From Dicyema japonicum (lineage: Eukaryota; Animalia; Dicyemida): a stretch of DNA of 64,000 nt. The notes under the pieces were generated by a model. The model did no database searches and was not told the DNA's origin. It was given only the letters and a program-made list of their open reading frames with translations. The translations under genes were made by a program, and so were the position numbers. Below are positions 1 through 64,000 of the stretch, piece after piece; the stretch's first letter is position 1; each line of letters begins with the position of its first letter. The stretch spans positions 1,904,834 to 1,968,833 of the forward strand of contig RDEW01000002.1 of the NCBI GenBank assembly GCA_011109175.1. The letters run 5' to 3'.

Positions 1-389
1 ATCGTGGAATGTTCGGTTCCCTTTAGATTCTGAGGAAAGTTGCCCGGTCTATGTCTAATTAATTGAGTTTTCATATTTTTTTCAAGTTAAAACAAAAGGT
101 GTCCATTTTCGTGATTTACTACTCGCCTGGCATCCCCGGTTTTTTCTGATGTTTTTTTGTCGAATTTTGAAAATGATCCTGAGCGGTTTGCTAGGTTCTT
201 GATTTAAGGTTCAAAGCAAGACAATTATATAAGGAGTTGTGGGGTAATTTGAAGCCATGGGGAGTGTGTGTACATAATAAAAATTTATGTGTGTGTACAA
301 ATTTCTTGGAGTAGTAGAAACTGATAACGTTTCCTCAGCGTAAATTTATTATTTTTCTAAAACTCCAAGACCACCAAGAAAGTATTAAC

Positions 390-720
390 TTGCTAAATTA
401 ATTGATCCCAGCCTCCAAAATCTCTCGAATTCTCTTCGAATGCTCCGCCAGTGAACCAAAAACGTTCCTGAAGTGTTTTTTATTTCTTCAGAGGAATTCT
501 ATCGGAGTGCACTTTTTTAATGTCGATCTGAATTCCTCCTCATGAACCAACCTCTCTCTGAATGGGTTTCCTAGCTCATTGAACATACGTAGGAAGCCCT
601 GGACATTTCTCACCGTCGCCTCCTCTGAAAAGAGACTGAGGATGGATGTGGAGTCTCATGATTTTCTATCTGAGAGAGTTTATACGTTCGACCCTTGTAG
701 AAGGGTCAATCATTCAATTA
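390..720 (-). mobile_element. 3' remnant of Jockey/I-like LINE
   Basis: Minus strand reads ...LAEHSKRIREILEAGIN*, homologous to the C-termini at 15820-15995 (...ILEAGIT*), 14890-15025, 34860-34932 and 50040-50175. Confidence 0.55.
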
Positions 721-1364
721 ATTTCAAAAATTTAGAAAACTGTAAGAAATCAAAAAAACTAATGATGATAATATGAAATTTAAAAAATACTTTTTTTCTT
801 CGAGCCAATGTCTGAGCTACTAAGAGAGAAAAAGAGAGGGAACTCAGCTCACACCTAACCTCCAAGATCACCGAACTCAACTTTGACTTAGCGAATAGAA
901 CCGTCAGTCAAAGCGGGACAGAAAATCTGGATATCGTTCAGCAAAATATTTAAGTCAAATTTCCTTGTTAGCCAATAATATGTGGAACTTTCGTTATTAA
1001 TCTCCTTTCCTAGTCACTGACCTTGGAAGGAGTCGAATTTGTATTCTGAGGGATTATAACATATGTTAACATATTTTTGATGTTCCAGTAAGATTGGTTA
1101 AAAATAAGCATAATCCAAGTCTCCAATGCACAATAATTGTTATTCGGAATCAAAATGCTACCTTTACATGAGAAACACAACTATTCACTCACACTCTCTC
1201 AATTTTTACTTTTCTAGTGTGAAATCTCATAGATACATGCTTCCAAGGAAATTGATCAGATCCAAGAAGAAAAAATAATTGATTTATATCATAAAAAATT
1301 ATTAAAAAAATTAACGAGTAAATTAACTAATTAAGCGGATTTTAATTCTACTTTCCAACACTGA

Positions 1365-1925
1365 GCTTTATGTTCAAGTCCCTTGTGAGAGTCGAAAAGA
1401 CCTATTCAAGAAGATTTGAAACAAAGACGGGCACTCCACAGGATACTCCCTTTTTCTCTACTTTTCACAATTTATTTGGAACCCGCTATGAGGGAACTTA
1501 GGCCGTGGTACCAAGGAGAGACAGAAGAAGTGATGTAGACCTAATTTCTGAAGACAAAGAGGTCATGGAACACCTATTAGAAAAAGCATCAGATGTACTA
1601 TGGAGGTAGTTTCTTACTGTGAAAAGAAAGAAAACAGAACTCAGAGATAAAAAGGATGAGCAACGTCCAAGAAGAGAAGTGGCGACAAGTAAAGAACTCG
1701 AATCACATATGGGAAATAGCTAAGATATCTAAAGTTAGATAACTCTAGCCAATGCTGAGTTATATAAACTGAAGAATCTATGGCTCAAACCAAGAGTATA
1801 GAACACAAAAATGAGAAACCAATTATAAGACTCATTCATAAAACCCGTACTTTTAATAACGATGGAATTTGGACGACCTCATCAGCGGATAGAGAAAGAT
1901 TGAGTTGGAGGTCATTATGAAAGAT
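1365..1925 (+). mobile_element. Degenerate RTE-like LINE RT fragment
   Basis: Frameshifted KTGTPQ...LFTIYLE..MREL segment, similar at DNA level to 45760-46200. Confidence 0.7.
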
Positions 1926-1926
1926 T

Positions 1927-3697
1927 GAAAATATTTTTTTAGAAATTAATGATAAAATGAATTTTAAACAAAAGCAATAAATCATTGATTTATATAATTA
2001 AATTTAATATAGAAATTGCCGAATTGGCTGAAGAGTCAGTTGGCAGTAATCGTTGAAAGAATGATCACCCACAAAAGGAAAAGGGAAATCATGATCCCAT
2101 AAAAGGAAAAAGGGATATTTTTATATTTTTATTAATGAAAAAAAATTTTTTAAGAAATTAATGATAAAATAAATTTTAAACAAAACCAATAAATCATTGA
2201 TTTATATAATTAAATTTAATATAGAAATTGCCGAATTGGCTGAAGAGTCAGTTGGCGAAACTTTGAAAGAATGATCACCCACAAAAGGAAAAGGGAAATC
2301 ATGATCCCATAAAAGGAAAAAGGGATATTTTTTATATTTTTATTAATGAGAAAATATTTTTTAAGAAATTAATGATAAAAAAATTTTAAACAAAAGCAAT
2401 AAATCATTGATTTATATAATTAAATTTAATATAGAAATTGCCGAATTGGCTGAAGAGTCAGTTGCGGAAACTTGAAAGAATGATCACCCACAAAAGGAAA
2501 AGGGAAAATCATGATCCCATAAAAGGAAAAAGGGATATTTTTATATTTTTATTAATGAGAAAATATTTTTTAAGAAATTAATGATAAAATAAATTTTAAA
2601 CAAAAGCAATAAATCATTGATTTATATAATTAAATTTAATATAGAAATTGCCGAATTGGCTGAAGAGTCAGTTGGCGGAAACTTTGAAAGAATGATCACC
2701 CACAAAAGGAAAAGGGAAAATCATGATCCCATAAAAGGAAAAAGGGATATTTTTTATATTTTTATTAATGAGAAAATATTTTTTAAGAAATTAATGATAA
2801 AATAATTTTAAACAAAACCAATAAATCATTGATTTATATAATTAAATTTAATATAGAAATTGCCAAATTGGCTGAAGAGTCAGTTGGCGGAAACCTTGAA
2901 AGAATGATCACCCACAAAAGGAAAAGGGAAAATCATGATCCCATAAAAGGAAAAAGGGATATTTTTTATTTTTTATTAATGAGAAAATATTTTTTAAAAA
3001 ATTAATGATAAAATGCATTTTTAAAGAAAGACAATAAATTTATTGATTTAAATAATTATAATATAGAAATTGCCCGAATTGGCTGAAGAGTCAGTTGGCG
3101 GAAACTTTGAAAGAATGATCACCCACAAAAGGAAAAGGGAAAATCATGATCCCATAAAAGGAAAAAGGGATATTTTTATTTTTATTAATGAGAAAATATT
3201 TTTTAAGAAATTAATAAAATGCATTTTAAAGAAAGACAATAAATCATTGATTTAAATAATTAAATTTAATATAGAAATTGCCGAATTGGCTGAAGAGTCA
3301 GTTGGCAGTAATGTTGAAAGAATGATCACCCACAAAAGGAAAAGGGAAAATCATGATCCCATAAAAGGAAAAAGGGATATTTTTTATTTTTATAATGAGA
3401 AAATATTTTTATAAATTAATGATAAAATGCATTTTAAAGAAAGACAATAAATCATTGATTTAAATAATTAAATTTAATATAGAAATTGCCGAATTGGCTG
3501 AAGAGTCAGTTGGCGGAAACTTTGAAAGAATGATCACCCACAAAAGGAAAAGGGAAAATCATGATCCCATAAAAGGAAAAGGGATATTTTTTATTTTTTA
3601 TTAATGAGAAAATATTTTTTATAAATTAATGATAAAATGCATTTTAAAGAAAGACAATAAATCTTTGATTTAAATAATAAAATTTAATATAGAAATT
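1927..3697. repeat. ~210-bp tandem repeat array, left arm (8 full units plus flanking partial units)
   Basis: AGAAATTGCC(G)AATTGGC unit starts at 2011, 2223, 2433, 2643, 2855, 3065, 3273, 3481; a ninth (3691) is cut by the RTE. Period 208-212. Confidence 0.97.
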
Positions 3698-6600
3698 TGT
3701 TGAGGTGGTGACGTCCCTCTACTTGCACTATGTCTTCTTCGTATTGCTTACCAGTTTCTCCCCTCACTCTTGGATCCCTCAACTGCCGAGGCCTCAATCA
3801 GTGCTACAAGAAACAACAATTGGCGCGTGATCTGAGTAAATACAACATCTCTGTCTGTTGTTTGCAAGAGACGAAAATAACCGAACAATCTGCTGAACTG
3901 TTTCAGAATTTTTACCTTTTTACCCTCACACCAGACTGCAGGCACTATGGGCTCGGATTTGCTGTTCATCGGCACTTGTTTCACTGTGTCTCAAGAGTAT
4001 GGGCAGTATCTGACCGTGTCGCGGTGTTACAAATCAAATGCGGAAACAAACTCAACTCAGTGATCTCCATCATAAATGTATATGCCCCAACCGGAGCACG
4101 TGTATCAACGAATATCGAAGAACTGGATACGTTTTACTCTACTCTCACAAGTGTGTACAACTCACTTTCATCCTCTTACTTTCTTTTTATCGCCGGGGAC
4201 TGGAACGCCAGGGCCGGAAAAGCAAGACCTGGTGAAACGTGTATTGGATCCCACGGTAGAAACCGCCGTAACATCCCCGGAGAGGCATTAATACAATTTT
4301 GCACGGCATTCAACCTACTCATATGCAACACTTGTTTCAAGCACCCGGCAAGACACAGGACCACGTGGGTTGGTACCAGAAAAGGCAAATCTGGAAACAC
4401 AGTCAATATATACAATCAGATCGACTATATTATCTGCAAGCAACATCAGAAGGCCCTCCTACAGGACTCGAGATCTTACGGTGGACTTGAAACAAGTAGC
4501 GATCATAAACTTGTGGTCGCCCGGCTAGTACTTAAAAGAATCCATGGAATACACGGGAAACACAAAGGCCTTACCTCAGTACGTTTCGACACTGAGAGGT
4601 TACGCTACGAAGAATCCACCAAATGTCGTTATAGTGCAGTTCTGAGAGATAGCATCAACAGTATTAACCAAAATCAGCCGACAAACAGCTTATGGGATGA
4701 AATAGTGGTTGCTATCCAAAACACAGCCTTTAGTGTGCTTGGTCACATCACCAAATCTCGTCACAAACAATGTAATCCGGATATCGGACAACTCTCTGTA
4801 ACACAGAAAGAGCTCAGACTCCGGATGGAAAACACAAACGCTCCGGAAGATATCAAAGTACTGCGCACCCAGAGAGGGAGAGTCTTAACGAAGATCAAAC
4901 AAATACAAAGATTCCTTGCCAAAAATGAAGCTGAGGAGAAAATCTCAGACATATTAAAGTACAAGAACGGACCAAGAATGTTCAAAGCAATCCGGCTTCT
5001 TAGCAGAGAAAACTGTCCAATTTCGTTAACTGTCCATGACAACCTTGGTCACGACGTTATCGGGACCATTAACAAAGCAAACGTTCTGGCATCCCATTTT
5101 GACCTTATGTTCAACAAACAGGACGCGGCTGACCAAGCAATGAAATCTCGGAAGTCTTACAAGTACACTCTAACTAGCCCTATTACCATATCCGAAACTC
5201 AACAAGCTATTAAAAAATTAAATACCGGAAGATCTGCCGGACCAGACTTCATTACTGCAGAACTTTTACAATACGGCCCGGAGGAGCTAATTGAAATGAT
5301 TACTAACATTTTCAACCGGTCTCTCGAGGGTGCAGATGAACTGGAACTGGGAAAAGGGTGGCTAATTCCACTACAAAAACCGGGAAAAAGTAAAGGCCCC
5401 CCTCACAACTTCAGACCTATTATACTCCTAACCTCCATACGAAAAACATTATCCCTCATTGCTTTAAACCGAATAAAGGAGAGGGTGAACATATTTCTTT
5501 CGGACGGCCAAAGTGGATTCCGGACGGGCAGGTCCACGGCTGACGTGGTATGGGGGCACAGGTGGTATTGTGCCCTGTGCCAAAAATACAAAAAATCTAT
5601 TTGAGATACTTGGTATCGACATGTCCCGTGCGTTCGACTCGGTGGACCGTGGAAAACTTATGGAAGTGTTGGAGAGTTTTCTACTGCCTGACGATGTCAA
5701 AATAATACACTTACTCATGCGGAACACTCAACTTGCCGTCAAAATTGGTGACTCTACCTCTAACTTTTTTTCGACCTCACGTGGAGTTCCACAGGGGGAC
5801 TCACTATCCCCGGTCCTCTTTATTGTCTACCTTGAGGCCGCACTAAGAGAGTTCAGACCCCTGGTTGGCAACAATTATAACGAGATAATCTACGCGGACG
5901 ACCTGGACTTTGTTTCTGAGGATATTCAAGTACTTCAACACATGCTTAACGTTCTTCCACACGTATTCTCGAAATGGTTCTTAACCGTTAACACCGATAA
6001 AACAGAGTTCACAACACTTACACGCAATGATCGAAGATCGGACGAGTCTTGGAGAAAGCAAAAGAAGGTGGGTTCGCTTCTCGGGGACTCAGAAGATGTT
6101 TCTCGGAGGAAAATCCTCGCAATGTGTGCACTAAAGAAAGTATCGAATATGTGGGGTCATAAGAAGAGGATGGGATTAAACACCAAACTCAGAATATATA
6201 AGGCTTTTGTCATCCCCGTCCTGACCTACAATTCAGGCACTTGGGGAATCTCTAAACAAGAGATGGACCGTCTTGACGCTTTCCACAGGACACAATTGAA
6301 ATCAGTAATCAAGATCAAGTGGCCTAAGAAGATCTCAAACAATGACCTCTACTCGAAGTGCAAATCTGGTATACTATCCGAGGAGATCTTCAGATCAAGA
6401 TGGAGTCTCTTTGGACATATCTTACGTCTAAATGCTCAAGTACCCGCGAATATCGCCATGGAAAACTACTTAATGCATACGGGAGCCGGTTTCCGTGGAA
6501 GACCAAGAGTCACACTCCCAACTATTTTGAATGGAGACCTGTCGGCTGTGGGACTGAAGCTCACTTCCGCAGACGACCTAGATACCTTAAGGGAACTGGC

Positions 6601-6715
6601 ACGAAGTAGAGGGTCCTGGAAAAGGCTGATAGAGAGGATGGCTAGAAATACGGCACAAGGGAGGCTTGATTAATTTTATGACTTCTCGGGAGTGCTTTAA
6701 ATAAAATAATAAATA
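3698..6715 (+). mobile_element. Full-length RTE-type non-LTR retrotransposon (3018 bp)
   Basis: Single APE-RT reading frame with no ORF1, ~30-nt 5' UTR, short 3' UTR with TAA/TAAA-rich tail. 9-bp TSD ATAGAAATT at 3689-3697 and 6716-6724. Confidence 0.92.
3730..6673 (+). CDS. APE endonuclease-reverse transcriptase, split by one +1 indel near 5600
   Basis: APE motifs LNCRGL, CLQETK, GDWNA, NQIDYI, SDH. RT motifs GPDFI, FRPI, QSGFR, DMSRAFD, GVPQGDSLSP, YADD. Removing one T in TCTATTTGAG gives KKSIEILGIDMSRAFD, as in the paralog at 58021-58833. Confidence 0.93.
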
Positions 6716-8418
6716 ATAGAAATTGCCGAATTGGCTGAAGAGTCAGTTGGCGGAAACATTGAAAGAATGATCACCCACAAAAAGGAAAAGGGAAAATCAT
6801 GATCCCATAAAAGGAAAAAGGGATATTTTTTATTAATGAGAAAATATTTTTTATAAATTAATGATAAAATGCATTTTAAAGAAAGACAATAAATCATTGA
6901 TTTATATAATTAAATTTAATATAGAAATTGCCGAATTGGCTGAAGAGTCAGTTGGCGGAAACTTTGAAAGAATGATCACCCACAAAAGGAAAAGGGAAAA
7001 TCATGATCCCATATAAAAGGAAAAAGGGATATTTTTTATTTTTATTAATGAGAAAATATTTTTTATAAATTAATGATAAAATGCATTTTAAAGAAAGACA
7101 ATAAATCATTGATTTATATAATTAAATTTAATATAGAAATTGCCGAATTGGCTGAAGAGTCAGTTGCGGAAACTTTGAAAGAATGATCACCCACCAAAAG
7201 GAAAAGGGAAAATCATGATCCCATAAAAGGAAAAAGGGATATTTTTTATTTTTTATTAATGAGAAAATATTTTTTATAAATTAATGATAAAATGCATTTT
7301 AAAGAAAGAAAATAAATCATTGATTTATATAATTAAATTTAATATAGAAATTGCCGAATTGGCTGAAGAGTCAGTTGGCAGTAATGTTGAAAGAATGATC
7401 ACCCACAAAAAGGAATAGGGAAAATCATGATCCCATAAAAGGAAAAGGGATATTTTTTATATTTTTATTAATGAGAAAATATTTTTTATAAATTAATGAT
7501 AAAATAAATTTTAAACAAAACCAATAAATCATTGATTTATATAATTAAATTTAATATAGAACGTGCTCAATTGGCTGAAGAGTCTGTTGGCGGTCATCAT
7601 GAAAGTTTGAAATCCCAAAAAAGGAAAAGGGAAAATCATGATCCCATAAAAGGAAAAAGGGAATTTTTTATATTTTTATTAATGAGAAAATTTATTTTTA
7701 GAAATTAATTTTTTTAAGCAAATTAAAAACAATTATTTAACAAAAAACAAATGTTAGTTGAGGAATCCGGCTGCGTTGATGAGAACGAGTTCCCTCGGAG
7801 TATAGCCATTCCAATCTCTTGTCTCAGCTATAACCATTATCGTTGTTTTCTTTTTTTGGCAAGCATTCCTCTTAGTTCGCGTAAAAACTCAGCTGTCATT
7901 GGACCTCATTAGTCAGAAATTAATAATAAATTATATTTTAAAACAAAACCAATTAATCATTGATTTATATAATTAATTTTAATATAGAAAGTAGCCTAAT
8001 TGGCTTAAGAGTTAGTTGGCGGTGATTGTGAAAGATTGATATCCCAAAAAAGGAAAAGGGAAAATCATGATCCCATAAAAGGAAAAAGGGATATTTTTTT
8101 ATATTTTTATTATTATTATTATTATAAGCAACTACATAGAATCATATAAACTATAATTCTATTCGTGCCGCGTCCGAACAATCCTCATAATTAGCCTTTC
8201 CCATCCCTCCTGTCCGATGCCAAGTTCCGCAGACTACTAAGGTCTTCACCGTCCTTTAGTTGTCTGGTTACTGATCTAAGGTCACCATTAAGGACTTCCC
8301 GATATTTTTATTAATGAGAATATATTTTTCAGAAATTAATGATAAAATAAATTTTAAACAAAACCAATAAATCATTGATTTAGATAATTAAATTTAATAA
8401 AAAAAATTGCCCAATTGA
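6716..8418. repeat. ~210-bp tandem repeat array, right arm (edge units diverged and interrupted)
   Basis: Unit starts at 6718, 6923, 7135, 7346, 7558, 7986, ~8403. Unrelated insert at ~7745-7915. Confidence 0.95.
8113..8301 (-). mobile_element. 5'-truncated RTE copy (~190 bp) inserted in an array unit
   Basis: Encodes ..VLNGDLRSVTRQLKDGEDLSSLRNLA.., ends in a (TAA)n tail. TSD ATATTTTTATTA at 8101-8112 and 8302-8313. Confidence 0.85.
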
Positions 8419-9437
8419 CGATCTTATTCAGAGCCTTGTGCCTGCAGATCTGCCAGCGCGCCATAGCTGTCTATTATGTCACATGTGCCAAACGATACCT
8501 ATTGGCTGCCTGTTACATTAACCTTAAACCAAGATTTACTTCAATTAATTTTATAAATGATTTATTAACTACAAAAAATTAAATTTAAGTAACTTTTTTA
8601 AGTCTGCTCATTAATACACTCGATATTTCTCCTTTCGAATTTTTTATCTATCAAATTAAGCTATTTAAAACTACCTCAAACGCGATTATTCGATAAAATA
8701 TTAATTATTTCTGCAACTGGATAATACTGAGATTCAAACTTATCCAGTCGCAATGAGGGATTTGTTCCAAAGTTTTTTTAGCCCGAACCTATTTATTAAT
8801 GTTTTTAATTCATACTTTATCTCCCATGTTGGAAGTATATTTAGGCGAAACAAAGATCTTAAGTTTTGACACACTTCTTTACCTGACTTATTATAGAGTG
8901 GTCGTGCAAATGCAAATTTATAAAATAAAAAAAACTAACCTACTATAAATGTCAATGACCGTTAAAATCCATTTAAAATTTTCGTTTAATGTTGAAAATT
9001 TTTTCAGATCTATCATGTCTATTTGAAAAACGTTCATTTGGACAAGAAGCGAACACATGGTGATTTATATCTCCAATCTACAATTAAAAAAAATCACGAA
9101 ACTTTTAAAGGACGCGAAAATTTGCAGACTTCACAATTTCGAATGACTTTTCTGATAATCTCATTCTTTACAGTGATCTTTGTCGACATTCATACTCAAT
9201 TTTATTGACTCCTCCGTGTGAAAAACACGTGCAACGATTTCGCAACATGCTCCATTTCGGTTTCATTATCCAGGATATGACTAACTTGGAATCAGTTAAT
9301 TTAAGATACAGTCCTAAAATTATTGCAAATTTACAATACCTGTCATTGATAATGGAAAAAATTCTTTATCTTCTTTATAAGACTATATTTTCGGTGCCTC
9401 GGAAGATTTTCGGGAAATTTATCACGCAAAGCATCTT

Positions 9438-10060
9438 TTAAAGTTTGATATTCATGCAATCTTTCACAAAACCCTTGTAAGAAGCCATTGCAACAAAATA
9501 ATCTTCCATGCTATAAATGTGACACATTAGGATGCCACATCGGTGAGGTATGCATAGTTTCATGCCACTTCTAACGCATTCATTATCCAGAAAGGTACCC
9601 AGAGCTCCATTTTGGATAGCGTTTAGCCAAACTCCGCTCTCAGGGGAAGCCCCCGAAAGCAAACAAGCGCGTCGGTGCTGATTGGCTGATTTCAGTAGGA
9701 GTCCAAATGATTTCCAGCACGATAAATTTTCCAGGTTTCGCTGGCAGTCTTGTGAAAGAGGCAAAGCAAGTTGGTGGCATTCCAGGCTTCTCATACGTGG
9801 ATTATGTCTTGTTAATTGAGAATTCTGGTAAGGATTGTAGAATCCTCATGACCGTTTCTGGGGGACCTCCTAAGACAGCGTCATCGAGGTACCAGATGTT
9901 GAGTGGGCATCGAAAGAGCTTCATAGTCCTCTCAATTCCGAGGAAGAACAGCAGTAGTCCGATGGGTCGCCCTGTTGAACACCTGAGGACGATGGAACCA
10001 TGTGATCCCCGTGCAATAGAGATGTAGGCTTTCCGTATGAATAATTGACAGTTCAAATAT
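9438..10060 (-). mobile_element. CRE-like (RLE-type) retrotransposon RT remnant
   Basis: WYLDDAVLGGPPETV and ESGVWLNAI..LGTFLDNECVR..CIPHRC motifs, typical of CRE-clade ORFs. Confidence 0.75.
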
Positions 10061-10204
10061 GTATGGACATCTTTCTTTGCAGGCCTCTAGAATGCAGTCT
10101 CTTCTTAAACTGTTAAAGAGCGCGTACCCAAGCTAGAGAAAATCTTTTCAAGAATGTCAGCCCGGGCTAATTGTTATGATCAGACTAATTAATTATCGAT
10201 TTAC

Positions 10205-10310
10205 ATATACAATTAACACGACAGATGTGACCAAAACTCTGATCTCCATATAAAGGAAGAGGCATCAGGGTCCCATAAAAGGAATGGGTTTTTTTATTAA
10301 TTAAAAATTA
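10205..10310 (+). repeat. Dispersed relative of the array module (hairpins 2-3 plus T-run)
   Basis: CTGATCTCCATATAAAGGAAGAGGCATCAGGGTCCCATAAAAGGAATGGGTTTTTTT; shares upstream TACAATTAACACG with the copy at 29840. Confidence 0.7.
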
Positions 10311-10499
10311 TTATTTTAGAAAAAATAAGGAGTTTAAGAAAGATTTCGATTTCAACTCTTAAATTTGGATGGCTATTGTATTACTCTACCAGCGACTATC
10401 TGCTGTAGAGTGTGCCTCTGTTGTGCGGAGATTCTCGCTATCGGAGACTATGCCCCACAGACTTAACTAAATTTATTGAAAAAAAATTTATTGTTTCTT

Positions 10500-10880
10500 A
10501 TGCCATACACTCATACTGGATCATCAGTCACTCCCGAATCATCCTCTCCGTCAGCTTCGACCATGATCTTCTATTGCGCACTATTTCTTTTAGGTAGTCC
10601 TGGTCGTCCGCCATTTCCATTATAATATCAGATGATGTCCACACTCTTGTAACGTATGAATCAGGTCCTGATGGACTGCAAATCCGAAACCATAATGTCG
10701 GCAGGCCGACGTGAGGATAAAAAGGTGGAATTTTCCAAACAGTTCTGTACATTGTAGGGTCGTTTTTGTCTCTTGTAGACAGAGACGTCATATTTGGTTA
10801 GATCGCATACCTGTTAGTGTTTCTTATAAAATTGTTTAAGTCCTCTGCAATTGAAAGATCCCAGAGTGAACGGAAATGTC
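10500..10880 (-). mobile_element. RTE 3' remnant
   Basis: ..DDQDYLKEIVRNRRSWSKLTERM.., like the RTE C-terminus. Confidence 0.65.
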
Positions 10881-11633
10881 GGTAAGGAATACAAATAAGA
10901 CATAGTGCATAACCAGTATATATTCACATGAATGTTTTATATTCCCATGTTTCTGACTGTATATTGGAGTCACATTAAAATATATAATTAATGTATTGAT
11001 TTTATAATTGATTATTAAGTGAGAAAGTTATACGCAAGTAATGACACAAATAATATTATTTAGGCCTCATTTGGCTTATTATTGACGCATTAATGTAGTC
11101 TTGAATTGCATTTTAGGGCTAAAATACTGAGAAAGACAAAACCAGTAAAAACTAAAAAATCTGTACCTTTAAATTCATTTCAGAAAAAGGTTTCAATTTC
11201 CAGAAAAGCAACTAAAGTCAAATCGACTAGAACGAGAAAGACCAAGCGAACACAAAACCAAAGAAATGACCTCATTTAGTGATGCATTAATACTTAATTT
11301 ACTAACTTAATACTTCGACTAATTCACTCACAAAATTAATTTTGAATTAAATCTCCGAGTTTTATTTTTTTGAAAGCATGCCACGGAGGATGTGACTCCA
11401 AAGCGACGAGAAAACCATCTCCGTTAACTGAAGTCTGGGTTGAGGCGCGATTGCATTCCCAATTCACAGATGATTCCTTACAATTTTTCCCATCTTTGGC
11501 ACCTGTCCCTGATTATTTTGAACCCAACATATTTAGAATATATTAACACTTAATTCTAAGCTTTGTTTACCAAGAGGACTGCAGTACTTACCATATCGAT
11601 TGCAACATGTAAATAAGTCAGAAATTGTGTATA

Positions 11634-12000
11634 CAGTCCGACCTCTAATTGGGGCACGTAATACGCAAAATCAGAGGTTTCCCCAAACAGAGGTTTTCCA
11701 TATAGTTTAATAAATAAACAAAAAGAACAATATTTTTAAAGTAATCAGCTATTTTCTTTCCATATTTATCTTTATTTTTTATTTCTACCGTCACTTTCTG
11801 AATTCATAAAAATCATATAGTCTGGAATCAAATCAGCCTCTAGGTTTTCCATCAAACTTAAAAAATTTTTGAAACATCTAGGATTTCTGTAATTTTTGAT
11901 TATTAATAATTCTATTTTTTCTCCAGTGTAGCTACAGCATAGATGAATAGTATTTACTCCGTTTAAAACCACGTGCTTATACACCAGTTTTTACAAATAA
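11634..12000 (-). mobile_element. pogo/Tigger DNA transposon remnant
   Basis: TGEKIELLIIKNYRNPRCFKN DDE_1-like motif; TA followed by TIR-like CAGTCCGACCTC at 11634. Confidence 0.6.
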
Positions 12001-12932
12001 TTTGTGTGGTACAAGTTTGATGAAAAAGCAGTTTCGGCACAATTAAAAATGTTCTCGTTTACACAATGTTTAAATTTAATATTTTATTATAATAAAAAAT
12101 CGGAATCATCTCCTGATCACAAGAGGTAGCTCTTAACTTCGTAAATAACTGATTGCTTTTCTTATTTACCGCTATTTGTAGGCGTAGTTAAAATATCTTT
12201 TAAACTTTTGATTTTAAGTAGTAAGTGATTTTCAGTAATGAATTCTTCAATAATACTGCTTGGGGGTAGAGAATTATAAATGCTTTATTCTGGAATATTA
12301 ACGCCATTGGTTATCAAAAATTTATAAAAGTGTGTTTCTTACGAATTGCCACGTTTTGTAACCTCTGATGATTGATTCGTGTTGAAGATCCCTGAATGGG
12401 GTGATTATGCTTATGAGCTAATAATAAAGACTCAGCCATTAGTTGACCCCTACCTCACTCAGTAGCCTTCTCACCTCGGTGTATCTTTATGACTTTATTG
12501 AATATATTTAATTACAATAATGAAATTAAATATTACTTAAATTTTGTTATAATGAAATTTAATATATTTGTAGTTTATTGTGATTAAATTGTAGTCTTCA
12601 TAAAAGCGGGAAAGTTCCATATTGCGACTCAAGTAATCAAGGAACTTTCCCGAACATACCATCCCGCCAAATGAATGGCTTTAATAATTACTCTGAGTTT
12701 CCTAGCAAGTCCAGTAGAGCCTTTATAAAAATTGCATGCGTTTCCTGCATCTCCAACCTTAAATGAGAGACAAGGTGCATAGAGGTCCTCGATTCGCTGA
12801 TATTTGAGCTTGGATGACCGTAGAACACTAAAGCATGATAACATGACCATATGCGGAGGTGAATTATATTAAATCAGCGCAATTTAATTAACAAATAATC
12901 CAAATTTAACGTAAAACAGACTATTTGACAGA

Positions 12933-13720
12933 ATGGAGTTGAATACATACAACGCGCTGTACCACGTGACAAAGTATTGGAGAATAAACAAAGAATTAAA
13001 TCTGCCTTTGAAATTGAGAAGGATAAAAAATCCAGTTAGGGTTTTATAACAACTTCAGTCGTTCTCAAAAGGATATCAGATTTTTTTAAAGGCAAAAAAT
13101 TATATTTTGGATTTGACTATCGCTTTAGGTGGTTTGTACCTCCAACCCCCGACGTAATGCCTAGATTGGACTCGACTGGTTCCTTTGAAATTGTCAAAGG
13201 GACCCAGACTCTGTTATGTGTATTTATCAAATCTTCGTTCGAAAAGTTGATTGATCCTGACTCCACCTTCTACAAAGGTATTGAGGACATTAAATCGTAG
13301 CCTTCTACAATTCGGACAAAAATCTAGGTCACTACATTTTGTTCCTCCCTAAGGAGAACGAAAAGAAGTAAGAGTGGTGGTATAAGATTAGAACACAGCT
13401 GTTTTACACGAATATTGGGTCAGAGTACGTGAATGCTAATTTCAACAGAAATTAGTACCAACCAGCGGTCTCCGAAAAGACTTCAGTGAAAAAGCTGATG
13501 AAACATAAAGTCGGGAAATTCCTAGTCCGTAAATCAAAGATAAATCCAAATGATTTTTTCCTGTCAGTAAAAGTAAGTGAATCACGCATCAGTCATTATT
13601 TGATTCTCACTTCCAACTCGGGGGAGATACACTTTGAGGTTTGTTTTTTTATATACTTCAAAGGGACAGGAAAGATACTGGGAATCCCTCTCTGAGTTGA
13701 TCAATCATCTTAAAATTTCT
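12933..13720 (+). CDS. SH2-domain protein (multi-exon; possibly SH3-SH2 adaptor; boundaries approximate)
   Basis: GKFLVRKSKINPNDFFLSVKVSESRISHYLI matches the SH2 core (FLVR...F.LSV...HY.I); 24-nt GT-AG intron at about 13035-13058. Confidence 0.55.
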
Positions 13721-13879
13721 AAATAATCACTTTCACAAAAAATATTATTTAATTAATTAATTAAGTAGCTCACATATTTACATAATTAATACCTCAGATC
13801 AAAAGTGTGTTTTTTGGTTCAATAAAATAAATTAAAAAATAAAAGTGTTGGAAAAGTTGATCCTATCTGAAATTACTCC

Positions 13880-15075
13880 TTCCCTAACTCAACCGAATTT
13901 CAACACGGATTCCGTTCCTGAAGATCAACCACGACTTTCTTATCAACGCTTTCACAGTTCATTGCGGATGGTTTCAACACTACCCCAAAACACATGCGGA
14001 CAACAATGGTCTCATTGACATCAACAAGGCGTTTGACTCGGTAACGAGGAAACATTTAATTGGAAAAATCTTTGATTCAAAAATTTGCCCTAACTTGAAG
14101 CTATGGCTGGCCAATTTTTTATTTGGAAGACGTGGGAGGGTCATCTGTGGCCACCTCATATCACGTTTACTTTCAAACAGTGTGTCCCAAAGTTTGCTTT
14201 TGTTCCCCACTCAATTCAACTTTTCCTCCTCGACCTGCCAACAGACATTGACAAGGACTTCCTACTGCTTTTTATGCAGAAGATATCATCATTGCAACAA
14301 GATGCAGTTCGACATCAGAAGCAGTCTCACTCGCACAGAAAAAAAGTGGATTGTATCCACGATTGGTTGATAGCTAACCGTCTCTCGGTATCGGCTCCAA
14401 AATCATCATGCACTCTGTTCACCTCCGACCGGCGGCCCAAAGAAGAACCAGAAATCTTCATCGGACATACTCGGATACCTGTCACAAGAAACCCCTCAAT
14501 CCTGGGAGTGACATACGACAGGCTAATAATTTTACCTACCATGCAAACAAGTCTTCACCAAAGACTACAGAAATTGAATGTCACACAGGCTCTCATCCAG
14601 AAGACCCCAGCGAATATGAATAGAGCATTCGGAACCATACACTGCCAGACAATCGCGCCAGGCTGTGGAATATGCCTCTGCTGCGTGGAGATTCGCGTTA
14701 TCAGAGGCCACTATCCAAAAACTAAACTTACTGCAAAGGAAAACAACACGTATGCTGGGACCACATGTGAAAAAAATACCTCCCTGCTGACAAAATCTAC
14801 AACTCGTAGATGTGGTTCCGGATTTCTCCGCATGCGAGGAAAATGGACACCCACTAAGCCTCTCACTGTTCCACGCAAAAGAAAATCTGTTGACTAAAAA
14901 ATTTCCTTCCCTAATCGACTTCTTCTGCAAGGATTAAAAAGGCATTTCCGTTCGACAGTGGGAACAATGGAGTCGCACAGGCTTAGGATGGCACGTTTGG
15001 TTGCGGGAACTGGGATCACCTAACTAGTTGACTTTACTTTTGTCTTTATTTCTCGGTGATCCCGGGGATAATAAA
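13880..15075 (+). mobile_element. Jockey/I-like LINE, RT to 3' end, degenerate
   Basis: DINKAFDSV, PTQFNF, WLIANRLSVSAPKSSCTLFTSDR, ILGVTYD; ends CTCGGTGATCCCGGGGA(TAA)n. Confidence 0.8.
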
Positions 15076-15308
15076 TAAATAGGTTTTGTCAGTGGGACCT
15101 ATCCTTTTACAGCATCACACGTACCTTCCACTGAAATAGGGTAGAGAGACAAAGGGAAGAAGGGAACAGAGAAAAAGGTGAAAAACCTTAGACCAAGAAA
15201 CTAGTGGGGGATCAAATTAAAAATGACCCATCGGTATTTGGTTGTATCCCCCACCTAAGAAATATAAATAAAAGAACTTTAATTAATTTAATAAAATTTA
15301 TAATTTGA

Positions 15309-15563
15309 ATGAGATTACTTCGTAGTGGAGCTAGGTTGGCTTCGAATATTTGGAAGCTGCCTCCACCCCCGTCCTCTGGTCTTTGTTGCGAATCATGCTG
15401 CCACAATTGTGTATGGTTAGAATATGCAGATGAACTCATTGACAATTTGGGAATGACGGAAGAAAACTACAATTTATGTGTCCACGTTATAAAAACTAAT
15501 GTTACTGATGAGGTTGTAAAACAATATTTGCTGACGGAAATTAAATTACAATTTAAAAAGTAA
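15309..15563 (+). CDS. OXLD1: Oxidoreductase-like domain-containing protein 1
   Basis: 84-aa intronless ORF with a basic presequence-like start, PPPP..CCESCCHNCVWLEYADEL and a V.DE.VK.YL..EIK tail, matching the OXLD1 family. Confidence 0.8.
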   Translation: MRLLRSGARLASNIWKLPPPPSSGLCCESCCHNCVWLEYADELIDNLGMTEENYNLCVHVIKTNVTDEVVKQYLLTEIKLQFKK

Positions 15564-15599
15564 ATTTTCTTAAATTTTTTAATTATGTTTATTTAGAAT

Positions 15600-15730
15600 A
15601 AAAACCGATCGTAGGGGTCACTGGTAGGCCACCCCTGAAGGTCGTATAAGGGTTGGGAGTGTCGAACGGTTCTTTTCCATGCAGATCTTGCATTGAGCGA
15701 CACCACTACAAGTGAACCGCATGACGCCAC
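15600..15730 (-). repeat. Pseudoknot-core repeat family, divergent copy
   Basis: GGCGTCA..CGGTTC..TGGTGTC..ATGCA/TGCAT..GAAAA GAACCG, followed by CACTCCC..GGGGTGGCC as in the other copies. Confidence 0.6.
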
Positions 15731-15749
15731 GATAATTAATGTTGAAGAT

Positions 15750-16030
15750 CATGCCTATCCATCCCAGTCTCCTTTCAGAGACGGCGACGTTGATGAGTGG
15801 CTAGGGCTGCATAGGAGCTAGGAAACCCATTCAGAAAAGGGCGGTTTATGCAGAGGAATTCAGATCGACCATAAAGAAGTGCAGTCCTATAGAATTTCTC
15901 TGTAGACATACAGAAGGCACTTCCGGTGGATAGTTGGGTCGCTGGCGGAACATTCAAGGAGAATTCACGAGATATTGGAGGCAGGGATCACCTAATTAGT
16001 TAACCTTTCTTGGGTTTTTAAAATAAAATA
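15750..16030 (+). mobile_element. Jockey/I-like LINE 3' remnant
   Basis: High DNA similarity to 390-600 (reverse); ends ILEAGIT*. Confidence 0.6.
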
Positions 16031-16044
16031 GGAATCACTGTCCG

Positions 16045-16300
16045 CGTGGTGCCATGTGGTTACTTGGTTTAGGATTTCTGTTTGTTTATTATGTTCCTCC
16101 TCTTCTCCTTTCGAATACAGTGGCGTCATATTACCCACCTGTCTCGGGTGGCACGTATTGCAGGATGGCACAAAAAAGGATCATTTGCTTTCCCTCACTC
16201 CACTGGAGGGACGTCACCACCTTTTGTGCTGGTTCTAGATAGATTTGTGTGACATTGGAAGGACTCTGTTTCCGGGACAGTGGGTGCACCCTAATAATAG
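16045..16300 (+). repeat. Pseudoknot-core repeat family (SINE-like), decayed copy
   Basis: Colinear with 36995-37205 (+) and 35025-35290 (-). Confidence 0.7.
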
Positions 16301-19300
16301 GAATCACTGTCAATTCGAATACAGCGAGAGGATCGATGCCCGGGTAGTGAGAGTTCCTGACTATTACGGCTAGACGTTTAAAATCCGCTGGTCTCCTACT
16401 GGTCAGTGAGGCAGGGGTAACGTACTAAAACTAGGCAATATGACCTCTGTATGACAGCAAAATATCAAGATTGGACATCTTCCAGTGATCTGTAGAAAAT
16501 CGTGGCTGAACAGGTCCCTTCATAATGGCAATTATGGAGGCGAAATATTCGGATGATTGCCGCCAAGTTCAAATCTTGGAGTGTCTGTAGTAAGGACGTC
16601 TTGATGGGACACAAGGAGGTTACGAATGACGCTGTTTTCGAATTCTTTTTAGTAGTAAGAGACAACCCCATTTCAAACCATTATTGTGGTTACCTCTCCT
16701 GGCAAAATAATCAAACTAAAAAACCCACAATAGGCCGGTCACGAATGTGTAGTTGCCGTGATTTAACAAAATTAAAATCCACGTGGACTCAGCAATTTTG
16801 TAAGTACTAAAACTGAAGAGACCTGTAAAAGACCCGATCTATTCCCCATGGGCATTAACCGAGCGCTGATCTACCATAAAGAGCTGATAGTAAGTGGGAG
16901 TGAGTCGATCGGGGTAACTTCCGCCAGGAGACTTGTGAGCTGTGGATCGAGTGAAACCCTCATGTACTCAGCGGTCTCGGCGCAAATCATGGTACTCAAA
17001 AATTTTTATAAGAACAGAAGAAGTTGAAATTGATAAGTGTCATCGAGGAGGGTTAGGAGGACATTTGATTCTGCCGGTCGAACAAGGCATGCATCGCTGC
17101 TTTTTCATTGAGGTTCCTGGAAGAAAGGCTAAGACTCGTTCTACGATTCGCGTCGCCTGGAACCTCCTTCATAAGGTTAAACGTGAGGGACAGTTGAAAC
17201 ACCCTGGATTCTGCCACGGAAAACCTGAACTTCTTCCTGGGGTCCGTCACCACTTAAGACAAAATTATTCTTCGGTAGACAGATAAAATTCCCGAGGAAT
17301 GTTTTTTATACCATCGTAGACATCAACCTTTTTACCGGTTACCTCCATGAGGAACTCGATAGGTTACCCGGGCATTGTTTTTCCGGTTTTTATTTGCAAA
17401 CTTCGGGGATAGCCTGTATTGATTTTCCAGAATAAACCAATTTCAATAATTACTTGAAATGACCACCGTCCTATGATATTACTCAACATTTTTCTAGAGA
17501 TGACAGGATATTTAAGTTAAATATGAGGTTAGGCATACGGGAGGTCATCATTCACTCCCACCAAGTGATCAGGTGTCTACAGAGAGTAACAACCAAAAGC
17601 AGACCCTAGGAGTGTCCTAAGGAAGTTAAATGTGAACAGGAAGTCCAATTAATTTTATATTAAATTCTATTAATTTTAAATGGGAGTTACCCCCAAGATC
17701 AGAACCCAATGTTCTGGAAGTCCAACCATTTCATTCTAGACTGTCTCCTCCCCCTGTAATAGGAAATTGAATTATGGACCAAAGTGCAACAATAATAAGT
17801 TATGCGATTTTGGCGGTATATCACTTAACAACGCCGGGAATTCGCGATATAAAAGCGGCAAATGGACGGAGACATGATTAAATACAATGTCTCCAACTAC
17901 AAGGAATAATAATTTTCACAATTGAGAAAACAATGATTGAAAAGATAAAGAAGCTTTTTAAATCCATGAAAAAAACTGAAAACTGGGGTAATCAGTTTCA
18001 GGGAGATAGAAGCTCGGAATATATCTATGCTAAATCCAACGGTCGGTTAAAAATAATTTCTGTAGAAGTAAAATACGAATACACGAATCCTCGAATAAAC
18101 GGCCAGTAAATTTAATTGACGACCTTGACAGCCAGGAAGATTTCGATATAAAGGAGAGATTGGATTTTTTGGTAACAATGATTATTAGCATCTAGAAAAA
18201 TTTTGAGTAGCCGGAACCGGTTGTCTATTGCGCAAATGACAGAAATTTTTACGAAAAATTATTTTAATAACATTAAAATTTAATAAAAATTTTTATTTAT
18301 TTTAAATAGTAATCAAATCATGATTTTGGAATTTGCATAACAAAAAGCACGTTATTTTATTATTTAGGATTGTTAAATCTATGATTGCTTTGTTTTTTTT
18401 CAAGACATACTAGGCTAGGTCCCCCGACTTTAGTGTCAGACGAGAATCGAACATAAAATACCCAACACTTCCGTTCTTAAACTTAGTACTCCAATGTCTT
18501 CGTTCATTCATAGTTAGAAATAAAGAGAGGTTGCGCTATCTTGAAGAGACCAAGACGTCAGTTCCTCAATTCATTAGAATCAGTTTAGTTCTTCAATCAT
18601 CCTGCAATTAAATTTTGAGGAACTTAATTGAGTGCACTCCTTATAAATCGGGAGGAGAGGAATTCATTTGAGAGCACCGCACATTAATGAAGATATTCTT
18701 AGTTAGTTTAACGATTTCTTTGGTTTTTTAAGTTTTTAACGAATTATCACGTTATTTTAATTTTTAGATAATTCAGGCTCTACCGCGTTGTGCTTTTTTG
18801 TGACCTTTGAACGTTTGGGGAAGATCGGTTCCTGTTTGGGGGATATTGTCAAGAAATGCCTTGAAAATAGTCAGAAGATTAAATTGTGATTCTTTTAATG
18901 TATCAAACGGAGGTTGGAATCTGGGGGTTAATTTGACGATCATCTTGTTGTTACTGCCAAGCAATCTTTTGGTGGATCCTTTGTAAAAGAAGTTTGGTCT
19001 GTTCACTATAATGCAGATAGTTGTCTCCACGAGCAGGTCCTTTCTCTTGTCCGGGTCCGCTTTGAAGTTCTGCGTCACATCAGATCTCTGAGGTGTCGTT
19101 CTTGATAGTTACTTTCCTGTTAGCACCAGTTTACTTGAATTGTGACTCAAATGATCATTTCCAGTTAGCCAAATGGTCAATTGGTAGGAAAGAACTGGTA
19201 AGCACTTTTATTGCAGAAAATGTCTACTTTTTTCATGGTAGAGAAAACCCACGTCTTCCTTCTCATGGAGAGATGAAGGACCCAGGAACTTTAGAAGCCA

Positions 19301-20377
19301 GAAGTTCTGAGCAAAGGAGTGTCGGATACGCAAAGTACCCATATTCAAATCCCGTGTCGCTAATATACACTCCATAACGAAACTTCACCAGTAATGGTTT
19401 TCCATTTTGTTTCGAGTAACTTGAGTGTTTTCAGAATCGAACGAGATACACTGCATGGGCACTTTTTAAATGAGTTCCCAATTTCTTAAAGAAACGTAGG
19501 ATTTTGAAGTCCTTATACCAATCCAAACTCTTCAGTGTCGACCAGAAAAATTCTCCAAAAGGTCCTGCTCTGAAGACAGCTGGGACGCATGCATTAACCG
19601 AACAGTACACATCTCTAGGACTTTGTGGAGACAGGTGGTAAGAGGGGGTTTATCACTCGTTTTCTCGGTTGAGAATTGCTATGGTTAGGGAATTTTCCCA
19701 TAAATTTGTAGTGTATGGAAATTAATAAAGCTAACACGATCATCCCCGAGGTGCTTGATATCAATACCAGTCTAGGCCACAGGAACGGGTGGACATAGTA
19801 ATTTAATCGACTTGAAGAAGACAGTATAAGGTTCTGGTGGGTTCTGAGTAACATTTTCCTCCTCTAATAATTTAATTTTTTTAACGTCCACCAGAAAGTA
19901 ACGCAAGAGTACTTGTGACAGAAACGTCCAACCAAACGGCTCCATTTGAGTTTGTGGTTGTCCCGAATGAACTGGATGATTTTAAAGTGAGCGTCATGAG
20001 AAGTCAATCATCAATAATAATAATAACACCAGAGACCAGTTAAGGAAAATTTATTTTATATTTAATTTTTATATAAAATATAAATTGATTTTAAAAAATC
20101 TCAAAAGGTATAAATATTTAAAACCCATCAAGCTTTTGTTCAACAAATTATTCAAGCGGTATTTGAATTTCAACCGAGCACAAATAATTATAAATAAATA
20201 TTTCAAATAATATTTCTCAAAAATGGACCTATCACCCTCCAACAAAGTCTTTCCATCCCTTAATGTAATCATTATTGATCCGTTTATATGGCGATCATTG
20301 ATTATTATATTCTCATGTGAATATTATTCATTATAGCGCTTAGCGATATTAATTGCATTTAGGAATCTGCTAGGTCC

Positions 20378-21346
20378 ATGGATCAACCAAACAAGTCAGG
20401 TTACCCCCTGAATGTAAAATCCTTTAGAATTGATTCTCAAGTCGAGCAAGAGCACAGTCTCTGAGTTAATTTGTGGCTTCTTATTGAGGGCTTTTTCTTT
20501 GCTCATAATTATCGCTACTTTTCCGCTCTCGCTTATTTTCGTCGTCAAAGTAAGAGTCTCTTCCAACCTGACAGGTCGTTATGCAGTATCAACGAGTCAT
20601 CATCTTCCGCCTTGGGAGAATATCAGGAAATGGTCCAAGCGGTCCAGGTTGGCTCAGTCCTTCATTTTAGGCGTGTTTTGTATCATTCCATGCACTGATA
20701 CCCTTCAACTGGTTGACATCCGAACCATCACATTCGACGTCCCCCCACAGGAGGTACCCCACCTTTTATATTTTCTGGTTCTGACCAAAGATGCCGTAAC
20801 TGTGTGACTGTGGATGCTGTTGTGTTCTACCGCATCTTCGACCCCATCTCGTCGGTGATGATCCAAGACTGCAAGAGGTCGACTCAGCTTTTGGCCAGTG
20901 CGATGCTCAGAAATATTTTGGGCAACTATTCTCTTGGAGATATTCTTAAAGAGAAAGATACCATCAGTTCCTCCCTTTGTGTTAGTACCCCCTCTTTATT
21001 TTAGCAACAACTGGACATACTGACGGACGGATGGGGTATTAAAGTTATAGCCATAGAGATGTGAATTTTGGTGGTCACTTTTAGAAAGGACGTAAGAATT
21101 CCCAAAGAAATGCAGAGAGCAATGGCTGCCGAGGCTGAGGCCTTTAGAGAAGCAAATGCGAAGAGTATTTGTGCAAATGGAGAACTGAACTCAGCCTCTG
21201 CTCTAAAGGAGGCATCAGACATAATGGCCAATGCCCCAATGGCCATGCAGTTGAGGTACCTACAAACCCTCAGCACGATCGCGGCAGAGAGGAATTCGAC
21301 CATAATTTTCCCAATTCCTCTTGAATTTTCAAAAATGCTTAAATAA
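20378..21346 (+). CDS. Stomatin / band-7 (SPFH) family protein, 5 exons
   Basis: VDIRTITFDVPPQE-VLTKDAVTV.VDAVVFYR, IKDVRIPKEMQRAMAAEAEA, AMQLRYLQTLSTIA. Introns 20400-20427, 20754-20777 (ends TG), 20981-21004, 21061-21084. A 2-nt TG excess at ~20803 is probably an error. Confidence 0.93.
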
Positions 21347-21624
21347 TTAGTTCATTAATTAATTAAAATAATTAATATTTCGGATTTATTAATAATTTGA
21401 AAATAAAGTTTCTTTGCATACTTCATCGTTTTAAGATTGATTACTAGGGTAATTTAAGTGCTAAAATGCTATTTTTATTTTTTATACTTTTTTAAATATA
21501 CGATTGAATTTGGAATAATTATTTTTTAATTTTATTTAAAATAAACATACATTATAAATGCTATAAGTGTTAATTTTAAATGCTAATTTTTGTTTAACTG
21601 CTAATTTAAATTGCAGTTAATAAT

Positions 21625-22270
21625 GTGTTTACGGATTCCGAAATACGCGGAGCACTCCTTCGGCTGAATAACAACAGAGCAGCTGGCTATGACAATATTT
21701 GTGGGGAGTTGTTAAAATACGCACCAACCCAGCTAGCAGAAAAGATAACTTTCATATTCAACAAGATATTCAGGACTCATTGTTCAATTGACATCGCGAT
21801 GGGAGTTCTACTTCCTTTACAAAAACCTGGCAAACCTGCAGGTCCAATTGAAAATTTCAAGGCGATCGTGCATTTGACCACTTTGCGAAAAACATTGTCG
21901 ATTACAACATGTTTTTCGAAAAGATGTGGAGTATTTGGACTCGCAGAAAACTTATTTCCTTAAATCTTCGGATGCGCTTATATAGCGCGTTCATACAACC
22001 AGTCCTATTATATAACTCGGGAACATGGGGAACATCAAAAACAGACCGTGACTGACTAGACACATTTCATAGAAATCAATTGATAAAAATTGCGGGAATT
22101 AAATGGCCACAGATTATCAAAAAAGACACTCTCTACAATTATTTAAATGCAAACCGACAAGCAGAGAAGTAATTACCTCACGCTGGCTACTTATCGGACA
22201 TGTTCTGAGAATGGACGAAGTGATTCCTTGCAATCAGATGATGGAAGATTACTATTATACAAAAACTACA
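21625..22270 (+). mobile_element. RTE RT remnant with internal deletion
   Basis: RAAGYDNICGELLKY, LQKPGKPAGPIENFK, then YNSGTWG-like segment. Confidence 0.8.
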
Positions 22271-22559
22271 TTTTGATAATGACAAGGCAAATATCAAAAA
22301 TTATATAAATAAAAGAATGGAGGAAAATGGATTTAAACTTATTATTGAAATGACTGAACCAAAAATTAGCTAACAAGATTTTTTTCTCTTTCACGCTGTC
22401 AGGCATCCTATGCATCTGTTGAAAGAGCAATTAAAATGCTAAAAAATATTTAAAAAAAAGATAGGAACTTCCATCCAGACAATATCAGGCATTAATTTTT
22501 ATTATATTACAATAAATAAAATTGAAAAAATCCCATTTTTAAGTGATGAAAGGACATTT

Positions 22560-22990
22560 AAACAATAGAAGTCAGGTAGTTGCCGCCCTCACTGCGTGGC
22601 TGTTCCTTCTCAAAATTGCGAGCGAAATTCGCTCAAATAGCCAGCGGCGTTCACGGAGATCTCCAGTGCATGAGGTGATCCGGTTTCCAAGACGTCCGAG
22701 AAACTCGAGTGTAGAGGGGGAGTAGGATCCGGAAGTCTCCATAGCAAGGGGAACAAATTTGACATCATCGGGAAGGTCGACTTATTTAACAAGTTTGGCC
22801 TTCTCCGCCTTTACGGATGCTGAACAGGCCCTTGTAGCACTCTCGTGAAGATTTTTCTGGGCGAACGTGTCTGTACATGTCACATCCCAAACCAGTGGTT
22901 TCCCGGCCTCAAATGGAAATATGGTCATCCCGTCCGGTTCAAGAATGGCCAAGTATCCAGCGGCATCCATAGCTCGCCTGACAATTTCAT
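22560..22990 (-). mobile_element. CRE-like RLE endonuclease and 3' end remnant
   Basis: PDGMTIFPFEAGKPLVWDVTCTDT...AEKAKL.K (PD-D/ExK-type) and RISLAILRRN tail. Confidence 0.8.
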
Positions 22991-23149
22991 TCTTCCAAAT
23001 AAAATTTAAATGTTATATTTTATTATTTTAAGTTATAGATTTGACAAATTTAAATGCTAGATTTTATCATTTTAAGTGCTAACTTTTTTAATTATAATTG
23101 CTAGATTTTGTGATTTTTTAGCGCTAAAAAATTTTTTTAAGTGCTAGAA

Positions 23150-23990
23150 ACAACTTGCCTATTGATTACACATCAAGTATGGTTAAATAGAGTAAAGTTT
23201 TTATGACAGGTCTCCATTATGGCCTGCAGGCATTGAGTACGCAATGGGGGTTAACTCTCATAATCGCTAGTTTTAGAAAAGTTATCACGTCATTATAGGC
23301 TCAATTAACCAGATAAACTCAGACGTCCCTGGGGCGATAACGCCAAATGTCTCAACTGAGATTGACTGGAAAACGAACCGGTCCATGATGCCGTGGTATT
23401 TTTTCCTTTTTGAATTTTCAGTATTGCTGGCTGCGGAACCAGTGTACAACGATAACTTAAACTAATTCCTACTTAATAAAGAGTGAACGTTGAATCCCAT
23501 GGATACATGGCATGGTTGTTACGCTATCCGGTCTCTTGTCATCACCTCTGAAAGACCGACTGTTTCCAGAAGGCAAGTAAACCCGGCGTCTTCGATAGCT
23601 CTATGACCGTCGAGTTTAAAATGGTGTGACGAGGAAATCTCCAGGAGCTCCATTTTATGTGACAACCAACGGACTGATGTGTAGAATGGAACATCCGTGA
23701 ACTGGTTATTCATATCTTCTAGCAGCTGACTGAATTGGAACGTCCGTATATAAGGGCGAACGTAAGTTTAAGCATATGAACGTCTTCTGATCACGTAGAA
23801 CGCTCATAACCACGACCTGTCAATTTGACGCCATTGACAGAAATTTACTGCTTTTCTGTGGTGATCTTATTTTTATAACGGAGAATAAGCCTGCAATGTC
23901 GTCGACTATATAACAATCCTTGTGCGGGTTGTCGCCTGCTTGCAGAGCGTCGCATGTTTGACATGTCTTAGATCAATGGTTCTCAACCTT
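23150..23990 (-). mobile_element. hAT (Charlie/GTF2IRD2-like) transposase remnant with TIR
   Basis: DVPFYTSVRWLS motif; TIR-like CAATGGTTCTCAAC at ~23974. Confidence 0.6.
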
Positions 23991-24059
23991 TTTTCGCCGC
24001 CCATCCAAAAATTTCCACAGCCCTGATTGAAATGACAATGTGCCGGGCAAAAGGTCTGA

Positions 24060-24900
24060 TTGAAATGACAAGTCCGGAAGGAAATTTTTGATTTTCACAA
24101 GAACCAGACTTTCCAGAATTTTCGACACCGAACACAATAACTCGAACGGTCTGTATGAAGCAGGGTCCTTCTTCACTTTTCCGGGTTTCAAAATTGGACG
24201 TAGGCGGGCAAGCTTCCATAAGGCTGGAATACAATTTTTGTTAATGGAGTGGTTGAATATCCTCGTTAATGCAGCGATTCCATAGTCCCCAAAATTTTTT
24301 ATGAGGATCATTGGGATCTTATTCGTTCCGTTAGAATAGCTTGTTTTAATGGCTCTCAATGCATATCTCACGTCGTTTTCAGTGATGTGAATTGTATTTG
24401 GTTCCTTTTTCGGTTTACAGAGATATTTCGGAGTTACATCCGACCTCTTATGGTCCTTATGGGATATTTTCACATAGTATTTTATTAGGTTGTTTAAATC
24501 CTTTTGCTGTGATCTACCTCGGAGATTTTTCATCCTCTCTTGAGGCGTCTGGTCTTTCAAATTTCAGTAGTGGGTCTATTTCGATTCAACGAGGAGAACA
24601 CATGCTTCCATCTTGATATTCTTGCTTTACCTCCATGTTTTTTATTTCATTGTTCAAAGCCATCAGTCTAAGCTTGTTCTCAGTAGTTAATCGGCCTTAC
24701 TTTTTGAGTTTGTTTTTTCCTTGATTGTAAGAGTGTTGAAATAGTGCTCACTTAGTTTTCAAAGTTTTCGATGGTTTTGTCTAGTTTAGACGAATTCTTG
24801 CTTCGCAAATGGTGCAATTCCCTTGATGGTTTCATTGCTACATTTGAAATTGAATTGACGACGGTCTGCCGTGAAAAGCGTGAGGAATTATGATATAGTC
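24060..24900 (-). mobile_element. Jockey/I-like LINE RT remnant
   Basis: WKLARLRPILKPGKVKKDPASYRPFELLCSVSKILE. Confidence 0.8.
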
Positions 24901-25395
24901 AATGTGTTGGTTTACAAAGATCATCTACTTGAATAATGGTCGATTAGTTCATTTATCCAGGTCCCTTCATGCTAAGAAAACCAGTGGCTAACAGAAGAGT
25001 GAAACCCAAAAACCCACTCCTAGAGATCAGTCAGATGTAGACGGACCAGAACGAGAGGCCTTTCTTGTAGTCATCAAAAGGCAGGAAGAAGACAGCGATC
25101 TATGGACAACCCAATGATAGGCCCTTTACTACCCAAATATTAAAAAACAAAGAATACATCAATAATAAAGTCACATGTACTAATAGACCTTTTGTGTACT
25201 AAAATTATTTACAGATCGAAGATATAGGAACTCTAATACATTGAACCTCCTTGTGACCTAGTTCCACTACGATTGGTCGGCCATACCTCCCCTGGCTCAA
25301 CTTTAGATACCTAAAATAAATGTCTATTCCAAGTGCTCGAACAACAAAAATAGATCAAATTAGTAAGTTTTAGTAACATTAGGAGAGTGGCACAA

Positions 25396-25707
25396 TTAGT
25401 AATATGGATTAGTCGTACAAACTCCGCACGTTAAGGTACATAGTTGTTTCAGGTACTCAGTACACTCTGAGTGGATGTTGGTACAAAGTGAGTCCTTGTC
25501 TTCGCAGTCTGAATTAACTAAAGGCTATATACTGTCACATAGGTTGCATGTTCTCCTGCAGTAATTGGTGTGAGCTAAAAGGTCTCCACAGTCTATATCA
25601 CTGCAATAGTCACTGTGTAAATCATTGCAATCTAAATTAGCGGAAAACTCACTGTAATTTAACATGTTAGATTTAACATTCGACAAGATTACGAACAAAA
25701 TTAACAT
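25396..25707 (-). CDS. Secreted 88-aa protein with two tandem ShK (ShKT) domains
   Basis: Exons 25707-25653, 25631-25533, 25508-25396 with phase-1 introns of 21 and 24 nt. Hydrophobic N-terminus, then CNDLHSDYCSDIDCGDLLAHTNYCRRTCNLC and CEDKDSLCTNIHSECTEYLKQLCTLTCGVC. Confidence 0.85.
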
Positions 25708-26529
25708 TATTTTTCAAATATATTTTATTTTTGACATTTAAATATTTAACTTTTATATTTATTTGAAATAATATATTAAATAAAATATTTATTTAATAAA
25801 TTAAATGTTCCTCAAAATGTCTCAATGGTTCAGGTCCTGTAGGCCTTAGACAAAATGATATCTATCTTTCCTGGGCAATCTATCTTTCCTTGACTACCTG
25901 GTATGATTTCTCTAGCGACCACAAATCTCGGAAGAGCTCTTTTTGTTACTTGGCTTTCTAAAAAATTTAAAATTATTGGGATGTGGACTGGTTTGGTCTC
26001 ACACATATGGAATGAATGGTTGTCTATTCTGCAACCAGACAATTTTGGAAGCTGGGTTTTTCATCTCTTCACTACAAGAGCTTCAATTAGAATCTACACT
26101 TGACCCTATTCAATAAAGAGGGACTCTATCTTTTCTGTAATAACTCAAGATTCTCAACTAAGACTAACCACGTGCAACATTGGAGTCGCTTATGTGTACA
26201 AAATTCGGAAGTGGTCCAAAGAAAACGAAATACTTATGAAAAGTTAGTTCGGCGGTTAATTTGTCAGAAGGTTGAGGCTATAATGGAGCTCTGGTGAACT
26301 AGGCGTAGCTCTAGTTCACTTGATGTCTTCATTCTTCAACTTTTAGAAACCATTGGATGAAACCTCTCGTTCCATTTTTTGAAACAGGAGTAGCTTTGAG
26401 GAAATCTCCGAGATTTCTATGATCCCATTAAAGGATAAGTGATTTTTTATTAATGAGAAATTTTGTTTTCAGAGGAATAAAGAAGGCGTCAAAGAATGAC
26501 TGATTTTTTAGTCTCAAATTTAATGTTTA

Positions 26530-27240
26530 TTTATTTTTTCTGTTTTTCTTTCTCGGTGATCCCGGGGTCCGGATCCATATTCCCCACGAGTCCATCGCTC
26601 AGTAATTCTGAACTCCCTTCTTCTGCATTTCCTCTCTTTTTTTTATTTGTATATGGAGGGTCCCCACGAAGCGCATGCATTTGAGATACATGGCTCAATG
26701 TACTGCTTGTATATGTTCATCAGTACTGGGTGGGTACCCACCTTCCATATTCCAGATAAGGTCTTGAGAATATTGATTTTCCTTTAGCATATTGTGAGAA
26801 TGTTTGCATATCAAATGTCACTTCCAATATCCTCTGACATCTGTTGAAAGGGATATCGTCCTTGTCTACCTTCAAGGTGACTGTCCTCCTTCCCAATCTT
26901 TGTCCGAGGTGAAAAGGGAAGTGATTGACTTTTTTTCACTCAACCTAAGCCGGTTTTCTATTATCCACCCGTTTAGACATCCAAGTCAATTTGGATCCTC
27001 TCTGTGGCATCTATCCGGTTTCTTGAAGCCAAAACAATATCATCTGCATACGAGGGAAGAACATCATTCCGGACTCGGGAGATCGGACAAAAATAAGTCA
27101 ATTAATGCTGGAGATAACGGGGATCCTTGTGGAATTCCGTTAGGAAGTAAACGTGAAACGATTTCAGGCCTCCGAGGCAAACACGTCCTCTCCGTCCACT
27201 CAGAATGTTGGTAATCCAGAGTTTGAGTTTTCCTTGGATT
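26530..27240 (-). mobile_element. Jockey/I-like LINE RT remnant
   Basis: LPNGIPQGSPLSPALIDLFLSDLP; related fragment at 62450-62690. Confidence 0.75.
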
Positions 27241-27409
27241 AGCAAACAATATTTAAATAAATAAATTTAACGTTCACAAAATGCAGTATTGATTTAATTG
27301 ACAAAATGACTATTTATTTATTTAATAGATAAAATAATTTAATTGTAGAAATCAATAATTGTTGATTGTTGAATTATTGTTGTTGATGTATGACAAAATT
27401 TATTCTAAT

Positions 27410-27575
27410 AAAGTGCATCCAGTTTCCACTTCTACAGAAACAGAGTCCGTCCGGAATCGACATAAAAGGAAAAAAGACGTCCATACTTGCAGTTGTGGCA
27501 ACCCCTCCAGTAGAGTGGGGGAGTGCAAATGATCCTTTTTCGTGCCGGCTAGGCACTGGGCGGACAGCAGACTTA
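27410..27575 (-). repeat. Pseudoknot-core repeat family, 5'-deleted copy
   Basis: About 80% similar by eye to 35030-35175. Confidence 0.75.
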
Positions 27576-27589
27576 AGAGATTCTCTCAC

Positions 27590-28330
27590 AACGTAACTGA
27601 AAGAAAGGCGACTGAATCCATCGTGTGGAAGCCAAAGAAGCGTTTTGAGCCAATAACAGAGCTTACCGGACAGAGGAAATCACAGAAACGAGTGATATGC
27701 TTTGCCAAATGGATATCAAAAGGCAAAGAAGGGTGAATTCAGGAGAATCGGTGCTTGTATTCAGGATGACATAAAGATTGTGGAGAAAAAGACTTTGAAT
27801 CCACGAATCTAAGATGGAATTTAGAAAACATAATTGGCATTTTGAACTCAACCGGAGATATTTTTATCGCGACTTAAACGAGCAGCAAAAGAATGCTAAA
27901 TTTTTGTTCAACGAAAGCGAATGTTTCCTTGAAGTAGTCAATCACCTCTGGAGAACTACTGTATGTGATGGAGTGAACAACTTCTCTTTCAAAAAATTTA
28001 CTACTACCATTTATGTGAAGAGGTCCTCCGAGTTAGTAAGTGAGTCATTCTATTACTGGACTCACCTGTCCCGAAGGACATGTGGGCATACCCCAAAAAC
28101 TTACCAATTAAATACCGAAATTATACAAGTAGTAACAAAGTGTAAACAGAAAATTGTCAGACTATATCGGGCACCATCAGGACAATCAACTGGACCCCGA
28201 ATGATGCGTCAAGGGTTATGGACAGGCAAATACTTAACCAGTGCACCCAGCAAAGAAACGCATATGGCACAGGGTCGTAGAATTCTTTATTCGAAGTATA
28301 AAGAACCTGTTTTATGCTTTTGGACTTAGT
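27590..28330 (+). mobile_element. R4-like (RLE-type) LINE remnant
   Basis: NWHFELNRRYFYRDL (cf. ENYLFEFNRRLFYRRL at 46930); degraded GP.....W.KYLTS and QGRRIL..K motifs. Confidence 0.6.
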
Positions 28331-28701
28331 AAAAGAGCTCTATAAGAAATCTTTAATCTAACAACTACGGAGGAAGAATTTGCATGAAACTCTTTTCGAT
28401 ATATAATGAAGAAACACTATGGCAACAAGAAGACTAAGAGACTCGAGACACTCCTTGCAGTCTGTAGAGATTCGAGTGGATACAACAATAACCACGGATA
28501 CGAAGGTACATTAACAAATCGGATCTTTTTGTGCTTGATAAAAGGAGCGATTAGAAAACGCTGATCGAAATATGAATCACCTCCGACAGGCGCAAAAAAC
28601 AAGTCGAAGTAGAAAAACTAAATAAATACAATATGCTTGAGCGAATGCATTAATTTACAATGCTAAAGTAAACATAGTACAATTAAACTCCTACCCCAAT
28701 A

Positions 28702-28900
28702 TGTCAAAAATTATATTCCTTCCCTCCGATGGCGTCATGGATCCACCTTACTGTGGAGACACCCATGCCTGGCCGGCATCAAGAGGATCTAACTATTCTT
28801 GCCCGGGGACAATGTCGTTACCTGGAGACAAGTTCTGGAACGCTGGGATGACTCAGGATCAAGGAGTTTGTCAGTTTGGTTACCCTTGGTCTTCGGAATA
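28702..28900 (+). repeat. Pseudoknot-core repeat family, subfamily C
   Basis: Inverted homolog of 29400-29592. Confidence 0.75.
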
Positions 28901-29049
28901 ATTTTAAATAGTGGATTATGGTCTATATCACTCTTTCAGAGTAGAGTCGGGTCCCGGATTAGGTTCTACATCACCAGACAGAAGCATTAAAGAGAAAACG
29001 GGGGAATTGGTATGATTTAATTTAGTTTCCGTTTGACGGAACTAAACCA

Positions 29050-29400
29050 ACGATTACACCAATAATAGCATATAGTCCACGTGACAGATATCTTGTTGAT
29101 CGTGTTGACTTAAGGAGATATTTCAGAACTTAAGAGGATTACGCTTGGGTCTAATTTCATTTTATTAAAAGATTCTTGTACAGATAGATTCTTTTTCCAA
29201 ATTTGGTGTCGTGGAACCTACAAAGTCAAAAGCGACAATGGAAAAGAATTCCGAAATTCTACACTTGAAGGAGTTTGCATAGAATTTCGCACGAAACTAG
29301 TCTTCGGTCTCCAAGAGCACTTTGGATACAAGGGCAAGTGGAGAGGTTATATAGCAATTCAAATGGTAAGTTCTGAGAAAATATTCCAATACTTAAAAAA
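29050..29400 (+). mobile_element. rve (DDE) integrase remnant
   Basis: SDNGKEFRNSTLEGVC and WIQGQVER across frameshifts. Confidence 0.65.
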
Positions 29401-29592
29401 TTAAATTAAAGTTATTCCAAAGACCAGGGATAACCGAGCTAACTAACTCTTTGATCCTGACTCGTTCTAGCATTCCAGAACTTGCACCTGGGGAAGAATA
29501 GTGGATCTTCTTGATGTCGGCAGGCATTGGGCGTCTCCTCAGTAAGGTGGATCCAATGACGCCACCAGAAGGAAGGGAAATAATTTATGACT
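29400..29592 (-). repeat. Pseudoknot-core repeat family, subfamily C
   Basis: Inverted homolog of 28702-28900. Confidence 0.75.
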
Positions 29593-29839
29593 AACTGGCA
29601 ACATAGCACCCATGGCGCCACGTGGCATAAAGTTATTATCCGCCAATATAATGACGGTAATCAAAATACTAGAAAGTCTGATTTATCAAATGTAGGAAAT
29701 GAAATCTCAACCCAAGAGTCACAAACTATTTACAACAAGTCAAAAAGTGTGACTGGGGCGGGCACAAAGAGATGAATTAATTGAGACAGACTGCATCAAT
29801 ACATTTTAATTTATTGTCTGTCATTTTCACTATTATTTT

Positions 29840-30035
29840 TACAATTAACACGGGAGTAAAGTGGCCAATTGGCTGGGGAGTCAATTGGCAACATTGCTAT
29901 CATGCCTGATCTCCACATAAGGAAATGGCGTCGGGGTCCCATAAAAGAAAAAGGGATGTATTTTTTATGATAAATTATTTAGTCTCAAAATTAACGTTCA
30001 CAAAGGGCAGTTTTGATTTAATTGACAAAATGACT
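29840..30035 (+). repeat. Dispersed monomer related to the tandem-array module
   Basis: Hairpin GCCAATTGGCT-GGGG-AGTCAATTGGC (29864-29889), then GTCCC..GGGAT hairpin. Its 3' flank also occurs at 27255-27315. Confidence 0.75.
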
Positions 30036-30089
30036 ATGTTCTCCGTTGGTTTGTTGTACCCAACAGTTTTTTTCTGTTCTGATCTAGAT

Positions 30090-30972
30090 CAGTGGTTTCC
30101 TCCCATCGGAAAATTTCCACCTCCCATGAGTAAGTTTAACTTTTTAGAATTTTCTTTAATTAATAACTCATTTATTTAGCTCAGTGGTTCTCAACTTTTT
30201 TGGTATGCGGGCCAAATCAATAATTAACAATTGTTTTGAAGGCTGCAAATTTTTTTAAAAGAAATTAAACTTTATTAACTAAAAATAATGTGAGATTCTG
30301 CTTTCCTTCTACTATTCTTTCAAAACAGGGACTCAGTTTTGATGACGACGTACGTAAGAGTTGCACAAGAAGTTCATCAGCTAACTATGGCGAAATTTGG
30401 TTTTATTCGTGTGAGTGTGCTGAACATAGCTTCACAAATATACGTTGATCTATTATAAGCATTCGTAACCAAATAAGGGTATTTTAAATATGAACGTGGG
30501 CTGTTTGAACAAAATTGTTTGTATTTTGCGATTTGATTTCATAGATAGAAATTTGATTTTTCTTGATTTACCTTAAAAATCATATTCTGAAGAATGATTC
30601 ATATAATGCCTCTCGACATACATGACTTAAGAGATCGTATAATAAAATGACAAATAGGTAATGTGTGTTGCCATAATCTTCAAAAACAAGAATTTTTCCT
30701 TCCATTCTGGGTTAAATGCACGATTTTCTTGAATAATCTTTCTACTTCTTTAACACGTTTTTCAGACATCACAAAGAATATTAATGATGTTAATTAAGTA
30801 AAACTTAATTTAAAAAATATTTAATATAAAAACTATAGATAAAATATTTAATATTTTTATAATTTTAAGCGGGCCGCAATTGAGAACTACTGATCTAGCT
30901 CGTTAACAAATAATTTTTTGAAAAATGCAATTATCTAAATTAGGAGGATGTAGTCCAGGTTGAGAACCACTG
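30090..30972. mobile_element. Nested non-autonomous hAT elements (outer 30090-30972, inner 30182-30892)
   Basis: CAGTGGTT... TIRs. Outer 8-bp TSD ATCTAGAT on both sides; inner ATTTAGCT/ATCTAGCT. Inner element carries an STYICEAMFS dimerisation-domain relic. Confidence 0.85.
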
Positions 30973-31499
30973 ATCTAGATGGACTTGTCCAGTGTAGTAC
31001 ATCTTATACTTGAAATGTCAACTATTGTCGGTGTTGCTTGGTAAGTGGTAAAAAAGAGGTCAAAGAGATGCCTACAATGAAGATCAAGGATTGCCAGGAA
31101 TTTGTAACAGCTTTTCCACTTAGGATAAATATCGACTTGTAGCCTAAATGGAAGATACAATGTCACAGTCCAGTTCTGCGAGACGGCAGAGCTGTGAGGT
31201 CAATGCTCAAAATACGAAAAAAAATAATTTTTTGTCAGAAAACATTTCATTGGAAAAAATTATTAATAATAAAAAGTAAAACTTATAAATAGTATTTTTG
31301 AAAATATCAATTATAAATAAAATATGTTCTAGTGGAATTAACACGAGAAGCAATTGAAAAATTTAGATTTTCAGTAATCGGGACAACTCGATAAATTCAT
31401 TGACTGAAGAGAAAGGGCAAAAATCAGGCAATATGCTCAAAATTTCATTTTCAAGGAATCCTTGGTCTACCTTACTAAAATGGTCGGGAGATGCGATTC

Positions 31500-32190
31500 T
31501 TTTGTATTGAGGAAGCTGAATTAAAGCAAAAATACATGAAGTCGTATATTTGTTGATTTAAATTAGGCTCAACATGATCTAAATCACTTTGCACGTGATA
31601 AATTAGTCACTTCCATTTATGGTGCAAGACGCAGTGAAGTGGCTACTGTGGTATCTAAATTTGTTTATTGTCAGGGAAATTATTAATTCTAACAATTCTA
31701 ATCTAAACGAATGCTTGCGACTAAACCAGTAGTTATACCTATTATTGCTTATGGGAGATTCTTGATTTAACTGATTCTTTTTGGGACGACCACGAGCTCC
31801 ATGGATACAGGGACAAGTCGAACGGTATTTTATAGTTTAACGTCAATAGATTTAATCAATAAAAAGATGGATCTCACCTGCGAGTGCATGAGAGGCATTT
31901 TGGATGCTATATCAATGGATAAAAGACACTGTTCGCGATTATAACCATGCTGTCCACGATGCGACAAAACAAAGACCATTTGAATTTTTTTCAATGCGAA
32001 TCTTTCTAAAAATATGAAAATAGGGAATTAGAAGCGCTACTAGATTTTGACGGCCAAAATGAAGACGAAAAAGTATTTGTACATTCTTCATCGCCTCGAA
32101 AAAATTCAGAGGGACAAGAAAAACGAAGAATCGCTCTCGAAAATATTGTCAAACCAGACGAAAAAATGAAAAACCGTAGAAGATGGATCT
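31500..32190 (+). mobile_element. rve integrase remnant (KRBA2/Ginger-like)
   Basis: GRPRAPWIQGQVER and WIKDTVRDYNHAVHDATKQRPFE. Confidence 0.7.
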
Positions 32191-32329
32191 TCAAAATAAT
32201 ATTGAAAAAATTATTAATTTCAGATATTTAATTAATAGATAAAAAAATTCAGAAATGTAATTTTTATTAACAATTATTAGTATTTTTAAAACCTCGCAGC
32301 TCTGGCGTCACGCTGCTCTGGACTGACAT

Positions 32330-32800
32330 TTAAATTAAATTGTTAAAGAACACTTAACCAAAGGAGCTTGAATTGCCTATCAGTTTCCTCATCCAATAAG
32401 TATCGTGATAAGTTTAGAAGCCGTCAAGTCTCACGTAGATCCTTGGTGACCCTTTGGATTATTGAGCTGATCAGATGGATTAGATCGTCCGTTTGTTGGC
32501 CAAGGATTCCTGTCGCATCAACAGCTAATGGGACAAACAAGTGATCCTCCGAAATGCTTCGGTATTTCCTTCTCTTCTGACCTCAGCTTGCTTAGAAGCA
32601 TGACCTGGGTCCGACAATTAAGCGGCCGAGTTTTTCTGATAGTATGTTTCCAAACAAGTTTCCGACGATTAGCAAAAGTGAATGTTGTCAAATCTCGTCG
32701 GGGAGTTTGCCATCGCTTCGGTGAACCAAAATGCAATGGTGGCTTGTGTCACGTTGAGGCTGGCATGCCTCAGGATAACGATTTTCTTTACAAACTCGAA
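32330..32800 (-). mobile_element. CRE-like RLE 3' remnant
   Basis: PGHASKQAE..KYRSISEDHLFVPLAVDATGILG. Confidence 0.65.
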
Positions 32801-32899
32801 CATTGATGAAAGTGAAGTTCCTTTACTAGTGAAAGTCTCTGTCTACTTAGCGAGTCTCGGACTCTATGGATTCACGAGCTATCCTTAATGACACAATGT

Positions 32900-34445
32900 G
32901 TTTTGTAGTTTTCCTTAACATTATCCAATTTTGGCCCACGTGAATCACATTATTATGTGGAAAATGGAAAAAGTGATTATGAGTGATCGATTGTAGTATG
33001 AGAATCAACACGTGGCTGATAAAATGCTGGAAGACTGCCTTTTAAGACAAAAGACGCCTGCACGAAAAACCGATGAATATACATAAACCAGGGACAACTC
33101 ATGGCCACATTTTGCAGGTGGAATACACGGAACCTTACACGTGCTCTACAGCGGAGTCAAACCAAGGCCTTACCGAAAGATTTGTCCTGATGACTCACTA
33201 AGGTAGAGAATATTTTGAAGCGGGAATTTGAGAAGAAACCAACCGAGATATTCGCCAAATTTGACAAGGAAGCCTTTGCCGCAGCTTCTTTGTCTCAAGT
33301 ACACACAAGATGGCCAGCAAGTTGCCGTGAAAGTCCAATATGAGGATTTACAACGAAATTTCTGGTCGACATTGTCGCTTGTTTGAACCAACGTTTTTCT
33401 TCAAGTGGTTAATCGAGGTACCTCTCTTTTCCACGTGCTAAAATGCTTTCTAAGCCTCGGAAATGGAGATGGACTTCAAAAATGAGGCTGCCAACAACGA
33501 AAGATGCGCTCACGACCTCAGACATTTGAAATTTGTTAAGCTACCACGTGGCTTTAATGATTTGAGCACATCTGTAAGCTTGGGGACCATTTCAGACTGT
33601 CTCGACGATGGAAGTTAAGGATGGAATTCCCATCACGAACACCAAAGACATTGCACGTGTCGGATTGAACCTAAAAGAAGTCGATTTCATTGATACTCTA
33701 GCTTTCGAAAAGGTTGTGAGGATATTTGCCAAGCATATCTTCGCTACGGGATTCGTCCATGCTGATCCCCACCCGGGAAATACTCAGAGATCTTGCTACT
33801 CTTGGTTCTGGTGCAAAATAAAGGCAGGAGACCAATCGTAGTGCTGCTTGACCATGGATTATACCAGGAATTTGATGAGAAGGGCCGACTAGGCTTGTGC
33901 GGTCTCTATAAAGCCATCATGACTAAGAATTTCACGGATTTACGGAAATACAGTCTCTTTTGGGAGTTGAGGGTTTTCCTTGGATAAAAAGTCAGATCAC
34001 ATGATTTTGGAGCAAATTGTGACTCAGACAATTTTTTTGACTCCAACAGGTTCGGGCTTCTGCAGAAACTCATGGAAAAAGAACTGAAGAGAATGGGGGA
34101 AGCCATAATGAAGAATGTTGACAGAATAACTTCCGTGATGAGGGAAATGCCCCCGAATCTGCTTTTGATTATTCGGTTGTTTGTTTCCGCGATGTTAGTA
34201 ATGTTCACTTTGTAAGGGCGATTGCGCGGAAACACGGAAATTTGACTGATAGACACGGAAATTTGACAATAAGTGGTTACATGTTTGACCGCAGTTCAAT
34301 CGACGGATGTGAGAGACAGCGATCCACGTGGTTGCCTTGTTCAATGAGGACGGTGGTCAAGGAATCCTACTTTTTATTTAGATTGAGATATTTGTGTGCT
34401 GATGGTAGATTTCAGCGTTTTCTGGTTTTTTGGCTAAGTTGGTGA
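32900..34445 (+). CDS. aarF/ABC1 atypical kinase (ADCK1/ADCK5-like), multi-exon, several indels; ends approximate
   Basis: FDKEAFAAASLSQVH, DGQQVAVKVQY, GFVHADPHPGN, VVLLDHGLYQE. Confidence 0.85.
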
Positions 34446-34449
34446 TGGT

Positions 34450-34970
34450 GGTTACTTTGTACTTTTCTTCCGTGAATAATATCTGCCGAACGGGGTCCCG
34501 CAAGGATCTCGTTAATTCTTCCAACAAGAGACCGGAGTATCCACACAGCGGGTATCCGTTTACAAGAATTACTAGACAACCTGAACTGTTGGCTTACGAG
34601 GAACCAATAACACACAAGTCCTGAAATTCGCCTCCATGATCTTTACTTCCAATAGAAGATTGACTAACTCGGCACCTTCATTGACTATAAATGGGATAAC
34701 AATTCCTCCACAAATTAACCAAACACATATGACCCACTAATGACTTTCAAAAAACATGTGAGCATCATAATTTTTTTTCAACGAAAATTAGACTTTGTAA
34801 AGACGCTACTTAGAGCTCAGCAAAACCTCTAAACTTCAGAAAAGTGATTCTTCCATACAGGAAGTGTGTCGGGACTCGAAAGGAACACCAAGAAAGGATG
34901 AGGCGGCTGCTTAAGGAGGCCAGGATCACCTGACTGCTTCCACTGTTTTTTAGGTGATTCTTGGTTTTAA
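34450..34970 (+). mobile_element. Jockey/I-like LINE 3' remnant
   Basis: RLQELLDNLNCWLTRNQ ... RRLLKEARIT*. Confidence 0.65.
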
Positions 34971-35024
34971 ATAAATTAATTAACTCGGATACACCGAGAA
35001 AGAAGTTAAAGTAAACAACTGATT

Positions 35025-35290
35025 AAGTGTATCCAGTTTCCACTTCTACAGAAAGAGTCCATTCGGAAACAGCAAAAGGTTAAAGACGTCCATTATTTGG
35101 CGTTGTGGAAACCCCTCCAATATAATGGGGGAACAAATGATCTCTTTTCGTTCCAGCTTGGCACTGGGCGCCATCATAGACAGCTGGATCACATGACGCC
35201 ACTGTAGAAGGGAGAGAAAAAAAGGAACAGACAAAAAGACAGAAAACTTAAACCAATTAGCCACGTAGAATCACATAGCGCCACTTTGCA
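35025..35290 (-). repeat. Pseudoknot-core repeat family (SINE-like)
   Basis: Best-preserved P1 (GGCGTCA/TGGCGCC); A-box-like TGGCTAATTGG near the 5' end, no clear B box. Confidence 0.75.
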
Positions 35291-35969
35291 TGCTACGGTT
35301 ATCCGCAAAGATGTTTTCCTTTACAGCTCAAGCCTTCAGGGTGATTTAGATGAATGGAGGAGTCCTCGTCTTTATTCCGCGTTTATATTCTTTTATTAAT
35401 TTTAGATTACGGCTGGTATTTTCCGACGAGGATCCTATACAACTGTTTGACTCTGCTGTTATTCGATATATTTCGTGGAAGGCATCTATTTTTGATTATT
35501 TAAGAAATGAAGGAGTCAGCCCTTGTTTGGTGCGATATTGGATATTGGAATAACTTCTAGTACAATGGGAGCATTCTGTGGTACCCCGGCAGAGATTTAT
35601 ATTTGAATGGCCACAGATGGAAGATGAGACGCCAGTTGATTGCTTTAAATGTTGGAACCGTCTAAAGGAGAAATTACCAATATGTCGGAGACACTCTTGT
35701 AAAAATGATACATGAAGAAGGAGTGCTCTATGTTAATCTATGTCACCGTCCGTTGAGAGAATTCTCCGTTGAAGGAATGTCTAGCATATTAACAAAAAAT
35801 AATTACACAAAAATAAATAAATAAAAGAAATTTATTAGAATTGTTATTAAAAACTAAAAAATATTATATTTAAAAAATAATTAATAACATGACATAATTA
35901 ATAACATGAGATAAATCATTCTTATGGGTTTCTATTAACTGACACCACATGAACTTAACGAAATTAAGA

Positions 35970-36635
35970 GATTTCAGTCGCAAGATGTATTGCCGAGCGA
36001 TATTACGCTAAACAAAGAATGAAAATCACAACGATGTACGACGATATGCTGAAAAAACGAAAATATTTCCTGGGTAACTGAATGAATGTTTTTATTTACA
36101 GAGTCTTGTTGTGATTGATTCATTCTCAATATTTGGAATGTTCGAACTATCACATTCGAAAACCACTGGATAAATATCAGACCTATTCTATAAAGTTTTT
36201 TGCACATACGGACGGTCGATTATTCTTCACATCGACAATAGAAAGGAATTTCGAAATTCCTTGATGGTATCTTTAAGCCAGGAATATTGAGTGGAATCAA
36301 TCGTACGGTGTGTCGGAAGAACATCTACCATCTCTGCTCGGATATAATTTTGACGAACTAAAGGAGGGGGGTAAAGAAACCCATGTCATGCTACAATGCG
36401 CTGGCTTAAAAATGCAAGAACGTCTAAAATGAAATTATTAACGTGGGGACTGTATACTCCTGAGGCCAGATGAAGATGCGAATCCAAAAAATAGACGACA
36501 TACACTCTATGACCAAATTTTTGCCAAGAAATATTTGGTCATTGAAGCCTTACACGGAATATGCAAAATCCGAACTGAAGATGGGACACAACTAAAAGGC
36601 ATACAAATCTCAAGACTCAAAAAAATGGACAGTTA
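35970..36635 (+). mobile_element. rve integrase remnant (same family as 29050 and 31500)
   Basis: LVVIDSFS.F, FCTYGR..ILHIDNRKEFRN, and VGDCILLRPDEDANPKNRR C-terminus. Confidence 0.7.
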
Positions 36636-36994
36636 ATTTTTTTAATTCAAATACATTTGTTTTAAAATATTAAAGGTAAAACAAAAATTAATGGAATTAA
36701 TTAAAAATGTATTAAAATGCCGCGGCCGTATGCCGCATAGGTTTAGTGTGACTATCTTATCGACGATAGAGTTTATGGTTTGAGAAAATTTTTGTTGGGA
36801 TTTGTTCTATATTTTTAAAAAGAGTCGATATCAAACACTTCGCTGTCGAACCATTTTTTCCATATGATCATGAGCAAAAAACAAGAAATTCTTTTATTTA
36901 TCGAGAAACTACATTTTTAATTTATCACAGTAGAATTTAGACAAAGTTTTATTTATTCAAATTTAAAAGAATTTATTTATTTGTAATAATAGTT

Positions 36995-37205
36995 TGGTGT
37001 CATGTGGTGCTGCGTTGTTAATATGTTTAAGTTTTCTGTTTGTTCGTCTATTCCTCCTCCTTCTTCCTATTAGAGTGCCGTCATGTGATCCACCTGTCTA
37101 GGTGGCGCCCAGTGCCTGGCTGGCACGAAAAAGAATCATTTGCTCTCCACTGGAGGAGTTTCCACAACTGCAAGTATGGACGTCTTTACCTTTTTTTACT
37201 TTAAC
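36995..37205 (+). repeat. Pseudoknot-core repeat family (SINE-like)
   Basis: Reverse complement of 35025-35290 and 27410-27575. Confidence 0.75.
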
Positions 37206-37689
37206 TTCTCTCTCAGTGTATTGCTCAATTGTGCTTCAAAGATAAAATCAAATAATCGAGATTTTAACGAATTAATATCGGGAATAAAAACCTCGGTTGT
37301 AAAAAAAGAAAATTTTTTATCTATCATTGCACCTGATTAAGTTGTTACAAACTGGGGTAGTTAGTTAACCGCAGCCACGTATTAGTTTTTTAACCTTCCT
37401 GAATAGTAGAATCAATTCAGAATTTATCGGCGACGGAATAATTGTAAACAAAGTAAGGATTCAAAAATCAGTAATATGTTTGAAAGTTTGAGAGTACTAC
37501 GGCTAATTATTTGGGATTGATAGACTTAATTCAAAAAAACAAAATGTGAAGTGAAGCGTTTAAGACCTACAACAGATTCATTTTAAAACAGATCCTGTAT
37601 AGTCAATGAATATTTGTTGTTCAGGCAGAGGGGAATGGTACATCTTGGCCGACCAATAAATCAACTTCCGTGATTTGAATAGTAATCTT

Positions 37690-37992
37690 CCATGATTTGA
37701 TTGCAAGGAATCACTTCGTCCATTCTCAGAACTTGTCCGAAAAGTCGCCAGCGTGAGGTAATTACTTCTCTGATTATCGGTTTGCGTTTACATAATTTGT
37801 AGTGTCGTTTTTGAAATTCTGTGGCCATTTGATTCCCGCAATTTTTCTCAATTGATTTCTATGAAATGTGTCCAGTCTGTCAAGGTCCGTTTTTGATGTT
37901 CCCCATGTTCCCGAGTTATATAATAGGACTGGTTGTATGAACGAGTTATATTGATTGAATGTCAGGCTACATCGTGCGCAGTGGACGATCAT
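37690..37992 (-). mobile_element. RTE 3' remnant
   Basis: FIQPVLLYNSGTWGTSKTDLDRLDTFHR; near-copy of 21990-22240. Confidence 0.8.
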
Positions 37993-38799
37993 TTTCGATT
38001 CTTAACAAATTCTTATCCAAGGATAGGAATTTTAAATCGGATAATGTGAAATATTACTTAACTGTGAATAACTCGATAAACGATGACCTTGATCTGCTCA
38101 ATAGAATTATTGACCTTAAATCCTAAGTCATCATTAAGAGTGCATTCGGATCGGTGTCAGAAGACTGTCAGAAGTGGAATATTTTCTTGGCAAAAGTCAT
38201 GCGAAAGAAAAAGATGCTGAGAGTGCGAAAGACGTTGATGAAATCGCAAACAGACTGAAAACCGAATATTCACACACTTATCGCTTTCATAGGTTCACTG
38301 ACTACCAAGTAATCCCGGTACACCTCAAAAGGATGGAGAGGTTTTTCTTGTGTTCCTCCAAAGTATTCACGGCTTTCCTGTATCGACGACGATCGCCTTT
38401 CAAACCTTTCATTAAAATTTGAAAAGCGGTGGGTTTTTTAACCAATTTACTTGTATTTGAGGCTTCTAGTCTTGAATGGAAGAAACGACTAATTTCATGA
38501 CCACACAGACCGATGAAACCGGAACCGTGTTTCAGATTGAGGCGTGGTCAAGCATTGGAGGAAAGATCGGCAGGTAGATTTGTTAGACGTACCAATTTGG
38601 CTGTTATCGAATTGATCTTGTACAAATTTGATATTGAAACTCCATAAACCCATGAGGCACAAGCATACTCACCCGTAGGTTTAAAAAGTTGATTGTACAA
38701 GACGACAGCGCATTCCCGTGACGGCCTGGACTTTAAGAGCGATTTCATTATATTCAGTTTCCTGAGACCTATTGTCCTAACGTTCTTCCATGTTGAGAA

Positions 38800-39600
38800 A
38801 ATGTCATCAAAGGGTCACTTCCAGAATAGTCCAAATCATTCTCTCGTCAGCCTCGACCTTGATCTTCTATTGCGCGCTAGTTCTTTTAGATAGTCCAGGT
38901 CGTCCGCCGAAGTTAGTCTCATACCAACCGCCGATAGGTCTTCGTTCAAGATATTCGGAAGTGTTGTTCTTGGCCTTCCACGAGTCCGGTCCTGTGTGTG
39001 CGAAGTAGCTGTCCATTGCGCAATTTGTGGGACCTGGCATTTAGACGTAACACGTGGCCAAAGAGGCTCCATATCATCTGACAGCACGCCGGATTTGCAT
39101 TTATTGTAAATGTTTGCATTTGAGATCTTCATAGGCCAGTTGATCTTGATTACCGATTTGAGCTGAGCTCCGTTTGGTTGTAAACTCCGTTTTGTCGGGA
39201 TTTACAGACGAGAACCATTTCGAAAATTATGCGGAAGTACGTTGAGCATGTGCTGAATTATTTGAGAATCCTCAGAAACAAGATCCAGATCGTCCGCATA
39301 AATTATCTCGTCATACTTGTTTCTAACCAGGGCCCAGAACTCTCTTAGTGAAGCTTCAAGTTCGAAAACGAAAAGGACAGGGGATGCGAGTCTCTCTGTA
39401 GAACTCCACGTAAAACCGGAAAAAAAGTTGGAGGCACATTTGCCAGTTTTGACAAAAGCACGTTCGGAATAAGAAAATTGTATCCTTCCATCGCTCGTGC
39501 CACCACCCAGATGATCAGGTATATTAGACACCTCCACACTCTTCTCAAGATTGCGATTTTTCAGAGGCTGTCTAAATCAGTGGTGTCGAACATGCGGCCC
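38800..39600 (-). mobile_element. RTE RT-to-3' remnant closely related to the 3698-6715 element
   Basis: EIIYADDLDLVSEDSQIIQHMLNVLPH; RGRPRTTLPNILNEDLSAVG. Confidence 0.85.
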
Positions 39601-40199
39601 TCGACAAGCATAAGTGCGGTCCGATTTAATGGCTATAAAATATTTTTAAAAAATCATTTTGTTATTTTTTACATTTAATTAATTTTTAATAGTATTTTTA
39701 AATCTTGTTTGTCAGTCTCACGTCTACGTTGTCTCTGGAAGCTGCTCAAGAAAGCTATGGATAATCAAAACTATTTTGGTGGCATTAAAACCCATTTCCC
39801 AGCTTTGAAATTATTGTACAAACAATTCATTGAGACATCTGTCAGCTATGCCTGTACGTCATGAGGAATCAATCTGTCCTGGACGGACAAACAAAGAATC
39901 CGGGACATTTAGGGCTCAACAGTCACTACTATTAGTAATCTAGGGAAACTAGAAAAACTAATACTTCATCACTTGAAGATCTTATCCGACAAAATGGAAA
40001 GATTTGCTACCCTGTGCAAGCAGTGCAACTCTTAACAATACACAGCCACAACGTGTCTTATGAGAAGGTACACATCACCCCTCTCCAATTCCTATTCCTC
40101 ACTTAATTAATTTAGTAATTAAATTAACTGTTGGTGTTCTTGGGTTAATAATAATAATCTCACGTGCTTTTTCTGGAAATAAGAAACGGTGATTGAACC

Positions 40200-41200
40200 G
40201 AGAATGATTCAGGATAAATGCAAATTGTCTTTTTTTACACAACAGTTGATGGAAAAATACATTGTTTGACATGTAGCCGGTTTATCTCTGTGTGAAGAAA
40301 CGCCTTGCTGCATGAACAGCAGCCTCACATCATTTCTGGATACTAATACCGATTTGTTTAGACGAGAAGTCCTCTCCAAGTTGTCGGCCTCACCAGGTCG
40401 ATGCTCCTTTGCTGCAAGTCTTCTGAAATAGTTCCCGACCGCAATGGGACGGATTCCCCCATTTGGATTTGAAAGCAAGTAGCCTTGCAGAGAAGAGCAA
40501 TCTCTGGCATATTCTGGGATGTCGCCGTTAGCCATTTTTCTGATTAGGTTCCGTAATTGACTTGACATGACAGCGTCCAGCTTCCGATCTGCAAGTGGAC
40601 GTAAGGTCCTTAATATGGTCAGGACGTAACCCTTCCAAGCCTCCGCCGCTGCTAGCGGCGAAGGAAGCTATTCCGCAGCGCACTTCGGATTCAGTAATGA
40701 ATCCTACAGGATTCAAAAAACTTTTCATAGTCAGTCGGTGCATCTGGGTTGCTTCAGTATTAAGGTATTCAGGACCTCGTGGTACAAGCAATACTGTGTC
40801 ATCAGACGTGATAACCCGTGAGGGCTGCCCGCACGCCGCCCTCCAGAAGTTTCCGTTTACTCTCTCTTTTAGTTCATTGGGGACATTTTTGATGAATGCT
40901 CCTCTGGTTTCGACCTCATTGACATTAAGTGGCTGTTCAAGTACTGCATGTATGCTATGACTGCTAAAATTCATTATGCTTTGTTTCAGTTTCCCGGATA
41001 AGTTGAGTCGGGAATTTGTTTCTTTATTATTGTCCTCAGATGCCGTTGTGGGTATTCGAGTGCGACAGATGTTAAGCAAATAAGTTTTAGCCAGGATTTC
41101 CAACTGTCATAGGACAGTGCGTGATCAATGGCTTCTGAAAGACACGATGCTGCGGCAATTCGTACTCATTTAGGGATTTTTACTGGGATCTTCCTGGCTT
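40200..41200 (-). mobile_element. CRE-like RT N-terminal remnant
   Basis: SSGGGLEGLRPDHIKDL and GGIRPIAVGNYFRRLAAK. Confidence 0.8.
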
Positions 41201-41829
41201 CCGGAGGTTCGACCTTTAGATTAAAATAAAAAAAATTATTAATAATCTATATTAATTTTGAACATCAAACAAAAATTTCTCATTTTGATTGCCACTAGTC
41301 CATTTTGATCGAACAACACTACTCTCATATTGATTGACACTGTCCCATTTTGAAATACACTATTCTCGTAATGAGTGGAAATGATATATAGACTCCAGAA
41401 ACTTATTATTTCCGCAAAAATCTTATTGGGTAAGTAGACAATTCAATATATTTTAGTATTGTTTTCTATTGTGTCTGAGAAACAAGAGATCAACGCCCTA
41501 AGACTATCTTCTGATTTTTAGACAAAAACTCAAGTTATGTAAATTCGTGTATAAACCTTTACGCTTGTGCAGCAATACAATCCGTATTCACATCTGTCCT
41601 AGAATATAGCATTCCCCAACCTCAAAAATATTAAGTTACCTTTGGCATAAATTTTGTACACTTTTGCATAGTAGGAAGTAAAAACATATGTCCTCAAACA
41701 AGTTTTGTAAACTTTAATGTTTAGCATATGCAAGTAAATTCAGATTAGACTAAGCCTTGTGACCTAATTGATCCTAGAGTCAGTAGTTAGACAGAAAATC
41801 ATAGATGGTTGAGGTGGGAATCAATAATT

Positions 41830-42480
41830 TTTGAAAAATGTCTCTATCATGCTTAAACACAACTTGCTTCGCCCGGCGTCGTTTAATGTTAGGGTCTATC
41901 TTGTCAATCGAAAAGAGAACAGCCTGGAGAAGACCTAGAAGAGATACAAAATCTAGATTTGCTGTCACAGGAAACGAAGGTGCTTCGGGTGTTGACGGAA
42001 CTTTTGGAACTATCATCTTATTTTGCTATCCTCAGAAAACTGACACTATCGCCTTGGTTTTGGAATCAGTCCACCTTTGGCTCTAGCATTCATATGTGGT
42101 GATTGGAATGCGAGGGTTGAATACGAATGGTGAAGATTGCTTGGGATTTCATGGAAGAGGATTCAGAAATCTTTGCAGAGACTCCCTTGTTGATTTCTGC
42201 ACGCAATGGGCCTCTGTGAATACTAGCTTTGAACACCCCGCTAAAACACAAGACGACTTGGGTGGGCTACCGATGCGGGATTAATGGGCAGTCTATCACA
42301 ATATTTAACCAGATTGAGTACATCCATTGCATAAATTCACAGAGGATCCTGAGAAGTTACGGAGGTACATTATTTAAAAGTAACTGGTCGTCTCACGGAT
42401 GACTACGATATTTTGGAATAATGAACTTAAAATAGAAGGTTGCAACCACGGGTCGCCGACTGGCTACGAAGACTATAAAA
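41830..42480 (+). mobile_element. RTE APE-domain remnant
   Basis: ICGDWNARV, CLGFHGRG.RN, FEHPAK..TTWVG across frames. Confidence 0.7.
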
Positions 42481-43514
42481 AAGAAAATGCTACCCTGACA
42501 CCGTGCTGAAGCGCTTTGTGAAGTTGACACTGTTCAAAGAACTAACTATTGCACTTGCTAAGATTTTGACGCGCTAAAATCAACGGTAGAAGAAAAGGAA
42601 GGTAGAAACCCTTGTTATATGCAATATGGGAGTCGAATGTTTGTTGCAGGTTATTTGTGTTAGTTTGAAATGTTTTGAAAGATTCATAACAAAAAACTGT
42701 TTTTTGCCCTAATTTCACATCTCCGTGTGAGTTGATAGAAAAGTCGCCAGAATATTTGTCTTATTCAATGATCTTCTTGATTGAATGGGGCATAACAGTT
42801 GAGATGACATGTATTTTATTCAAAAACTCGAAAGTTGTATTAGTTTGATGTATCTTTAACAGTATTCCATAAGGAACTTGGAGTCTTCTCGTATCTCGGG
42901 TATTTCTTAAGGTATTTGATAAAGGTGGCCAAGAGAGATGGTTGGTAAGTTGAAGGCACTCACGAATTTTTATTGTCGTCTGAGTAGAAGTACTTCAAGA
43001 CTTGGAATTAGGACAGGTGACTCTGTTAGCGGGTTCTTGGAATGCGATCAACTTGTGTTATGGTCAGGGGGAAGATTCAACTTTGTCTTTCCAGAAGGAC
43101 TCGTCGCCTCACGGTGTGTTCTGTTAAAAACTCAATCTTTAGGATTCCAATCCACTACTGTCAGATATATCCAGTTTTCACAGCCAGGAATAAACGCCTC
43201 CTGTTCACTTCCATCCATATTCGCCTCTGAATGGGAAAGTGGGAGACCCTTGGGCGTCTCATAAAACAGATTGATCAACTGACGTCTCTTAGGATTTAAT
43301 GAGGGCACTGAGCAGAAAGGAATCCTTTGGCCATGTAGGTAACGATGTGGGATCAAATCCACAGCTAAACGAGACTCGAACGACATCACTAGTAACTATG
43401 CTAGCTATTATACTGAGGACACCTATATTAAACAGTCACGACTATAAACTATTTTCATTAAAAATCAAATATTTATGATTAACTTTAATTTTAAAAAAAT
43501 AATAAAATATAGCC

Positions 43515-45078
43515 ATGACAAAAACTCCCAGATGTAGTGATTTATTCAAAACATCAAAAAATTTACACTCATATTCCCCCAACAACAAATACCTGGTAGA
43601 CCATTATTACATCACACAGGCATATGCTTTCCAATACAAACTTAACATCATCGATTCTTCCACTTTGCGAATATGCCACGTTTTCTCTTGCTTGGATAAA
43701 ATACAACTGATTGAGGTAACTTAATTAGTTAATAAAGTGGTCCCCCAACTCAAAACTGATACTCTGTGGACTCATTGACAGAGGACTTGTTCAAATATTC
43801 AAGCTTGATGACTCGGAGTGGTTCTGCAGGATTGACGAGGGGACTGCCGGTCTCATCACATCACTTTGGGCTCCTGACAGTTGTCATATCCTCACTATGG
43901 CTCACCTCTACGTATTACTGATGTATTGATGGTTCTCAGAGTAAAATAACAGTATGGTCTCTCACAAATGATGACTTTTACTATATAAAGTGGCCCAAGA
44001 GCTGCAAGCAGGGTTGAATGGTTGGGTTTACTGGAAGGACTTGACTTTTGTAGCGACGGGACTCTCCTGGCCGTTGTGGAAAGACGGGACCTGAAGGATT
44101 ATATTAGCATCTTCAGTTGTTTAGGGTGGGAACTCATGAAGACTTTCAAAACAGACAGTGATGAGATTAATGGAGTGAGGTGGTCACCACGTGGTAAAAT
44201 TATATGTGCTTGGACAAATTCACTCAGTGTAGTCGTATTAGTGATCTTTTAGTTCAAAATACTCATGTACACGTGTTCTGGTCACTTAGTTGGGTCATTC
44301 TGTCCTAGTCATCACATATTTGGAATTAAGGCTGTCACGTGGAATACCTCTGGTCAACTTCTCGCTGTGGGTTCCTTCGACAAAACTGTATGACTGATGA
44401 GGCACTCACAGATCAGAATACTCAATAATCTCACGTGGAAGGTTATTGTAGAGTATACATACAAGCGAAAACTGGGGGAGACTCTGTCGGTATTTTCAAA
44501 GAAGTCTCTCCTGAAGTTGGTCTTCAAAGGATTGACATGATGAATTCTGCAGCTCTCAATCCCTTCTCCACAAAATGTCACGTGGTTGTTATATCCTAGA
44601 TGAGGTCATATCCAAGTCTGTCTCCCTTCCAGAAATAAAGAACGACCCCAACAGAGCCACCACAAAGATTGGGACTCATTTCTTGGTGTTCTCCCATTTA
44701 GACAAGTACCTAATCTCCATTAATGGTTACTTTCTTTGATATGGGAGATTCTATCCCTTCTGTTCTATGGATTTGGTCGATGTCTTCACTACGACTGGTA
44801 GCCGTTCTTTGGCAGATTTATCCTATTAAGGGTTGTTGGGTGCTTATTGTTAGCTGTGTGTTGTCACCCCACGTGTCAGAAGGTTGTTTTGTCAACTGGG
44901 GGGTCGAAACTGTATGTTTGGGAAGAAGGTGAACCAAATGTTTTGAATTTTTGTGATTTGGGTTGTACTTTATTTTGATGAAGATGACTTTGAGGTTGAC
45001 TGTTTACGGTGGAAAGAAGACTCTGATGATTTGGCTGTCAGTGGTCGCACTGGACTTAGAATATTTAATGTTATTTGA
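43515..45078 (+). CDS. WRAP73: WD repeat-containing protein WRAP73/WDR8, at least 9 exons
   Basis: YSPNNKYL, IEWSPNSKLILCG, EWFCRIDEGTAGL, YIKWPK, LAVVERRDLKDYISIF, LAVGSFDK.IRILNNLTWK, PSVLWIW. Introns 22-28 nt (first at 43596-43619); one probable error frameshift at ~44480. Confidence 0.9.
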
Positions 45079-45749
45079 CTTTTATATTTTCATTAAATTG
45101 GCTTATGTTGCATTTAACTCGGGGTTCGATCCCAGGTTCACCTACTTGGTCTGAGGATTTCCTTTCTGTTCTCTAACTTTGTCAGTTCCTAGACGCGTCA
45201 TTGGATCCACTTAACTCGCTAGACACCAAATGTCTTGGCAGATATTCAAAGAGGATTCCTCTCTCAAGTGGAGGGGTTCCACAATAGCGCAGAGATTGTC
45301 AAACTGTGTGCCGCTTTCTGAATTGATAGCAAAATAACTGAAACCTCATCCCATTGGAGAAAACTAGATAATCCATTTCTTGTGTCACAGTCAGTGGATA
45401 TTGAGAATTCTGAATATATTTTCCAAACATATATCCCAGATTATCTACATAAACACTGACGATTATTTTACAATTCTCAACGACATTTTTATGCGAAACA
45501 GTTTTTTCTACTCTGCATAATATGAAATACAATAAACGGGAAAATTTGAAAAATATTGATGCAGAAATTCGAGTGGCGTTATCAACCATTCGACATTAAT
45601 AAAAAATTGCCATAATAAAAAATTGCCCAAAAAAATTTATTTTTGTTGTTGTTGTTTGCCGTTGATTATTTTTTACGATTAGTGTGCCGCGAGTGCTGGA
45701 AGGGTTTATTGACGAATCGAGTCTAAGAATGATCAAATCTTTCTATCTA

Positions 45750-46680
45750 ACACAGAGCTCCTTGTGAGAGTTGGAAAAACCTACTCAAGACAATTTGAAC
45801 CAAACACAGGCACTCCTCAAGGAGACTCCCTCTCGCTATTATTCACAATATACTTGGAGGCGCTATGAGGAACTGAGACCATTATACAAGGAAAAATGAA
45901 GAAGTGATTTATGCTGATGATGTCGACCTAATCTCCGAAGATAAAGAACTCCTGGAACATGGACTAGATAAAGCACCAGATATACTTGGGAAATGGTTTC
46001 TCACCGTGAACAGGGAAAAAACAGAACGGACATAAATAAGACGAATGAATAACTCACACAAAGAGAAATGGAAACACACAAAGAAACTTGGCTCCCAATT
46101 AGGAGATAGTGAAGATATCATATGGAGAAAAACCATGGCAAACGCGGAAGGGGAATAACATAAAAACAAAGGAAAATGTTATACGACACCTTTATCAAAC
46201 CAATCCTCCTATACAACTCTGGGACCTGGGGCACCTCAAAAGAGGAATTGGAGAGACTAGACTCGTTTCACAGGAATCATCTAAGAAACATAACTGGAGT
46301 GTCCTGGCCATTCAAGATCTCGCGGAAAGGACTGTACAATAAGTGTGACTATACACCAATAAGTCTTGAGATCATTAGCTCCCGTTGGATACTTTTTGGA
46401 CCCGTCATCCCTCCTCCCCCGAATATACCATGGAAGATTACTTACTCTTCCCATGTGAAACGCTTTCGTGGAAGACCAAGAACAACCCTCCCGGTCGTTC
46501 TACAAGGCGATCTGAAAGTCGTAAAGAAAACATTGCCATCTGGTGACGACCTGGACACAGAAGGATCTGGCTAAGAACAGAAAAGCCTGGAACAAGCTAA
46601 CTCTTTCTCTTATATTTTTTACTGCACATGCTGGGCTATAATTATTAAGGCTCTCGTGAAAGTGCTAATAATTATAAACC
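45750..46680 (+). mobile_element. RTE RT-to-3' remnant
   Basis: IYADDVDL, FIKPILLYNSGTWG, RGRPRTTLP; ends GGCTCTCGTGAAAGTGC(TAA). Confidence 0.85.
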
Positions 46681-46739
46681 CAGACCACCCAGTAAATGGA
46701 GAGAGCAGATCCGTGCCTAGATCGCTTGTAGAACAGAGC

Positions 46740-47033
46740 TGAAGGGTCACATAAATACTGTGGTGAGAGGGGTTAAAGGAAAAGCACCGCCTATAGTAAG
46801 AGTGTTAAACTCCGTGTTCCCAAATGGGACCTCAAAGAGTTGAGGGAGCAAAGGTGGAGTTAGAGGAAGCAATAATGATGTATAAAAGGAGACTCTATAC
46901 ACAAGAAAGTCAGTGTAAGAGAATGAGGGAAAATTATCTGTTTGAGTTTAATCGCAGATTGTTTTACCGTCGCCTACACGAAAATGGCATGTTCCCAACA
47001 GGATGCGGCCTGGTTTTTTGTCGGTTGGCCTAA
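46740..47033 (+). mobile_element. R4-like LINE remnant
   Basis: KRMRENYLFEFNRRLFYRRL. Confidence 0.5.
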
Positions 47034-47049
47034 AAGCTTGTATGCAGAA

Positions 47050-47681
47050 CAATTTCGCCTACGCTAATAACACAGATACAACCGACCCAAATAGGGTTCG
47101 GCACACCCGGGGGTTGTGAAGCAAAGTTCATACTGTCAGAACATTCACCGAAAAGAACGAGAACATTCCTCACGTAATCATCAAAATTGACATTAAAAAT
47201 GCCTTCAGCTCGATACGACGTGATACAATTCTGGAGGATTGCTTCACATACTACTCATCGATGTACAGCTATATTCATAGCTCGTACGGAAAACCATCCA
47301 GTCTGCCCAATATTACATTCCATCGTCTTCTGGAGTCCAACAAAAAGACCCACTGGGTTCTGCTTGTTCAGCCTGGGAATTGCCCGTATCACAGGATATT
47401 GTCTCTGCTACCTGAAAATGCAACAGCTCGATGCTATCGATTCCCTCTTCCTGACCACGATTGAACGTATCACCAATGTGAAATTTGACGGCAGAAGGTG
47501 CGACCAAGCAACCCTACCCGTTAGCCTGGGCGGACTGGGAATCCTTTCACCAAAAGATCTGTATTGCAACGCTTATCTGTCCTCTTTGGGCCCCAGTCGA
47601 CTGCTGATCAGGATGATTCTCCAACTCCAAACAGAATCATCTGAAATCACAGATATGGAGATTGAAAGGGATGATGCTTGA
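47050..47681 (+). mobile_element. CRE-like RT remnant
   Basis: KIDIKNAFSSIRRD, YSYIHSSYGKPS, QATLPVSLGGLGI. Confidence 0.75.
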
Positions 47682-48229
47682 GCAGAAAGACCGTTACAGG
47701 ACTATCTGCGAAGATAAATATGAGAGAAATCTTATGCAGATCTGAACAGCATAAAATTTTTATCAGATCGGTGCAATATAAAAATTATATATCAAAAAAG
47801 CTTCAGCAATGTAAGATACTAACAATTCCTGATTTCTCAAATAAAAATATTTCGCCAGGAATTAACTCATACCTTCAAAATTGTTGCGGTAGCTCAGCCT
47901 CAGTTCAAATGGCGATATCTCTTTTGACGAAAATTCTTACAAAAAATCGAAACTTTAAACCTGAAAATGTTCAGGAATATTTAATTTCGTATTACATAAA
48001 TGATTTCGTTTATTTTTCCATAATGCAATTTTTCGCAATCAATTTTATTGCAGTTTTACAATAAAAATTGCAGATTTCTGGTTGCCTTCTAATCACAAAT
48101 ACGTTCGATAGATGAAGTCGCAAAAAATATCAGCGTGGCCATTCAAAATGCTGACAATGTACTTATTCCTCTCTCATCATACACTAATTTCATATCCTCA
48201 ATTCCCTGACACTCATAAAACGAAGAAAC

Positions 48230-50240
48230 CTTATGAAAAGATGCCATCCGACGGACTTGAAATTTTTGAAAACCAACTAAATAAAAGTATCAACCAGACC
48301 ATAAACGACCACCGGACTCAGAGATGGCGTCACTTGGTCGAAAAGTTCATTTTATCAATTTTAAAAAACAATAAAAAACTTAAACCAGAGTTGGAAGATG
48401 CAAATGGAACCGGTAATCCTTCTCCAGAACACATTTGTCATATACAACCTAATCTACTTATGAAACATTAGGCTGCCATCAGCTTCAAGACATTCTCTAA
48501 ACACCTAGATATCAAAGCACGTGCCCGTAAACCGAAGAAAGAACCCCACCAAGAACTATTCTCAGACAAGCAGGCCTTAGAGGTTATTGCCAGATTAAAG
48601 AATTCACAGGTCTGAGGCCCTGACAAGGTATCTTCAATTCACCTGAAACACCTAAACAAACACGCAATTGGCTACCTCACGCAAATATTTAACCTGTTTA
48701 TCAATTGCAATATTATTCACAAGATTTGGAAGAACTCTGTTATCAAACCAGTTTTGATGGCTTTAAAACAGGATTTAATGCAGCCCATCACACACGAGAA
48801 CCACAATCAAAGAGTTTAAGTACCAATATGGGCACTCCACAAGGAGATTTTTTATCGCCAATTCTACTTATCATATACCTCGAAGCTGCCCTCGAGAGCT
48901 AAGCGAAGATATGGGTCCCAAATACGAAGACACAATCGAATTACTATATGCGGATGATGTAGACATTGTGTCTACTGAACAGGAATTACTTAACCAAATT
49001 TTACTCCAAGGCAAACTTTTTTAAAATAAATCTGTGCATATACATTAAAAAAACTACATACGAATCGAACAAAAAATCAAGAAATGATAAATGCTGGAGA
49101 TCTGGATAAGAAGTATGTATCACTGAAACTTCGTGTCAGACTATCAGTTTGTTACGACAATATTCCTGAACATGGGGAATTTCGAAAACGATTTAGACTG
49201 TGCATATGACTGGAATCTACTGCCAGAAAAAATCTCAAACGAAAAACTATATACTCTATGTAAATCTAGACTAATTAGCATAAACGTTATTTTATCGAGA
49301 TGGCAACTATTTGGATATATTTTTAGACTGGACCCGACTATGGAAATATTTCTACTGCGCCGGAAGTCACGGATTTTGAGGCAGACCGAAATACACTTCC
49401 AATTTTCTTAAAAGATGATTAAGAAACAACAGGTCGTAAATTGGTGACAGCAGACGATCTAGACGATGTTCGAAAAATGGCGAAGAGGATGCCTGCAAAT
49501 CATGGCTCAAGCGAAACCTTTTAGTGCTACGTGAAAGAGCACTTAACTAATCGGTTGACTAATACCCAGGGAGTGAACACAATCGGTTGACTGCCAACCG
49601 ACTGCCGAAAAATCAATATGTACGCTTTTCACCTCATACCTGTCACAGAGATCCAAGAATTTTCATTGCTCCTGTCTACAGTCTCCCTCAATTCTTGGAT
49701 TAATGCTCGACAGGCTTCTGAATTTCAACTTCCCATGCGAAGAAAGTCCTCACTAAAAGCCTGCATAGCTGAACGTAGGACTCTTGAATTTGGATGTTTC
49801 TGTTACAATACTCTACCGGCATACTATCTCGCCGGGTGGAAGATACCTCTGTTGATAGGAGATTCGCGTGATCAGAGACTCCACAGACTCAACTCGATGT
49901 ACCTTAAAACCACACATATGATGGGCCCTCATATTAGATCAATCCTCTTACTCACGGAAACTACGACCCGTAGTCGCTGATCCAGATTCCTCCGCGTCTG
50001 TGAGGAAGATGGAAACCAATTTCCCCAGTCAAAAAAATAGATTGGTAAAAAGTTCCCTTCCCCAATCGAATTCCTCTGCAGAAATAAAAGAAGGCTCTTT
50101 CTTACGGAAGTGGGAACAATGGGGGATCGCAGACGGTGGATGGCTCGATTGATTGCGGGACTTGGAGTTAACTAAATTTCTGAAGTTTTTTGTCTTTCTT
50201 TCTCGGTGATCTCTGGGTCTACAAAAATAAATAATGAATC
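48230..50240 (+). mobile_element. Cluster of LINE fragments: Jockey-like (48230-48780), RTE (48780-49545), Jockey-like 3' end (49600-50240)
   Basis: GPDKVSSIHLKHL; MGTPQGDFLSPILLIIYLEAAL; KKFPSPIEFLCR with CTCGGTGATC 3' UTR. Confidence 0.7.
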
Positions 50241-50649
50241 AATAGAGCACTCTCTTTAACATTGACAAAATTATTAGACAATTTCTCCATTCTGTCGGAT
50301 CTCTGGGAGCATTCACTCTTGGCTTTGACGTTTTTGTTAGTCAAACGAGGTAAAATTTATGGTGTATGGAGCTGAAACACTCTTGCATTAGAAGAGAAGA
50401 TTCATCCTCTTTCTCATCCTTTTTGCATTGGTGACTCTCCAGACGACCTGCCCTAAATGAGATCATCAATCTGGAGTCAGTTGAGATTCCGTATCTAATC
50501 GAGCCCCAAAGCTTGACCACGTGGGTAGGAAGAGACCTGATGGAATGACTATTTTCTCATTTTCAAAAGGACCGAGTTTTATTTTTTACGGAAAACAAAA
50601 TTAAATCAACACTACTAACCGCTTCTAAACCTTTCTCCTCTTAGAAGAG

Positions 50650-51015
50650 GAATCGTTGACCTGAAACCCATCCATTCACTCCTCACCTGGGTTGCCTGGA
50701 ATGTCATCAAACTGATTTGCTAATTCCACCAGGTGATTGGTTGCTGTAACCAAATCTTCCTTGATAGTGTGCACCCAATATTTATACTTCACCAACATGC
50801 TCTCCAACGTCTTTGAGGACAACAAATTGAATGCATCGATTGTGATGGCTCCCAAGTGAGTTCCACGTTAGAAGAATAGTTATGATTTTGACTGGAGAGC
50901 ATACACTAACTTGAGCTCTCCTGCCAATAAATCATGCTTGTGCAACTTTTCTACTTCAATGTGCTTCAATAATCCTTGAGAAGTAATTAAAATTTCAATA
51001 AGTACAATTTCATTC
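50650..51015 (-). mobile_element. R4-like RLE C-terminal remnant
   Basis: EVEKLHKHDLLAGELKL ... SKTLESM, paralogous to KFHKYDLLANELE ... RKTRQSM at 59780-60020. Confidence 0.6.
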
Positions 51016-51025
51016 TTCATTTTAT

Positions 51026-51330
51026 TAATAATAAAGCCTTTTCACGAGAGCCATAATATTTATATCTCTGCATAGGCAGGACACACACTTTATTTAAGTA
51101 AAGAACAGTTAATTTTAACTAATCGTAGAACCAAGGAATGATCTTCACTTCTTCTTTTTTTGTGTGTGGGTCCATTCCAGTTCCGCAGTGAGTATCCACT
51201 GATGACGGCGTCACTCGTCAAACCCTTTCTGCATCGTAGATGCGTGGAACCTTCCACCAGGTGAACAGCAGCGAGAATCGAGCCCGTAACATAAGTCACT
51301 TTAGCCCGACACCTAACCACTACGTCACCC
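51026..51330 (-). mobile_element. tRNA-derived SINE, copy 1
   Basis: About 90% identical by eye to 53200-53511; degenerate A and B boxes. Confidence 0.85.
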
Positions 51331-51949
51331 GGGAAAAACAGTGAATAATATTCTTAATTCCCGAGAGTCCATACTAAAAACATATAAAAATTATATTCCT
51401 TTAACAAAGACTCGCAAATTGTTAAAATTTCCTGAACTTGATACTAAGCCTGTTGAATGGATGGATTTGTTGGGATCTAAGGGTACTTTTAATTTGTTTA
51501 TGTTAGGTGCTTTGTTAAATGATGGACTCAAATAAAGCACAAAATATTGCTGAAAAGTTGTAATCAGTGATTTCGAGAATTCAAAAGGAATTCTTACAAA
51601 ATTCAAAAAAAGACATGGTTTTTGAATGCATAAGTTACATGGGAAATACTGACAACCAGCCTGACCTAGAGAGATTTGTAGATCATTTTGAAGAATCCAC
51701 GCAGCAGGCTTCCTCAACTGACATTTGTTTAATAGTTAAAAAAAATATATTTTTTAAAAAAATATAATTAAAAAAAAAAAAAAAAATTAATGGTTTTTCA
51801 AATAAATTTTTTTTAAATTTCCAAATTGGCCAAAATAGTACAGGTACATTTTTGGCCAATTTAAGGGACGTACTGTAGTTTTTTATAATTACTGTTTATG
51901 CTCTGATTTATTAAAGCTTGTTCCTTCGCCCCTTGACAAATCCGTTTCC

Positions 51950-52190
51950 CCCTCAATTGACTAACAGAAAAATGTCTAACAATTCAAAATAATCGGTAAT
52001 TATTGAGTTGACACATTTTGTGACCGATTTATTCAATATGGCCATACATGTGATGGGACGTAAACCATTAGACGATCCACAAGCAGACTTTTTGGGCAAT
52101 AAATGAGTAACTCCTTTGTAGAACCACATTTCTGGTGAGTATTTTCCGAATTTTTTCACATAGATAATTGTGAAGGGACTCGAACTTCTT
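51950..52190 (-). mobile_element. R4-like RT remnant
   Basis: WFYKGVTHLLPKK...LRPITCM. Confidence 0.6.
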
Positions 52191-53199
52191 AAAAAAGTAA
52201 CACCACATGATTTCTAATTTGGTGATTAATTGATAATATTTTTAATAACTCGTAAGCTCCTTTTTTACTTTTTATATTAGTAAGGTGTCAAGATGTCCAT
52301 CAACTTTACTTTTTCTCTGATTTTTAGGTCTCTAAAGGTACTGAAAAAGAAAAGGTTATCTTTAAGCTCAGAAATTTTCTTTTTTTCTTTCCACAAGCTC
52401 GTGACATTGGATATGCCTTTATTAGTGGAGAAACGAGAATTGAATTTCCATCCTCCACGAGGGATCCTTCCAGAACTGGCTTTGGAACATTTAACAACTT
52501 CAGTCACCCAATCGCACTTTTCTAAGTGTTGAACACCAGCGATCATAGCCTTAAGAGGAAGGAGGTGATTAGGCACAGGTCTTCCTTTAAGGTCCTTGAA
52601 AAATCTCACGAGGTTGATGGAGCAAGTCTTCCAACTTTGGGTACTGTATTTTTACTAATTGCTTCAGTAGGAGAGCCAGTTGAATTCCAAATTCGGACTC
52701 TATCCAGCCCTCAGAGATCGACTCCGTTTCATCCCAATCCACTTTGAAACCTGTGAAGAGATGCCAGGGAATTGTCATCGTTCGTGAAAATGCCAATTGT
52801 CTCTTGACAGCTGAGCTTGATTTATTGATAATCTTTTGTTTAAATAAATTTGTAACCCAAAAATTTAAAGTTAATGAAGTCAGGGTTTTCAACCATAAAA
52901 GTTGAGGCTCCGTGCACCATTTGATCTCAAAACTATCATTAAAGTCGCCTTATTGTCCTTAACTTGATTTGATATCAAAAAGATTACTGTTACTCTTATT
53001 TTTGAACGACATTGGACGCCTAAAATCGTGATACAAATTTACTAATTTTATCATACAAAGGTGAATTTCGTCACAAAACAAGCAGTGGGGCCTCATAAAC
53101 AAATTTTATAATCCAAAGTGATAGTGGAACTTATTAAGAGAAAGACAGAAAAAGTCAAACAGTTAGGTGGTCACAGTTCCCGCAATCGACTGAGCCTAA

Positions 53200-53511
53200 T
53201 AATAATAATAAAGCCTTTTCACGAGAGCCATAGTATTTATATCTCCGCATAGGTAGGACACACTTTATTTAAGTAAAGAACAGTTAATTTTAACTAATCG
53301 TAGAACCAAGGAATCATCTTCACTTCTTTTTTCTTTTTCTTGTGTGAGTGTCCTTTCTAGACAATCCAGTTCCGCAGTGAGTATCCACTGATGACGGCGT
53401 CACTCGTCAAACCCTTTCTGCATCGTAGATGCGTGGAACCTTCCACCAGGTGAACAGCAGCAAGATTCGAACCCGTAGCCTAAGCCCGACAACTAACCAC
53501 TATGCCACAAC
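53200..53511 (-). mobile_element. tRNA-derived SINE, copy 2 (312 bp, complete)
   Basis: A box TGGCATAGTGG, B box GGTTCGAATC, (TTA)n tail. 14-bp TSD TCGACTG(A/G)GCCTAA at 53186-53199 and 53512-53525. Confidence 0.9.
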
Positions 53512-53610
53512 TCGACTGGGCCTAAGAATTTTTTGTGTCAAAAAACAGTCATTCTCTCAGTTATTTATGATTATTATTTATAAAAATTAATAATTGTTTT
53601 AAATAATATA

Positions 53611-54209
53611 ATGGTCTTGTGTTGTTGTTAAAAGTAGAAAATAGGACTTGAATTTTCGTTCGAATTGGAGAATGTAAGCAAAATTGTGGTCCCAGATGAC
53701 TATGACTGGCACATTAGGATTAAATGTACTTCCTGTGAGGAAAAATCTGAAAACGGACATTTCATAAAAGTAAACCAGAATGTAAATTATCACCAATTAT
53801 TTGAGAATATACAAAAACTGGCCCAGGAACGTGATTGGTCGTGCAATCTCGTCATGTCTTGTAAATTTTGCAGAAAACGGATCACCGTGGGTAACCGGTA
53901 GTTATAACCAAGACATCGACCCCGATAGTATCATCCCTTATAGTTATGATAATAACGGAAACTTTCAGACGGTGGTAAAATTCCAACTCAGGGGAGCAGA
54001 TTTGATCGAATTTAAATTTAGAGTTTATGGTGGATATTCAATTTAGGGAGATTTTGTTGTGGTTTCTGAGGGAGGGACTGTCTTTGAAGAAGTCTTGTTG
54101 GAAGATGGGGTAAAATTGGATTTAATTGTAGGAATGGGCTTCGTATGACGAAGAGTTCAACCAGACTGTGTTAGTCATGAATGCTAAATGGAGATTTATT
54201 TCTGTATAA
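53611..54209 (+). CDS. CZIB: CXXC motif-containing zinc-binding protein (UPF0587/C1orf123), 6 exons
   Basis: M-KIGLEF..ELENV, IKCTSCEE, CKFCRK, FQTVVKFQLRG, EWASYDE; five GT-AG introns of 22-24 nt give an open frame. Confidence 0.92.
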
Positions 54210-54229
54210 TTTTTAAATTGGTATTGTCC

Positions 54230-57200
54230 TCAGTCATATATTTTTGTGATAAACTCGGAAAATAATTTAGTATAAAGTCTGGTTATTGTCAACGTCCAGT
54301 GTTTTTAGCCTTTATGGTTTTAATAATTATATTCGCCAGCCCCAACCGAGTTGTCATATAAAATTCATTTTCTTCGTCCTCAAGACAGCAATTAAAACTA
54401 TTTTTAGGCCCTGTCTCCACAATTTGTCAAAGTGCTCGATTGCGGATAGCTTCAATAAGGAGGATCGTGAAATCTGCATTGCCTACGAAGGACTTGCATA
54501 CGTCATCATGGGTCGGATAAATTGTTCATAAATCATGGCAAGGCTACCAGTATGTCTCAGTATGTCACTTTTAAAATTCTCATTTTCCTCAGAGCAGAAG
54601 TTACTATGTTCTCAAGATAAAGGTGACTCCCAGAATCTTCGGTGTTTGTTAATAAAAATAGCCTCGTTCATCATAAAGATTTTTGGTTCGACACAGAGCT
54701 GTCTTTGGTAAGTGGTAAACAGCGTGACAAAGGACTTTGTTGCTGATGCGTCGACTCTCCGCTTCGAGAGCCATAGTTCCAGCTTGTCAAGCATTTGTTG
54801 GACTGAGTCGCTGATTGAATGCTTCTGTCCTTGGAAGCAAGAATGATATCGTCGACATAGGAGAGGATTAGACAGTTTTCATTACAGGTTTGTGGCATGT
54901 CGTTTATGTAGAGATTGAAAAAAGATGTCGATGGTAGGGATCCTTGAGGGACTCCATTTGGTATGAGACGGGATTTTGATTTTATGTTATTGCAAATCAC
55001 TTGTCCACGTCTCCACTTGAGAAGTTGGCAATCCATAGTTTTATGTTTGGGTGGATGCATGTATCGTAAATTTTCTCAGTAAGGAGTTTTCTTGAGACTG
55101 TTTCGAGAGCCTTTGTTACATCAACAAAGACCAAGACTGTTCGTTGGTGTGGTTTAGTGAAATTGAATCCCTCCGCAATAAACTGGCACAGGGACGTTAG
55201 GTATGTTGCAGTGGAGTGTTTAGCCTGGAATCCTTGTTGGAAGGGAGAGAGCGGGATGTAGTCTTTGATATTTATGAACATAGGATCGAGATTGGTCTGT
55301 AGGAAAAGGGGTCATTTTCGGATTTTCCTGGGGTCATCGGTTTGATTGATGATCTCTTCCAGACATACGGAATAGTGTTCATATTTATTGATATTGTGAA
55401 ATGTAGCGATTAAATCTAAAGCAAGAGGTTCTAGATGCTTTAGTTTAGAAATATTTCTGGACCTCGGTCTTTGGAGTTTCGGGTTTTTGATATTCCCACT
55501 GGACGTCCTTCGCCGTAAATATGGTCCGCACGTATGATCCTTCGGTTTTATTCGTTTAAGAGTACTTGGTGTTCTTTGGAATGGTTTTATGTGCTATGGA
55601 AGCATAGTAATTCATTGAGGTGTTTGGTTTGCAATGATATCCCATTTTGCGGTTCATCAAAAGACCTTTTGATAGACTTGATTTTGTTCCAGACCTTCTG
55701 TACTGACGGATTTTCTGTTAGAGCTTTTGATAGTTCTGTCCAGCTTTTCTCGTTTTTTACTGATATATTTGTTAATCTCCTTGTTTAGTGTACGAATTCT
55801 TATTATATCTCCTTCGACGGTATGTTCTTTTTCTTTAGTTTCTTTCTTTGACTAAATGTTTGGCTGTTGAATTGAATCGCCTGTTCGTCGGTTGTCTTCC
55901 CATTTTCTAGCTTCTTGACTGAGCGAAGAGAACTGCTTTATGATGTTGTTTAATGATGATGCAGCATGTAGTTTTGATGACTTGATCTGCATGTCAATAC
56001 TGACGGATTTTCTTTTAGGGCTTTTGATAGTTCTGTCCAGCTTGCAAATCTTTGCCAGTCGCCTGTTCGTCGGATGTCTTCCCATTTTCTAGCTTCTTGA
56101 CTGAGCGAAGAGAACTGCTTTATGATGTTGTTTACTGATGAGGCAGCATGTAGTTTTGATGACTTGATCTGCATGTCAATACTGACGGATTTTCTTTTAG
56201 GGCTTTTGATTGTTCTGTCCAGCTTGCAAATCTTTGCCAGTCAGCGAGGTTATAATTTATCAAAGTAGGGAATGACCCTTAATTTGATCTTGTTTTTATT
56301 TGTAAAATGATCGGATTATGATCACTCATCGTTTCGTATTTCACTCTCCATGAAATTGAAGAAGCCGGAAGGGAAGACGCGATTGAAACGTCAGGAAATG
56401 ATGGTCTAGCATTTTGTCTTGGGGGTTCTTGTGTGAAAATTAGGGTCGTTTAGGATGCAAAATGTTCCCAAGTATTCGATTAGCATGTCTCCCCGTCTGA
56501 TTGACGTCTGACCTCTCAACCAGAGCGGGTGTTTTGTATTTAGGTCACCGCAAAGAAGAACGTCCTTTAGTGAGCTGATCGACGAAAGTTTCGGGCAAGT
56601 GGCTGATGATAAAAAATAGATATGAATTGATCAGAGTAAGACGTAACTTTGGGAGTTGGATTTTTGTGGCCAGAATAGAGCGGGTGTTTTGTATTTAGGT
56701 CACCGCAAAGAAGAACGTCCTTTAGTGAGCTGATCGACGAAAGTTTCGGGCAAGTGGCTGATGATAAAAAATAGATATGAATTGATCAGAGTAAGACGTA
56801 ACTTTGGGAGTTGGATTTTTGTGGCCAGAATTTCGATACTTTTATGGTTTTGGAGACGGTTGTAGACGTATTTGGTGATATCTTCATAAGGGATCCCGTT
56901 TTGTATGATAGTTAGTAACCCTCCCCCAAGTTTTCCACATCTATCTTTGGGGACAACTGAGTATCCAGGAAATTTTGGAATTATGTTCGCACTTCTGAGT
57001 TTGGATTCTTGTAATAGAAGGACGTCAATTCTAGATTTTTCCATAATGTCTCTGACTTCGATGATCTTATATCTCATCCCGTGTATATTCATTTGCATGG
57101 TCTTTAAAGGTCCGGGGTTCGATTCGACGCCCCCACATAGAGACAGTCCGTCCTTGTAACCTAGGGCAGTGTAACTCTTTTCTTTAAAATGTCTCCAGTT

Positions 57201-57255
57201 TGGTGAGTTACGTGACATCCAACCAACCACAAAACACGGCGTTTGTAGAGTCTTC
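54230..57255 (-). mobile_element. Near-complete degenerate APE-RT LINE (Jockey/I-like) with an N-terminal 2A-like motif and two internal tandem duplications
   Basis: ESNPGP-LKTMQMNIHG..LLQESK (APE); QQGFQAKHSTAT, GVPQGS, YVDD, FIRPMMTYASP (RT and C-terminus). Confidence 0.8.
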
Positions 57256-57256
57256 T

Positions 57257-59545
57257 TTTATTATTATAGGCACGTACGCGATGCCAAGATCATGACAAAG
57301 CATGTGCAACACGAAAAGTTAACAATCTAATTAACGTCGCCCATCTTTTTCGATCCGTTGCCATGTTCCGTAGCATATCTAGATCGTCCCAATCTTTAAG
57401 GCACTTTCCAATCCTCTTGAGATCTTCATCTAGAATAACCGGCAGTGTTGTTCTCTGACGGCCTCGGAAACAAGAAGCTTCTAAGACAAAATACTCCTCC
57501 ATTGCTATGTTGGCAGGGGTTCCCATATCGTGGCGGAGTATGTGTCCAAAGAGCCTCCATCTTGAATCAGTAATATCACATGATATTGGCTTAGTTCCTG
57601 TTCTCTTGTATAAGATTTCGGACGGCATTTTGAAAAAGCTTCGAGAAGAAAGGAGTGCTTGGAGATGATTTCTGTGAAAAAAATTCAACTTTTCGAGTTC
57701 CTGCCCTGTACATGCCCATGTACCGGCATTATATAATAGAATTGGGCTCACTAGGGCATTGTATAGTCTCATTCGAGTTTTAGGGTCAAGCCCTTTGTGC
57801 AGAAGCCAGGTCTCTTCATTTTGTTGAAAGCGACATTGGTTAGTGTCTTCCTTCGTGCTATATCTTGTGTCACCGAGTAGGGACCCTAGTTTTTTTGATC
57901 TACGCCAGTGCTCGTCGGTCCTTTCCTCACTTCTTTTTAGCTTTGTGATTTCGGTTTTGTTTGTGTTTACTTTTAATGACCACTCAGCCATTTTATCAGG
58001 CATTTTCTCCAAAAGTGCAATTANTTTAGGGTCAAGCCCTTTGTGCAGAAGCCAGGTCTCTTCATTTTGTTGAAAGCGACATTAGTTAGTGTCTTCCTTC
58101 GTGTTATATCTTCTGTGTCACCGAGAAGGGATCCTAGTTTTTTTGATCTACGCCAGTGCTTGTCGGTCCTTTCCTCACTTCTTTTTAGCTTCGTGATTTC
58201 GGTTTTGTTTGTGTTTACTTTTAATGACCACTCAGCCATTTTATCAGGCATTTTCTCCAAAAGTGCAATTAACTTTTTTTTGTTATTCGAAATAAAGTCC
58301 ACGTCGTCCGCATATGCTATTGTTCCTTCTCTGATATGAGGCTTCAAGTCTCGTAGAGCTGCCTCCAGATAAATAATGAACAAAATCGGGGATAATGGAT
58401 CTCCTTGAGGGGTACCAATTGTCGTTTCAAATGTCCTCGATAAAGCTTTCCCAGTCCTGACCATCAAACTCGTGTCCGTCAAGAGTGTCTTTACCATCCT
58501 AATCGTTGAGCTTTCCAAGAAGTGCTCCAGTATTTGCAGCAGCTTGTTCCTGTTGACGGAATCAAAGGCCTTTGACATATCAATCCCCAGAATGGTTGTC
58601 GTTATTTTAAATTTTTGAACAGTCGCACTTCTCCATTTGTGGCTCCATATAACATCTGACGTTGATCTCTTGCGGAAGCCACTTTGATAAGCCGACAGGT
58701 ACGGGTCTAGGCGTCCCTCCATTCTTTGAAGCGTAATATTGGCTAGTATCTTCCGTAATGTGTTGGTTAATACCACTGGTCTTAGGTTCTCAACTTTCCC
58801 CGATTTTTTGTTTGGCTTCTGTACTGGTATCAATAGTCCTTCTCAAGTGGCTCCTTTACTATACATTTCGTTTAGAATCCAGGCAATTATCATGTATAGC
58901 TTTTGAGTTCCATATTTGAAAAATTCACCATTTAAGCCATCTGGGTTGGGACTCTTATTGTCCGTCAGTTTGAAACTTGCTGTCATCACTTCTTCCAAAG
59001 TTATTTCTTCGTCTAATTTTCCCTGATCCGTGTTAATGATGAGTTTTGTGCCATTTTTTGATACGAATTGTGCTTCAAAAAAATCCGCTATAAATTCTGC
59101 AATTTCTTGTTGGTTAGCAATATGTTTTCCTTTTTCATCTCGTAAAATCAGTGTTTTCCTTGGTAGTTTTCTGATTTGTCCGACAGCTTCATAAAACTTC
59201 GCATTGTCTTTAAGGCCTTCGATTTTCTCTATTTTTGTTATTGTTTCGTTCTTTAATATTCAACGTGCAGCTTTTCTTATTTTCTTTTTGATGACTGTTC
59301 TTTCCTTTTGTAGCCGCTGTTTCGTATTTTTGTCATCTGTATTTAGACATTGTATCCATATCGCCTTTTGTTGATTTGCAAAGAGTTTCAAAGCGGTTGC
59401 TTCTTCAGTGGGTATTTTAGTTACGTAGTCCTCTTTCAGGTTACGTAGTCCTATATATCCGCAGCAATCATGATCTTCTGTTTGACCAAGGTCCACGCAA
59501 TTTGCGGTGCCAAATCTACTGATATTTCTTCCAATCCCTCATCGA
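57257..59545 (-). mobile_element. RTE-like LINE, 5' end lost in the assembly gap
   Basis: LGIDMSKAFD, GTPQGDPLSP, AYADDVD, RGRQRTTLP; (TAA)n tail at ~57257-57267. ~250 bp duplicated across the N at 58024. Confidence 0.9.
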
Positions 59546-59649
59546 NNNNNNNNNNNNNNNNNNNNNNNNNNNNNNNNNNNNNNNNNNNNNNNNNNNNNNN
59601 NNNNNNNNNNNNNNNNNNNNNNNNNNNNNNNNNNNNNNNNNNNNNNNNN
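59546..59649. other. Assembly gap
   Basis: Run of N. Confidence 1.
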
Positions 59650-59689
59650 TATTTAATAGCTGCTGGCCTCCTACAAGTTAGTGAGGCAA

Positions 59690-60900
59690 GGGTTACTTAA
59701 CTAACTAACCTCTATTCCTGTATAGGTGTGTTCACTCAACATTCAGAGATTATCCTAGGTTGACATTCCATGCCGTCTTACTTCTCACCAGGCATCGATC
59801 CTCCATGTCTCTCTTCAGCTTGCATACTCTGCCGAGTTTTCCTTAGCAATTGCGTTTGTATAAAAGCTTTGACACTCTCCTCCACTTTGAGGGCATCCAG
59901 GTGGCATTTGAAGAATCTGGGGACAATTCCATACCAGGTGATGTCCACAGGGATTATTTTCACCTTAGCCCTATGAATAATTTCAAGTTCGTTCGCCAGT
60001 AGGTCATACTTGTGGAACTTTTTTACTTCAAAGTGATCCCACTTTTAACAAAAGTAATCGCATTTTTTGTCTTATCAAAACGAAAAAGTAGGGTTTGTTG
60101 TTCGTTACAGCCGTCCGTATCCGTCTCCACAAATTCATTTGCGACAACAGATCATACTGTATGAGTCTTGAGTTTCTTAGTTTTATTATTCTATATGACG
60201 GCAAAGATATAGGTGTTAACATCTGACCACTTCGTTATGCCGCCTGAGATGTGAGCTATTCAGCATTCTCCCACACCTAGTTGCAAGGTGATCGACGTTC
60301 TTTTTTGCTGAGTTACAATGTCCGCAATTAGTTTCTCCGTATCAAAAAACATGCTACGATCCTGAAATAGACACAGCCTTCTCTCGGTTATAGGAAAGTG
60401 ATTTTCATGCACTAGCTATCCAGAGGACTCAGCAATATTTACTTCGATGTCTTTCAAACACTGAAATAAAATAGAGTGCAGAGGTTTTTTCTCAATTTTT
60501 TTCAATAAAGATCATGCTGTATTTCCATCAATTTCGACAGGTCCTTCACATTTTCAATGTTGTACTTTCGGGAAATAAATTCTACGATAAGTGTGTTTTC
60601 TTTGAATTAATGACCCGTCGTATTCCCGCTGTTCTTAGGCAGTAATTTGCCTTATGTTCCAAGTCACCATAAAATCGGAGGAGCATTCGTTCTGCTTTGC
60701 TACTGACAGACTCGAGACATCTTCCAAATTTATTTCTTGGCAGATAAAGTCTTTCTTTGTTCGTCGGTTGCAAGTGAATATGTCGCGAGCACTGAAAGTG
60801 ATGACTTGACAGGTGGCAACATCTGTCATGATCAGGGTTGTTAAAAATCTTGATTTTTATGAAAAAAAGGTTCCCATTCAAAATGGCCTCCGATAAATTT
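59690..60900 (-). mobile_element. R4-like LINE 3' half (RT C-terminus, CCHC, RLE), degenerate
   Basis: ERLYLPRNKFGRCL, DHLATRC..RRHNEVVRC, KYDLLANEL..KIIPV.ITW.G. Confidence 0.75.
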
Positions 60901-61099
60901 TTTCAGGTTTTGGATAAGTTCATCAATAAACATCACGAGATATTTTACCAAGGTCCTCGACATCTTTAGGTAAAAAAGTCATCTTTTTTAAATCTTATAA
61001 AAATTGATTTTAAGGGGTCCTATGGCTAAGTGGAACATTTTACCAAGGTCCTCGACATCTTTAGCTAAAAAAGTCATCTTTTTTAATATTTTTATATAA

Positions 61100-62200
61100 G
61101 TTTAAAATGAAATATTTATTTTCAAAAGAAAAAAAGGAAAATGATTATAAATGTTAATAGAACACATATTCTACTAAATTGAATATATATTCTGTCGGAT
61201 CCATATTAAGTAATATTTGTTCTTGAACAAATCTCAATATATTCTCAGATAAAGCGATATATTTAGTTTTTCTAAGAATTTTTTCTCCATTTTGTAATCT
61301 TAAGAATTTAATCATTATGCCTTCTTCTTTTATCAATTTCTTTACAAAATTTCTTGGCGTCTTGTTTAGTGTCCCAAATGTATTTCTAAAAACGTTGTGC
61401 CAGCCTTCAATTGAGTTATTTGTCCGAGGTAAGTCCTCATATAAATTATCCAGATTATTCCAATAATTAATTGGAAATTTTGGAATTAATGCATTTTCTT
61501 GATTTCCAATATAATTGATCGAAAAATATAATGGATTTAGAATTTCAGGAAAATCTGATCTCGACACTATCCAATCAAAAGTGTTCTTTACAGTATGTGT
61601 AGGAATATAGGAGAGGCATTTCAACAGTTTTACAAATCTATCGTTAATTTTAAATCACATTTAACCTATTTATATCTTCATTGTTTATGTCGTTGAAAAT
61701 TCCTAGTTCCAATATTTTTTATTAATATTTTGTCCTAGATGGAACATGCAGCAATTTATCCGTGCGTTTGGAAATGATTTTTGAAAAGAGTTTATTGCTC
61801 CTTTTTCAAAATCTGAGACAATAACTCTTGGTTCTAAATCCGGAATGAGACGTTTAATTATTTGAAGCATTGTGTCATATTCATTTTCAGTTTTTGATGT
61901 TAAAAGACAGAATATTATTGGAATTACATGGTGATTAATTATTACCGAGATTGTGAATAATTGCTTCCAAGGAAAAGGGCAGACAAAAAAAGTCCCATCA
62001 ATAGACCATATTTTATGATTTTTTAATGGTGTCGTCATTTCAGAATTAAAAAAATACCCATATTTGGTGAAAAGTGTACATATTGATTTTTCAGCGAAAA
62101 TAGTTAGTCGGTGGAAATATATTTTATATTTAGTCGGTGAAAATACATCAAAAGTGAACCCCGTCGACATTATCGACGTTGCGTTGCCTTTCACGATTGC
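61100..62200 (-). mobile_element. Mutator (MULE) transposase remnant
   Basis: IDGTFFVCP, IVSDFEKGAINS, CMFHLGQ, PRTNNSIEGWH. ~50-bp direct repeats at 60945 and 61038 beside it. Confidence 0.88.
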
Positions 62201-63518
62201 AACAGAGATCGATTAGCAGTCAACCAATCATAGATGGTGTTCAATCTCATCTGGGCGTTAGAGGCTGCAATTTGCGTCGATCGGTTCCGTATTGCAATTA
62301 TTGAGTCGTCTGCGTACAATAATAAAAAATTCCGTGTTCTTAATTTGATAGATTGAAAGGGGAAAAAATTGAAAAAAGTCGGAGAAAGCGAATACCGTAA
62401 TTTATTTATTTAAATACCCCAAGACAACGGTCAAAAATCGAAACTAACTATAAGTCCTCATCTTTGTCCAATCTTCCTCTCTCGATCCCACGCATGTACG
62501 TATTGGGCGGCTGTTTGCAGAAGTGCCTTGAGTCATTCCGGAATCTAGCCGCATGAGGACTTCCGGAAGAGTCAGTCCGGATCCATGTTCCCCAAAAGTC
62601 AATCACTTCCCGAGGTGAAAAAAGAAGTTTATTACAGAAGGCTTGGTTATCGATGTAAAGATGGCCTTCAACCCTGTTTCCTAACAAAAAATATATTTAG
62701 AATTTACATCCGACGTAAACTACCGGAGTCCCACAATGTTCCCCTTAGTATCCTATTTAACTCATTTCTACACGACTTTCCTAAGGTCTGGTTCCTATAA
62801 TCAAAATATTAAATCAAGGAATCCTTCTATATCTATGGTACAGAAAATACTAAGAAAAAATAAAAGAACTTATTTGCCTGCAAATGAATGAGATGTCTGG
62901 TTATACAGAAACACAACCTTCCGAATATGTTTTATCATTTTTCATCAAATTCAACATTTTGGTAATAATCCATAAAAATATCCTTTTAATTTTTATTTTA
63001 TGTCGATCACACGTATTCGATATGTGTGCAAGAGAAGGACGTCTAGAGTCTCCACCTCTAGAGTCTGCGGAGTCTGACATCGAATAGGAGAAGATGGGAG
63101 AGACTAGAATCTGGGATCATAAAAACGCGACAAGAATGTAATTAATATGATTCCTAATCTCTGTTATATAACAATTACATACCATTTTAGGTCATCAGAT
63201 CGGTGCATCATATTACTCTATTGTTTCAATGTCATTAGAGTATACCACAGACACCTACCACTTAAGAATAATACTTCTTTAGATGGAAGATAATCCTTTA
63301 CGATGTATTGTGGTTATCTAATTGTGATTACTCTCATCTCTTTGTAGATTCCGAGCTAGTGAATATTATTAGAATCTTCGAAGTAAATTTTTTCGTATTT
63401 CAAAGCTTAATTTTTAGAGTCGATAAAAAAAGGTGCCTTAAACTCCCTAAAAAACAAGTAAAACAATTCGCTAAGTTCAAATAAAGAGGACAAATGTTAA
63501 GACAATTTGTTAGTAAAG

Positions 63519-63889
63519 TCAGCAATCAAGGAACTCAGCAGCCATCAGGACATCAAGTAGAGAACTCGGATCGAGGGGGAAATCAGTGCTGATCCCAGTT
63601 TTGACGGCACTGGAGCAATATTGAAAGTAATCACAGACCTTATTTAAGACATGGGATCTAAGAAATGTAATTATGGGGGGAACGGTATATCCATGAAGAA
63701 AATTTCATTACTCTCACGTTCGGTAGAAAGAACTGGGCCATCCAACATTGCCTTAATTGTACCAGAACGGAGGGTATTCTTCCTTTTAATAATGAATTCA
63801 AAGTTATCATTGGAGATTAGTTTGATGTACATTGACTCTGACCCCTCAAGTCCTCCAATTTCGACATTGTCTTCGAAAAGTGTTGACAT
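63519..63889 (-). CDS. ELOC: Elongin C, 114 aa, one 26-nt intron (63658-63683)
   Basis: [33 protein letters not shown]...[12 protein letters not shown]...LMAAEFLDC*. Confidence 0.95.
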
Positions 63890-64000
63890 TAACAAGACCT
63901 AGATACGAATTTATTATTTATTCATTAGAATTTTTTAAATATTTTTAATTTTATTATTATAATTAATAATAACTAAATCCAGTAAATTATCATAAGACAA

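Follow-up and report, generated by a model that had tools for sequence, protein, structure and literature searches.

A tandem 210-bp repeat of Dicyema japonicum as a candidate family of small RNA genes

Dicyema japonicum, a parasite of octopuses, belongs to the dicyemids, extremely reduced animals whose set of non-coding RNAs beyond the standard snRNAs is, to our knowledge, essentially unknown. A 64-kb window of its genome (the whole stretch of DNA analysed here, 64,000 nt) contains a tandem array in which, according to an earlier note on this DNA, every unit of ~210 bp carries one module resembling an undescribed small RNA gene. What is this unit: a small RNA gene, a spliced-leader RNA or a plain satellite? 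The array itself, with one module in each unit, was confirmed by TRF, BLAST and a covariance model; the tandem unit occupies 1927-3697 and 6716-8418 (TRF, 94% matches), and the region is partitioned as follows.

1927..3697, + strand: array segment 1, 8.4 head-to-tail units of 210 bp (TRF, 94% matches, score 3008)
3698..6715, + strand: young LINE interrupting the array and outside the repeat family, with an apurinic-type endonuclease and a reverse transcriptase
6716..7709, + strand: array segment 2, 4.7 units with a 212-bp period (TRF, 93%)
7710-7914: short insertion in the array, with a 10-bp duplication
7915..8112, + strand: diverged unit (module 7994-8103), flanked by the two short insertions
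8113-8301: short insertion in the array, with a 12-bp duplication
8302..8417, + strand: final partial unit; the array terminates within the first hairpin (H1)

BLAST and covariance-model matches in segment 1 lie at 2018, 2230, 2440, 2650, 2862, 3073, 3280 and 3488, array units continue beyond 7709 as far as 8417, and the two short insertions measure ~190-205 bp each. The LINE, whose ORFs match Pfam Exo_endo_phos and RVT_1, entered between position -1 and +1 of a unit and is bordered by a 9-bp target duplication, ATAGAAATT, at 3689-3697 and 6716-6724. We considered whether it is a site-specific retrotransposon that marks a conserved gene; this was rejected, as ~30 other copies occupy unrelated sites and indicate a dispersed young family. 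More than 300 candidate copies were found in the genome, and the 40 that were scored are all at least 99% identical, with (AAT)n-like tails and unrelated insertion sites. The gene-poor, TE-rich surroundings of the arrays, and their tolerance of TE insertions, argue against an RNA gene.

The minimum free energy (MFE) fold of the reference module, 2650-2755, contains precisely the three hairpins that had been claimed, and the unit around it is organized as follows.

2616..2634, + strand: upstream block ATTGATTTATATAATTAAA, a putative promoter containing TATATAA at 2623-2629, 27 nt before the module
2650..2676, + strand: H1, 11 bp including two G.U pairs, a single bulged base, loop GAAG (MFE fold)
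2677..2685, + strand: linker ('cassette'), variable, 7-14 nt long in other copies
2692..2724, + strand: H2, a 5-bp + 3-bp hairpin with a 12-nt purine-rich loop (MFE fold)
2726..2748, + strand: H3, a 5-bp hairpin with a 13-nt purine-rich loop (MFE fold)
2750..2755, + strand: T6 run directly 3' of H3, a putative Pol III terminator
2765..2787, + strand: post-terminator block TTAATGAG...TTTTTTAAG, moderately conserved

Directly 3' of the linker, which occurs in ~30 variants across 67 units, lies a conserved GAAAG (2686-2690). H2 and H3 look like the products of an internal duplication of ~30 nt, and each arm of H1 is a copy of the near-palindromic motif CAATTGG, which, by eye, can also be read as an inverted CCAAT box. 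The TATATAA at -27 was confirmed, with TAAATAA in its place in some units, and a run of at least four T follows H3 in 58 of the 61 distinct module copies. The layout from TATA to T-run is therefore real, and a GC-richer module bracketed in this way favours an RNA gene. Both features are those of Pol III genes with an external promoter of the U6 type, and the TATA element is kept in diverged copies. However, the upstream block was not found next to any of the 13 U6 genes in the genome (up to two mismatches allowed), which counts against an RNA gene. A proximal element would lie at about -55, and the conserved block, which begins just ~7 nt before TATATAA, is too near for that. That internal T4 runs are lacking was discarded as evidence for Pol III because base composition predicts it: only 9% of shuffled sequences have such a run.

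No known RNA family matched the module. The Rfam scan, which covers the snRNA, snoRNA, Y, vault, 7SK and SRP families, gave no match at gathering scores, and ARAGORN found no tRNA; an A or B box consensus was likewise absent, and a tRNA-derived head was rejected on the empty ARAGORN result and the poor A/B box matches. The sole Rfam match at E<=10 was SNORD42 (E=9.1), but the boxes stand in the wrong order for a C/D snoRNA. Divergent U4, U5 and U6 were dismissed because all three were found elsewhere in the genome with good scores, as was a cis-spliced micro-intron (24 nt, GT...AG across the linker), whose GAAAG acceptor is missing from the oldest copies. A literature search for the unit sequence or for dicyemid small RNAs returned nothing relevant. 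We also considered a hammerhead-ribozyme satellite or retrozyme, given that CTGAAGAG...GAAAC in H1 and the linker resembles, by eye, the CUGANGA...GAAA core. The ribozyme satellites of Schistosoma (Sm-alpha) and the newt (satellite 2) likewise combine tandem and dispersed copies, a length of a few hundred base pairs and promoter-like elements. In the Dicyema unit, however, the hammerhead core is not conserved: GAAAC belongs to the variable linker, most variants of which lack it, and where it does occur GAAA is mostly preceded by an extra G. Neither a cleavage site nor stem I or stem III is conserved, and no Rfam ribozyme matched at E<=10. At the level of the conserved core this candidate was rejected, and we regard it as scarcely credible.

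We then searched the D. japonicum assembly (67.5 Mb, 377 scaffolds) for further copies. The 21-nt core of H1 occurs 76 times at up to two mismatches, compared with 0 occurrences of a reversed control, and is thus far more abundant than expected by chance. The covariance model detected at least 109 copies, comprising ~60 of the array type and ~45 that are dispersed and diverged; the dispersed matches number at least 45 on ~15 contigs, some of them in small clusters. An exact upstream block was present in 33 copies, and a block with 18/19 identity lies ~31-33 nt before three weak dispersed model matches on another contig (C334), which supports the RNA-gene reading. Two diverged copies lie within the window.

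10206..10301, + strand: decayed copy without H1 and linker (42.4 bits)
29863..29968, + strand: old solitary copy, 72% identical (72.4 bits), with H3 and the T-run kept

H1 of the solitary copy pairs perfectly over 11 bp, lacks the bulge and has a GGGG loop. Relics in the same orientation are spread over ~48 kb (C112, 1.887-1.935 Mb), and the array loci are partly segmental duplicates. The possibility that the array is the 5' monomer region of a larger element was rejected, because the flanks differ between arrays, duplicated loci excepted. Outside this genome, the core 21-mer was absent from the other sequence collections scanned. Exact look-up of six ORFs in public assemblies gave 0 matches, as did a word search with a BLOC1S1-like ORF.

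The at least 45 dispersed, diverged matches on ~15 contigs could instead suggest a SINE- or MITE-like, non-autonomous mobile element that was amplified in tandem and in which selection on master copies would preserve the conserved blocks, and an 11-nt inverted repeat, ATCATTGATTT / AAATTAATGAT, recognized by eye near both ends of the conserved region, would fit such an element. However, this repeat is missing from the oldest copies, the solitary copies that were read have no target duplications and no A-rich or (AAT)n tails, and the number of intact cores (76) is low. Moreover, the TATA block accompanies the copies, unlike in a Pol III SINE with an internal promoter, and neither an A/B box consensus nor a tRNA-like fold was found. 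We consider a mobile element unlikely.

Within arrays, the diversity of the module is 5-8 times below that of the spacer: among 46 array units, pi per site was 0.024 in H1, 0.006 in GAAAGAA, 0.026 in H2 and 0.039 in H3, whereas the spacer reached 0.18 and the linker, which varies more than any other part of the unit, 0.28. When the consensus sequences of four arrays were compared, 9 of the 59 linker and spacer columns differed, whereas only 2 of the 153 other columns did. The same blocks persist in nine diverged copies that are 70-80% identical and have unrelated flanks: identity was 94% in the H1 core, 90% in H3 with the T-run and 84% in the TATA block, but 42% in the linker and ~36-54% in the spacer. 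The TATA block (about -34 to -16) is kept in 8-9 of these nine copies. The module is thus constrained relative to the spacer both within arrays and in old diverged copies, which supports the earlier interpretation, and the pattern looks gene-like. Nevertheless, the post-terminator block is 62% identical in the diverged copies, compared with ~36% for spacer farther out, and conservation reaches ~25 nt beyond the T-run and ~15-20 nt upstream of TATA. Because conservation passes both of these boundaries, most of the 210-bp unit is conserved and not the putative RNA alone, which argues against an RNA gene.

These data bear directly on the main competing explanation, a plain satellite that is specific to the species, yields no discrete functional RNA and may have been seeded by a mobile element. 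Its conserved boxes would reflect recent amplification, homogenization or protein binding at the DNA level, and the TATA element and T-run would be by-products of AT-rich sequence. The repeat is tandem, non-coding and restricted to the D. japonicum genome in the scans made; its TE-rich location, the LINE and two short insertions, and the ~48 kb of relics resemble an old TE-invaded array, and the partial segmental duplication of the array loci also agrees with a satellite. Binding of a protein to the DNA is conceivable in view of the CAATTGG motif, or inverted CCAAT box, in the H1 arms. A plain satellite, however, would be expected to show no selective pattern linked to a transcription unit. 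The variation observed is strongly block-wise rather than uniform, the constraint is bounded by TATA and the T-run, and identical blocks persist in independent old copies with different flanks. In addition, the palindromes CAATTG, TGATCA and TCATGA have gone from the oldest copies, yet the pairing of H1 is kept.

If the unit encodes an RNA, selection on its structure might be visible in the changes among copies, and here the evidence was divided. The + strand folds better than the - strand (z-score of an array unit, -1.9 versus -0.1), and the two conserved G.U pairs of H1 form on the + strand only; both observations favour an RNA gene, and such strand-specific folding argues against a satellite. 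All lineages have an H1 hairpin of 10-11 bp, even though its stem base shifts from bulged to unbulged. All of the individual variants that had been described were present among the copies, including G, A, C or T at the bulge, the loops GAAG, TAAG and GGGG, a C-to-T change giving G.U in the unit at 7994, a U.G to U-A change in the copy at 29863 and a U.U mismatch in the unit at 7565. However, the claim that most changes keep the pairing does not beat chance. The RNAalifold consensus retained only H1, with 0 compensatory pairs; paired cells amounted to 88.4%, compared with 87.0% in shuffles; and the covariation score was 0.110 compared with 0.096 in shuffles, a value as high being reached in 17 of 500. 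Among single changes in H1, pairing was kept in ~6 of 13 events and broken in 6-7, with ~30% expected to be kept. One pair, the outer pair of H2 (alignment columns 45-78), does covary, switching between A-U, C-G and U.G (AU 8, CG 5, UG 3, unpaired 8), which favours an RNA gene, whereas the inner 3-bp helix of H2 is paired in just 67%, and the weakness of H2 and H3, their large loops and their apparent origin by internal duplication count against one. Overall, the covariation is not significant, the margins over shuffles are tiny and the support for structure is weak. This lack of significant covariation, together with H1-breaking changes in many array copies, favours a satellite.

Taking these results together, we favour, with a probability of roughly 0.45, the reading that the unit represents an undescribed family of small RNA genes of the TATA/T-run (Pol III-like) kind; a satellite is almost as likely. 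On this view, a small non-coding RNA of ~105 nt, specific to Dicyema, would be encoded many times over in the genome, each unit being one of its transcription units. The TATA-containing block, which ends ~15 nt upstream and has its TATATAA at -27, would position a polymerase, most likely RNA polymerase III, and transcription would start at or near the G of GCCGAATTGG. The transcript would run from the 11-bp H1 through an unconstrained linker of 9-12 nt into H2 and H3 with their purine-rich loops, and would stop in the T5-6 run just 3' of H3, so that the RNA would end in an oligo-U tail. Proteins of an abundant RNP may bind at H1 and H3, the conserved hairpins. The assembly shows the anatomy, the copy number and the block-wise conservation; that the unit is transcribed, by which polymerase, between which ends and for what function is inferred.

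A more specific proposal was that the arrays encode a spliced-leader RNA, donating an exon of ~17-20 nt that ends ...GGCTGAAGA from GA/GTCAGT to many mRNAs. Spliced-leader RNA genes are multi-copy and usually tandem; their RNAs, ~50-140 nt long, begin with a conserved 5' exon, next to which lies a GU donor that is mostly part of stem-loop 1, and they have a conserved single-stranded Sm site (RAU3-6GR). The Dicyema unit has comparable features: it is multi-copy (210-bp arrays, 76 intact cores, at least 109 model matches), it forms a tandem array of ~60-75 units whose putative RNA would be of suitable size, and its donor-like GT is paired within the first stem, the GA/GTCAGT in the 3' arm of H1 being conserved within arrays. 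Some linker variants, such as AAUUUGA and AACUUUGA, resemble short Sm-like sites, and no study of dicyemid trans-splicing was found in the literature searched. However, no conserved Sm site exists: nowhere does the unit vary more than in its sole U-rich single-stranded stretch. The donor has a C at +3 and becomes GTCAAT in old copies, where pairing improves, and the initial 4-5 nt of the would-be leader vary. Patterns in which the leader is joined to other sequence, as expected of leader-bearing retrocopies, occurred at chance level (5 versus 5 and 4 in controls; 11 versus 11), even though the LINEs of this genome are very active, and no spliced-leader family matched in Rfam. The donor-like GT does lie in the 3' arm of H1, but with no conserved Sm site, a decaying donor and no leader-bearing retrocopies found, the remainder of the proposal is not supported. 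The unit is probably not a spliced-leader RNA, and a dicyemid leader of ~17-20 nt ending ...GGCUGAAGA, accompanied by a degenerate Sm site, appears improbable. As a whole, the earlier interpretation is supported by the lack of a matching known family, the TATA/T-run layout, the constraint on the module and the strand bias in folding, but not in its claims on the preservation of pairing and the spliced leader.

Comparison with known systems places the candidate small RNA genes among several familiar arrangements. Like the small-RNA gene arrays of 5S rDNA, human snaR and Xenopus satellite 1/OAX, the units combine a GC-richer module with an AT-rich, faster-evolving spacer, are arranged head to tail with 'orphon'-like dispersed copies and have a T-run after the last hairpin; the Dicyema unit matches none of them in sequence or structure (Rfam), however, and its promoter would be the upstream TATA block rather than internal boxes. 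It shares a TATA near -27 and an oligo-T terminator with external-TATA Pol III genes of the U6 type, but no proximal element was identified and the upstream block was not found beside the 13 U6 genes at up to two mismatches. The spliced-leader RNA arrays of flatworms, rotifers, tunicates and nematodes are similar in array size, unit length, RNA size and the GT in the 3' arm of the first stem, whereas the Dicyema unit differs in its lack of a conserved Sm site, its variable 5' end, its atypical, decaying donor and the lack of any sign of leader-bearing retrocopies.

Were the spliced-leader proposal true, another phylum would join the trans-splicing animals and the annotation of dicyemid genes would change; if the repeat is a satellite only, it is a clean example of one in which strongly conserved boxes surround a free-running linker. 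If the unit is transcribed as a small RNA gene in the manner proposed, it would represent a lineage-specific, high-copy small RNA with its own type of promoter, providing a handle on dicyemid Pol III promoters and a candidate for an abundant RNP. The array may encode a new, abundant Pol III RNP RNA that is specific to the reduced parasite Dicyema.

The tandem array of ~210-bp units described in the earlier note was confirmed with TRF, with BLAST and with a covariance model derived from 24 diverse copies. TRF placed 8.4 copies with a 210-bp period and 94% matches at 1927-3697 and 4.7 copies at 6716-7709, and BLAST together with the covariance model added a diverged unit (7915-8112) and a last, partial one (8302-8417). 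A LINE encoding endonuclease and reverse-transcriptase domains fills the gap at 3698-6715; it is inserted exactly between positions -1 and +1 of one unit, and its target duplication of 9 bp lies at 3689-3697 and 6716-6724. The main features are as follows, in window coordinates unless a contig is named.

2620-2830: reference unit
2623-2629: TATATAA of the reference unit
2650: start of the module, the GC-richer ~105-nt part of the unit
2650-2676: hairpin H1, 11 bp including two G.U pairs, with a single bulge and the loop GAAG
Between H1 and H2: single-stranded linker, 15 nt
2692-2724: hairpin H2, purine-rich loop of 12-13 nt
2726-2748: hairpin H3, purine-rich loop of 12-13 nt
2750-2755: T6 run
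7710-7914: first short insertion in an array unit, 10-bp target duplication
8113-8301, - strand: second short insertion in an array unit, 12-bp target duplication and (ATT)n tail
10206-10301, 26347-26454 and 29863-29968, and stretches L039 and L040 (contig C112, 1.887-1.895 Mb), + strand: relic copies of the unit
Contig C334 (G000:C334), 807382-807527, 878960-879105 and 1001814-1001942: weak model matches with the upstream block, 38-54 bits

The LINE is young and ~3 kb long, with the reading frame of this copy split at about 5513-5604. Its family has >300 candidate copies in the genome, and the 40 that were scored were at least 99% identical, carried (AAT)n-like tails and showed no target preference, so that an array-specific element was rejected. 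The insertion at 7710-7914 holds a stretch beginning GTTGAGGAA, with an 81% identical counterpart just after the LINE tail in L066, another stretch of the assembly; it may be a common 5' end of RTE-type elements.

The computed fold of the reference unit reproduced the three hairpins as originally drawn, and all the sequence variants then listed were found among the copies; read from the sequence, H2 and H3 form a ~30-nt internal duplication. For the + strand the folding energy was -24.5 kcal/mol (z = -1.9; 7 of 200 shuffles did equally well), and the - strand gave z = -0.1; z for diverged copies lay between -1.1 and -1.9. RNAalifold, applied to 24 copies, kept H1 alone and found zero compensatory pairs. 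When the three-hairpin structure was imposed, 88.4% of cells were paired versus 87.0% in shuffles (3/500 as high) and the covariation score was 0.110 versus 0.096 (17/500 as high); the sole pair that really covaried was the outer one of H2 (A-U in 8 copies, C-G in 5, U.G in 3, unpaired in 8). Given the counting tool's stated caveats, this is suggestive at most. Across all lineages H1 is a hairpin of 10-11 bp, bulged in the arrays and without a bulge in the oldest copies, and lineages differ by changes from U.G to U-A and from C-G to U.G. The proposal that most changes keep the pairing did not clearly exceed chance: about 6 independent single changes in H1 preserved a pair versus 6-7 that disrupted one, with roughly 30% preserving expected by chance.

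The main positive evidence is block-wise conservation. Within 46 array units, per-site diversity was 0.024 in the H1 core, 0.006 in GAAAGAA, 0.026 in H2, 0.039 in H3, 0.07 in the upstream 30 nt, 0.10 in the post-terminator block, 0.18 in the spacer and 0.28 in the 9-12-nt linker after H1; thus, the linker is about as free as the spacer, with constraint on all other parts of the module. Four array consensus sequences differed in 9/59 linker and spacer columns versus 2/153 others. Nine diverged copies, 70-80% identical overall and with flanks unrelated to array units, retained the same blocks (TATA block 84%, H1 core 94%, H3 90%, linker 42%, spacer about 36-54% identity), and 58 of the 61 distinct copies have at least four T in a row directly after H3. 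All three C334 matches are preceded, at a distance of 31-33 nt, by the upstream block (2616-2634 in the reference unit), retained at 18/19 positions; among these distant members the module has diverged more than its promoter-like block. Judged from sequence, the pattern resembles that of a small gene flanked by an external promoter and a terminator. However, conservation runs ~25 nt past the T-run and thus covers most of the unit. A satellite or an element-derived repeat that yields no discrete RNA is, the two taken together, nearly as likely as such a gene. No internal T4 run occurs in the module, but this carries no information, given that such runs appear in just 9% of composition-matched shuffles.

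The earlier note had recognised no known family, and Rfam likewise gave none for the module: there was no match at gathering scores in the window or in 83 kb around other arrays, and at E<=10 SNORD42 alone (E=9.1) in 1800-8600. ARAGORN found no tRNA. U6 (n=13), U4 (n=2) and U5 (n=15) genes, dispersed rather than arrayed, were found elsewhere in the genome with good scores; therefore, standard snRNAs are recognisable here and the module replaces none of them. The upstream block was not found adjoining U6 genes at <=2 mismatches. A hammerhead look-alike was rejected (GAAAC sits in the variable linker, an extra G is present and Rfam gave no match), as were a micro-intron, which breaks down in the oldest copies, and a larger parent element, since the arrays have no common flanks.

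A spliced-leader RNA would suit the tandem array, the RNA size and the GT within the 3' arm of stem 1, but we consider it very improbable. The donor-like GT is positioned as reported, yet the donor carries C at +3 and reads GTCAAT in old copies, where pairing improves; moreover, the would-be leader varies in its first 4-5 nt. As noted earlier for a canonical Sm site, a conserved one is absent: the one stretch that is both U-rich and single-stranded varies more than any other part, some linker variants reading AAUUUGA or AACUUUGA. Junctions of the leader 3' end with non-intron sequence were at chance level in this genome with very active LINEs (5 matches, unrelated upstream, versus 5 and 4 in controls; 11 versus 11 in a second count). 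No study of trans-splicing in dicyemids was found in the literature searched.

Published figures for the D. japonicum genome are 67.5 Mb, 377 scaffolds and a repeat content of 49%, and its introns are described as very short (PMC6736024); the assembly searched has 67,542,437 bases in 377 contigs. The unit gave 92 matches; apart from scattered copies, these occupy C24, the small contigs C370 and C107, and three places on C112. The 21-nt H1 core occurred 76 times at <=2 mismatches versus 0 for the reversed control. The covariance model gave at least 109 matches, about 60 of array type (>93 bits) and about 45 weaker and dispersed on some 15 contigs, all lower bounds because only 150 candidates were scored. 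The H1 core was found in none of the metagenome and prokaryote genome collections.

No clear host gene was found in window 1-64000, where all ORFs of at least 130 aa resemble LINE fragments, except a MULE-like transposase (61154-62194, - strand); LINE-like sequence at 55877-58271 contains tandem duplications of 155-248 bp. At another locus (L043:1043-1336, contig C323), a 98-aa ORF weakly matches GCN5L1/BLOC1S1 (E=4e-4); a word search of a large protein collection found it no relatives, and six ORFs of this genome had no exact match there.

Several array loci are related to one another by segmental duplication, and C107 mirrors the right edge of the window's array. Between 1.887 and 1.935 Mb of C112 every copy has one orientation; the relics there span ~48 kb of TE-rich DNA, and that at 10206 lacks exactly H1 and the linker. 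This region is consistent with transposable elements having broken up an old array, one stretch of which was recently re-amplified. On sequence grounds, the unit, found in 210-bp arrays and as dispersed variants, is most likely (probability about 0.45) a putative Pol III-like small RNA transcription unit, undescribed and lineage-specific, in which the TATA at -27 would serve as the promoter of a ~105-nt RNA and the T-run as its stop.
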